A stretch of 33,856 nucleotides of DNA, taken from a virus. Taxonomy: Duplodnaviria > Caudoviricetes. A model generated the notes under the pieces. The model worked only from the letters and a program-made list of their open reading frames with translations, was not told the origin of the DNA and made no database searches. Positions 1 through 33,856 of the stretch are shown piece after piece. The position numbers were made by a program, and so were the translations under genes. Location of the stretch: the IMG/VR virus record IMGVR_UViG_3300020044_004600, positions 1 to 33,856 of that record; one strand, written 5' to 3'. Position 1 is the first letter of the stretch; every line of letters starts with the position of its first letter.

Positions 1-406
1 GCGGATGGTGTACGAGGCAGAGACGGGCCAGATCGTGACGGAGGTCGCCATGATCAACCACCCGACCATCGAAATGTCCGGTGCCTCGCCGGATGGCTTT
101 GTGGGCACGGATGGCCTGGTCGAGATCAAGTGCCCCAACACCAGCACGCACATTGCCTCGCTGATGGCCGACAAAGCGCCCAGCGGGTACATCCCCCAGA
201 TGCAGTGGCAGATGGCCTGCACGGGCCGCGCCTGGTGCGACTTCGTAAGTTTTGACCCACGGATGCCAGACGACATGCAGCTGTTCATCAAACGAGTGCC
301 ACGCGACGAAGCGCTGATTGCTGAGTATGAGGCCGAGGTGATCAAGTTCCTGGCCGAGGTGCAGGAAACGGTCGACAAGCTGGTCGCCCTGCGGAGGTCA
401 GCATGA
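1..406 (+). CDS. YqaJ/lambda-exonuclease family protein, 5'-truncated second allele
   Basis: GASPDG, EIKCP and QMQWQM motifs; 122/133 aa identical to the C-terminal part of 32975..33595. Confidence 0.9.
   Translation, partial: RMVYEAETGQIVTEVAMINHPTIEMSGASPDGFVGTDGLVEIKCPNTSTHIASLMADKAPSGYIPQMQWQMACTGRAWCDFVSFDPRMPDDMQLFIKRVPRDEALIAEYEAEVIKFLAEVQETVDKLVALRRSA
1..406 (+). repeat. Imperfect terminal direct repeat, matching 33190..33595
   Basis: First 36 nt identical to 33190-33225, then colinear with many substitutions; offset 33189 bp. Confidence 0.95.
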
Positions 407-690
407 ACGGGCGCGACTTGCGCGACGCTGGCCTGGCGCTGGTTGCTCGGGGCCGTGAGGACTGGCTGGCTTATGCCAGATCGGTGGCCATCGAGGTGGC
501 TGAGGCCACGGGCCAAGTCACCATCAACGAGGTCAGGGAGCGTGTGGAGCTGCCTGCTGATTACCACCCCAACACATGGGGTGCGGTTTTTAAGGGTGAC
601 ACCTTCGAGCCGATTGGATACTGTCAAGCAACCCACCCATCAGCCCACGCTCGGGTTGTTCGGGTTTATAAACTGAAGGAGCAAGCATGA
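403..690 (+). CDS. Hypothetical phage protein (possible winged-helix)
   Basis: ATGA overlaps at both ends, GGAGG RBS. Confidence 0.75.
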   Translation: MNGRDLRDAGLALVARGREDWLAYARSVAIEVAEATGQVTINEVRERVELPADYHPNTWGAVFKGDTFEPIGYCQATHPSAHARVVRVYKLKEQA

Positions 691-1106
691 AAGCAAACGG
701 ACTGGCACGCATCGGCAAAGACGCCGAGGTGCGATACACACCAGGCGGGGCAGCGGTGGCCAACGTCTCGCTGGCGTTCACCTACGGCAAAAAAGGCGAC
801 GACGGCAAGCGCCCGACGCAGTGGGTCGATGCCTCGCTGTGGGGCCAACGCGCAGAGTCGCTGGCACCGTACATCAAGAAGGGTGGCCAGATCGTGGCAT
901 ACCTTGAGGATGTGAGCATCCAGACATTCACCAAAGGCGACGGCACGCAGGCCACCAAGATGGTGGCACGCCTGGTTGATCTTGAGTTTGTGGCCGGTGG
1001 CGAGCAGGCAAGCAGCCAGCCTAAGCCGCAGCCGAAACCGCAAGCAGCACAACAGTCGCATGGCTCAGGCTTTGACGACATGGATGATGATATCCCTTTT
1101 AATTAA
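687..1106 (+). CDS. ssb: Single-stranded DNA-binding protein
   Basis: OB-fold pattern (RIGKDAEVRYTPGG, W...LWGQRAE), Q/P-rich linker, acidic DDDIPF tail. Confidence 0.95.
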   Translation: MKANGLARIGKDAEVRYTPGGAAVANVSLAFTYGKKGDDGKRPTQWVDASLWGQRAESLAPYIKKGGQIVAYLEDVSIQTFTKGDGTQATKMVARLVDLEFVAGGEQASSQPKPQPKPQAAQQSHGSGFDDMDDDIPFN

Positions 1107-1114
1107 AACGGGAC

Positions 1115-1153
1115 TATAATGGGCAGCACCATCCGCACACAGGAGTTGCCATG
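1115..1153 (+). promoter_or_regulatory. TATAAT -10 box plus hairpin covering the RBS/ATG of the HNH gene
   Basis: TATAAT 1115-1120; ATGGGCAGCACC can pair with GGAGTTGCCAT; no good -35. Confidence 0.55.
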
Positions 1154-1594
1154 TCTCGTTTCAAACAGTGTTTTAAGTGCCAGGCTGTCAAGCCCATCGA
1201 GGAGTTTTACAAGCACTCCCAGATGGCTGACGGCCACCTCAACAAATGCAAGGATTGCACCAAGAATGATGTCAAAGATCACCGCGAAAATAACTTGGAC
1301 AAAGTTCGCGCTTATGACCGGGAAAGAGCAAAAACTGAGAGTCGAATCAAGCACAACATTGAAGTCACTCGCGCTTGGCGGCAACAAGACAAACGAAGGC
1401 AAACAGCGCACTCTGCAGTCGCCAGAGCCATCAAAAGTGGCGCACTGGTTCGGCAGCCGTGTGAATCTTGCAGCAACCCAAAGTCGGTCGCTCATCACGA
1501 CGACTATGACAAGCCGCTGGATGTGAGATGGCTTTGCCAAGCATGTCACACACAGCACCACAAACGCATCGCAAAACAACTGGAGCAACCATGA
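1151..1594 (+). CDS. Zn-finger/HNH-type endonuclease, probably free-standing homing endonuclease
   Basis: N-terminal CxxC...CxxC; C-terminal CESC...HHDDYDKPLDVRWLCQACH; AGGAG RBS. Confidence 0.75.
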   Translation: MSRFKQCFKCQAVKPIEEFYKHSQMADGHLNKCKDCTKNDVKDHRENNLDKVRAYDRERAKTESRIKHNIEVTRAWRQQDKRRQTAHSAVARAIKSGALVRQPCESCSNPKSVAHHDDYDKPLDVRWLCQACHTQHHKRIAKQLEQP

Positions 1595-1818
1595 GCACAC
1601 GCATCTACCTGGTCACCGACGTGGAGACCAACAAACACCGCCTGATTCGCGCAGGCAACCAGGCCCAAGCCATTCGGCACGCAGCGCAGACGCGCTTCGA
1701 CATCGAGGTGGCTGGCCAAGATGATCTGGTGAGCCTGCTGACCAGTGGCATTCCGGTCGAGCTGGCCGGTGGGCCTGCAACAGCAGATATGTTTGAAGAC
1801 GCAAAGGAGACAGCATGA
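1591..1818 (+). CDS. Hypothetical phage protein (MSTRIYLV...)
   Basis: ATG at 1591 overlaps the upstream TGA; GGAG RBS. Confidence 0.75.
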   Translation: MSTRIYLVTDVETNKHRLIRAGNQAQAIRHAAQTRFDIEVAGQDDLVSLLTSGIPVELAGGPATADMFEDAKETA

Positions 1819-2303
1819 AACGCTACATCGGAACCAAACTGATCAACGCCAAGCCAATGACACGGCAGGCCTACAACGACTTCCGAGGCTGGACTTTGCC
1901 AGCCGACGAGAACGGGGCCGACGAAGGCTACCTTGTCGAATACGTGGATGGCGGAAAAGGCAACACCGACCATTACGCCGGTTACGTGAGCTGGTCGCCT
2001 GCAGACGTTTTTGACCGCGCATACCGCCCATGTGAAGGCATGACGTTTGGCCAAGCCATCGAGGCCATGAAGGATGGCCAAAAAGTCGCTCGCTCTGGCT
2101 GGAATGGCAAAGGGATGTTTGCATATTACGTCCAGGCCAACAGCTACCCTGTGCAAACAGGCGCAGCCAAGAGCCACTTCGGCGAAGGCGCGATGGTTCC
2201 ATACAACGCTTACATGGCCATCAAGAACGTCAATGAGACAGTCAGCACTTGGGTTCCAAGCGTGAATGATGTGCTGTCCGATGACTGGAGGATTGTCGAA
2301 TGA
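1815..2303 (+). CDS. DUF2829/Tad2-like sponge domain fused to an N-terminal YIGTK...GYLVEY...SWSP domain
   Basis: C-half MTFGQAIEAMKDGQKVARSGWNGKGMF...YMAIK...WVPSVNDVLSDDW fits the DUF2829 pattern. Confidence 0.85.
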   Translation: MKRYIGTKLINAKPMTRQAYNDFRGWTLPADENGADEGYLVEYVDGGKGNTDHYAGYVSWSPADVFDRAYRPCEGMTFGQAIEAMKDGQKVARSGWNGKGMFAYYVQANSYPVQTGAAKSHFGEGAMVPYNAYMAIKNVNETVSTWVPSVNDVLSDDWRIVE

Positions 2304-2452
2304 CCAGCAAGAATAAGACCCAATACGTGACCGTCCGCCTGTCAGACGAGATCATGGCCAAGCTCAAGGCCGAGGCCGAGCGCAACACGCGCAGCTTGAG
2401 CGCCCAGGTGCTGCATTACATCCGGCTGGAGCTGGACAAGGTGAAGTCATGA
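2300..2452 (+). CDS. Arc-like ribbon-helix-helix DNA-binding protein (50 aa, not in the ORF track)
   Basis: MTSKNKTQYVTVRLSDEIMAKLKAEAERNTRSLSAQVLHYIRLELDKVKS; ATGA coupling at both ends. Confidence 0.85.
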   Translation: MTSKNKTQYVTVRLSDEIMAKLKAEAERNTRSLSAQVLHYIRLELDKVKS

Positions 2453-2577
2453 AGCGCGGCTGGCAGTTTGATGTGGAGTGGTTCACGCACCGCTGGCCGC
2501 TGTTTGTGTTTGGCATTCACCAAGGACAGTTCTGCCTGTGCCTTTGGGTGGTCGATGTGACCATCTGGAGATACTGA
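2449..2577 (+). CDS. Small Trp/Phe-rich hypothetical protein (42 aa)
   Basis: MKRGWQFDVEWFTHRWPLFVFGIHQGQFCLCLWVVDVTIWRY; start/stop overlaps with both neighbours. Confidence 0.55.
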   Translation: MKRGWQFDVEWFTHRWPLFVFGIHQGQFCLCLWVVDVTIWRY

Positions 2578-2729
2578 TGGACAAACGGCACATGCTGATG
2601 GCATACCTCAAGCCATCGAAAATGCACTTGGCCGTCTGCAAGGCCGCTGGCTGCGGGTGCCGTCCCGCGCTGGCGGTCTTTTTCGACCGAGTGGAAAAAA
2701 CATTCAGCATTTTGGAGTTCAAGCCATGA
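2577..2729 (+). CDS. Small hypothetical protein (MDKRHML...)
   Basis: TGATG coupling, GGAG RBS. Confidence 0.55.
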   Translation: MDKRHMLMAYLKPSKMHLAVCKAAGCGCRPALAVFFDRVEKTFSILEFKP

Positions 2730-2992
2730 CATACGCGTCCGAAGATGACACCGAAGAACTGTTGCGCATCGGAAAGATGCCAAAGCCTCTACGCATTGCC
2801 GCCATGCTTGAAAAGACAATGCAGTGGCCTTTGCACGGCAAGGCTGCAGACTGCTTGCGTGAGATGTATGTGTTGTTTCAACACTGCGAAAACGAGATGC
2901 GTTACGCGGGGTGGGATAAGCGTGAAGCCGACAACTACGTGAGAAACGATGTGTACGAGCAGATCAAAAACATCTTGGAGAAAAACACATGA
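2726..2992 (+). CDS. Hypothetical phage protein (MTYASEDD...)
   Basis: ATGA coupling at both ends, GGAG RBS. Confidence 0.65.
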   Translation: MTYASEDDTEELLRIGKMPKPLRIAAMLEKTMQWPLHGKAADCLREMYVLFQHCENEMRYAGWDKREADNYVRNDVYEQIKNILEKNT

Positions 2993-3537
2993 CCGAAGAC
3001 GAGATGAAGCTGGACATGCTGGTGGCCGAGCTGGAATACGAGAACCGGCTTTTACGGGCCAGAAACGAGCGACTGGTATCCGAGGCCCAGACAAGCAACT
3101 TTGAGCGCACAGCGGCCTGGCTGAAGGCCTGCGGAAAGGTTCCTGGGCCTTACACGCTGTCGGTGCAGATCGGATGCCACATCGAGGAGTTTCTGGAGTT
3201 CCTGATGTGCATCGACTTTGATTCATCAAAGGACGCCGAAAGCCTGGAGATCAGCGTTGAGCAACTACAGCATGTGGCCACCGGGCTAAAGATGGGGATG
3301 GTTATGGCTGGCATCAACAAGAGCGACCGCATCGAGGCGCTCGACGCTTTGTGCGACAGCGAGGTCACCGGCAACGGTGTGGCATACCTGGCAGGCTTCG
3401 ACAAGCGTGGAGCCGACCTGGCCGTGCTGGCCAGCAACGACGCCAAGCTGGTGGACGGAAAGCCGGTGATCCTGCCAGGCGGCAAGATCGGCAAGCCGCC
3501 GAATTGGCAAGCCCCAGACCTGTCGGGGTTCGTGTGA
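2989..3537 (+). CDS. MazG-like all-alpha NTP pyrophosphohydrolase
   Basis: IEEFLEF, DALCD, SNDAK and GKIGKPPNWQAPDL motifs. Confidence 0.85.
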   Translation: MTEDEMKLDMLVAELEYENRLLRARNERLVSEAQTSNFERTAAWLKACGKVPGPYTLSVQIGCHIEEFLEFLMCIDFDSSKDAESLEISVEQLQHVATGLKMGMVMAGINKSDRIEALDALCDSEVTGNGVAYLAGFDKRGADLAVLASNDAKLVDGKPVILPGGKIGKPPNWQAPDLSGFV

Positions 3538-4016
3538 AGAAAAAGCGCCAGCCACGACCGAAGCGGTACACCTTGCTCGACGAGATGACCGCAAGTCCGA
3601 CCGAGCCTTTGCCACAGGCTTGGCGGACGCACCAGCTCACCAAGATGTACCAAGGGCTGCACAACCTGGAGCAAGGCGAAAACCCGCAGCCAAACGACTG
3701 GCGGCTGGTGTCGGACGCCATCAACTTGGTGGAAACGCTGGTGCAAGAGATGAAGGTCTGCGAGGACGGCAGCGGCCTGCTGATGGACGCCATAACCGCC
3801 ATGGCCAAGGCAGGCAGGCGCAGCAAGGCAGGGCAAAGACTGCGCCTGGACGGTGAAGGCATTGTGGCCGTGCGTTCCATCCTGAGCGACTATGCGGAGC
3901 TGATCGATGTGCTGCCAGCCAGGGTAATGGTGCGCTGCCACCGACTGACAGAAAAGCGGCTGCATGAAATCCTGGACGGCAAGCGTGGGCCGCACGACAT
4001 TGAGCTGATGGATTAG
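3534..4016 (+). CDS. Hypothetical phage protein (GTG start, VKKKRQPRPK...)
   Basis: GTGA overlap with the MazG stop; coding-like helical sequence. Confidence 0.7.
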   Translation: MKKKRQPRPKRYTLLDEMTASPTEPLPQAWRTHQLTKMYQGLHNLEQGENPQPNDWRLVSDAINLVETLVQEMKVCEDGSGLLMDAITAMAKAGRRSKAGQRLRLDGEGIVAVRSILSDYAELIDVLPARVMVRCHRLTEKRLHEILDGKRGPHDIELMD

Positions 4017-4079
4017 GGAAATCCCCTATAAAATAATCTTTTATTCCTTGTGTGCGTTTGTGGGTGTTTGTGCTATGAT
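4014..4079 (+). promoter_or_regulatory. Early promoter: palindrome TAGGG-N5-CCCTA, AT-rich box and extended -10 TGTGCTATGAT
   Basis: Palindrome 4014-4028; TATAAA-N3-ATCTTTTA 4027-4043; TGcTATGAT ends 4079; same AT box and -10 at 32328-32356. Confidence 0.75.
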
Positions 4080-4105
4080 CAAGGCATCGCAACCAAGGAG
4101 CCACC

Positions 4106-4255
4106 ATGAACAATCTGATCGAAACCTACCGCAAGTGCCCGACACCTTCCAACCGGGCCAAACTGCAGACTTATCTGCAAAAGCACATGATGGCCTTGTG
4201 CCTTGCAACACCGGAAGAAGTCGCCTTTCTCAAGGCCAACGAGTTCAAGATTTAA
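4106..4255 (+). CDS. Small hypothetical protein (49 aa, MNNLIETYRK...)
   Basis: AAGGAG RBS; first ORF after the promoter. Confidence 0.7.
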   Translation: MNNLIETYRKCPTPSNRAKLQTYLQKHMMALCLATPEEVAFLKANEFKI

Positions 4256-4265
4256 GGAGACCACC

Positions 4266-4454
4266 ATGATCAAACGCTACCACCTTATTCTGGCCATCAT
4301 CGCCCTGATCGCAGCCATGGGCATTGTTGGCCAGAGCGACTTCGAGGACGAGCAGGCCCAGGCAGAGCAATACTGCGAAATGGTCAAGCTCTGGAAACAG
4401 ACCAAGGGCCAGGCCGGGTGGCCAGCGTACAACGGTGAAGGGGGGTGCAAATGA
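4266..4454 (+). CDS. Small membrane-anchored/exported protein
   Basis: AAGGAG RBS; hydrophobic LILAIIALIAAMGIVG then YCEMV...GWPAY. Confidence 0.75.
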   Translation: MIKRYHLILAIIALIAAMGIVGQSDFEDEQAQAEQYCEMVKLWKQTKGQAGWPAYNGEGGCK

Positions 4455-4639
4455 AGACCGAGACCAGCATCCACCGGGTGGCCAAGATCGAGATTGGCGA
4501 GCGCCGGTTCCACGCCAGCTCGACAAGCCCATTCTGGTGCCGTAGCATCACAGTGACCGACGAAGATGGCCACAGCCACACGCTGGAGCTTTACAGCCAC
4601 AGCGAAGACGAAGACACAGCATTGAAGGTGACCTCATGA
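4451..4639 (+). CDS. Hypothetical protein
   Basis: ATGA coupling at both ends. Confidence 0.6.
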   Translation: MKTETSIHRVAKIEIGERRFHASSTSPFWCRSITVTDEDGHSHTLELYSHSEDEDTALKVTS

Positions 4640-4896
4640 CATACCTGGCCGAAATCGAAAGCACCGTCGCAGGCATCCCCTGCCTGATTGGCGTGACGGA
4701 ATTCAGCAGCGTGCGCGGCTCGTACAGCTACAACGCGCCCAGCGACATGGATTATTACGGGTACAGCGAGAGCTGCTGGAAGGTGCTCGACAGACGTGGA
4801 CGACCTGCCGCCTGGCTGGATCGTAAGCTGACGGGAGCCGACCGCTGCCGCATCGAGCGCGAGATTGAGGAAGCCATGACCGAGGATGCGTACTAA
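4636..4896 (+). CDS. Hypothetical phage protein
   Basis: Coupled ORF, AAGG RBS. Confidence 0.7.
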   Translation: MTYLAEIESTVAGIPCLIGVTEFSSVRGSYSYNAPSDMDYYGYSESCWKVLDRRGRPAAWLDRKLTGADRCRIEREIEEAMTEDAY

Positions 4897-5120
4897 TGGA
4901 CGCGCTCGAACATTACGACCAGCTTTATGGTGACCTGGGTCTGTCACCAAACGACGCAGCCAAATGGGTGTTTATCTCCGGCTGGAACAGCGCCATGCAG
5001 GAGGCCATGAAGCGTGTGCAGGCCATGCCTTTTGGCAACGACACCAAGGCCAGTTTTTCCATTTATTTTCAGCAGATGATGAAGGTCGATGCTGACGAGA
5101 TCAAGGCAGGCATGCAATGA
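4896..5120 (+). CDS. Hypothetical phage protein
   Basis: TAATG coupling, GAGG RBS. Confidence 0.7.
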   Translation: MDALEHYDQLYGDLGLSPNDAAKWVFISGWNSAMQEAMKRVQAMPFGNDTKASFSIYFQQMMKVDADEIKAGMQ

Positions 5121-5236
5121 CTCACTGCGACGATTGCAAACGGGACAGGCTGCCAGATGGTGGCATCAGGCTAACGCCGACCAGGTGGGTGTGCGCAAGG
5201 TGCTGGACGCTGATCCTGCAAAGGCGCAGCCGATAA
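5117..5236 (+). CDS. Small CxxC...CxxC zinc-ribbon protein (39 aa)
   Basis: MTHCDDCKRDRLPDGGIRLTPTRWVCARCWTLILQRRSR; ATGA coupling; ends at the strand switch. Confidence 0.6.
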   Translation: MTHCDDCKRDRLPDGGIRLTPTRWVCARCWTLILQRRSR

Positions 5237-5243
5237 ACAAAGA

Positions 5244-5459
5244 TCAGCGCCTGCCAGCACGTTGTCTGGCATTGGTATCGGCCTGCCACTGATCGCGGCA
5301 CTCAGGGCCGCAGAAGCGCCTGTCAGCGGCCACAGGCTCTTCGCAGTAGTGGCACAGGCCAGTCGGCTCAAGTCGCTGGTGTGGCTGCCTGGCGGTGGTA
5401 AGGCAGGCCTCGCGCTCTTGTTCTTCGCGTAGGGTGGCTTGGTCGGAAACGTCGGTCAT
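5244..5459 (-). CDS. TraR/DksA-like C4 zinc-finger protein
   Basis: N-terminal DxxDxA (MTDVSDQA), then CHYC...FCGPEC. Confidence 0.75.
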   Translation of the reverse strand: MTDVSDQATLREEQEREACLTTARQPHQRLEPTGLCHYCEEPVAADRRFCGPECRDQWQADTNARQRAGRR

Positions 5460-5486
5460 AAAAAAGACCCGGCACAGAGGCCGGGC
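5460..5486 (-). terminator. Intrinsic terminator after the lysis cassette
   Basis: CCCGGC-ctctgt-GCCGGG stem-loop followed by TCTTTTTT. Confidence 0.85.
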
Positions 5487-5514
5487 AAAGCAGCCGAAAC
5501 TGCGGAGACAACTG

Positions 5515-5928
5515 CTATGCCTTGCCCTTGATGCGCTCGAAAGTGCGAAGGCCACCCAAGCCTAACATGCCGGTCAGCAAGACCATCAAGGTCTCGTTGT
5601 CGATCGGTGGCAAAGGCGGAACAGAGCCACCAAAAACGGCCACCATCCACGGCAAAACAGGCTGCAGGAGGAACTGGTACACCAGGCCGAAAACGCATGC
5701 CCAGCCGGTCGCTGGACGCCAGCCGCCACGGAACATGTCTGTGCCTGCCTCGACCTTGTTGACCTCGATCTGGCCAAGCGCCATCTTGGTCTCTGCGTCC
5801 AGGACGGCAAGCTCGCCTTTCTGGGCCAGCTCCATGAGCTTGATCTTGGCCTCTGCGCTTGCCTGCGGGTCGGGCAGCACCTTCTCTAGCACGGTGCCGA
5901 TCACGGGGATGAGCGCTTGCCAGATCAT
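5515..5928 (-). CDS. Holin, GTA-type 3TM family
   Basis: QIEVNKVEA...GGWRPATGW...LLTGMLGLGGLRTFER pattern, next to the endolysin. Confidence 0.85.
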   Translation of the reverse strand: MIWQALIPVIGTVLEKVLPDPQASAEAKIKLMELAQKGELAVLDAETKMALGQIEVNKVEAGTDMFRGGWRPATGWACVFGLVYQFLLQPVLPWMVAVFGGSVPPLPPIDNETLMVLLTGMLGLGGLRTFERIKGKA

Positions 5929-6305
5929 GGGTATGCCTTTCGATCAAGCTCGAAGTGAGGGCCGTCTTTGAAGGTGCGCCAGTCACCACCCCAGACGATG
6001 GCCACGTCCAGCTCCTTGGCCGCCTCTTTCATGGCTGCCGCGATCTTGTGATACAGCGGCCACGACCAGTCCACCTGGTTGTCTATCCAAGCCCCAAGAT
6101 CGACCGCGTGGCCGGTGATGTGGCGCGAGTTGAGGGTCTGGCTTGCACCGGACTCCATCAGCATTTTCTGACGCTCAGGATCGCGCAAACCTTCCAGGAC
6201 TGTGAAGTCCACGGTGGTGATCTCAATGGCACGCTCGACAACCTTCACCAGGTCATCGTGCACGCCTTTGAGACGCTGCTTTGAACGTGCGCCGAGCTTG
6301 TACAT
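5925..6305 (-). CDS. Endolysin, M15 family (L-Ala-D-Glu peptidase)
   Basis: EGLR...SRHITGHAVD...WGGDW..FKDGPHFEL; start at MYKLG. Confidence 0.92.
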   Translation of the reverse strand: MYKLGARSKQRLKGVHDDLVKVVERAIEITTVDFTVLEGLRDPERQKMLMESGASQTLNSRHITGHAVDLGAWIDNQVDWSWPLYHKIAAAMKEAAKELDVAIVWGGDWRTFKDGPHFELDRKAYP

Positions 6306-6514
6306 CAGCTTTTCCAGTGGCTGGCCACAAAGCCAACAAAGGCAGAAAACGCCGAGGCGATGCTCATGCCAATCCAAAGCCCACCCTTGGAGCGATTGGC
6401 CAAAGCCAGTAACTCTTCGAGTTGGCGCTCCATTTTGTCGACCTTTCGATCCATGTCCTGCACTTTTTGCCAGAGCACGCCGTACTTAACCAAGTCGATC
6501 TCTCCATCTGCCAT
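6305..6514 (-). CDS. Coiled-coil plus C-terminal TM lysis-associated protein (holin/antiholin-like)
   Basis: GGAGG RBS; helical region then GGLWIGMSIASAFSAFVGFV; directly upstream of the endolysin. Confidence 0.7.
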   Translation of the reverse strand: MADGEIDLVKYGVLWQKVQDMDRKVDKMERQLEELLALANRSKGGLWIGMSIASAFSAFVGFVASHWKS

Positions 6515-6532
6515 GACATCGGCCTCCAACAT

Positions 6533-6616
6533 TTAGATGCCCTGGCCGGGCGTGACGTAGACAATGTCCGCGCCAGAGGCGGAGCCGGTAAAGTGGTTTT
6601 TATTGTTCACGCACAT
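6533..6616 (-). pseudogene. 27-aa ORF, probable C-terminal remnant of a small virion protein
   Basis: MCVNNKNHFTGSASGADIVYVTPGQGI; GAGGTG RBS; end resembles LNIATGEGGI of 18794..19087. Confidence 0.45.
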
Positions 6617-6627
6617 TTCGTATCACC

Positions 6628-8391
6628 TCATGAATTCACATAGAAAGAAACACCATCAAGACCGATCTGGTCTGCGAATGGAGCTGTACCAGTCAGGACA
6701 ATTCCGCCAGTAGGATATACAGACAATTGCAGTGTTGAACCGGGAGCTGCAACGCTCGGAACTGAGAAGTTCAGCACGTTTGTTGGCCTAAAACCGACAG
6801 GTAAATTTGCAATATTTACGTCTGTCGCGGCTAAACCGTCAACAACTCCACGCAGGAAGACAATGCCGTCTTTGTTCTGGAAGTAACTTGCATTGGCAAA
6901 CGGCGCACCTTCATTGGTGAATCCATTTTGCAATGTAAGGTTTGTCCAGCCTTGTGAGGTAGGACGCAACCATTGACCATTTACTGGATCGTAAACGGTA
7001 CAACCCTCAAGATCAGTCGGCAAACCTGTAACGTAGTCTGTAAAACCAGCAGGCAACGCGCCAACAACTGTGTCATTCAGGAACGCACGAACTTTGGTGC
7101 CACCAAGGCTGTAAATCGTTCCAAGCGGTGTTCCGCCACGAGAAATGAAGTTGTTGCCTTGCCCTGTAATGTTGCAACCATCTACGCTGTCCGTCCAGAA
7201 CATGCGGAAGATGCCGGGTGTGAACACCGTACAGCCGATAAAACTGCACGGATACACTTCCGTACCGTTCGTGTAAATGACGGTTCCGTTGTCATAGAAA
7301 CCAGTGGCGCTGGTAATTCCAGATTGACACGCAGTCGTAGTACCTTGCTCGACGTATGTTCCGATCAAGTTGGCACAAACGGCACGGCCCGAAGCTGAAG
7401 TAATCGCTTTGTCCGCAAACAACTCAATGCTGCCGCCGACGAACGTGATTGGCCCTTCACCAGAAACAACCTCAATTCCTCGCTCAAAGTTGCTCCAAGA
7501 GCAACCGAAAAACGCGAAGTTGTTTTGGTCGTATCCGTTAAACAAAAACTTGCTGTAACGGAAAAACGAATTGAAGTGCTTGTGGTAATAACCGCCTTGC
7601 CACTCGCTGACCGTGTACCAGAAAATGAAGTCGGCGTTCAGGGAATAGCTGTTGTTATTGGCCTTGTATGCAATGCTGCCAACTTGTGCGATCGGGCCTG
7701 AGGTAGTTCCATCACCTGCAACGATGATTTCCTCAAACGCAAGCACATCACCAGCAGTTTGATCAATGAACACAGAATTGCCTGTGTATTTCAAAATGGT
7801 GGTTTGCTTGCCATCGCCGCGCAGAATTACGTTCTTGTCTGTCGTGACGCCTGATGCGCAGGTGTATGGGCCTGAGCCTGGAAAATAAATTACGCCGCCC
7901 AAAGTGCCAAGTGAGTCAAGCGCGGCTTGAAAAGCAGTCGTCCAGTCTCCGGCAATTGCGGCTGCATTGTTGAAGTCGAGAATACTCACAACGTCTCGCA
8001 TTTTGCTCTGAGCAGAACGCACGACTGCACCTGCTCCAGCAGCCAAGAAGTCAACATTTGCAGAATTGATGCTGGTGATTACGCTGTCGTTGTAACGCTC
8101 AGTTGCTGCTGGTGCGCTGTAGACCGTGCTGCCGTTGCGGTTCATCACTCGGATGCTGTAGTCGCTGTTGACGTACAGGCGTGCAGGAGTTCCGTTATTG
8201 GACGGATATCCGTTAAGCGTGCGAATAGGCTGAGCAGCCGTAATTGTCAGAGCAGCATCAAAGTAGACGTTAATCGGATTGACTTGAGGGTCAAGATTTG
8301 TCTGGCCGATCCAGATGTAGCCGTCTTCCAGCGGCTGCCCATCCGTCTCTGTAAAGATCGGGTAAGTGGGCTGAATGCTGAGTGCGGACAT
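6628..8391 (-). CDS. Tailspike: P22-type head-binding domain, beta-helix depolymerase-like body, C-terminal beta domain
   Basis: FTETDGQPLEDGYIWIG...QPIRT head-binding pattern; VSILDF...DWTTAFQAALD...GGVIYFP; lower GC. Confidence 0.9.
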   Translation of the reverse strand: MSALSIQPTYPIFTETDGQPLEDGYIWIGQTNLDPQVNPINVYFDAALTITAAQPIRTLNGYPSNNGTPARLYVNSDYSIRVMNRNGSTVYSAPAATERYNDSVITSINSANVDFLAAGAGAVVRSAQSKMRDVVSILDFNNAAAIAGDWTTAFQAALDSLGTLGGVIYFPGSGPYTCASGVTTDKNVILRGDGKQTTILKYTGNSVFIDQTAGDVLAFEEIIVAGDGTTSGPIAQVGSIAYKANNNSYSLNADFIFWYTVSEWQGGYYHKHFNSFFRYSKFLFNGYDQNNFAFFGCSWSNFERGIEVVSGEGPITFVGGSIELFADKAITSASGRAVCANLIGTYVEQGTTTACQSGITSATGFYDNGTVIYTNGTEVYPCSFIGCTVFTPGIFRMFWTDSVDGCNITGQGNNFISRGGTPLGTIYSLGGTKVRAFLNDTVVGALPAGFTDYVTGLPTDLEGCTVYDPVNGQWLRPTSQGWTNLTLQNGFTNEGAPFANASYFQNKDGIVFLRGVVDGLAATDVNIANLPVGFRPTNVLNFSVPSVAAPGSTLQLSVYPTGGIVLTGTAPFADQIGLDGVSFYVNS

Positions 8392-8501
8392 TACTGGTTC
8401 TCCTGGTCAAATTGGCGTCCTGTCTGGACAGCGGATTGCAGCCACTGCACTCTCGCGTCCAGGGATTGTGGCAGCTTTGCTGCGTTTGCGAAATGGGTCA
8501 T
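8391..8501 (-). other. 36-aa coupled ORF, small gene or relic ejection-protein C-terminus
   Basis: MTHFANAAKLPQSLDARVQWLQSAVQTGRQFDQENQ; ATGA and TAATG overlaps; carries the tailspike RBS. Confidence 0.4.
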
Positions 8502-10519
8502 TCCATGGCCTCCTGTGTTTTTGATTGGATGGCCTCGCTCTGGGTTTCAATCGTAGCAAGCAGACGTTTCACGATGGCAGCCTCTTCGGCCGAACCTCGT
8601 TTGGCTGTCCCAAGTTGCATCATCAAATTCCGAACCGGTGCTGATTCGTAGACGCGAGCAGCCAGGCCAATGCCGCCAGCAGCAGCCAGCGTGCCTCCAA
8701 AGCTGCCCAAGAAGCTCTGCAAGGCACTTCCAGCCACAAATGGCACTGCTTCCTGTCCTGTTGGTGTTGCCACGCCTGCCTCTCCTGCCCTGCGGGTCAG
8801 ATTAAGCACTCGGGACAAGCCTTCGACTTGCTTCAAGTCGTCACCACGGAAAAAGACGCCAATTTGTGGCTGCAAGCGTTTGATCTCTGCGCTGAACTTT
8901 TCAGGACTGAACATCTTGGTTCCGTCTTGAAGTTCAAACTTGGCTTTGTCGGCAGCTTGAGCCAAGATTGATGCGCGTGCATTGGCCCGGCCTGCTGGTG
9001 TCAATCCACTGTAAAGCTGGCGAATCTCGCTTGGTTTTTGGCCAAACAAAAGTCGATTCACAACCTCCGGTGTTTGTTCTCCAGACTTGAGAACAGACTT
9101 GAGAGAGGCCATCTTTAACTCGTTTGCAGTTTCGTTCAGGCGCTTATTGGCGACCATGAATTTATCAACATCACGGCGCTCGCCAGTTTTCTTGATGAAG
9201 TCAATCATGTCTTCACGAACAGGCCCGTAAATCGCACGCATCGCCTTTTCACCAGCATCACGCGCTGCAATACTCATTGGTCGAGCCGGGTCATCCATAA
9301 AAATCTTGGCCAACTCATCTTGGCGATAGGCTTCTATTTGGAATAGGTCACGATCCTGCACATCTGTTTTGATTTGTTGCAGTCGTTGAATTGCCTCGTC
9401 TGAACCTTCAGTACGTCGTCTGGTCAAGTCGGCAATTTGATCGTCAATGGCCGCCAATGCGCGAGGCACAGGAACAGTGCCTTTATCTGCCAAGCGATTG
9501 ATGACTTCCTTTTTCGAGTTGGCATATTTCTGGATTTCAGCAGATCTTTTCGTGGCCAAGTCCTTCATGATGTCATCGCTGAGGTTGGCCGCATCGTCTG
9601 CACCAAAGTCACGCAAGACATTTCGCACAGCATCAATCCGAGCTTGTTGCTGTTCAGCACGCAGTGGGCCAGTTCCAGCAATTGGTATGCGCTCACCAAG
9701 GCGTTGCGCTGCTTTTCCAATAAAGGTTTCTGGAGGAACTACGTCAGACGTCATGACTGGGACACCGCGACGACCTGCTTCCTCAACGATTGGCTGAACC
9801 TTGGGGGCTGTAGCTGGTGCACGTGCTGGAGCCATTGCACGGGCCGCTGCTGCGCCGCCAGCGACACCACCCAGAAGGCTGGCAGCGATCTCACCGCCAG
9901 GCGTTCCACCGGCTTCGCGGACGGCCTGTCCTGCTGCTCCTGCTCCTGCTCCGCCAGCCATTTGTGCAACCGGCTGAGCGGCCAGCAGCCTACCAACTTC
10001 ACGGGTCACTGGAGCTGCGGCTGTTTGCGCAACCCGACCAGCTGCTGCCATGCCGCCAGCACCTGACACGCCTTGAATGGCCTGATTGACCATGCGTTCA
10101 ACAGCGTCGCGTGGCTGCGGGAAGCCTGCGGCATCCAATACTTGAGCCGTGGCTTGCTGCATGGTTGGAATCTGTGCAGTGCCAGGCAGCGCAATGTTGG
10201 CAAGTCTTGTTACTGGGTCGATCACGATGCCAGCCAGACCTGTCACACCTTCGATTGCGCCACGGCCAGTCAGGCCAACTTGTCGGCCAAGCTCTTGCAA
10301 AACACCTGGTTGCTGAGGCTGTTCTGCTTGCGCTGCTGCTGCCTCTGGGAATCTAACATCAACTGCGACGTTTTGACCTGCGGCTGTTTGCACGTTGAAG
10401 GTCTGACGCTGCGAATAAGCAGCTTGCGCGGCCTGTCCGATCTGTGCATCGGTGGCATTGTCTGGGCCTTCCAGCTCAATGATGCTGCCGTCTGGTGCTT
10501 CGACTTTGTAGATAGCCAT
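8498..10519 (-). CDS. DNA ejection protein (P22 gp16-like position)
   Basis: 673 aa, Ala/Gly-rich, third gene of the ejection module. Confidence 0.75.
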   Translation of the reverse strand: MAIYKVEAPDGSIIELEGPDNATDAQIGQAAQAAYSQRQTFNVQTAAGQNVAVDVRFPEAAAAQAEQPQQPGVLQELGRQVGLTGRGAIEGVTGLAGIVIDPVTRLANIALPGTAQIPTMQQATAQVLDAAGFPQPRDAVERMVNQAIQGVSGAGGMAAAGRVAQTAAAPVTREVGRLLAAQPVAQMAGGAGAGAAGQAVREAGGTPGGEIAASLLGGVAGGAAAARAMAPARAPATAPKVQPIVEEAGRRGVPVMTSDVVPPETFIGKAAQRLGERIPIAGTGPLRAEQQQARIDAVRNVLRDFGADDAANLSDDIMKDLATKRSAEIQKYANSKKEVINRLADKGTVPVPRALAAIDDQIADLTRRRTEGSDEAIQRLQQIKTDVQDRDLFQIEAYRQDELAKIFMDDPARPMSIAARDAGEKAMRAIYGPVREDMIDFIKKTGERRDVDKFMVANKRLNETANELKMASLKSVLKSGEQTPEVVNRLLFGQKPSEIRQLYSGLTPAGRANARASILAQAADKAKFELQDGTKMFSPEKFSAEIKRLQPQIGVFFRGDDLKQVEGLSRVLNLTRRAGEAGVATPTGQEAVPFVAGSALQSFLGSFGGTLAAAGGIGLAARVYESAPVRNLMMQLGTAKRGSAEEAAIVKRLLATIETQSEAIQSKTQEAME

Positions 10520-10528
10520 GTGTTGACC

Positions 10529-11893
10529 TTATCGAATCACGCGAAAGCCTGGAGGCATGCCGGGGACGGCTGCGGCAGGCGCTGCCGGTGCTGGAGCCGC
10601 CTGAGCTGGTGCTGGAGGCGGAGCTTCTTGTGTAGCCAGTGGCTGCATGTTTTCCAAGAACATTTGTGCCGTTGGGCTTTGCTTGGCCGCCGACTCCAAA
10701 AGTTTTCGGCTTTGGTTGTACTGGGCTTTTGCTGCACGATCAGCGACACCAAAGATGGTTTTTAGTTCGCCCTTTGTAAAGTCTATGTCGCCACTTCGCG
10801 CTTTAAGCAGCAGCTTTTGCTCGCCCTCTGTGATCTGGCCTTGGCCAGTCAACATGGTGCGAGACTTCAAAGCCATTTCAGACAAGCCTTGAATCACCTC
10901 ACGGGTGGCGTTTACAGCTTTGTCACCAGTAAATCCTAAGGCGTTGGCAACGCGTGCAGTCGTAAGCCTTTGCTCGGCAAATGGGCCTGTGATTGCGTTG
11001 TCCAACGCGGCCTGGTAGCGCGGAAGATCGCTGAGTTGTGTTGCAGCTGAGTTTGCCTGGTTGTAAAGGTCAGGAACCAACTTGCCAAGCTCTGCCGCAG
11101 CCAATTTGTCGATGTTTTGCACATTGACGTTGGTAACCGCTGCTGGTGGCTTTTTAAGGATTTGCAAAGCCTGAAATGTTTTTTGCTGCTCTGGTTGCAA
11201 GTTTGCAAAGTCGATGGATTCGCGCACAGATGGTGCAAGGGTTTCGGCTTTTGTTTTTGCCAATTCTGCAACAGCCATTGGCCGTGCAAATTCAGCCTTC
11301 ACACCTGCTTCCAGCGCTTTTGCTTCAAGCTCTGCCAACTCCAATGGAGCCTTGACTGTTTTTCTACGCTCTTCCCTTGCGTCTCTTATGCCTTGATACC
11401 AGTCTTTTCCAAAAGTCGCGGCTCCTGTTAACTCGATCAACTCCGCTGCTTTTTGTGGATTGATATCGATAGTCTTGATGTAAGCCTCAAGCGCACGTTT
11501 CTGGTTTGGGTCTGTTTCTGCTTCAAAGGCCTCTTGCAGCATGGTTTTGGCAACTGGCGGGTCTGACTCCAATGCCAAAAGTGTCTGGGCAGAAAATCGC
11601 TTTGCTGTGTCCAGTTTGCGTTTTTCCATGCCTTCGCCAACCTTGGTCAAAGCCTCGAATTGCTGCTTATCGGCAAAAGGCAGGAGCTTTTCCAAGTCTT
11701 CATATGTACGGTTTGGATTCTTGAAGAACGTGTTTAATCCGGTTTGGAATTGCTGCTTTTGCTCGCGTGCCTGGGCCTGCGCTTGCATTTCAGCGCCAGC
11801 CGCTCCGATTTTGAATCCGCTTAGTGCCGCCTCAAAAGGGCTTTGCACATCAACTGCATAGTTGATCGGGCCTTGGAATGGATTGATTGCCAT
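10529..11893 (-). CDS. DNA ejection protein (P22 gp20-like position)
   Basis: 454 aa helical protein between gp7-like and gp16-like genes; Pro/Ala tail. Confidence 0.7.
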   Translation of the reverse strand: MAINPFQGPINYAVDVQSPFEAALSGFKIGAAGAEMQAQAQAREQKQQFQTGLNTFFKNPNRTYEDLEKLLPFADKQQFEALTKVGEGMEKRKLDTAKRFSAQTLLALESDPPVAKTMLQEAFEAETDPNQKRALEAYIKTIDINPQKAAELIELTGAATFGKDWYQGIRDAREERRKTVKAPLELAELEAKALEAGVKAEFARPMAVAELAKTKAETLAPSVRESIDFANLQPEQQKTFQALQILKKPPAAVTNVNVQNIDKLAAAELGKLVPDLYNQANSAATQLSDLPRYQAALDNAITGPFAEQRLTTARVANALGFTGDKAVNATREVIQGLSEMALKSRTMLTGQGQITEGEQKLLLKARSGDIDFTKGELKTIFGVADRAAKAQYNQSRKLLESAAKQSPTAQMFLENMQPLATQEAPPPAPAQAAPAPAAPAAAVPGMPPGFRVIR

Positions 11894-11897
11894 GTTT

Positions 11898-12752
11898 TTA
11901 AACCTTGCTGTAGTCGACCATGAGGTAGCCGTCAGATTCTGAAACAGCGCCTGGGTAGATGGTCTGGACTTCCTGAGCCATCAGGCCGATCTGACGGCCA
12001 CCGCCCCAGATGTAATCGAATTCGTAGACGTTCAAGCCATCGGGTCGTGTGCTGATCTGCTTGATGTTTTTCTTTAGGCGACGGTCACTGAAAAGATTGC
12101 CAAAACCTGGCGTGCCTACCGAGCCGCCTCGGCCTGCGCCGTACTGCATCCCAAGGAACTGCGCTGGCATGTTCAGGACTTGGCCATAGGCTTTGGCTTG
12201 GCCAAGCTCGCCGCCTGCAAGTGCTGCACCTTGTTGGCCCAAAAGATTTGCAATGTTGGTGCCAGTCTCCATGCCAGCAGCACCGACACCTGCGGCAGAT
12301 TGCTGGCCAAGTGTGGTCATGCCACCCAGTCGGCTGTACTGCTGCTCAATGGCTTGATTGAGCAATGCAGGCCTAAATTGCGCCAATGCTGCCTGGACGT
12401 TGCCGCCACGCAGGCCACCTGTGGCCGATGCACGTTGCAGCAATGCCTCTTCACCTTGTCGCACGGCCTCTTGGAATCCAACGCCACCTTGGATGCGCTC
12501 AATGGCCGCACGCTCGGCATCTGGGCCACGCAGGCCCAAAAATGCCTGCTGCTGCTCCAGTGCTGGCAGTCCTGCTTCTGTGTAGGGCTTCAACAAGGCT
12601 TGCAGTGCGTCGAATTGCCTGCGTTGCTCTGAAATGCCTTGGCCTGCTGCGCCAGCTTGGATGTTGGCTGCGTCTTCTGCTGCGTCGGCCTGCATGATGC
12701 CGCCAACGACTTGTGTTCCGCCCACAACTAGGGCCGTTACTGGATCAGGCAT
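11898..12752 (-). CDS. P22 gp7-like ejection protein with C-terminal peptidase S74 chaperone domain
   Basis: Q..LKPY.EAG...ASATGGLRGGN gp7-like pattern; SDRRLKKNI...IGLMAQEV...VDYSKV. Confidence 0.85.
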   Translation of the reverse strand: MPDPVTALVVGGTQVVGGIMQADAAEDAANIQAGAAGQGISEQRRQFDALQALLKPYTEAGLPALEQQQAFLGLRGPDAERAAIERIQGGVGFQEAVRQGEEALLQRASATGGLRGGNVQAALAQFRPALLNQAIEQQYSRLGGMTTLGQQSAAGVGAAGMETGTNIANLLGQQGAALAGGELGQAKAYGQVLNMPAQFLGMQYGAGRGGSVGTPGFGNLFSDRRLKKNIKQISTRPDGLNVYEFDYIWGGGRQIGLMAQEVQTIYPGAVSESDGYLMVDYSKV

Positions 12753-13194
12753 TGCCAAACTCCTTCATGTAGTCTTCAAATTTCTCGCCATAAAGATTCA
12801 TGACAAGTTGCGCGTTTTTAGTGGCGAATCCAGGGCCATGCGTGATTGATACGGCCATCAAGATCAGGTCGTAAAAGCCTGCACGCCAGACGAATGATCT
12901 GGCATCGGCTTGGCCTGCGTGTTCTGCTTGGTCGGATGCTTGCCACTTCAGGATGGCTGTGGCCAAGAGCGGCACAAGATGGTGGCTGTTGGCAATGAAG
13001 AACGGATTTTGATGGATGCCAACCAGTGTGTTCCAAATGGCTGCATTCAGGTCTTTGCGCTCAACCGTGTCGCCGTCAGCAACATCGTCAAACACCTGAA
13101 TGGCCTCGTAGACCATGACAAGCCATTCCACGACTGGCGCAGGCAACAGAAAAACCCTTTGCAGGTTTTCTTTGAGCCAATCGATACCAGTCAT
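12745..13194 (-). CDS. DDxxD-motif helical protein (isoprenoid synthase-like fold suspected)
   Basis: QVFDDVADGD; AGGAG RBS; stop overlaps the gp7-like start. Confidence 0.7.
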   Translation of the reverse strand: MTGIDWLKENLQRVFLLPAPVVEWLVMVYEAIQVFDDVADGDTVERKDLNAAIWNTLVGIHQNPFFIANSHHLVPLLATAILKWQASDQAEHAGQADARSFVWRAGFYDLILMAVSITHGPGFATKNAQLVMNLYGEKFEDYMKEFGNA

Positions 13195-13257
13195 GCGCAA
13201 CTCCTATTACGGGTGAGCTGCTGGTGGCCCGGACGACTCAGCGCTTTTATTGTCCCA
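13195..13257 (-). promoter_or_regulatory. Putative promoter and structured leader of the ejection operon
   Basis: TGgGACAAT extended -10; GCAGCTC pairs with GAGTTGC over the RBS. Confidence 0.45.
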
Positions 13258-13264
13258 CAATCAC

Positions 13265-13292
13265 TGGACTTTGCAAACACGGCCTGTAAAAT
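13265..13292 (+). promoter_or_regulatory. Putative sigma70 promoter of the HNH-AP2 gene
   Basis: TGGACT-16-TAAAAT; predicted start ~13299, at the structured element. Confidence 0.5.
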
Positions 13293-13298
13293 TGCATG

Positions 13299-13343
13299 GC
13301 AGCTTACTCGACGGGGGACAGGCGATTCATCACCGCTTGCTGC
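13299..13343 (+). ncRNA. Three-stem leader RNA (C4/CI-like architecture), copy A
   Basis: GCAG..CTGC closing stem; CAGGCG-ATTCATCAC-CGCTTG hairpin; loop complementary to TGATG at 13350 and 13366. Confidence 0.6.
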
Positions 13344-13379
13344 AACTTTTGATGGTTTTCCACTCTGATGAGGTGCGAC

Positions 13380-13859
13380 ATGATCACACAAAACCGCCTG
13401 CGCGAGCTTGCGCATTACTGCCCAGAAACCGGACAATTCACCCACTTGCAGTCCAAAGGACGGAAAAAATCCGGAATGCCTGCCGGGTCGATTCGCCGCG
13501 ATGGCTACGTCTACGTCATGTTTGACGGCTTCCGTGGCATGGCGCACCAGTTCGCATGGTTGTACGTGACAGGCGAATGGCCGACGCAAGAGATTGACCA
13601 CATGGACGGCAACAAGGCCAACAATGCCTTTGCCAACCTGCGCCAGGTCAGCAGGCGTACGAACACCGAGAACAAGCACACGGCCAAGCGCACCAGCACG
13701 ACTGGGTTGCTTGGCGTGATAAGGCATCCACGTGGGTTTGTGGCTCGCATCGTCAGCAAAGGCAGGCGCACCTATCTGGGCATCTTTGAGACGCCAGAGG
13801 CCGCGCATGAAGCCTACTTGCAGGCAAAGCGAGAGTTGCATCAAGGCTGCACCATTTAG
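13380..13859 (+). CDS. HNH-AP2 homing endonuclease, antisense to the late operon
   Basis: AHQFAWLYVTGEWP..EIDHMDGNKANNAFANLR; AP2 GV...ARI...YLGIFETPEAAHEAY; GAGG RBS. Confidence 0.92.
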   Translation: MITQNRLRELAHYCPETGQFTHLQSKGRKKSGMPAGSIRRDGYVYVMFDGFRGMAHQFAWLYVTGEWPTQEIDHMDGNKANNAFANLRQVSRRTNTENKHTAKRTSTTGLLGVIRHPRGFVARIVSKGRRTYLGIFETPEAAHEAYLQAKRELHQGCTI

Positions 13860-14254
13860 TCTTCGTTGTATTCCCGTTCTTCCCATGCCTGGCATGACCT
13901 CATGTCATGGCAAATGAAGTCGAACTTGTGGCAATAACCTCGGTATCCTGCATTCACATCCCACTGATTCCATGGGATGCGATCCATTTTTGCTTGCATC
14001 AATGGCGTCGCTTCGAAATACTCGCAGTTTGAGCAGCGACGACGACGGGCCTCTTTCTCGTCCACCTGCATGGCCTTGCCAAGTGCCACCCAATAGACCT
14101 TGTTGGCCGTTGGCTCGTTGCTTGGGTTCTCGGGGCCGAGCATCCAGTCATCGATCACCACCTGGGTGTTCTTCTTGTTCTCGGCAGCCGTGATGAACGG
14201 CATGGATTCAGGCAGGCCGGTGAAGCCAGCCATCATGATCTTTGGCATTTCCAT
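13856..14254 (-). CDS. Cys-rich protein with HiPIP-like cysteine pattern
   Basis: CSNCEYF...GYCHKFDFICHDMRSCQAW; AAGGAG RBS. Confidence 0.7.
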   Translation of the reverse strand: MEMPKIMMAGFTGLPESMPFITAAENKKNTQVVIDDWMLGPENPSNEPTANKVYWVALGKAMQVDEKEARRRRCSNCEYFEATPLMQAKMDRIPWNQWDVNAGYRGYCHKFDFICHDMRSCQAWEEREYNED

Positions 14255-14264
14255 GGTGGTCTCC

Positions 14265-14597
14265 TTAAGTGATTTCACGGCCAGAGGCTCGGATGGTCAG
14301 GGCAGTGGCTGTGCCAGTGGTCGAGATGAACCCACCATTGGCCAGCACTTGGCCAACCAGCTCTGGGAATGTGTAAGTCTCATCTGGTGCGATTGCTCGG
14401 CTGTCCACGATCAGGTTGGTCGCGCCTGCGCTTCCGCCGACACTCACCAAGTTGACGCTGATCACCGCATTGCTGGCGCTGGTGTTCGTGGCCGTGAATT
14501 TATCGATGATGGCCGTGCAGTTGGTCGCGGTGTATTGCGTGGTCTGCGCGGCCTCCATCTGCTTGGAGCCAATAAGGGGTTTTGCTGTGACTGCCAT
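14265..14597 (-). CDS. Small beta-rich virion/tail protein
   Basis: Thr/Ala-rich, ends LTIRASGREIT, AAGGA RBS, in the tail module. Confidence 0.75.
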   Translation of the reverse strand: MAVTAKPLIGSKQMEAAQTTQYTATNCTAIIDKFTATNTSASNAVISVNLVSVGGSAGATNLIVDSRAIAPDETYTFPELVGQVLANGGFISTTGTATALTIRASGREIT

Positions 14598-14608
14598 GGT
14601 TTTTCCTT

Positions 14609-14809
14609 TCAAATGCTTGTCGATGTAGATTTGAGACCATTCAAGTCATCAATGTTTGGCATTGGAATTGATGGGTGTTGCCATTTTGAAATGAACGCAC
14701 CATTTCCATCTGAGTTATCTTGCAAAGAGATCACGCCGCCGATCAGATCGAAGTCAGAATCTTTTAATTCTGGATGCAGAAATCGTATTTTTTCATAAAG
14801 CGTCATCAT
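14609..14809 (-). CDS. XkdW-like tail fibre accessory protein
   Basis: LYEKI...P.L...DF...LQDNSDGNGAFISKW.HP...P, right after the fibre gene. Confidence 0.7.
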   Translation of the reverse strand: MMTLYEKIRFLHPELKDSDFDLIGGVISLQDNSDGNGAFISKWQHPSIPMPNIDDLNGLKSTSTSI

Positions 14810-17091
14810 GGATACCTCACCAGTGCGCCACTCATGTATGTCTGGGCTGAACCAGCAACTGTTGCCGCCCCAACACCAGAAGCCTGGAATGTGTATAGCT
14901 CAATGTAGTCTGTTGAACCATTCATGTAAACAACGTCATTAACGTGCAATCCTGAATATCCAGAAGCCGAAAAGAAAGAAACGCCTCGCTTATATTCAGA
15001 ACCATTTTTGTAAATCGATAACACAGTCAATCCAGATGTCGATGCTGCGTTGTACCAAAGAGCTGCATTGATCTGATAGTAGCCTGCGACAGTCGGAGTG
15101 AACCTGTAGTTTGTTGTCGAGTCGAAACAAGCGTTTGTGTCAAATGTTTCTGAGTTGAGAGAAATCTTTGTGAATGTTGAATTTGCAATTGTCTGGCCAG
15201 CAGATGCAAACGCACTGAACGCAGGCTGATTTGCAGAATTTGCAATTGTGATTGATCCAGCGCCATTGGTGACTGCAATTCCAGTCCCAGCTGTCAGAGT
15301 TGCCTTCGTCAGCGTGTTTCCGGTGCTGTTTCCGATGAGCAGCTGACCGTTCGTGTAAGAAGTCTGGCCTGTGCCGCCATTACCGACAACAAGGGTTCCA
15401 GCAACGCTCACAGCACCACTCGTTGCAACGGACGGCGTAAATCCCATGCTGCCAAAGCTGATCGTTGTGACAGCAGAAGACAACTTGTTGTTGAAAGTCG
15501 TCCAGTCTGCTGCGCTCAGAGCACCGCGATTTGTTGCTGATGCAGTTGGGACGTTCAGCGTTATGACTGGTGTCGTCGTGCCATTTGCGACCGTGGACGA
15601 TAGGTCTGTGCCCGTTGTGCCAAGTGTGAGCGCGGCCACGCTGGTGACGGTTCCGTTTCCTGTTCCTGCTCCAATGGCTGTGCGGAATGTCGGAGCGTCG
15701 AGTGTGGACACGCTGTTGTCTGCGTTGACGCGCAGGAACGTGATGGCGCTTGGATTGGTCAGCGTGAAAAAGTTGGAGCCGACAGTCGTGGCCCCAAAGT
15801 TTGTACGAGCGCCAGCTGCTGTCGAAGCGCCAGATCCACCACGGGCTACAGATAGCTGTCCAGACCATCCGAGTGTCAGAGATGCATCTGCCAGCAGCGC
15901 AGTGGTGGGGTTTCCACCAAGCGTGAGCGTGACGTTTGTGTCGTCTACCTTTGTGAGCGCCGCAGCCGAGACCCACTCAGGCGCAGTGGCCCCAGAGTTG
16001 ACCCTGAACACTTGACCGGAAGTGCCGATTGCTCGATATGTGGTGGTGCTTGGAGCAGACTGATACGGCACAGACCCTGCTGCACCACCGGATAAGTTGG
16101 TCGCCGTGCCGACTGGCAGCGTAGACGCGGGGACGTTCTCCCAGCGCTGTTGCACGCTGTCGTATTGCAGGAGGTCGCCATTGGCCAAGCCGTTAATGTA
16201 GACGTCCTGCAGCCTGGCCAAGGACTCAGCCACGGTCATGCGCACAAAGATCGAACCAGAGCCGCCAGATCCAGCATTGACAACCACGGCCACCGGAACG
16301 TCGATGCGTGGTGCAATCGGTTGCACCTTTGTCCATGTTCCTGGTGTCGTTGCTCCGAAGTAAAGCAGGTCTCCATCATTCCACACCTCGCCATATGGTG
16401 CGCCTGTGGTGTTGAACCCACGCACAAGGCCAAAGCTGGTGACATATCCAAAGGCGTTGTCTGCAATGTCTTGTGTGGCCACGCCCATCATGTAATCGGC
16501 AGGCACAGAACCATCAGCCACGGCCAAGCCAAACGTCAGTTTTCCAGAAGACCCAATAGTGCCTGTAAACATCACTGGCGTACCGTTGGCGATCAGACTT
16601 CCGCTGGTGTTTTTTGAATAAAACATCAGCTCCTGTCCAACCTGCAGAACGCTGCCGCCATACAGGCCAATATCCACCGTTCCATCGTCCTGATTCCACT
16701 GCACGCGCCTTGCTTGCGTGACATGTGGGCCATCTTCTGGCAGGTCAATGTAGTCCGTCACCACCGAGTTGTTGTTCTGAATCACTGGCGCAGTTGCCAG
16801 CATTTCCAGAGCATTGGCGATGCGTCCAAGCGTGTCGAGTGCCTGCACAGCCTTCTGGTCTGCATTGCCCGCGTTGATGGCCACATCCTTGGCCAGGCTC
16901 ACGATCTGAGCCAGTGCCTCGTTCGCTGTGGCCTGGCTGTTTCCAGCCAACACCTCAATTCCAGGCGTGTCTGGTGAAGGCGCGATCTGATCGGCCAAGG
17001 CAAACAGACGCTCGAACTGCTTGACCTGCTCGAAGTTCTGCAAGAACGATGCAAGCTGGTCGCGTGTGAGATTGAGTTTTTGTGTGGCCAT
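14806..17091 (-). CDS. Tail fibre/needle with C1q-like tip
   Basis: Follows gp10-like gene; Gly/Thr repeats (GTVTSV, GGTG); PAFSA...FTKI...FDT...YRFTPTVAGYYQI...DYIELY. Confidence 0.85.
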   Translation of the reverse strand: MATQKLNLTRDQLASFLQNFEQVKQFERLFALADQIAPSPDTPGIEVLAGNSQATANEALAQIVSLAKDVAINAGNADQKAVQALDTLGRIANALEMLATAPVIQNNNSVVTDYIDLPEDGPHVTQARRVQWNQDDGTVDIGLYGGSVLQVGQELMFYSKNTSGSLIANGTPVMFTGTIGSSGKLTFGLAVADGSVPADYMMGVATQDIADNAFGYVTSFGLVRGFNTTGAPYGEVWNDGDLLYFGATTPGTWTKVQPIAPRIDVPVAVVVNAGSGGSGSIFVRMTVAESLARLQDVYINGLANGDLLQYDSVQQRWENVPASTLPVGTATNLSGGAAGSVPYQSAPSTTTYRAIGTSGQVFRVNSGATAPEWVSAAALTKVDDTNVTLTLGGNPTTALLADASLTLGWSGQLSVARGGSGASTAAGARTNFGATTVGSNFFTLTNPSAITFLRVNADNSVSTLDAPTFRTAIGAGTGNGTVTSVAALTLGTTGTDLSSTVANGTTTPVITLNVPTASATNRGALSAADWTTFNNKLSSAVTTISFGSMGFTPSVATSGAVSVAGTLVVGNGGTGQTSYTNGQLLIGNSTGNTLTKATLTAGTGIAVTNGAGSITIANSANQPAFSAFASAGQTIANSTFTKISLNSETFDTNACFDSTTNYRFTPTVAGYYQINAALWYNAASTSGLTVLSIYKNGSEYKRGVSFFSASGYSGLHVNDVVYMNGSTDYIELYTFQASGVGAATVAGSAQTYMSGALVRYP

Positions 17092-17093
17092 GT

Positions 17094-18503
17094 TCAGTAG
17101 GCCAGCGGCTCAAGTTGTGCCTCAAGACGAGCAAACGACAAATGCGCTTGGCTGTCGCCACGAAATCTTTGAATACGCCAGTTGCGCATGTGACCCTGTT
17201 GAAACCAGGCCAGGCGCTTTGTAGTGTTGCCTGTCGTGCCAACTCTCAACGCACGGTCTTGGCTCCATGCCATGCCGTCCACCGAGTAGCTGGTCGTAAT
17301 GATCGGATCAATGCCCAAGGCCACGCGGCCGGTGAGGCTGACCAGCTCCAGCTTGTTGAAGATCGCGCCGTTGCCTTCGTTGTAGACGATGATGGTACCG
17401 AACTCCCAGCGGACAATCTGGCCCCAATGCGTGCCGATGTTGTCCACCAAGTAGCCGATGCTCGAGGATTGAGGATCACCAACCAGCCACTTGTCATAGG
17501 CCCAGACAAGATTGCGTGCGCGGTACTGGCTGAAACCAACGGTCGAAGTTGTCAGTGTGAACCAGACCTGAGTCTGCAGCTCCTGCGATGCGGCTGCATC
17601 GTAGACCAGCGTTTTATCTGGCAGGTGCACATACAAGTGCTCATGCGCTTTGTCGTTGCGTGCCTCCAGCTTTACCTGGGCAAGTTGCGTCTCGGTGTAG
17701 TCCAGAAGCAGATCGTCAATTTCCTGCGTGCTGATTTTTTTAGCCGTTGCATTTGCGCCGATGTAGATGCCTGGGGACTCGTTGCGGCCGCTGCCCAAGA
17801 AGGCAATGGTGTCCACGTAAACGCAGCAGGCAAACGTGCCAACGACGCCCTTTTGAACCTGTGCGCCATCGATGCGCTGAAATGGGAAAAACTCTCCGCC
17901 AACGTTGTCGAACACCTCGATGGTGTTTCGGTTCAACGCATAGATCTCGTTGCGCAGCTTGAGCAGCGCCACCACGGGGTCGGGATCAACTTCGCTGGAG
18001 CCATACTTCAGCGGGTTGACTTGGGTCGGGTCTGACAGCTCGGTCACTACCAGGCTGGTGCCATCGGTGGTCATAAAGTAGCCGTCTACCCACACCACAT
18101 CCAGCACCAGGCCAAGGTCGGGGTCGGTGACTTGCACCAGGCCAAGTGCGCTGTTCCAGTAGTACAAGCGGCCACCTGACGCAATTGCTAGGCGGTCGAA
18201 GCTGTAGTCGAGCGTCACCAGAGTGTTGATGGGGCCGCCAACGTCACCAAGCACAGTCACAGCTCCATTGCTGGCCACAGTCACCAGCTTGGTGCCCATG
18301 ACCCGGTAACAGACGCCGTTCCAATTGATGCCGCCACGGTCTATGCCTGGGCCAGTGCCGTTGGCCACGATGCCATCACCAGGACGCAGAAAACCGGCAC
18401 TGATGCCGGACTGCTTTGGCACGGGCACCATGTTGACCGGGTAGCTCGTGCGCAGGTCTGGGCCGTTGTCGGTGTAGATGCCGTTGAGGATTTGAATTTG
18501 CAT
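17094..18503 (-). CDS. P22 gp10-like tail hub (packaged DNA stabilization protein)
   Basis: 469 aa; PVNM...LRPGDG...GIDRG, DGYF, SSEVDPD; synteny. Confidence 0.9.
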   Translation of the reverse strand: MQIQILNGIYTDNGPDLRTSYPVNMVPVPKQSGISAGFLRPGDGIVANGTGPGIDRGGINWNGVCYRVMGTKLVTVASNGAVTVLGDVGGPINTLVTLDYSFDRLAIASGGRLYYWNSALGLVQVTDPDLGLVLDVVWVDGYFMTTDGTSLVVTELSDPTQVNPLKYGSSEVDPDPVVALLKLRNEIYALNRNTIEVFDNVGGEFFPFQRIDGAQVQKGVVGTFACCVYVDTIAFLGSGRNESPGIYIGANATAKKISTQEIDDLLLDYTETQLAQVKLEARNDKAHEHLYVHLPDKTLVYDAAASQELQTQVWFTLTTSTVGFSQYRARNLVWAYDKWLVGDPQSSSIGYLVDNIGTHWGQIVRWEFGTIIVYNEGNGAIFNKLELVSLTGRVALGIDPIITTSYSVDGMAWSQDRALRVGTTGNTTKRLAWFQQGHMRNWRIQRFRGDSQAHLSFARLEAQLEPLAY

Positions 18504-18506
18504 GGC

Positions 18507-18797
18507 TTACCACTTCACCTTGTTTGCCCAATACGCAGCGCTCATTTTTCCTTTGGAAATGTTCTCCGCGTGCCTGGCTTTAAAAGATTCACGCCGGTTT
18601 TTGTCGGCTTTGCTTTCGCCTTCACGCTTTGGAGACCCAGACACACCTTGTTGACCAAAGCGGATCGTCTTGATTTGATCTCCGTCTTTGGCAACTACGA
18701 CATGTGACTTGGTTGGATGCGATGGCGTGCGTTTTGGCTTGTTGTAGCCTTCAACGCCAAGGCGTTCCAGCCGTGGGTCTTTTTTGGCTGGCATCAA
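18507..18797 (-). CDS. Small basic phage protein (RRESFKARH...SAAYWA type)
   Basis: IRFGQQG, RRESFKARH, SAAYWANKVKW; coupled to the upstream gene. Confidence 0.75.
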   Translation of the reverse strand: MMPAKKDPRLERLGVEGYNKPKRTPSHPTKSHVVVAKDGDQIKTIRFGQQGVSGSPKREGESKADKNRRESFKARHAENISKGKMSAAYWANKVKW

Positions 18798-19087
18798 ATT
18801 CCGCCTTCACCAGTCGCAATGTTGAGCGTCGTGCCAGCAGCAGAAATGTGAGACAAAGATGTGTCTTCTGTTGATTTGCGAACAATGATTTCACTGTTTG
18901 CACGAACAGGAATATCTGCCGTGGTTGCAGCGCCGCCACCGATACGCACATAACAAATATTTGCGCCGCTGTTCACAAGGCGTACAGCTTTGTCTTGTTG
19001 GTTGATTGTGACGGTAGCAGATGCTGCCGCAGGTGTAACGACCTGGTTTGATCCAAGACGCTGACTGAATTGATTGACGACGGACAT
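18794..19087 (-). CDS. Small virion protein
   Basis: AAGGAG RBS, beta-rich, in the structural module. Confidence 0.75.
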   Translation of the reverse strand: MSVVNQFSQRLGSNQVVTPAAASATVTINQQDKAVRLVNSGANICYVRIGGGAATTADIPVRANSEIIVRKSTEDTSLSHISAAGTTLNIATGEGGI

Positions 19088-19104
19088 GGTTTTCTCCTTT
19101 TTGG

Positions 19105-19560
19105 TTAAGCGATGCGATACCAGCTGTTTGTTGCCTGCACAAAGCGCATTCGGAAAAAGTCCTCAGCTGCAAGTGTGGTCGGGTCGCCATAAGCAGCGCT
19201 CGCGCCGTTCAGCGCCAACGTGAAAGCTGTGATCTGCTGCGTGGTGGTGATGAGCACTTCGGTTCCGTCTGGCGTCTGAGTATTCAGCGGTAGGGTCAGA
19301 GTGCCAGCAGCCAAAGTTCCAGCAGGCTGAATCAGCATCCACTGCTGCTGTGCCACGGGTGTCGGCACGGTGATGTTGAAACCGGTGCCAGGCGTTGCGA
19401 TGCTGGTGGCCAGCGATGGGGACGCAAAGGTTTGCTGGAAATACTGCAGCAGCGCACCGATGGGCAGACGTCGTGCGTCTCCGTTGTTCGGTGTGTAAAC
19501 GGGAATCTGGTCGCCTGGTGACGGAAAAGCAAGCAGCGGAAGTTGGTTGATGTAAGCCAT
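19105..19560 (-). CDS. Putative virion structural protein
   Basis: AAGGA RBS; INQLP...PAGTLAAGTLTLP...WYRIA. Confidence 0.75.
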   Translation of the reverse strand: MAYINQLPLLAFPSPGDQIPVYTPNNGDARRLPIGALLQYFQQTFASPSLATSIATPGTGFNITVPTPVAQQQWMLIQPAGTLAAGTLTLPLNTQTPDGTEVLITTTQQITAFTLALNGASAAYGDPTTLAAEDFFRMRFVQATNSWYRIA

Positions 19561-19569
19561 GGTAAATCC

Positions 19570-20052
19570 TTAGTTGAACTGGAGAGGGCCGTCTGGGCCA
19601 ACGTCGACAGGGTTGACGGGTGGACGGATGAACGGGTTGTCGTAGACACGCCATGGCTTGTTGCCAGCGCCTGCAGGCATGGTGGCTGGGAGTTGTTGCT
19701 CTGGCGGCATGGCGGCACGTTGCAGCAGTGTGTTGTAGCTGTCCTTGGCCACGGCCTTGGTTTCAGGCATCACCACTTTGCCGTAGCCAGGTGCAATGCG
19801 AACAGCGCCATTCGTGATGATCGCCTCATTCGCCCAGTCAGGCACCAGCGTCGGCTCGTCCAGATCGCTGTCTTGTGGGCTGCCTGGCAGTGGGTATCCC
19901 AAGCGGATGCCTTTGCCGTTCCAGTCGGCCATCATGGCATCTATGCGACGCATGGCGGATTGAAGTTGTTCCGGCTGCAGGTCGAAGACATAGGACGCAA
20001 GGCCGATCTCTTCAAAGGCTGCCGCAACGAATTGGCGCTTGCTGTAACCCAT
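19570..20052 (-). CDS. P22 gp4-like head-tail adaptor
   Basis: DAMMADW..KGIRLGY...AVRIAPGYG...MPAGAGNK. Confidence 0.9.
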   Translation of the reverse strand: MGYSKRQFVAAAFEEIGLASYVFDLQPEQLQSAMRRIDAMMADWNGKGIRLGYPLPGSPQDSDLDEPTLVPDWANEAIITNGAVRIAPGYGKVVMPETKAVAKDSYNTLLQRAAMPPEQQLPATMPAGAGNKPWRVYDNPFIRPPVNPVDVGPDGPLQFN

Positions 20053-20053
20053 A

Positions 20054-20350
20054 TCAGGCCTCCTGCTTGCTGAGTGACTCGGTGATCATGGCCAGCAGCT
20101 TTTCATCGCTGGTTCGCTTGGTGAACGTCAGGCCGAGTTCTTTTGCCTTCTCGACCAACTCAATGCGGGTCGGGGCTTCGCTGTCGTCAGGCACGCTTGT
20201 TTCCACGACTTGCGGTTGAGCTTCTGCCGCGGCTGCCTGCTCGCGCAGCAGTCGGTGATTGATGCCGTCGATTGGCCGGGATGGCTTGCGTACCTTGACG
20301 GGCTTTTTGTTCTTGCGGTACTTTGGCATGAGGATGTTGTCTTGCATCAC
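20054..20350 (-). CDS. Hypothetical protein, basic N-terminus and HeH-like C-terminal helix pair
   Basis: PTRIELVEKAKELGLTFTKRTSDEKL. Confidence 0.65.
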   Translation of the reverse strand: MMQDNILMPKYRKNKKPVKVRKPSRPIDGINHRLLREQAAAAEAQPQVVETSVPDDSEAPTRIELVEKAKELGLTFTKRTSDEKLLAMITESLSKQEA

Positions 20351-20523
20351 TTGGCCTTCCTTTTCATGGGCTTTGCTGTTTTCGCCGCGGCTTTGAATGC
20401 TGCAGAAGTCGGTGCGCCTTTGGTGCCTGGCTTGCGCATGCGCTCAGGCGTTTTGCCTGCAGCCTTCTGCTTTTCGATGCGCTCACGCTTGGCGTGAATA
20501 TTGGCGTACAGACCGGCCTTCAT
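20347..20523 (-). CDS. Small Lys/Ala-rich protein (58 aa)
   Basis: MKAGLYANIHAKRERIEKQKAAGKTPERMRKPGTKGAPTSAAFKAAAKTAKPMKRKAK; coupled overlaps. Confidence 0.75.
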   Translation of the reverse strand: MKAGLYANIHAKRERIEKQKAAGKTPERMRKPGTKGAPTSAAFKAAAKTAKPMKRKAK

Positions 20524-20690
20524 TTCTTGGCCTTCTTGGGTGCTTTGCTTGGCTTGCCAGCAGCTTTTGCCGCCTTGCGAGCGACGTTAAGTGCAACGGC
20601 CACGGCTTGCTTTTGTGGCATGCCGGACTTCATCTCCTTGGAGATGTTCTTGCCGATGGACTTACTTGAGTAACCTTTGGTCAGTGGCAT
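20520..20690 (-). CDS. Small Lys/Ala-rich protein (56 aa)
   Basis: MPLTKGYSSKSIGKNISKEMKSGMPQKQAVAVALNVARKAAKAAGKPSKAPKKAKK; AGGAG RBS. Confidence 0.8.
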   Translation of the reverse strand: MPLTKGYSSKSIGKNISKEMKSGMPQKQAVAVALNVARKAAKAAGKPSKAPKKAKK

Positions 20691-21427
20691 GGGGTTTTCT
20701 CCTGTTTGCGTTTTTCACGGGCCAGTTGCATGGCAGCCAGTCGCTTGGCCCTGACTTCAGGGTTTTGCCACGAGCTCGCAGTCTTACCTGCAATTTTCTG
20801 CTTTGTCTCGTCATCACGCAATGTGCGCTTGCGAGCCTTGGCAGCCGCGCTCATCTTTGCGCGTGATTCTGGCGTTCTCTCATAGGCTGCAAGTTTCTGC
20901 TTTGTCTCTTCAGACATCGAGTAACCAGCCGCCTTGCGTTTATCCCAAACATCCTTGATGAAATCAGAACGCTTGGAACGCTTCTCATCCGTCCATGCCG
21001 CCTTTAGTCCATCCGACACCTTCTTACGGTAATCGGCATCCTTCCAGCGTCGTGTCGAAGCATCAACCCATGAGGAAACGTCAGAGTACTTGCGTCCAGT
21101 AGCTTTGTCGGCAATTTTTGCCGCCACCTCTGGATTCTTGGATGGAGCAGTGTCACCACCATAGGCGACGTTGTACCCTTGTGGAGCCAACGTGCCTACA
21201 GCGATGATCGCTGCCTTTTCCGCTGCGTGAAGTTCGTCTTGCGTCTCAAACTCAGCAACCACCGTGATTTCAGGATCGCCATATTTGCGCCACGCACAGT
21301 GCACAGGAAGCTGGCTGCCACTTTTGACAGACCGCTTGTGCTGTGCGATACGGATGCTCATATTGCGTGCCGTTTGTCCGATGTATGCCTTGCCCGATGC
21401 AAAAACCAACTTGTACAGAATGTGCAT
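20681..21427 (-). CDS. GIY-YIG homing endonuclease with NUMOD3-like basic repeats
   Basis: ILYKL...AYIGQT...R..QH...E...GYN; SEETKQKL/PESRAKMS/DETKQKI repeats. Confidence 0.9.
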   Translation of the reverse strand: MHILYKLVFASGKAYIGQTARNMSIRIAQHKRSVKSGSQLPVHCAWRKYGDPEITVVAEFETQDELHAAEKAAIIAVGTLAPQGYNVAYGGDTAPSKNPEVAAKIADKATGRKYSDVSSWVDASTRRWKDADYRKKVSDGLKAAWTDEKRSKRSDFIKDVWDKRKAAGYSMSEETKQKLAAYERTPESRAKMSAAAKARKRTLRDDETKQKIAGKTASSWQNPEVRAKRLAAMQLAREKRKQEKTPCH

Positions 21428-21464
21428 ATCATGCTCCTGATTAACTCAAGAGCATGATAGCACA
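21421..21464 (-). promoter_or_regulatory. 19-bp RBS-sequestering hairpin with an embedded extended -10 (TGTGCTATCAT)
   Basis: tgtgc-tatcatgctc-ttga-gttaa-tcag-gagcatgata-t-gcaca. Confidence 0.85.
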
Positions 21465-21487
21465 TTAAGCGGTATTATCCTGTTTAA

Positions 21488-22771
21488 TTATTGATTAAAA
21501 AGCAGGATGCCGCTCATCTCGGGGTTCTTGTTCACCACACCGAACAGCGTGTCCATACGGTACTTGATGGTCATGCTGTCAATGTCGTAGAACTTCTGCA
21601 TGACCAGCTCGATGCCTTGGTCGGTGGTGGCACGCATCACTGCGACGCCAGCATCGGAAGGCACGGCATAACGGCCGGGCAAAATTTCCAGCGAGTCACG
21701 CTGCCAGAACACGTTTACCGAGGCGGCATTCACGTTCAGGAAGGTGATGGCAGCAGCGTCAGCAGCGATGGCCACTTCCACGTTCTTGTACTGCAACTGA
21801 GCGTCGGTAGGGGCAACGCCCTGAGCACCGATGATCGGAGGAGTAATGGTCATGGTGGTGCCGGAGTCAACCGAGACAACGCGGAAGGTCTTGAGTTGAC
21901 CAGTGCTTTGCTTGGTGATGTGGTGCACAGCGTAGACCTCAGCGATTGTGAAGGCGTCGCCTGCACGAACGTTTGTGGTGGCAGACACGGTGACGGTCTG
22001 GAAGCGGTTGTCCACGTTGATCTGGCCGCCGACGGAAGTCGAAGTGGCCTGAGGCGTGTAGTTCGCTTGGCTGTTGGAGCCGTTGGTGTCGATGGTCAAA
22101 GAAGAGCCACCAGCAGCGGCCAGCAGGCGGTTGGCGTAGTCCATCTTGTAGGTGTCAAAGCCTGCGACCATGCCGACGTAGCTGCGCTCGTAGGCTTTGT
22201 CCGACTTCTGGTTGCCGAAGCTGCGAGCAGTGCCAACCAGGTTACCGGCCAAGCCGTTGTAGTCGCGGCTGGACAGGGCCATGAAGCGGTCGTAGTCGGG
22301 CACGCCTTGCTCGTTCATGATGGCGTCGCACAAGGCGATGTCGTCATAGTCACCGGCTGCGGCACCAATGTCAACCACCAACGAACCCAAGCCAGCGGCT
22401 GCGTTCATGATGGCGATGTTGATGTCGGATGCCAGTTTCTGCTTGGCGGACTCGCCAAGGCGGCCTTCTTGCAAAGCGTCGCGCAGTTCGAGGGAGGTCA
22501 TTTCCCAAGGCACGGTTTTGCTGAAGCCCAAAGTCGCAGGGACGGCCAACTGAGTCATGCCCTGGTAACCTGGGATTGGCGTGCCAGGAGTGCTGTTGAT
22601 CGACTGAGCGATGTAGGGCTGTGGACGCCAGATGGTGTTGTTGGCGCGTTCCATCATTGTCTGGTCTGTGTTGTAGACCGAGACGTTGCGGGACAGCACG
22701 AGAGCGTCTTGGAAGCCTTCGAGGAGGTCTTCAAACGCGACGCGTTCTTCTTTCGAGAAACTATTGGACAT
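21488..22771 (-). CDS. P22-like major capsid protein
   Basis: 427 aa; TIWRPQPY, KLASDIN, YRMDTLFGV...PEMSG; follows portal and scaffold. Confidence 0.95.
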   Translation of the reverse strand: MSNSFSKEERVAFEDLLEGFQDALVLSRNVSVYNTDQTMMERANNTIWRPQPYIAQSINSTPGTPIPGYQGMTQLAVPATLGFSKTVPWEMTSLELRDALQEGRLGESAKQKLASDINIAIMNAAAGLGSLVVDIGAAAGDYDDIALCDAIMNEQGVPDYDRFMALSSRDYNGLAGNLVGTARSFGNQKSDKAYERSYVGMVAGFDTYKMDYANRLLAAAGGSSLTIDTNGSNSQANYTPQATSTSVGGQINVDNRFQTVTVSATTNVRAGDAFTIAEVYAVHHITKQSTGQLKTFRVVSVDSGTTMTITPPIIGAQGVAPTDAQLQYKNVEVAIAADAAAITFLNVNAASVNVFWQRDSLEILPGRYAVPSDAGVAVMRATTDQGIELVMQKFYDIDSMTIKYRMDTLFGVVNKNPEMSGILLFNQ

Positions 22772-22791
22772 GATTTTTCCTTAAAAAATGG

Positions 22792-23685
22792 TCATTTTGA
22801 AGCTGCACGCTTCTGCGCCTTGTACTGGATGACCTTGGTCATGTTGCCAGTACGGGCAGCTTCTTCGCGCAGCCGTTCGAGGGTTGAGTCCACCGCGCCA
22901 GACACTCGACCAGTTGAGCTGATCATGCGTTCGGGTGCAGGGGCTGCCTTCCGGTTCGTAACTTTCAATTCCTTCTCCAGTTTCGCTACCGCAAAGGCAA
23001 ACTTTACGGGGTCTTCAATTTTGGCCAGCTCTGCCGCCTTCTTTGGGTTCTTGCCGAGTGCGTAAATCACCAGAGCAGGATTGTCTGCACCTTGCAGCAC
23101 GACGCCTTGTTGCGTGATGTTGAAGAGTTCCTGGGCCACAGCCTCGGCATCCTCAAAATCTCGCACCTTCAGCTCAGCTTTCGCTTTGCCGTAGCCGTCG
23201 AGCTTTTCCTGCCAGGCTTGTTTTTGCGCTTGCTCGGCCTGCTGCAGCTTTTGGGCTTCAGTGTCGGCTTGGCGTTTGCGCTCGAACCAGTCTGCCAGGG
23301 TAGATTCAAACTTGTCAGCGTCATAGTCGAAATCTTCCAGCTTTGGCTTTGACCCAAGTGCGACCGGCTTTTTCTCAGTCGTCTGGGTCAGCTTCGCTTC
23401 GAGTTCTCGAATGCGCTTTTCCTTTTCGCGGTTTGCTTTACGCAGCTCTTTCACCCAACCAGGTGCATGAGCTTGCTCATCGGGAGGTGGCGCGTCCTCA
23501 CCAATGGAGACGATCACTTCGTTGTCGTCGCCTTCTTGATCGTCGCCGGATCGCTGGTCGTCCTGGTCGGTGCCGGAATTTTGCTCGTCACCCACGTTCT
23601 CAGAATCGTCCTGGCTTTCCTGATCGTCGATCACCAAGGTGTCGTCGTCGAGGTTTTCATCTCCTGTTGCTGCCTTTTTGTTCAT
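22792..23685 (-). CDS. Scaffolding protein
   Basis: Acidic N-terminus, coiled coil, P.LEDFDYD, basic C-terminal helix; between portal and coat. Confidence 0.88.
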   Translation of the reverse strand: MNKKAATGDENLDDDTLVIDDQESQDDSENVGDEQNSGTDQDDQRSGDDQEGDDNEVIVSIGEDAPPPDEQAHAPGWVKELRKANREKEKRIRELEAKLTQTTEKKPVALGSKPKLEDFDYDADKFESTLADWFERKRQADTEAQKLQQAEQAQKQAWQEKLDGYGKAKAELKVRDFEDAEAVAQELFNITQQGVVLQGADNPALVIYALGKNPKKAAELAKIEDPVKFAFAVAKLEKELKVTNRKAAPAPERMISSTGRVSGAVDSTLERLREEAARTGNMTKVIQYKAQKRAASK

Positions 23686-23704
23686 TCAAATACCCCATTT
23701 AACT

Positions 23705-23735
23705 CATCCACTTCAAACGGCTGGATGGATACCGT
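23705..23735 (-). promoter_or_regulatory. H-type pseudoknot in the scaffold 5' leader
   Basis: ACGGT/GCCGT stem 1; loop CATCCA pairs with TGGATG. Confidence 0.6.
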
Positions 23736-23762
23736 GTACCCACATTCTCCACCATATCGATG

Positions 23763-25829
23763 TCATCTGACAACAGGCTGCACTTGTTCGCCAACTGCTG
23801 CTTGTTCCAGCGCCTCGATTGTGGTCAATGCGATGTTCTGATCAATCTCGCTGGCCTTGGCAATGGTCTCGGCCGTCTGGGCGCGTTTGAGTTCTGCGCT
23901 TGCGATGGTTTCCACTGTGTCGGCGCGTGCCCTGGCAGCCTTGGCCACCGCTTCTTCGGCCGCGGCCTGCAAGAAGATGGCGTTCGGGTCTTGCTGTTGG
24001 CCAGCTGCTTGCATCTCGGCCATAAGTGCTTCGGCTTCTGCGTCTGTCGGTTTGACCACGCCCATGCGAATCAGGCGCTTGCGGAAGTAATCCTGCACGT
24101 CGCCAACGCCCTCGCCTTCCATGTTCATCATGGCCATGGCACCGAGAACCTGCAAGGTTTCTGGGTCTTGGGTGATCTGCATCATGCCGGTCAGGGCACG
24201 CACGGTGGCCGCACGCTTTGAGCTGGAGGACGGGCCGACGTCCACATCCACATCGAACTTGGCAGCACCCAGGTCGTTGGCCATCTTGACCTCTCCGGTC
24301 TCCTGGTCGATGGTCGGCTGCATCAAGGTCACTGAGTCGGTGTCGCCGTTGTCGGTGATCACCTTCATCTGGCGGCCTTCCTCGATGTAGACGTCCTTGG
24401 CCATGCTCAGCCATATTTCGCCGCAGCGCTTCATGGCCTTGGCGAAGTTGCTCATGTAGATGAACGTCTGCATGTCCAGGCGCTGCTGGATCATCTCCAC
24501 GGCCTTGCCTGACACATTGCTGACGACCTTCTCGCCTGCCTGCGGGTTGCCCAGAATGTCCTGCATATCCTGCTCGGTCACCTGTAGCAGGGCTGCCATA
24601 GCCGGAGGGATTGCAGGGCTGCGGGTGTAAGCCACCGGGCCGCTGATAGCCTGGCTGCCATCTGCATTGGTGATCGGGTTGATCAGCAGGTAAGGGTAAT
24701 CCTTGAGGTTGTCCTCTGCCCACATGAGCTGGTGGCCAGCGATCTGCTCCGGAGTGAGGATTGGCTTCTCGACGCTGGACAGGGCGCTGATTTCGCCCAG
24801 CTTGGACAGCTGCATGTTCTTGAGGCGCTGCGCGTCCTTGGCCAGGCGCACGTGGCCCATGCAACGCTCGACGTTGTCCACAAACCAGCGCTTGCCATAG
24901 ACCGGCACGATGGGGATGCATTTGCCTGCGATGTAGCCAGCATCCTCAAGGATGCGGCCGCCGGACATGATGTACTTGTGCACCTTGCGCGACTTGATCT
25001 TGCGCTGGCGAACCTCGACGCTGCCAATGGCGGCCAAGGTCTCTTCCAGATTCGGGTCTTCGGTGAAATCGCTGGACTTGTAGCGCTCCTCGGTGCCATC
25101 GATGGCGCGGAAGATGCGAATGGTCTCGGTGACGTCTTCGACCTTGTAGTATTCCGCGATGTAGACCACATCGGGCGTGCACCAGTCGAACTCGTACTGG
25201 TGGATGATCTTTGGCCAGTCGGTCGGGTCGTCGTTCCACTCTTCCTTGTAGGACTCGTAGGTCATCGAGTAGATGACGTAACAAAAACGGGCGTCGGCCT
25301 TGTCCTGGCGCTTGGCGTTCAGGTCAAAGAACACGGAGCTGTCGGCATCAAAGATCGGCTCGATCTGGATGCGCTGGCGCTCGTTGTCCTCGTCCTCGTC
25401 GTCCTCATAGGTAGTGCGCAGACGCCAGGCACCAAAGCCACCGCCAACAGCTTCCTCGAAGGCGTTGTCGTAAGCCTCGTTGGCCACGCTGTCGTGCTCG
25501 TCGGCACGGTACAGGCCATCGCAGGTATCGGCCAGCTTGTCGTTTTCCGCACCGTCCTTGGACACGAAGTCCACGGTAATCCGGTTGTTGCGGTATTCCG
25601 AGATGATGCGCATGACCGCCAGGGCGATCTTGTTCACCTCGAACTTGGGCTTGTTCTCGTAGATGTCCCAAAGTGGGCCTTCCCATTGAGCACCGGCCAG
25701 CGAATAGAAGCGCCGGTCTTGCAAGCACTGAAGGCGCTCGTCACGCAGCGCCGTTTGGACGTTGTCAAACTGTGAGAGCGCTTCTGCGTGGAGATTAGCC
25801 AGTCGCTGCTCTTTGGAAATGCGTGCCAT
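23763..25829 (-). CDS. P22-like portal protein
   Basis: 688 aa; GAQWE, IPIVPVYG, GHVRLAKDAQR, SGKAV, DVGPS. Confidence 0.95.
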   Translation of the reverse strand: MARISKEQRLANLHAEALSQFDNVQTALRDERLQCLQDRRFYSLAGAQWEGPLWDIYENKPKFEVNKIALAVMRIISEYRNNRITVDFVSKDGAENDKLADTCDGLYRADEHDSVANEAYDNAFEEAVGGGFGAWRLRTTYEDDEDEDNERQRIQIEPIFDADSSVFFDLNAKRQDKADARFCYVIYSMTYESYKEEWNDDPTDWPKIIHQYEFDWCTPDVVYIAEYYKVEDVTETIRIFRAIDGTEERYKSSDFTEDPNLEETLAAIGSVEVRQRKIKSRKVHKYIMSGGRILEDAGYIAGKCIPIVPVYGKRWFVDNVERCMGHVRLAKDAQRLKNMQLSKLGEISALSSVEKPILTPEQIAGHQLMWAEDNLKDYPYLLINPITNADGSQAISGPVAYTRSPAIPPAMAALLQVTEQDMQDILGNPQAGEKVVSNVSGKAVEMIQQRLDMQTFIYMSNFAKAMKRCGEIWLSMAKDVYIEEGRQMKVITDNGDTDSVTLMQPTIDQETGEVKMANDLGAAKFDVDVDVGPSSSSKRAATVRALTGMMQITQDPETLQVLGAMAMMNMEGEGVGDVQDYFRKRLIRMGVVKPTDAEAEALMAEMQAAGQQQDPNAIFLQAAAEEAVAKAARARADTVETIASAELKRAQTAETIAKASEIDQNIALTTIEALEQAAVGEQVQPVVR

Positions 25830-25856
25830 ATTTTTGCCCTCGTTTCAAGTATTTTC

Positions 25857-27323
25857 TCACCATTTCGACACGTTCGGCAATGGCTTGACCATGGCTGCCT
25901 TGTTTGCGGGTATGCGCTGCACCAAGTTGATGGCGTCGAACATGGGGTCGAGCTGGTCGTCGTGTGCGCCAGACGGGAAAGCGGCCACCTCGGCCAGGAA
26001 ATCGGACAGCCAGGGCGCGTCGTGCGGCAGTAGGACGTTGCCAGACTCGATGAACGGGGCTGCGTCATACCCTCGGCTGATCTTGTCCTTGTTGCGCTGC
26101 ACGGCCACCACTGGAATGCCCTCGCGCCGGAAGGTCTGGATCAGGCCGGTGCCCGACACCTTGTCTTCCACGTACATGCCGCGCATGGCGGAGCCTTGGG
26201 CCACGGGCCGCTGGTCGTTCAGGTGCTTGAGCCAGAATGCCCTGGCCTGCACCAACAGCTCGGGGGCCTCCCACTTGCCGCGCACCTGGTCGAGCTTGAC
26301 GGCCTGGCCAATGCTTGAGCGTGCCCAACACTGCAGCACCGTCCAGTCGTTGTGGTCGGCAGTCTTTTGGGCCGTGTCCACGGTCAGGAAGCGGAACTCG
26401 AGCTGCGGAATGCTTGACCAGAACTTAAACCAGTCGGTGTTGATGATGCCGCCGCCTCGGGGTGCTGGCCGCTGTTGCAGCTGCCCGGCTGTACCGTAGG
26501 TGCCCAAGGTCTGCTCCAGTTCGGTGACCTGAACTTCACCAAAGCGCTCGGGGAACATCAGTTCACCTTCCTCGGTGCGCGGGTCTGTCCAGCCGATGCT
26601 AGTGGTACAGCGGAAGGCAGGCTCAAAGCGCATCGGGATGCACAGGTGCACATAGGGCAGGCCCATGTCCTTGATGACGCCGGAGATGTCCTTCTCGTTC
26701 AGGCGCTGCATGATGACCACGATGGCCGACTTATCGGAGTTGACGCGGGTCGGCAACGTCTCGGTGAAGGCGATCTTGGCCGCCTCCAGCTTGGCCTGGC
26801 TGTTGGCGTTGTCGGCGCTGATCGGGTCGTCCAGGATGACGCGGTCGCCACGCACGCCAGTCATGGACGTGAAGGCACGGGCCTGGCGCACGCCTTTGCG
26901 GGTATTCCCGAACTCGCGCTTTCCGTCCAGGTCGGCCAGCAGCTCGATCGGCCAGAGCTTCTGGAACCAGTCGGACTTGATCAGGTCGCGGCAGCGTCGG
27001 CTGTCCCGGATGGCCAGCTGCTCTTCATGGGCTGTTCCGACAAAGCGCATTTCGGGCATGTCCCGAGGGCCCCACTCCCAGGCTGGCCAGATCACGCCGG
27101 TCAGCAGTGACTTCATGGAGCCGGGTGGCACGTTCATCAGCAGGCGGTTGATCTCGCCCTTGGTCACGGCCTCCAGGTGCAGGCATATGGCATCCAGTGC
27201 CCAGCCCCACTTCAGCTCGGCAGCCGGTTCAAGCACGCGCCAGGCACGCTTGGCAAACTCGGCCAGACTGCGCCTGCACAGCTCGCGCTCAATGGCCAGC
27301 AGGTCAGCTTCGGTCAGTAACAT
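25857..27323 (-). CDS. terL: Terminase large subunit
   Basis: NVPPGSMKS Walker A, ILDDP Walker B, TVDTA and FPSGAHDDQLD nuclease motifs; start MLLTEAD. Confidence 0.95.
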   Translation of the reverse strand: MLLTEADLLAIERELCRRSLAEFAKRAWRVLEPAAELKWGWALDAICLHLEAVTKGEINRLLMNVPPGSMKSLLTGVIWPAWEWGPRDMPEMRFVGTAHEEQLAIRDSRRCRDLIKSDWFQKLWPIELLADLDGKREFGNTRKGVRQARAFTSMTGVRGDRVILDDPISADNANSQAKLEAAKIAFTETLPTRVNSDKSAIVVIMQRLNEKDISGVIKDMGLPYVHLCIPMRFEPAFRCTTSIGWTDPRTEEGELMFPERFGEVQVTELEQTLGTYGTAGQLQQRPAPRGGGIINTDWFKFWSSIPQLEFRFLTVDTAQKTADHNDWTVLQCWARSSIGQAVKLDQVRGKWEAPELLVQARAFWLKHLNDQRPVAQGSAMRGMYVEDKVSGTGLIQTFRREGIPVVAVQRNKDKISRGYDAAPFIESGNVLLPHDAPWLSDFLAEVAAFPSGAHDDQLDPMFDAINLVQRIPANKAAMVKPLPNVSKW

Positions 27324-27801
27324 CGTCTTTGGCCGCGATGATCTGCGCCAGCACGTCTGTGGACAACTTGGAGGCGTCAATTGTCTGCACTTGCAGCGGG
27401 TTTTCCTTGTCGCCTGCCAACTCCAGCCGGTCGCCGTACTTTTTCGGGGCCAACTTGGAAAGCAGCCACTTTCGGCTGTCCACTTGCAATTTGCGCTGCT
27501 GAATGGCCTGCCAGTCGCGCTTTCCGTCTCCAGTCTCAGGAACGTCGCTGTCGGCCAGCTCCAGCACCTCATTCGCCATTCGCTCGATCAGGTCTTCCCT
27601 CGCGTGCGCGTACCTCTCCGCAAGTTTCGCGTCAGCATCCACCCATCGCATGAAAGTGCTGTTCGGCACTCCAGCTGCCTGGCAGGCTTTGAAGCAGCTC
27701 AGGCCACCAATGGCCATGCCATCCAGCACGTTCTGGATGATCTCGTCCTTTGTTGGCTTGCTCTCTGGTTTGGGTGCTTGTTTTGGTTTTTTCGTGGCCA
27801 T
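27304..27801 (-). CDS. terS: Terminase small subunit (Sf6-like)
   Basis: HTH then KLQVDSRKWLLSKLAPKKYGD. Confidence 0.92.
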   Translation of the reverse strand: MATKKPKQAPKPESKPTKDEIIQNVLDGMAIGGLSCFKACQAAGVPNSTFMRWVDADAKLAERYAHAREDLIERMANEVLELADSDVPETGDGKRDWQAIQQRKLQVDSRKWLLSKLAPKKYGDRLELAGDKENPLQVQTIDASKLSTDVLAQIIAAKDDVTDRS

Positions 27802-27804
27802 GAC

Positions 27805-28290
27805 TTACCTCGCCAATCCTGCAAACGGGTTTGAAAACTGTTTCCAGCATTTGTTCAGTCGGATTCGGCTGATGTGCTTTTCGTCCACCTGAAACTTTGC
27901 GGCCATGGCGCGGCCTGTCTCGTTGCTTGTCCTGATTTCGTCCACGGCTTCGGATGTAAGTTTCGCGTATTTTTTGCGCTTTGTCTCTGCGATCTTGGCG
28001 CTTCGGACTGGGCCGGACATCATGCCAAGTGCTCCAAGTTGCTTTCCGAGTCGCTTGTATGTCGTCAGCTCCATATGCTCAGGATGGATGCACTTCGGTG
28101 TCTCGCAGGTCATGCGGATGATCTTGCCATCAGGGATTTCCCCATGCGCGTCAGTCCAGATGGCTCGGCGCACAAGAACGGTCTTGCCATCTTTGCGCAT
28201 GGCTGGATGCCCATTGCAGCACGAGAATCGCCAGACTGCGCAGCCTGCATCATCACGGGTTCGGTGCTGAATGTCGGTGAAAAGGCCCAT
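27805..28290 (-). CDS. Degenerate HNH (Zn-binding loop) plus C-terminal HTH
   Basis: GCAVW...RRAIW...GEIPDG...RMTCETPKCIHPEHM; AKLT...EIR HTH. Confidence 0.75.
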   Translation of the reverse strand: MGLFTDIQHRTRDDAGCAVWRFSCCNGHPAMRKDGKTVLVRRAIWTDAHGEIPDGKIIRMTCETPKCIHPEHMELTTYKRLGKQLGALGMMSGPVRSAKIAETKRKKYAKLTSEAVDEIRTSNETGRAMAAKFQVDEKHISRIRLNKCWKQFSNPFAGLAR

Positions 28291-28292
28291 AG

Positions 28293-28799
28293 TCAAACGT
28301 GCTTCCAAGTCTTGCGCGTTATCACTTGCGCGATGGTCATCAGGCTTACGCCATACTCTGTCGCCAGCTTGGCATAGCTGATCTGAGGCGATCTTGCGCG
28401 GATTTCCAGCACTTGATCTTCGGTAAGTTTTGCGCACCAAATCTGCACGCCTTTGGGCTGCGTTCCGTGTCCGACTTTGTGGGAATTGTTCTCAACTGGC
28501 GTGGCGTAGGCCAAATTGGTCAAACGGTTGCTGGTCTGGTCGCCATCCAAGTGCGCAACCTCCATGCCTTCCGGGCAGTCACCACAGAAAGCCTGCATCA
28601 CTGCGCGGTGGACTTTCCACTGCTTGACCTTGCCATCCTTGCGAGCGTTGAACACCATGCGGCCACAATGATCCAAGCACGGCCTGAGCTGGCGCATTGG
28701 CCGCGTGCCTTTGCCAGGGCTGATGCGCCTCACATTCCCATGGTCTGAGACCTCATAGGCCTCGAATCCGGGTAGTTGCTTCCAGTTTTCTGCGTCCAT
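28293..28799 (-). CDS. NUMOD4-HNH homing endonuclease
   Basis: ENWKQLPGFEAYEVSDHGNVR; VHRAV..AF...AHLDG...NRLTNLAY. Confidence 0.92.
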   Translation of the reverse strand: MDAENWKQLPGFEAYEVSDHGNVRRISPGKGTRPMRQLRPCLDHCGRMVFNARKDGKVKQWKVHRAVMQAFCGDCPEGMEVAHLDGDQTSNRLTNLAYATPVENNSHKVGHGTQPKGVQIWCAKLTEDQVLEIRARSPQISYAKLATEYGVSLMTIAQVITRKTWKHV

Positions 28800-28835
28800 G
28801 CAACCATTATAAAGCATGGCCGCAACTGTTTTCAA
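28791..28835 (-). promoter_or_regulatory. TTGAAA-18-TATAAT promoter giving leaderless mRNA, inside a start-codon-sequestering hairpin
   Basis: -10 at 28806-28811, 6 nt before ATG; TGCGGCCATGC pairs with GCATGGACGCA (1 mismatch). Confidence 0.75.
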
Positions 28836-29170
28836 TGGGTTATTTCAACTTCTACGAATCCGCCGACCGTCTCGCCCTTGCGAATGGTCAGCGTCCAGTG
28901 TTTGTCGTCTACCTTGAGCACGTCGGCCAGGCCATCAAGCCCGGCTTTCATACGTGCCAGGGCGTTGTCCAGGTCGTACTGCCTGCGGGTTGGCGGTACA
29001 AAGGTGATGGTCAGGTGCAGGCTGGCGGACTGGATCGGGCGTGCGCCTTGCTCCATGGCCTGCCAGAAACAGGCCTCGCGGTACTGCTTTTTGAGCTTAG
29101 CGGTCTTGGCCCAGTGGTTTCTGGCGTTCGGGGACAGGCCGGTGGGTGGCCATGGCAGCTTGATGATCAT
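28832..29170 (-). CDS. rusA: RusA-like Holliday junction resolvase
   Basis: LPWPP..LSPN, RRQYDLDN...KAGLDGLAD...DD. Confidence 0.85.
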   Translation of the reverse strand: MIIKLPWPPTGLSPNARNHWAKTAKLKKQYREACFWQAMEQGARPIQSASLHLTITFVPPTRRQYDLDNALARMKAGLDGLADVLKVDDKHWTLTIRKGETVGGFVEVEITH

Positions 29171-29283
29171 TTCCACCTCGTCCAGATCAGCCAAGCGTAC
29201 AGCGCCAGGACAGCCCACCACTGGCCAAGTGCAACAAGTGCAATGGTCAGCAGGACGGGCCACAGGGTTTCAAGCTGCTCCAT
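29167..29283 (-). CDS. Small membrane protein (38 aa)
   Basis: MEQLETLWPVLLTIALVALGQWWAVLALYAWLIWTRWK; overlaps neighbours. Confidence 0.55.
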   Translation of the reverse strand: MEQLETLWPVLLTIALVALGQWWAVLALYAWLIWTRWK

Positions 29284-29551
29284 TGTCGCCTTCCAGCCGG
29301 TCGGCCACCAGGGTGGCGTAGCCTGCGATGTCGATCCAGTTGTCGGCATAGTTCGGGTCGCCGTTGATGATCCTGGCGATCTTGTGGGCAATCATGTCCA
29401 AGGCCTCAAGCTGGTCGTGATCGAGCTCCTTGCCGCGAGCTTTGGCGGCCGAGTGAATCACCTGCTTAAGCACCTGGCTGATTTCGGCATGGCCTTTGAA
29501 GCTGCCGTAGCGCTCCTGGCGTCCAGCCAGCATTTCGTTGATGTCGGTCAT
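29270..29551 (-). CDS. DUF6378-like domain protein
   Basis: RQERYGSF...KIARI...DNWIDIAGYATL. Confidence 0.8.
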   Translation of the reverse strand: MTDINEMLAGRQERYGSFKGHAEISQVLKQVIHSAAKARGKELDHDQLEALDMIAHKIARIINGDPNYADNWIDIAGYATLVADRLEGDNGAA

Positions 29552-29829
29552 TTCAGTCGCTCCAGTGTATCGGCCAAAAGGTCGGCCTCGTTAAATCCGT
29601 AGTGCTTGGCAAAGCCCTTGGTGCCAAGGCCGTGCACGCCTGTGTTGCCTCGGTGGTGTTCCGGGCACAGCGGGATGACGTCCATGTGCTTGGCACGCTG
29701 GCCCATGCCGGTTCCGTGCCTGGGGTGGTGCAGCTCGGCCGGTGTCGCGCCGTAGCCGAGGCGGTGGCACACAGCGCAGCCCAGCTCAGCAACGCGGCTC
29801 ATGTGCTTGCGTTCTGCGATTGTGGTCAT
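29548..29829 (-). CDS. Ref-family recombination enhancement nuclease
   Basis: LGCAVC...AELHH.R.G.GMGQR...VIPLCPEHH. Confidence 0.85.
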   Translation of the reverse strand: MTTIAERKHMSRVAELGCAVCHRLGYGATPAELHHPRHGTGMGQRAKHMDVIPLCPEHHRGNTGVHGLGTKGFAKHYGFNEADLLADTLERLK

Positions 29830-30050
29830 TTCGTGGCGCTCCTTGCTCGGATGTTGGCGGCGCAGTGATCGCAACCAACTGCCTCCAGTCGCTTCGCACA
29901 CGCCTCACGCTCTGCGGCGGCGACAAGGGCGGCAAAACGTTCCATGCGTTCGCACCATCTTTTCGTTTCCTGCGGGTAGTGCTGACACCAGCGATCAAAA
30001 TCTTCGAAACCAGCCTCCCGCGCCATGCGGATAATGTCTTCTCGGTTCAT
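29826..30050 (-). CDS. Hypothetical phage protein
   Basis: MNREDIIRMAREAG...FAALVAAAEREACAK; ATGA coupling. Confidence 0.7.
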   Translation of the reverse strand: MNREDIIRMAREAGFEDFDRWCQHYPQETKRWCERMERFAALVAAAEREACAKRLEAVGCDHCAANIRARSATK

Positions 30051-30484
30051 GTGATCTCTCCAGTCTCGGGGTCGACATATTCTGGCGCGGTGAAGCGCAC
30101 ACCCTGCTGCGCACCGAAGGCCTCAATCAATTGCTGCAGCTCGCTCATCTCGGGCTTGGTCATCTTGCTGGTGGACTTGCCGAGCACCACAAAGCCGCCA
30201 TCGATGCCAGGCACGACGTCCTGCTTGGCCAGGCTGGCGGTGAAAACGTGCTTCCATTCCTCTTGGGACAGCTTGCGGCCATACCAGTCAACCTGCTTGC
30301 TGACGTCGGTCAACATCGCCCACAAACGCGCATTTTGTGCAAGCGTGCGGGTTTCGGGTTTGATCTCGACCACCACCCGCTGGCCAGCCATCAGCATGGA
30401 CTTAAGCAGCGGCCAAAGCTGCAGGGTGATGATTTTGTGGGCCTGCACCGGCTCCCACAGCGTGAATCGTTGGCGTTCGGTCAT
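30047..30484 (-). CDS. ninB: NinB recombination protein
   Basis: RTLAQNARLWAMLTDVSKQVDWYG..LS.EEWK. Confidence 0.92.
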   Translation of the reverse strand: MTERQRFTLWEPVQAHKIITLQLWPLLKSMLMAGQRVVVEIKPETRTLAQNARLWAMLTDVSKQVDWYGRKLSQEEWKHVFTASLAKQDVVPGIDGGFVVLGKSTSKMTKPEMSELQQLIEAFGAQQGVRFTAPEYVDPETGEIT

Positions 30485-30485
30485 G

Positions 30486-30740
30486 TCAGGCACTCCCGGA
30501 CTGCGATCCAGCACTCGTCGAGGCTGAGGGGGGTTTCGTCAATGCCTGGGCGACGGATGCCAAGATGCGCTCCCGGCCAGGGTTCTGCGGGTATCGGGCA
30601 ATTGCTGCCAGCATCCCTGCTGCTGCTTGTTTGTTCGGCCTGGTGCTCAGCACAAGTCGGGTGCAGCACGACAGGCATCCAAAGTGATACTGGCCGGACA
30701 GCGGGTTCGTGGCGTGGGCTTGGCAGACTGTGCATGTCAT
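30486..30740 (-). CDS. Small Cys-rich hypothetical protein
   Basis: CTVC...CLSCC; GGAGG RBS, ATGA coupling. Confidence 0.6.
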   Translation of the reverse strand: MTCTVCQAHATNPLSGQYHFGCLSCCTRLVLSTRPNKQAAAGMLAAIARYPQNPGRERILASVAQALTKPPSASTSAGSQSGSA

Positions 30741-31267
30741 TCGCCCTCCTGGATTCTGAGCGCCTTCTTTGCGCACTCCAGGCTGCCGATGTTCACTCGG
30801 TCGCCAGCGGCTTGTCTGGCCAGCAGCTTGCGTGCCCAGTCGCGCCCGTCGTTCATAACCTCAAACTCCACCGGGCCGATGGGCTTGGCTTCTGGCGGTG
30901 GAAGTCTGCGCGGCTGGTCGTCGCTGAAAGTCTTGCGCGGCATCACAGCCTTGCAGATCGACTCAAACTGCGGAAGGTTTGGCGGAAATGCAGGGCACTC
31001 GTCGGCCAGGCGCTTGGCTGCCGTCTCGATGGTGTCCGGTGAATACTTGGCCAAGGCTGCCTCCCAAACCAGCATGGCGGCACGAATGCCCTTGTCCTTG
31101 CCGTTGGCGTCGCGCTCGCCGGTGGAAAACTTGGTGGTGAACAGGCTGCCGTAAGACCCGTGCAAAACGATGAACAACTTGCGGATCGTCGGGTTGTCGC
31201 CACGGGGTGCGGGTTGTTGGCCAGCGGTTTGGATGGCCTGGCTTGCCATTTCAGCGAGGTTATTCAT
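30737..31267 (-). CDS. Replication protein P-like helicase loader
   Basis: YG..F..KF, W...L, FPPNLPQF...C; downstream of the initiator. Confidence 0.7.
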   Translation of the reverse strand: MNNLAEMASQAIQTAGQQPAPRGDNPTIRKLFIVLHGSYGSLFTTKFSTGERDANGKDKGIRAAMLVWEAALAKYSPDTIETAAKRLADECPAFPPNLPQFESICKAVMPRKTFSDDQPRRLPPPEAKPIGPVEFEVMNDGRDWARKLLARQAAGDRVNIGSLECAKKALRIQEGE

Positions 31268-31952
31268 TGTCGAACACCCCATCAAAAATGGCTCGGGAGG
31301 CTGCAGCGTGTTTGTGCTCGTTCCGACCTTGTGCGCTGCGCGTGGCGGTCTGCCTGCGCACCCAGTTTCGCCAGGTTGCTGGCCAATCGGTTTTGACGCC
31401 CTTCTGGCCAGGCTGTGCAATCCAGTAATCCAGGAACTCAGCAAACACCGTCTGCGGGTCAAGGTCTGCGCGTTCTTGCCTGCAAAACCCAATCCACTCG
31501 TCTGGCAATTCAAAACCTGTTGGCAGGCGCGTGCCGCGCTGCGTCTTTGTTTTCTTGTGTTCTGGGTCTTGTGTTATGTGTCTTGTGTCTTGTGTAGCAT
31601 TGCTTTCGCTATGCGTTCGCATTGCATCTGCATCTTTGTGCTTACTCCACCTAGCCTTGGCGCTCTCGCTGGCCTTGGTCGACTTCTCGCCAGCCCTGGC
31701 AATCTCTTGGTCTGCCCGGTGGTTTGTCCATCCGTTCTCATTGCGAATGAAGAACTCCTGCAAAACGACCGCAATGCAGTCGGTATGCGTTCGCATCCTG
31801 ATCAGGCGTGCGATCTCGCTGGTTTCCAAAGGCAAAGGGGTTTCGTGAAGGTAGTACCAATCCAGCATGCGCCGGTAGGCTAAGTCTTCAAGGTCTGAGA
31901 GGTGTTCGGTGTGGCTTTTGTAGTCGCCAATATTGAACTGGTAATAGTGCAT
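31260..31952 (-). CDS. DUF1376/YdaU replication initiator
   Basis: MHYYQFNIGDY...HLS..E..AYRR.LD.YY; C-terminal FLDYW...DWPATWRNW. Confidence 0.9.
   Translation of the reverse strand: MHYYQFNIGDYKSHTEHLSDLEDLAYRRMLDWYYLHETPLPLETSEIARLIRMRTHTDCIAVVLQEFFIRNENGWTNHRADQEIARAGEKSTKASESAKARWSKHKDADAMRTHSESNATQDTRHITQDPEHKKTKTQRGTRLPTGFELPDEWIGFCRQERADLDPQTVFAEFLDYWIAQPGQKGVKTDWPATWRNWVRRQTATRSAQGRNEHKHAAASRAIFDGVFDNE
31554..31622. repeat. Six tandem 7-mers (CTTGTGT) plus TATGCGTTCGCAT; likely replication origin
   Basis: CTTGTGT at 31554, 31568, 31582, 31589 with two degenerate units between; 13-mer at 31610 and 31784. Confidence 0.7.
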
Positions 31953-31993
31953 TTTTTACCTTACTTCGTCGGTTTGCTTCACAAAAGAAACAG

Positions 31994-32038
31994 CGGCAGG
32001 ACGGTGAAGAATCGTCTTTTCGGGAGCTACCCTAGCCG
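31994..32038 (-). ncRNA. Three-stem leader RNA (C4/CI-like architecture), copy B
   Basis: CGGC..GCCG closing stem; GGG-TAGCT-CCC; GACG-ATTCTTCAC-CGTC; loop complementary to GTGAAG at 31977-31982. Confidence 0.65.
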
Positions 32039-32058
32039 TGTTCAACATTCACTTTACC

Positions 32059-32271
32059 TTAGGCCGCAGGCTCATTCAAGCTCTTTCGGTACATGGCACC
32101 AAACCTTTTATCAAGGGCTGGACGCCACCGAAAGGCCACGCCATTGATCAGCCAGGCCTGTACAGCCGGGCCACTTGGGGCACCGATGGCCTTGGCCACT
32201 GCCTTGTAGGAGCCGAGGCTCTTTCGGGCAAAGGCCAAGACTTGTGCATAGTATTGGTCGTCTTTGTTCAT
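32059..32271 (-). CDS. Cro-like HTH regulator, likely leaderless
   Basis: LGSYKAVAKAIG.PS.PAVQAW..NGV; TGtTACAGT 7 nt before ATG; no SD. Confidence 0.75.
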   Translation of the reverse strand: MNKDDQYYAQVLAFARKSLGSYKAVAKAIGAPSGPAVQAWLINGVAFRWRPALDKRFGAMYRKSLNEPAA

Positions 32272-32393
32272 GACCGTGACTGTAACACACATCCAACAAA
32301 AAAATAAAAGATTTTTTATCGTGGTTGTATAAATTTATCTTTTACTGTGCTATGATTCGTTTCACCAACAACCACCCACGAAAGGTAAACACG
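32272..32393. promoter_or_regulatory. Divergent early promoter region
   Basis: AT-rich; leftward TGtTACAGT (32279-32287); rightward TGTGCTATGAT (32346-32356); inverted ATCTTTTA boxes. Confidence 0.8.
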
Positions 32394-32978
32394 ATGGAAA
32401 TCAAGCAGATAGCAGCAGCCCTGGTGAAAGCCCAGCGCGAATTCGGGCCAGCCCTGAAGACAAAGAACAACCCACACCTCAAAGCCAAGTATGCGGATCT
32501 TGGCGATTGCGTCGAGGCGGTCATCGATGGTTTGAACAACAACGGCATCATGCTTATGCAGCAGACACACGAATGTGAATCTGGCATCTTGATTGAAACC
32601 CTCTTCATCCATGAATCTGGCGAGGTGTTCTCAGCAGGCAAGCTGCACGTTCCAGCGGTCAAGCAGGATGCCCAAGGGTACGGCAGCGCCCTGACCTATG
32701 CACGCCGCTACAGCCTGATGGCAGCCTGTGGCATTGCACCAGAAGACGACGATGGCCAGGCCACCAGCAAAAAGACACCGAAGCAGCTGGACGGTTACCC
32801 AGAATATGAAGCGCAGACCCTGCCAGCCATGCGAGAGGCAGCCATGCAAGGCGAGAAGGCTTTGTCCGATGCGTTCATGGCTCTGCCCAAGTCAGCCCAC
32901 AAGGCAGCCTTCTGGCAAGCCCAAGGCCCTGCCCTCAAGAAGGCATCCAAGACAGCCGACACACAGGGGGCAGCATGA
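32394..32978 (+). CDS. erf: ERF-family ssDNA annealing recombinase
   Basis: NPH.K.KYADL...QGYGSALTYARRYSL.AACGIAPEDDDG. Confidence 0.93.
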   Translation: MEIKQIAAALVKAQREFGPALKTKNNPHLKAKYADLGDCVEAVIDGLNNNGIMLMQQTHECESGILIETLFIHESGEVFSAGKLHVPAVKQDAQGYGSALTYARRYSLMAACGIAPEDDDGQATSKKTPKQLDGYPEYEAQTLPAMREAAMQGEKALSDAFMALPKSAHKAAFWQAQGPALKKASKTADTQGAA

Positions 32979-33595
32979 TCGAGCAAGGCACACCTGAATG
33001 GTTCGCCCAGCGCCTGGGCAAGGTCACCGCAAGCCGGGTGGCCGACATCATGGCCAAAACCAAGACCGGGGTTTCGGCCAGCCGAGGCAACTACCTGGCG
33101 CAGCTGGTGGCCGAGCGCCTGACTGGCCAAAGCGCCGACACCTTCAAAAGCGGAGCCATGCAGCACGGCACCGAGACCGAGCCACAAGCGCGGATGGTGT
33201 ACGAGGCAGAGACGGGCCAGATCGTTGGCGAGGTGGCCATGATCACCCACCCGACCATCGAAATGTCGGGAGCCTCGCCGGATGGCTTGGTTGGCGAGGA
33301 TGGTCTGGTCGAGATCAAGTGCCCCAACACCAGCACGCACATTGCCACGCTGTTGGCCGACAAAGCGCCCAGCGGGTACATGGCCCAGATGCAGTGGCAA
33401 ATGGCCTGCACGGGCCGCGCCTGGTGCGACTTCGTGAGCTTTGACCCACGGATGCCCGATGACATGCAGCTGTTCATCAAGCGGGTGCCACGCGACGAAG
33501 CCCTGATCGCTGAGTACGAGGCCGAGGTGATCAAGTTCCTGGCCGAGGTGCAGGAGACGGTCGACAAGCTGATCCAGCTGCGGAGGAGCGTATGA
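32975..33595 (+). CDS. YqaJ/lambda-exonuclease family protein
   Basis: QGTPEWFAQRLGKVTAS, G.ETEP.AR, GASPDG, EIKCP. Confidence 0.95.
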   Translation: MIEQGTPEWFAQRLGKVTASRVADIMAKTKTGVSASRGNYLAQLVAERLTGQSADTFKSGAMQHGTETEPQARMVYEAETGQIVGEVAMITHPTIEMSGASPDGLVGEDGLVEIKCPNTSTHIATLLADKAPSGYMAQMQWQMACTGRAWCDFVSFDPRMPDDMQLFIKRVPRDEALIAEYEAEVIKFLAEVQETVDKLIQLRRSV

Positions 33596-33856
33596 GTTAC
33601 GAAATCGAAAAGGACTGGACGACTGATGCGGGCCTGCGTGCAGTGGTCATCATGGGTAACCTTGGTCACCGCTGTGGGTACGTTGGCATTCCGACCGAGC
33701 ATTCGCTTTATGGCGTTGGGTACGGCGATAAAACGACACACCTCAAACTCGACCCGAACCGATCAACAGAAAAGATGAGTCCCATTCAAATTCTCTGCGG
33801 CGCAGGCAAAGACATGGACGAACTCAATTCGCCTGAGTATGTGTTCGAGGTGCATG
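33592..33856 (+). CDS. Hypothetical phage protein, 3'-truncated
   Basis: MSYEIEKDW...GHRCGYVGIP.EH...FEVH; GGAGG RBS; ATGA coupling. Confidence 0.7.
   Translation, partial: MSYEIEKDWTTDAGLRAVVIMGNLGHRCGYVGIPTEHSLYGVGYGDKTTHLKLDPNRSTEKMSPIQILCGAGKDMDELNSPEYVFEVH

Follow-up and report, generated by a model that had tools for sequence, protein, structure and literature searches.

By comparing homologous leaders we could show that two genes of a phage are each preceded by a variant of the same RNA element, in which a single variable loop has complements at two downstream sites, the second of them at the Shine–Dalgarno (SD) sequence. The window, that is, the whole virus record of 33,856 bases that was analysed (95% complete according to CheckV), carries copy A in front of an HNH endonuclease gene and copy B in front of a gene for a primosomal or replication-initiation protein (Table 1). 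Judged by sequence comparison, the element is a real, strongly covarying regulatory RNA, copy B is a member of the known Rfam family int-alpA, and copy A is a new junction variant of the same kind of element. In addition, the homologues revealed two features absent from the original prediction, a hairpin around the SD-proximal site (P4) and a self-complementary loop in the small hairpin P2. In view of this hairpin and this loop, a translation switch operated by RNA dimers is a serious hypothesis.

Table 1. Positions of the features of both copies in the window
Feature	Position	Strand	Remark
Copy A, sigma70-like promoter TGGACT-16-TAAAAT	13265..13292	+	9/12 positions match; chance expectation for the region 0.4
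Copy A, three-way junction, A-type variant: P1 GCAGC/GCTGC, J1/2 TTA, P2, J2/3 GACA, P3, J3/1 T	13299..13343	+	
Copy A, P2 hairpin CTC-GACG-GGG	13307..13316	+	GACG loop, predicted homodimer kissing loop
Copy A, P3 hairpin GGCG-ATTCATCAC-CGCT	13321..13337	+	specificity loop 13325-13333
Copy A, site 1 TGATG	13350..13354	+	downstream of a 6-nt U-rich linker
Copy A, P4 CACT-CTGATGA-GGTG	13361..13375	+	site 2 (13366-13371) within the loop; weak, 4 bp
Copy A, SD GAGG	13370..13373	+	spans P4 loop and 3' arm; ATG at 13380
HNH endonuclease gene, 159 aa, downstream of copy A	13380..13859	+	phrog_99, E 2.5e-51
Copy B, promoter-like TTGAAT-17-TAAAGT	32051..32079	-	read from sequence
Copy B, three-way junction: J1/2 TA, J2/3 GAAAA, J3/1 CT	31994..32040	-	int-alpA member
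Copy B, P2 GGG-TAGCT-CCC	32032-32022	-	
Copy B, P3 GACG-ATTCTTCAC-CGTC	32016-32000	-	
Copy B, site 1 GTGAAG	31977..31982	-	downstream of the U-run
Copy B, P4 ACC/GGT	31958..31974	-	3 bp; encloses site 2 GAAG (31967-31964)
Copy B, SD-like AAGGT	31962-31958	-	
Primosomal / replication-initiation protein gene, 230 aa	31260..31952	-	phrog_3992, E 3.6e-38; phrog_1408, E 1.2e-12

Reading the sequence bore out the layout that had been described for copy A. Its parts are P1, P2 with GACG, P3, a U-run, UGAUG at 13350 and 13366, GAGG and ATG, and they recur in the same arrangement in copy B on the minus strand. The P3 hairpin pattern, allowing up to two mismatches, occurs twice in the window compared with a chance mean of 0.15, and none of 100 shuffles reached two occurrences. 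The P3 loop of copy A, within the hairpin at 13321–13337, is AUUCAUCAC. With respect to folding energy neither copy beats its shuffles (z −0.21 to +0.80), so that the support for the element comes from covariation in homologues and not from stability. The A/U change between the two loops is mirrored in the targets, as had been proposed: loop A pairs with A1 and A2 at duplex energies of −5.4 and −6.9 and with the B sites at −3.7 and −2.4, and loop B pairs with B1 and B2 at −6.9 and −3.5 and with the A sites at −1.5 and −4.2. Each loop prefers its own site 1. Site 2 of copy B is weak, consisting of four Watson–Crick pairs (GAAG; the C of CGAAG is unpaired), and loop B has a slight preference for site 2 of copy A over its own site 2. 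In copy A the stronger of the two sites is site 2. The promoter of copy A ends 6 nt before P1. The promoter-like element before copy B overlaps the end of a small DNA-binding gene, just downstream of which the initiator gene lies, and is under the threshold of the promoter scan, which found none there.

To assemble homologues, five pattern scans with at least 120 loci each were used, in which 601 matches were listed, including copy B, and 351 unique elements were parsed. Dropped were 148 duplicates, 13 matches at locus edges, 44 lacking a three-pair P1, 12 without P3, 4 unparsed A-type matches, and 55 without an upstream TAG/P2, mostly from two loose patterns. Two sites were scored when the loop had two Watson–Crick complements of at least 5 nt within 60 nt after P1. 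The loop–target covariation expected in homologues was indeed found: 121 of the 197 distinct P3 loops have two such sites, compared with a mean of 12.9 and a maximum of 21 when loops and tails were swapped (100 permutations). As controls, the upstream window gave 9 loops and same-sense repeats gave 2. A held-out Rfam set of 19 new matches outside the patterns behaves similarly, with two sites in 12 of 19 compared with 5.5 after permutation (maximum 10) and none upstream; at 4 nt or more all 19 have two sites, a level which the permutations reach too. Under a stricter rule, which demands two sites with a common core, 136 of the 197 loops pass and 61 fail. Within the junction 94.4% of the P1–P3 pairs are paired and 273 cells are compensated compared with 85 in shuffled data, the letters of the junction and of the P3 stem being partly fixed by the search patterns.

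In the elements that pass the stricter rule, the median distance from the end of site 2 to the start codon is 7 nt; of 112 cases, 95 show an overlap of this site with the SD and 13 have the two abutting. Furthermore, site 2 is enclosed by the P4 hairpin in 109 of the 136 two-site elements compared with 35.7 after permutation (maximum 52), with 100 different 5′ arms, and a like stem around site 1 is present in 20 of 136. Site 1 gives the longer and stronger duplex in 88 of these elements and site 2 in 43. A TANNNT box resembling a −10 element ends 0–12 nt before P1 in 94 of the 197 elements compared with 25 in a control window, and a −10 box directly before P1 suggests that the element forms the primary 5′ end of the transcript. 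One metatranscriptome contig spans the leader of a gut-phage locus (L168); it is an assembled contig, without strand, ends or level. We consider the structure and the pairing of the loop with its sites highly probable on the comparative evidence, and it is quite probable that the element controls translation initiation.

P2 was left free in two of the scans, which yielded 63 distinct P2 hairpins, 59 of them short. A 4-nt palindrome is present in 36 of these 59, comprising 11 different palindromes (GGCC 8, GATC 6, AGCT 6, GCGC 5, TGCA 4, CGCG 4, and five others once each), and GACG is found in 5 more. Two shuffled null models gave 10.8 and 16.4 palindromic hairpins with maxima of 23 and 28, the P2 rows being related and not independent trials; unique P2 cores are palindromic in 26 of 42 compared with 12.2 (maximum 21), and, for comparison, a palindrome is present in 18 of the 197 P3 loops. 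Among the 46 P2 4-mers with a complementary outer pair, the inner pair is complementary too in 38 versus 8, and this self-complementarity of the inner dinucleotide is not required by an intramolecular closing pair. The palindromes lie off the hairpin axis in 28 of 36 cases. The held-out set gives 9 palindromic loops and 7 with GACG, together 16 of 19, with the caveat that loops of this kind may be favoured by the Rfam model. Both the 4-nt palindrome and GACG are absent from 18 of the 59 loops, most of which retain a GC or CG core, the exceptions being CAAAA, TGACC and GACA. A repeat of the P2 palindrome elsewhere in the leader occurs in 8 of 36 cases compared with 6.2 expected, so that pairing of P2 with a second copy in cis was discarded as not enriched. 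Repeated selection of this feature is suggested by how many different palindromes occur.

Palindromes could also act in the DNA, as a methylation or operator site just past the transcription start, with only P3 and the two sites acting as RNA. GATC, GGCC, GCGC, AGCT and CCGG are common methyltransferase targets, many of the P2 palindromes are of this type, and the element directly follows the −10 box. However, one protein would not read 11 different palindromes, these are located inside a covarying RNA hairpin, and GACG is no DNA palindrome but is described as a kissing loop in RNA, so that a DNA signal is very improbable. The alternation of palindromes and GACG at one position is our main reason to predict that P2 loops homodimerise. 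Both solutions are described for the dimer linkage of gammaretroviruses, where GACG tetraloops form kissing homodimers of two base pairs (PMC7357161, PMC5874298); that linkage pairs genomes for packaging, whereas P2 would gate a bacterial SD, and no homology is implied. In the leaders, as expected of a kissing-loop homodimer, the loop stays self-complementary despite the change in its sequence. We consider an intermolecular step through P2 somewhat more probable than its absence. Two near-identical leaders of one record (L667 and L668 in G023), located before duplicated gene starts, have an extended P2 with the 6-nt palindrome TCATGA in the loop, and the same record carries an A-type copy too.

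Since one loop has two exclusive partners, one of which masks the SD, a means of selecting one of them is needed, and the P2 loop hints at a second copy of the RNA in this role. We therefore put forward, tentatively and at somewhat less than even confidence, that leaders of the int-alpA type are dimer-gated translation switches, in which the monomer blocks its own SD and the P2-linked dimer turns translation on. This proposal is built on features obtained by sequence comparison, namely the three-way junction, the covariation of the loop with site 1 and site 2, P4, the self-complementary P2, the position just behind a promoter, and the classes of gene that follow. In the monomer, site 1 would be too near for the P3 loop, which would instead kiss the P4 loop at site 2 and lock the SD. 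When two RNA copies kiss by their P2 loops, the P3 loop would be captured by the usually stronger site 1 of the partner, P4 would loosen and ribosomes would load. The outcome would be a threshold blind to leaky transcription, as in a lysogen, with the nuclease or the initiator being made at high promoter activity or gene dosage.

The direction of the switch is the least certain step; given the rest, we lean modestly to the dimer being the ON state rather than the OFF state. This direction is favoured because site 1 is stronger and is made first, so that site 2 would rarely be used if site 1 were reachable in cis. In addition, the distance of site 1 from the junction is bounded at 13–19 nt (sd 3.2) with a slope of 0.21 nt per P1 pair, compared with the ~1.5 that by our estimate would be needed for a return along P1. 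With a crude ruler (P1 intact, stacking of P1 and P3 assumed) site 1 is out of cis reach in 53 of 136 elements, but with 2 or 3 frayed P1 pairs only 18 or 12 are still out of reach. Against dimer-ON stand the stronger site of copy A being at its SD, the balance in nuclease leaders, in which site 1 is stronger in 14 and site 2 in 12, and the U-rich tract after P1 in 22 to 43 of 136 elements. A distinction between nuclease and replication leaders by their balance of sites was rejected (p 0.09). P4 is moreover weak in the window copies (4 bp and 3 bp, the own score of copy A being 9 and the family-wide threshold 10), which speaks against the dimer model.

The same parts can be arranged into negative control of the kind described for C4 and CI RNAs. 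In this arrangement the loop of the mRNA would be tied in cis by site 1 and the mRNA translated, until a short core RNA of ~45–50 nt with a free loop, either terminated at the U-run or left by decay, accumulates, docks by the P2 kiss, binds site 2 in P4 and shuts translation; we regard this, the main rival, as rather unlikely. The order and the usual strength of site 1 fit it, a target displayed in a hairpin loop suits recognition in trans, the P3 loop of C4 likewise has a complement beside the SD, and P1 C4 and P4 CI are described to work that way (PMC5320573, PMC4825925). The U-run, which the original prediction had listed, is present as 4 U in both window copies, and a U-rich tail belongs to the Rfam consensus. 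Across the family, P1 is followed by 8 nt with 5 or more T in 22 of 136 elements (versus 0 for A), or in 43 with the best window, so that most members lack a terminator-like tract; the terminator scan found none at either copy, and a general intrinsic terminator after P1 was rejected as a minority feature. Moreover, a cis pseudoknot needs a minimum linker only, but here the distance has an upper as well as a lower bound and changes little with the length of P1, and decay fragments from such a pseudoknot would tend to have the loop occupied.

Two mutually exclusive partners for one loop are the usual layout of a riboswitch, and the loop might accordingly flip between site 1 and site 2 within one molecule, its state being set by a protein or small ligand at the conserved junction and the self-complementarity of P2 being incidental or serving a compact loop fold. 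The strong conservation of the junction letters is in favour of such a purely cis-acting switch, since ~850 viral stretches, and ~180 genome stretches spread over many phyla, contain an exact 20-mer. The invariant letters CUAG, GAAAA and CUG are not explained by the dimer model. But the junction itself has interchangeable forms, and a cis switch would leave the 11 different palindromes and GACG at one position as well as the covariation of inner and outer pairs unexplained, which makes it an improbable reading. The dimer-gated switch is the reading which we prefer.

Concerning the family, an Rfam covariance search identified copy B (31952–32043, minus strand) as int-alpA, RF02996, with 43.4 bits over model positions 1–71 (gathering cut-off 35.8), and our own model R1, built from 73 sequences with the B junction, gave 52.7 bits. 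Like int-alpA, copy B has the three-way junction with the letters CUAG, GAAAA and CUG and a C/U-rich P3 loop. The 3′ end of the RF02996 model reaches site 1 and stops short of P4, site 2 and the SD. Copy A differs in its junction (UHA, GACA and U; CUUA, GACA and UG in the notation used for int-alpA) and has no match to RF02996 at E up to 10 in 181 bases and none to R1 at E up to 5; likewise the loci of 16 relatives gave no gathering-level match to RF02996. It has, as the B type, the three-way P1/P2/P3 junction with a variable P3 loop, a parse that 4 of 120 A-type matches fail. The A type comprises 52 unique elements with 18 distinct loops, 14 of which have two sites of at least 5 nt and all 18 two of at least 4 nt. 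We count copy A as a junction variant because A- and B-type junctions occur between identical flanks: in two loci (L168 and L411) an A module stands in place of a B module in otherwise identical 125-nt contexts. The GACG hairpin of copy A is also found on B junctions. Its P2 arm CTC contains a U–G wobble where most close relatives have CCC; a first scaffold pattern with this wobble had 0 matches, and the scaffold in the form of the relatives recurs in ~140 viral stretches.

The exact 20-mer of the B junction has the estimated numbers of occurrences given above, and the titles of the genome stretches name Pseudomonadota, Bacillota, Planctomycetota, Acidobacteriota and others. In a sample of 151 genomes from one class RF02996 matched 13, and in another 151 from one phylum it matched 1, the seed genome being counted each time. 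A third junction type was seen by eye ~90 nt before an HNH start (L153–L158), with P1, a P2 with GGCA loop, no J2/3, a P3 loop AUCGGUUA, two downstream complements and P4 over the SD; the element of L153 has no gathering-level Rfam match. In the phages of L023/L411 and L075/L168 two elements lie 470–590 nt apart, the upstream one with a swapped P2 module (GATC or GACG) and unchanged P3 loop and gene start. Where several copies share a genome, P2 and P3 both differ in six cases (G001, G002, G003, G005, G011, G019), as would mostly be the case for random pairs. Of the predicted specificity variants, the two forms of one RNA element with a loop covarying with two downstream sites, one at the SD, hold up, but strict orthogonality breaks down in some genomes, namely in G058 with four GACG copies, two of which have the same P3 loop, in G115 with two identical leaders before different genes, and in G146 with a common loop.

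The original prediction had also named the C4 antisense RNAs as a precedent. Membership in that family did not survive the search, as there is no C4 (RF01695) or c4-2 match in the window at E up to 5. C4 needs targets upstream and downstream, and two upstream sites are found in 9 of 197 loops here, which is the chance level. In 8 C4 loci, the junction strand is matched up- and downstream in 8 of 8 and the P3 loop on both sides in 4. Our element resembles the C4 RNAs of P1/P7 and the P4 CI RNA in that a closing stem encloses two hairpins, the P3 loop is variable and has its complement beside the SD, and specificity changes are mirrored in the targets, as described in PMC5320573. In contrast, the C4 RNAs carry two distinct specificity strands, for each of which there is typically an upstream and a downstream target, a P1 of ~17 bp, a GNRA/UUCG-type tetraloop in P2 and a 5′ end made by RNase P, whereas the present element has one loop with both targets downstream, a P1 with a median of 8 bp, a self-complementary P2 and a 5′ end at the promoter. 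With a loop complement at the ribosome-binding site, site 2 being over the SD in 95 of 112, the element would act in the manner of the SD-directed half of C4 without being a member of C4. On one contig (G001:C132) a C4 RNA (9029–9116) and an int-alpA RNA (11715–11780) share a strand, at a distance of 2.6 kb.

The nearest case of a prophage leader that activates its own mRNA in trans is IsrK of Gifsy-1, where, as we propose here, translation is turned on (PMC4825925). IsrK however uses a short terminated isoform and a helix exchange of ~30 nt, with no palindromic loop mentioned in the parts of that account covered here, and its Rfam model has no match in the window. Phage nucleases silenced at the ribosome-binding site are also known from the homing endonucleases of T4, whose SD hairpins are described as single ones that are relieved by promoter choice, without loop–target pairing (PMC2988022). 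Plain SD-hiding hairpins of this kind are seen on two other nuclease genes of the window and fit a default-off state: a long hairpin on the minus strand (21422–21463, −26.7 kcal/mol) buries the SD and start of a GIY-YIG-type endonuclease gene (21427–20681), and on the plus strand (1114–1153) TATAAT is followed by a hairpin over the AGGAG SD of an endonuclease gene at 1151. All told, at least five nuclease genes of this phage are free-standing. At the record ends (1–397 and 33190–33586) are two copies of one exonuclease-like gene, 91.9% identical over 397 nt; they are not an exact terminal repeat, so that two strain variants may have been joined here or the gene may truly be duplicated.

The genes downstream of the element were compared with PHROG using 89 of 125 downstream ORFs, many of them cut by locus ends, with 36 redundant-looking ones left out. 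At E 1e-8, 41 ORFs matched, 26 to nucleases (one by its second match), 13 to replication proteins and 2 to proteins of unknown function, so that 39 of the 41 are nuclease or replication genes. A Pfam search (1e-4) of the 50 ORFs that PHROG left unnamed gave 2 matches, and more than half of the downstream genes are thus without a name. Some of these are long, 250 aa to more than 310 aa (L281, L301, L305, L309, L315, L326, L328, L338 and others), with no PHROG match at E 1e-8 and no Pfam match at 1e-4, and are candidates for dosage-sensitive or toxic proteins. For the window, PHROG upheld the predicted HNH endonuclease and primosomal or replication-initiator genes, but homing of the HNH gene was not supported as originally put. 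This gene is antisense to the structural genes on either side. Its leader was seen in 24 of the 25 closest loci, one being cut off by the contig end. In 10 HNH relatives the leader is 88–96%, the coding sequence 75–96% and the upstream flank 56–100% identical, the leader being more conserved than the coding sequence in nine and equal in one. Because the leader is better conserved than the gene while the upstream flank varies, promoter, leader and HNH gene appear to move as a cassette.

Seen more generally, the leaders may represent a widespread, protein-free RNA sensor of transcript concentration, a view to which we give not quite an even chance. Leaders would homodimerise by a palindromic or GACG loop, a second loop would swap between the SD site and a decoy, and a gene-dosage or promoter-activity threshold would be set for phage nucleases and initiators, dimer module and specificity module being exchangeable. 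Literature on int-alpA amounted, in the texts covered, to a list entry and an unrelated use of the term for a gene order, with no text on function, and RF02996 was not mentioned there. The main text of PMC5737381 does not contain "alpA"; its supplement, outside this comparison, is the likeliest place for loop pairings or palindromes. Literature on palindromic or dimerising phage leaders (including PMC12990946, PMC7357161 and bioRxiv 2025.11.23.689978) gave, within the mostly open-access papers covered, no account of these features, and in the literature searched no case was found of a natural mRNA leader counting its own copies with RNA alone.

With this proposal an orphan Rfam motif gains a mechanism that is concrete and can be tested, and its reach is widened to many phyla and to one further junction type or more. 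It is unusually clear that loop, decoy and SD site covary as a threesome, alongside an SD hairpin that covaries on its own. Should dimers be driven by the P2 loop, these leaders would be natural mRNA leaders that count their own copies by RNA alone, and this would bear on how temperate phages hold nucleases and initiators silent at low copy. The natural loop variants would then be a ready set of compact riboregulators.
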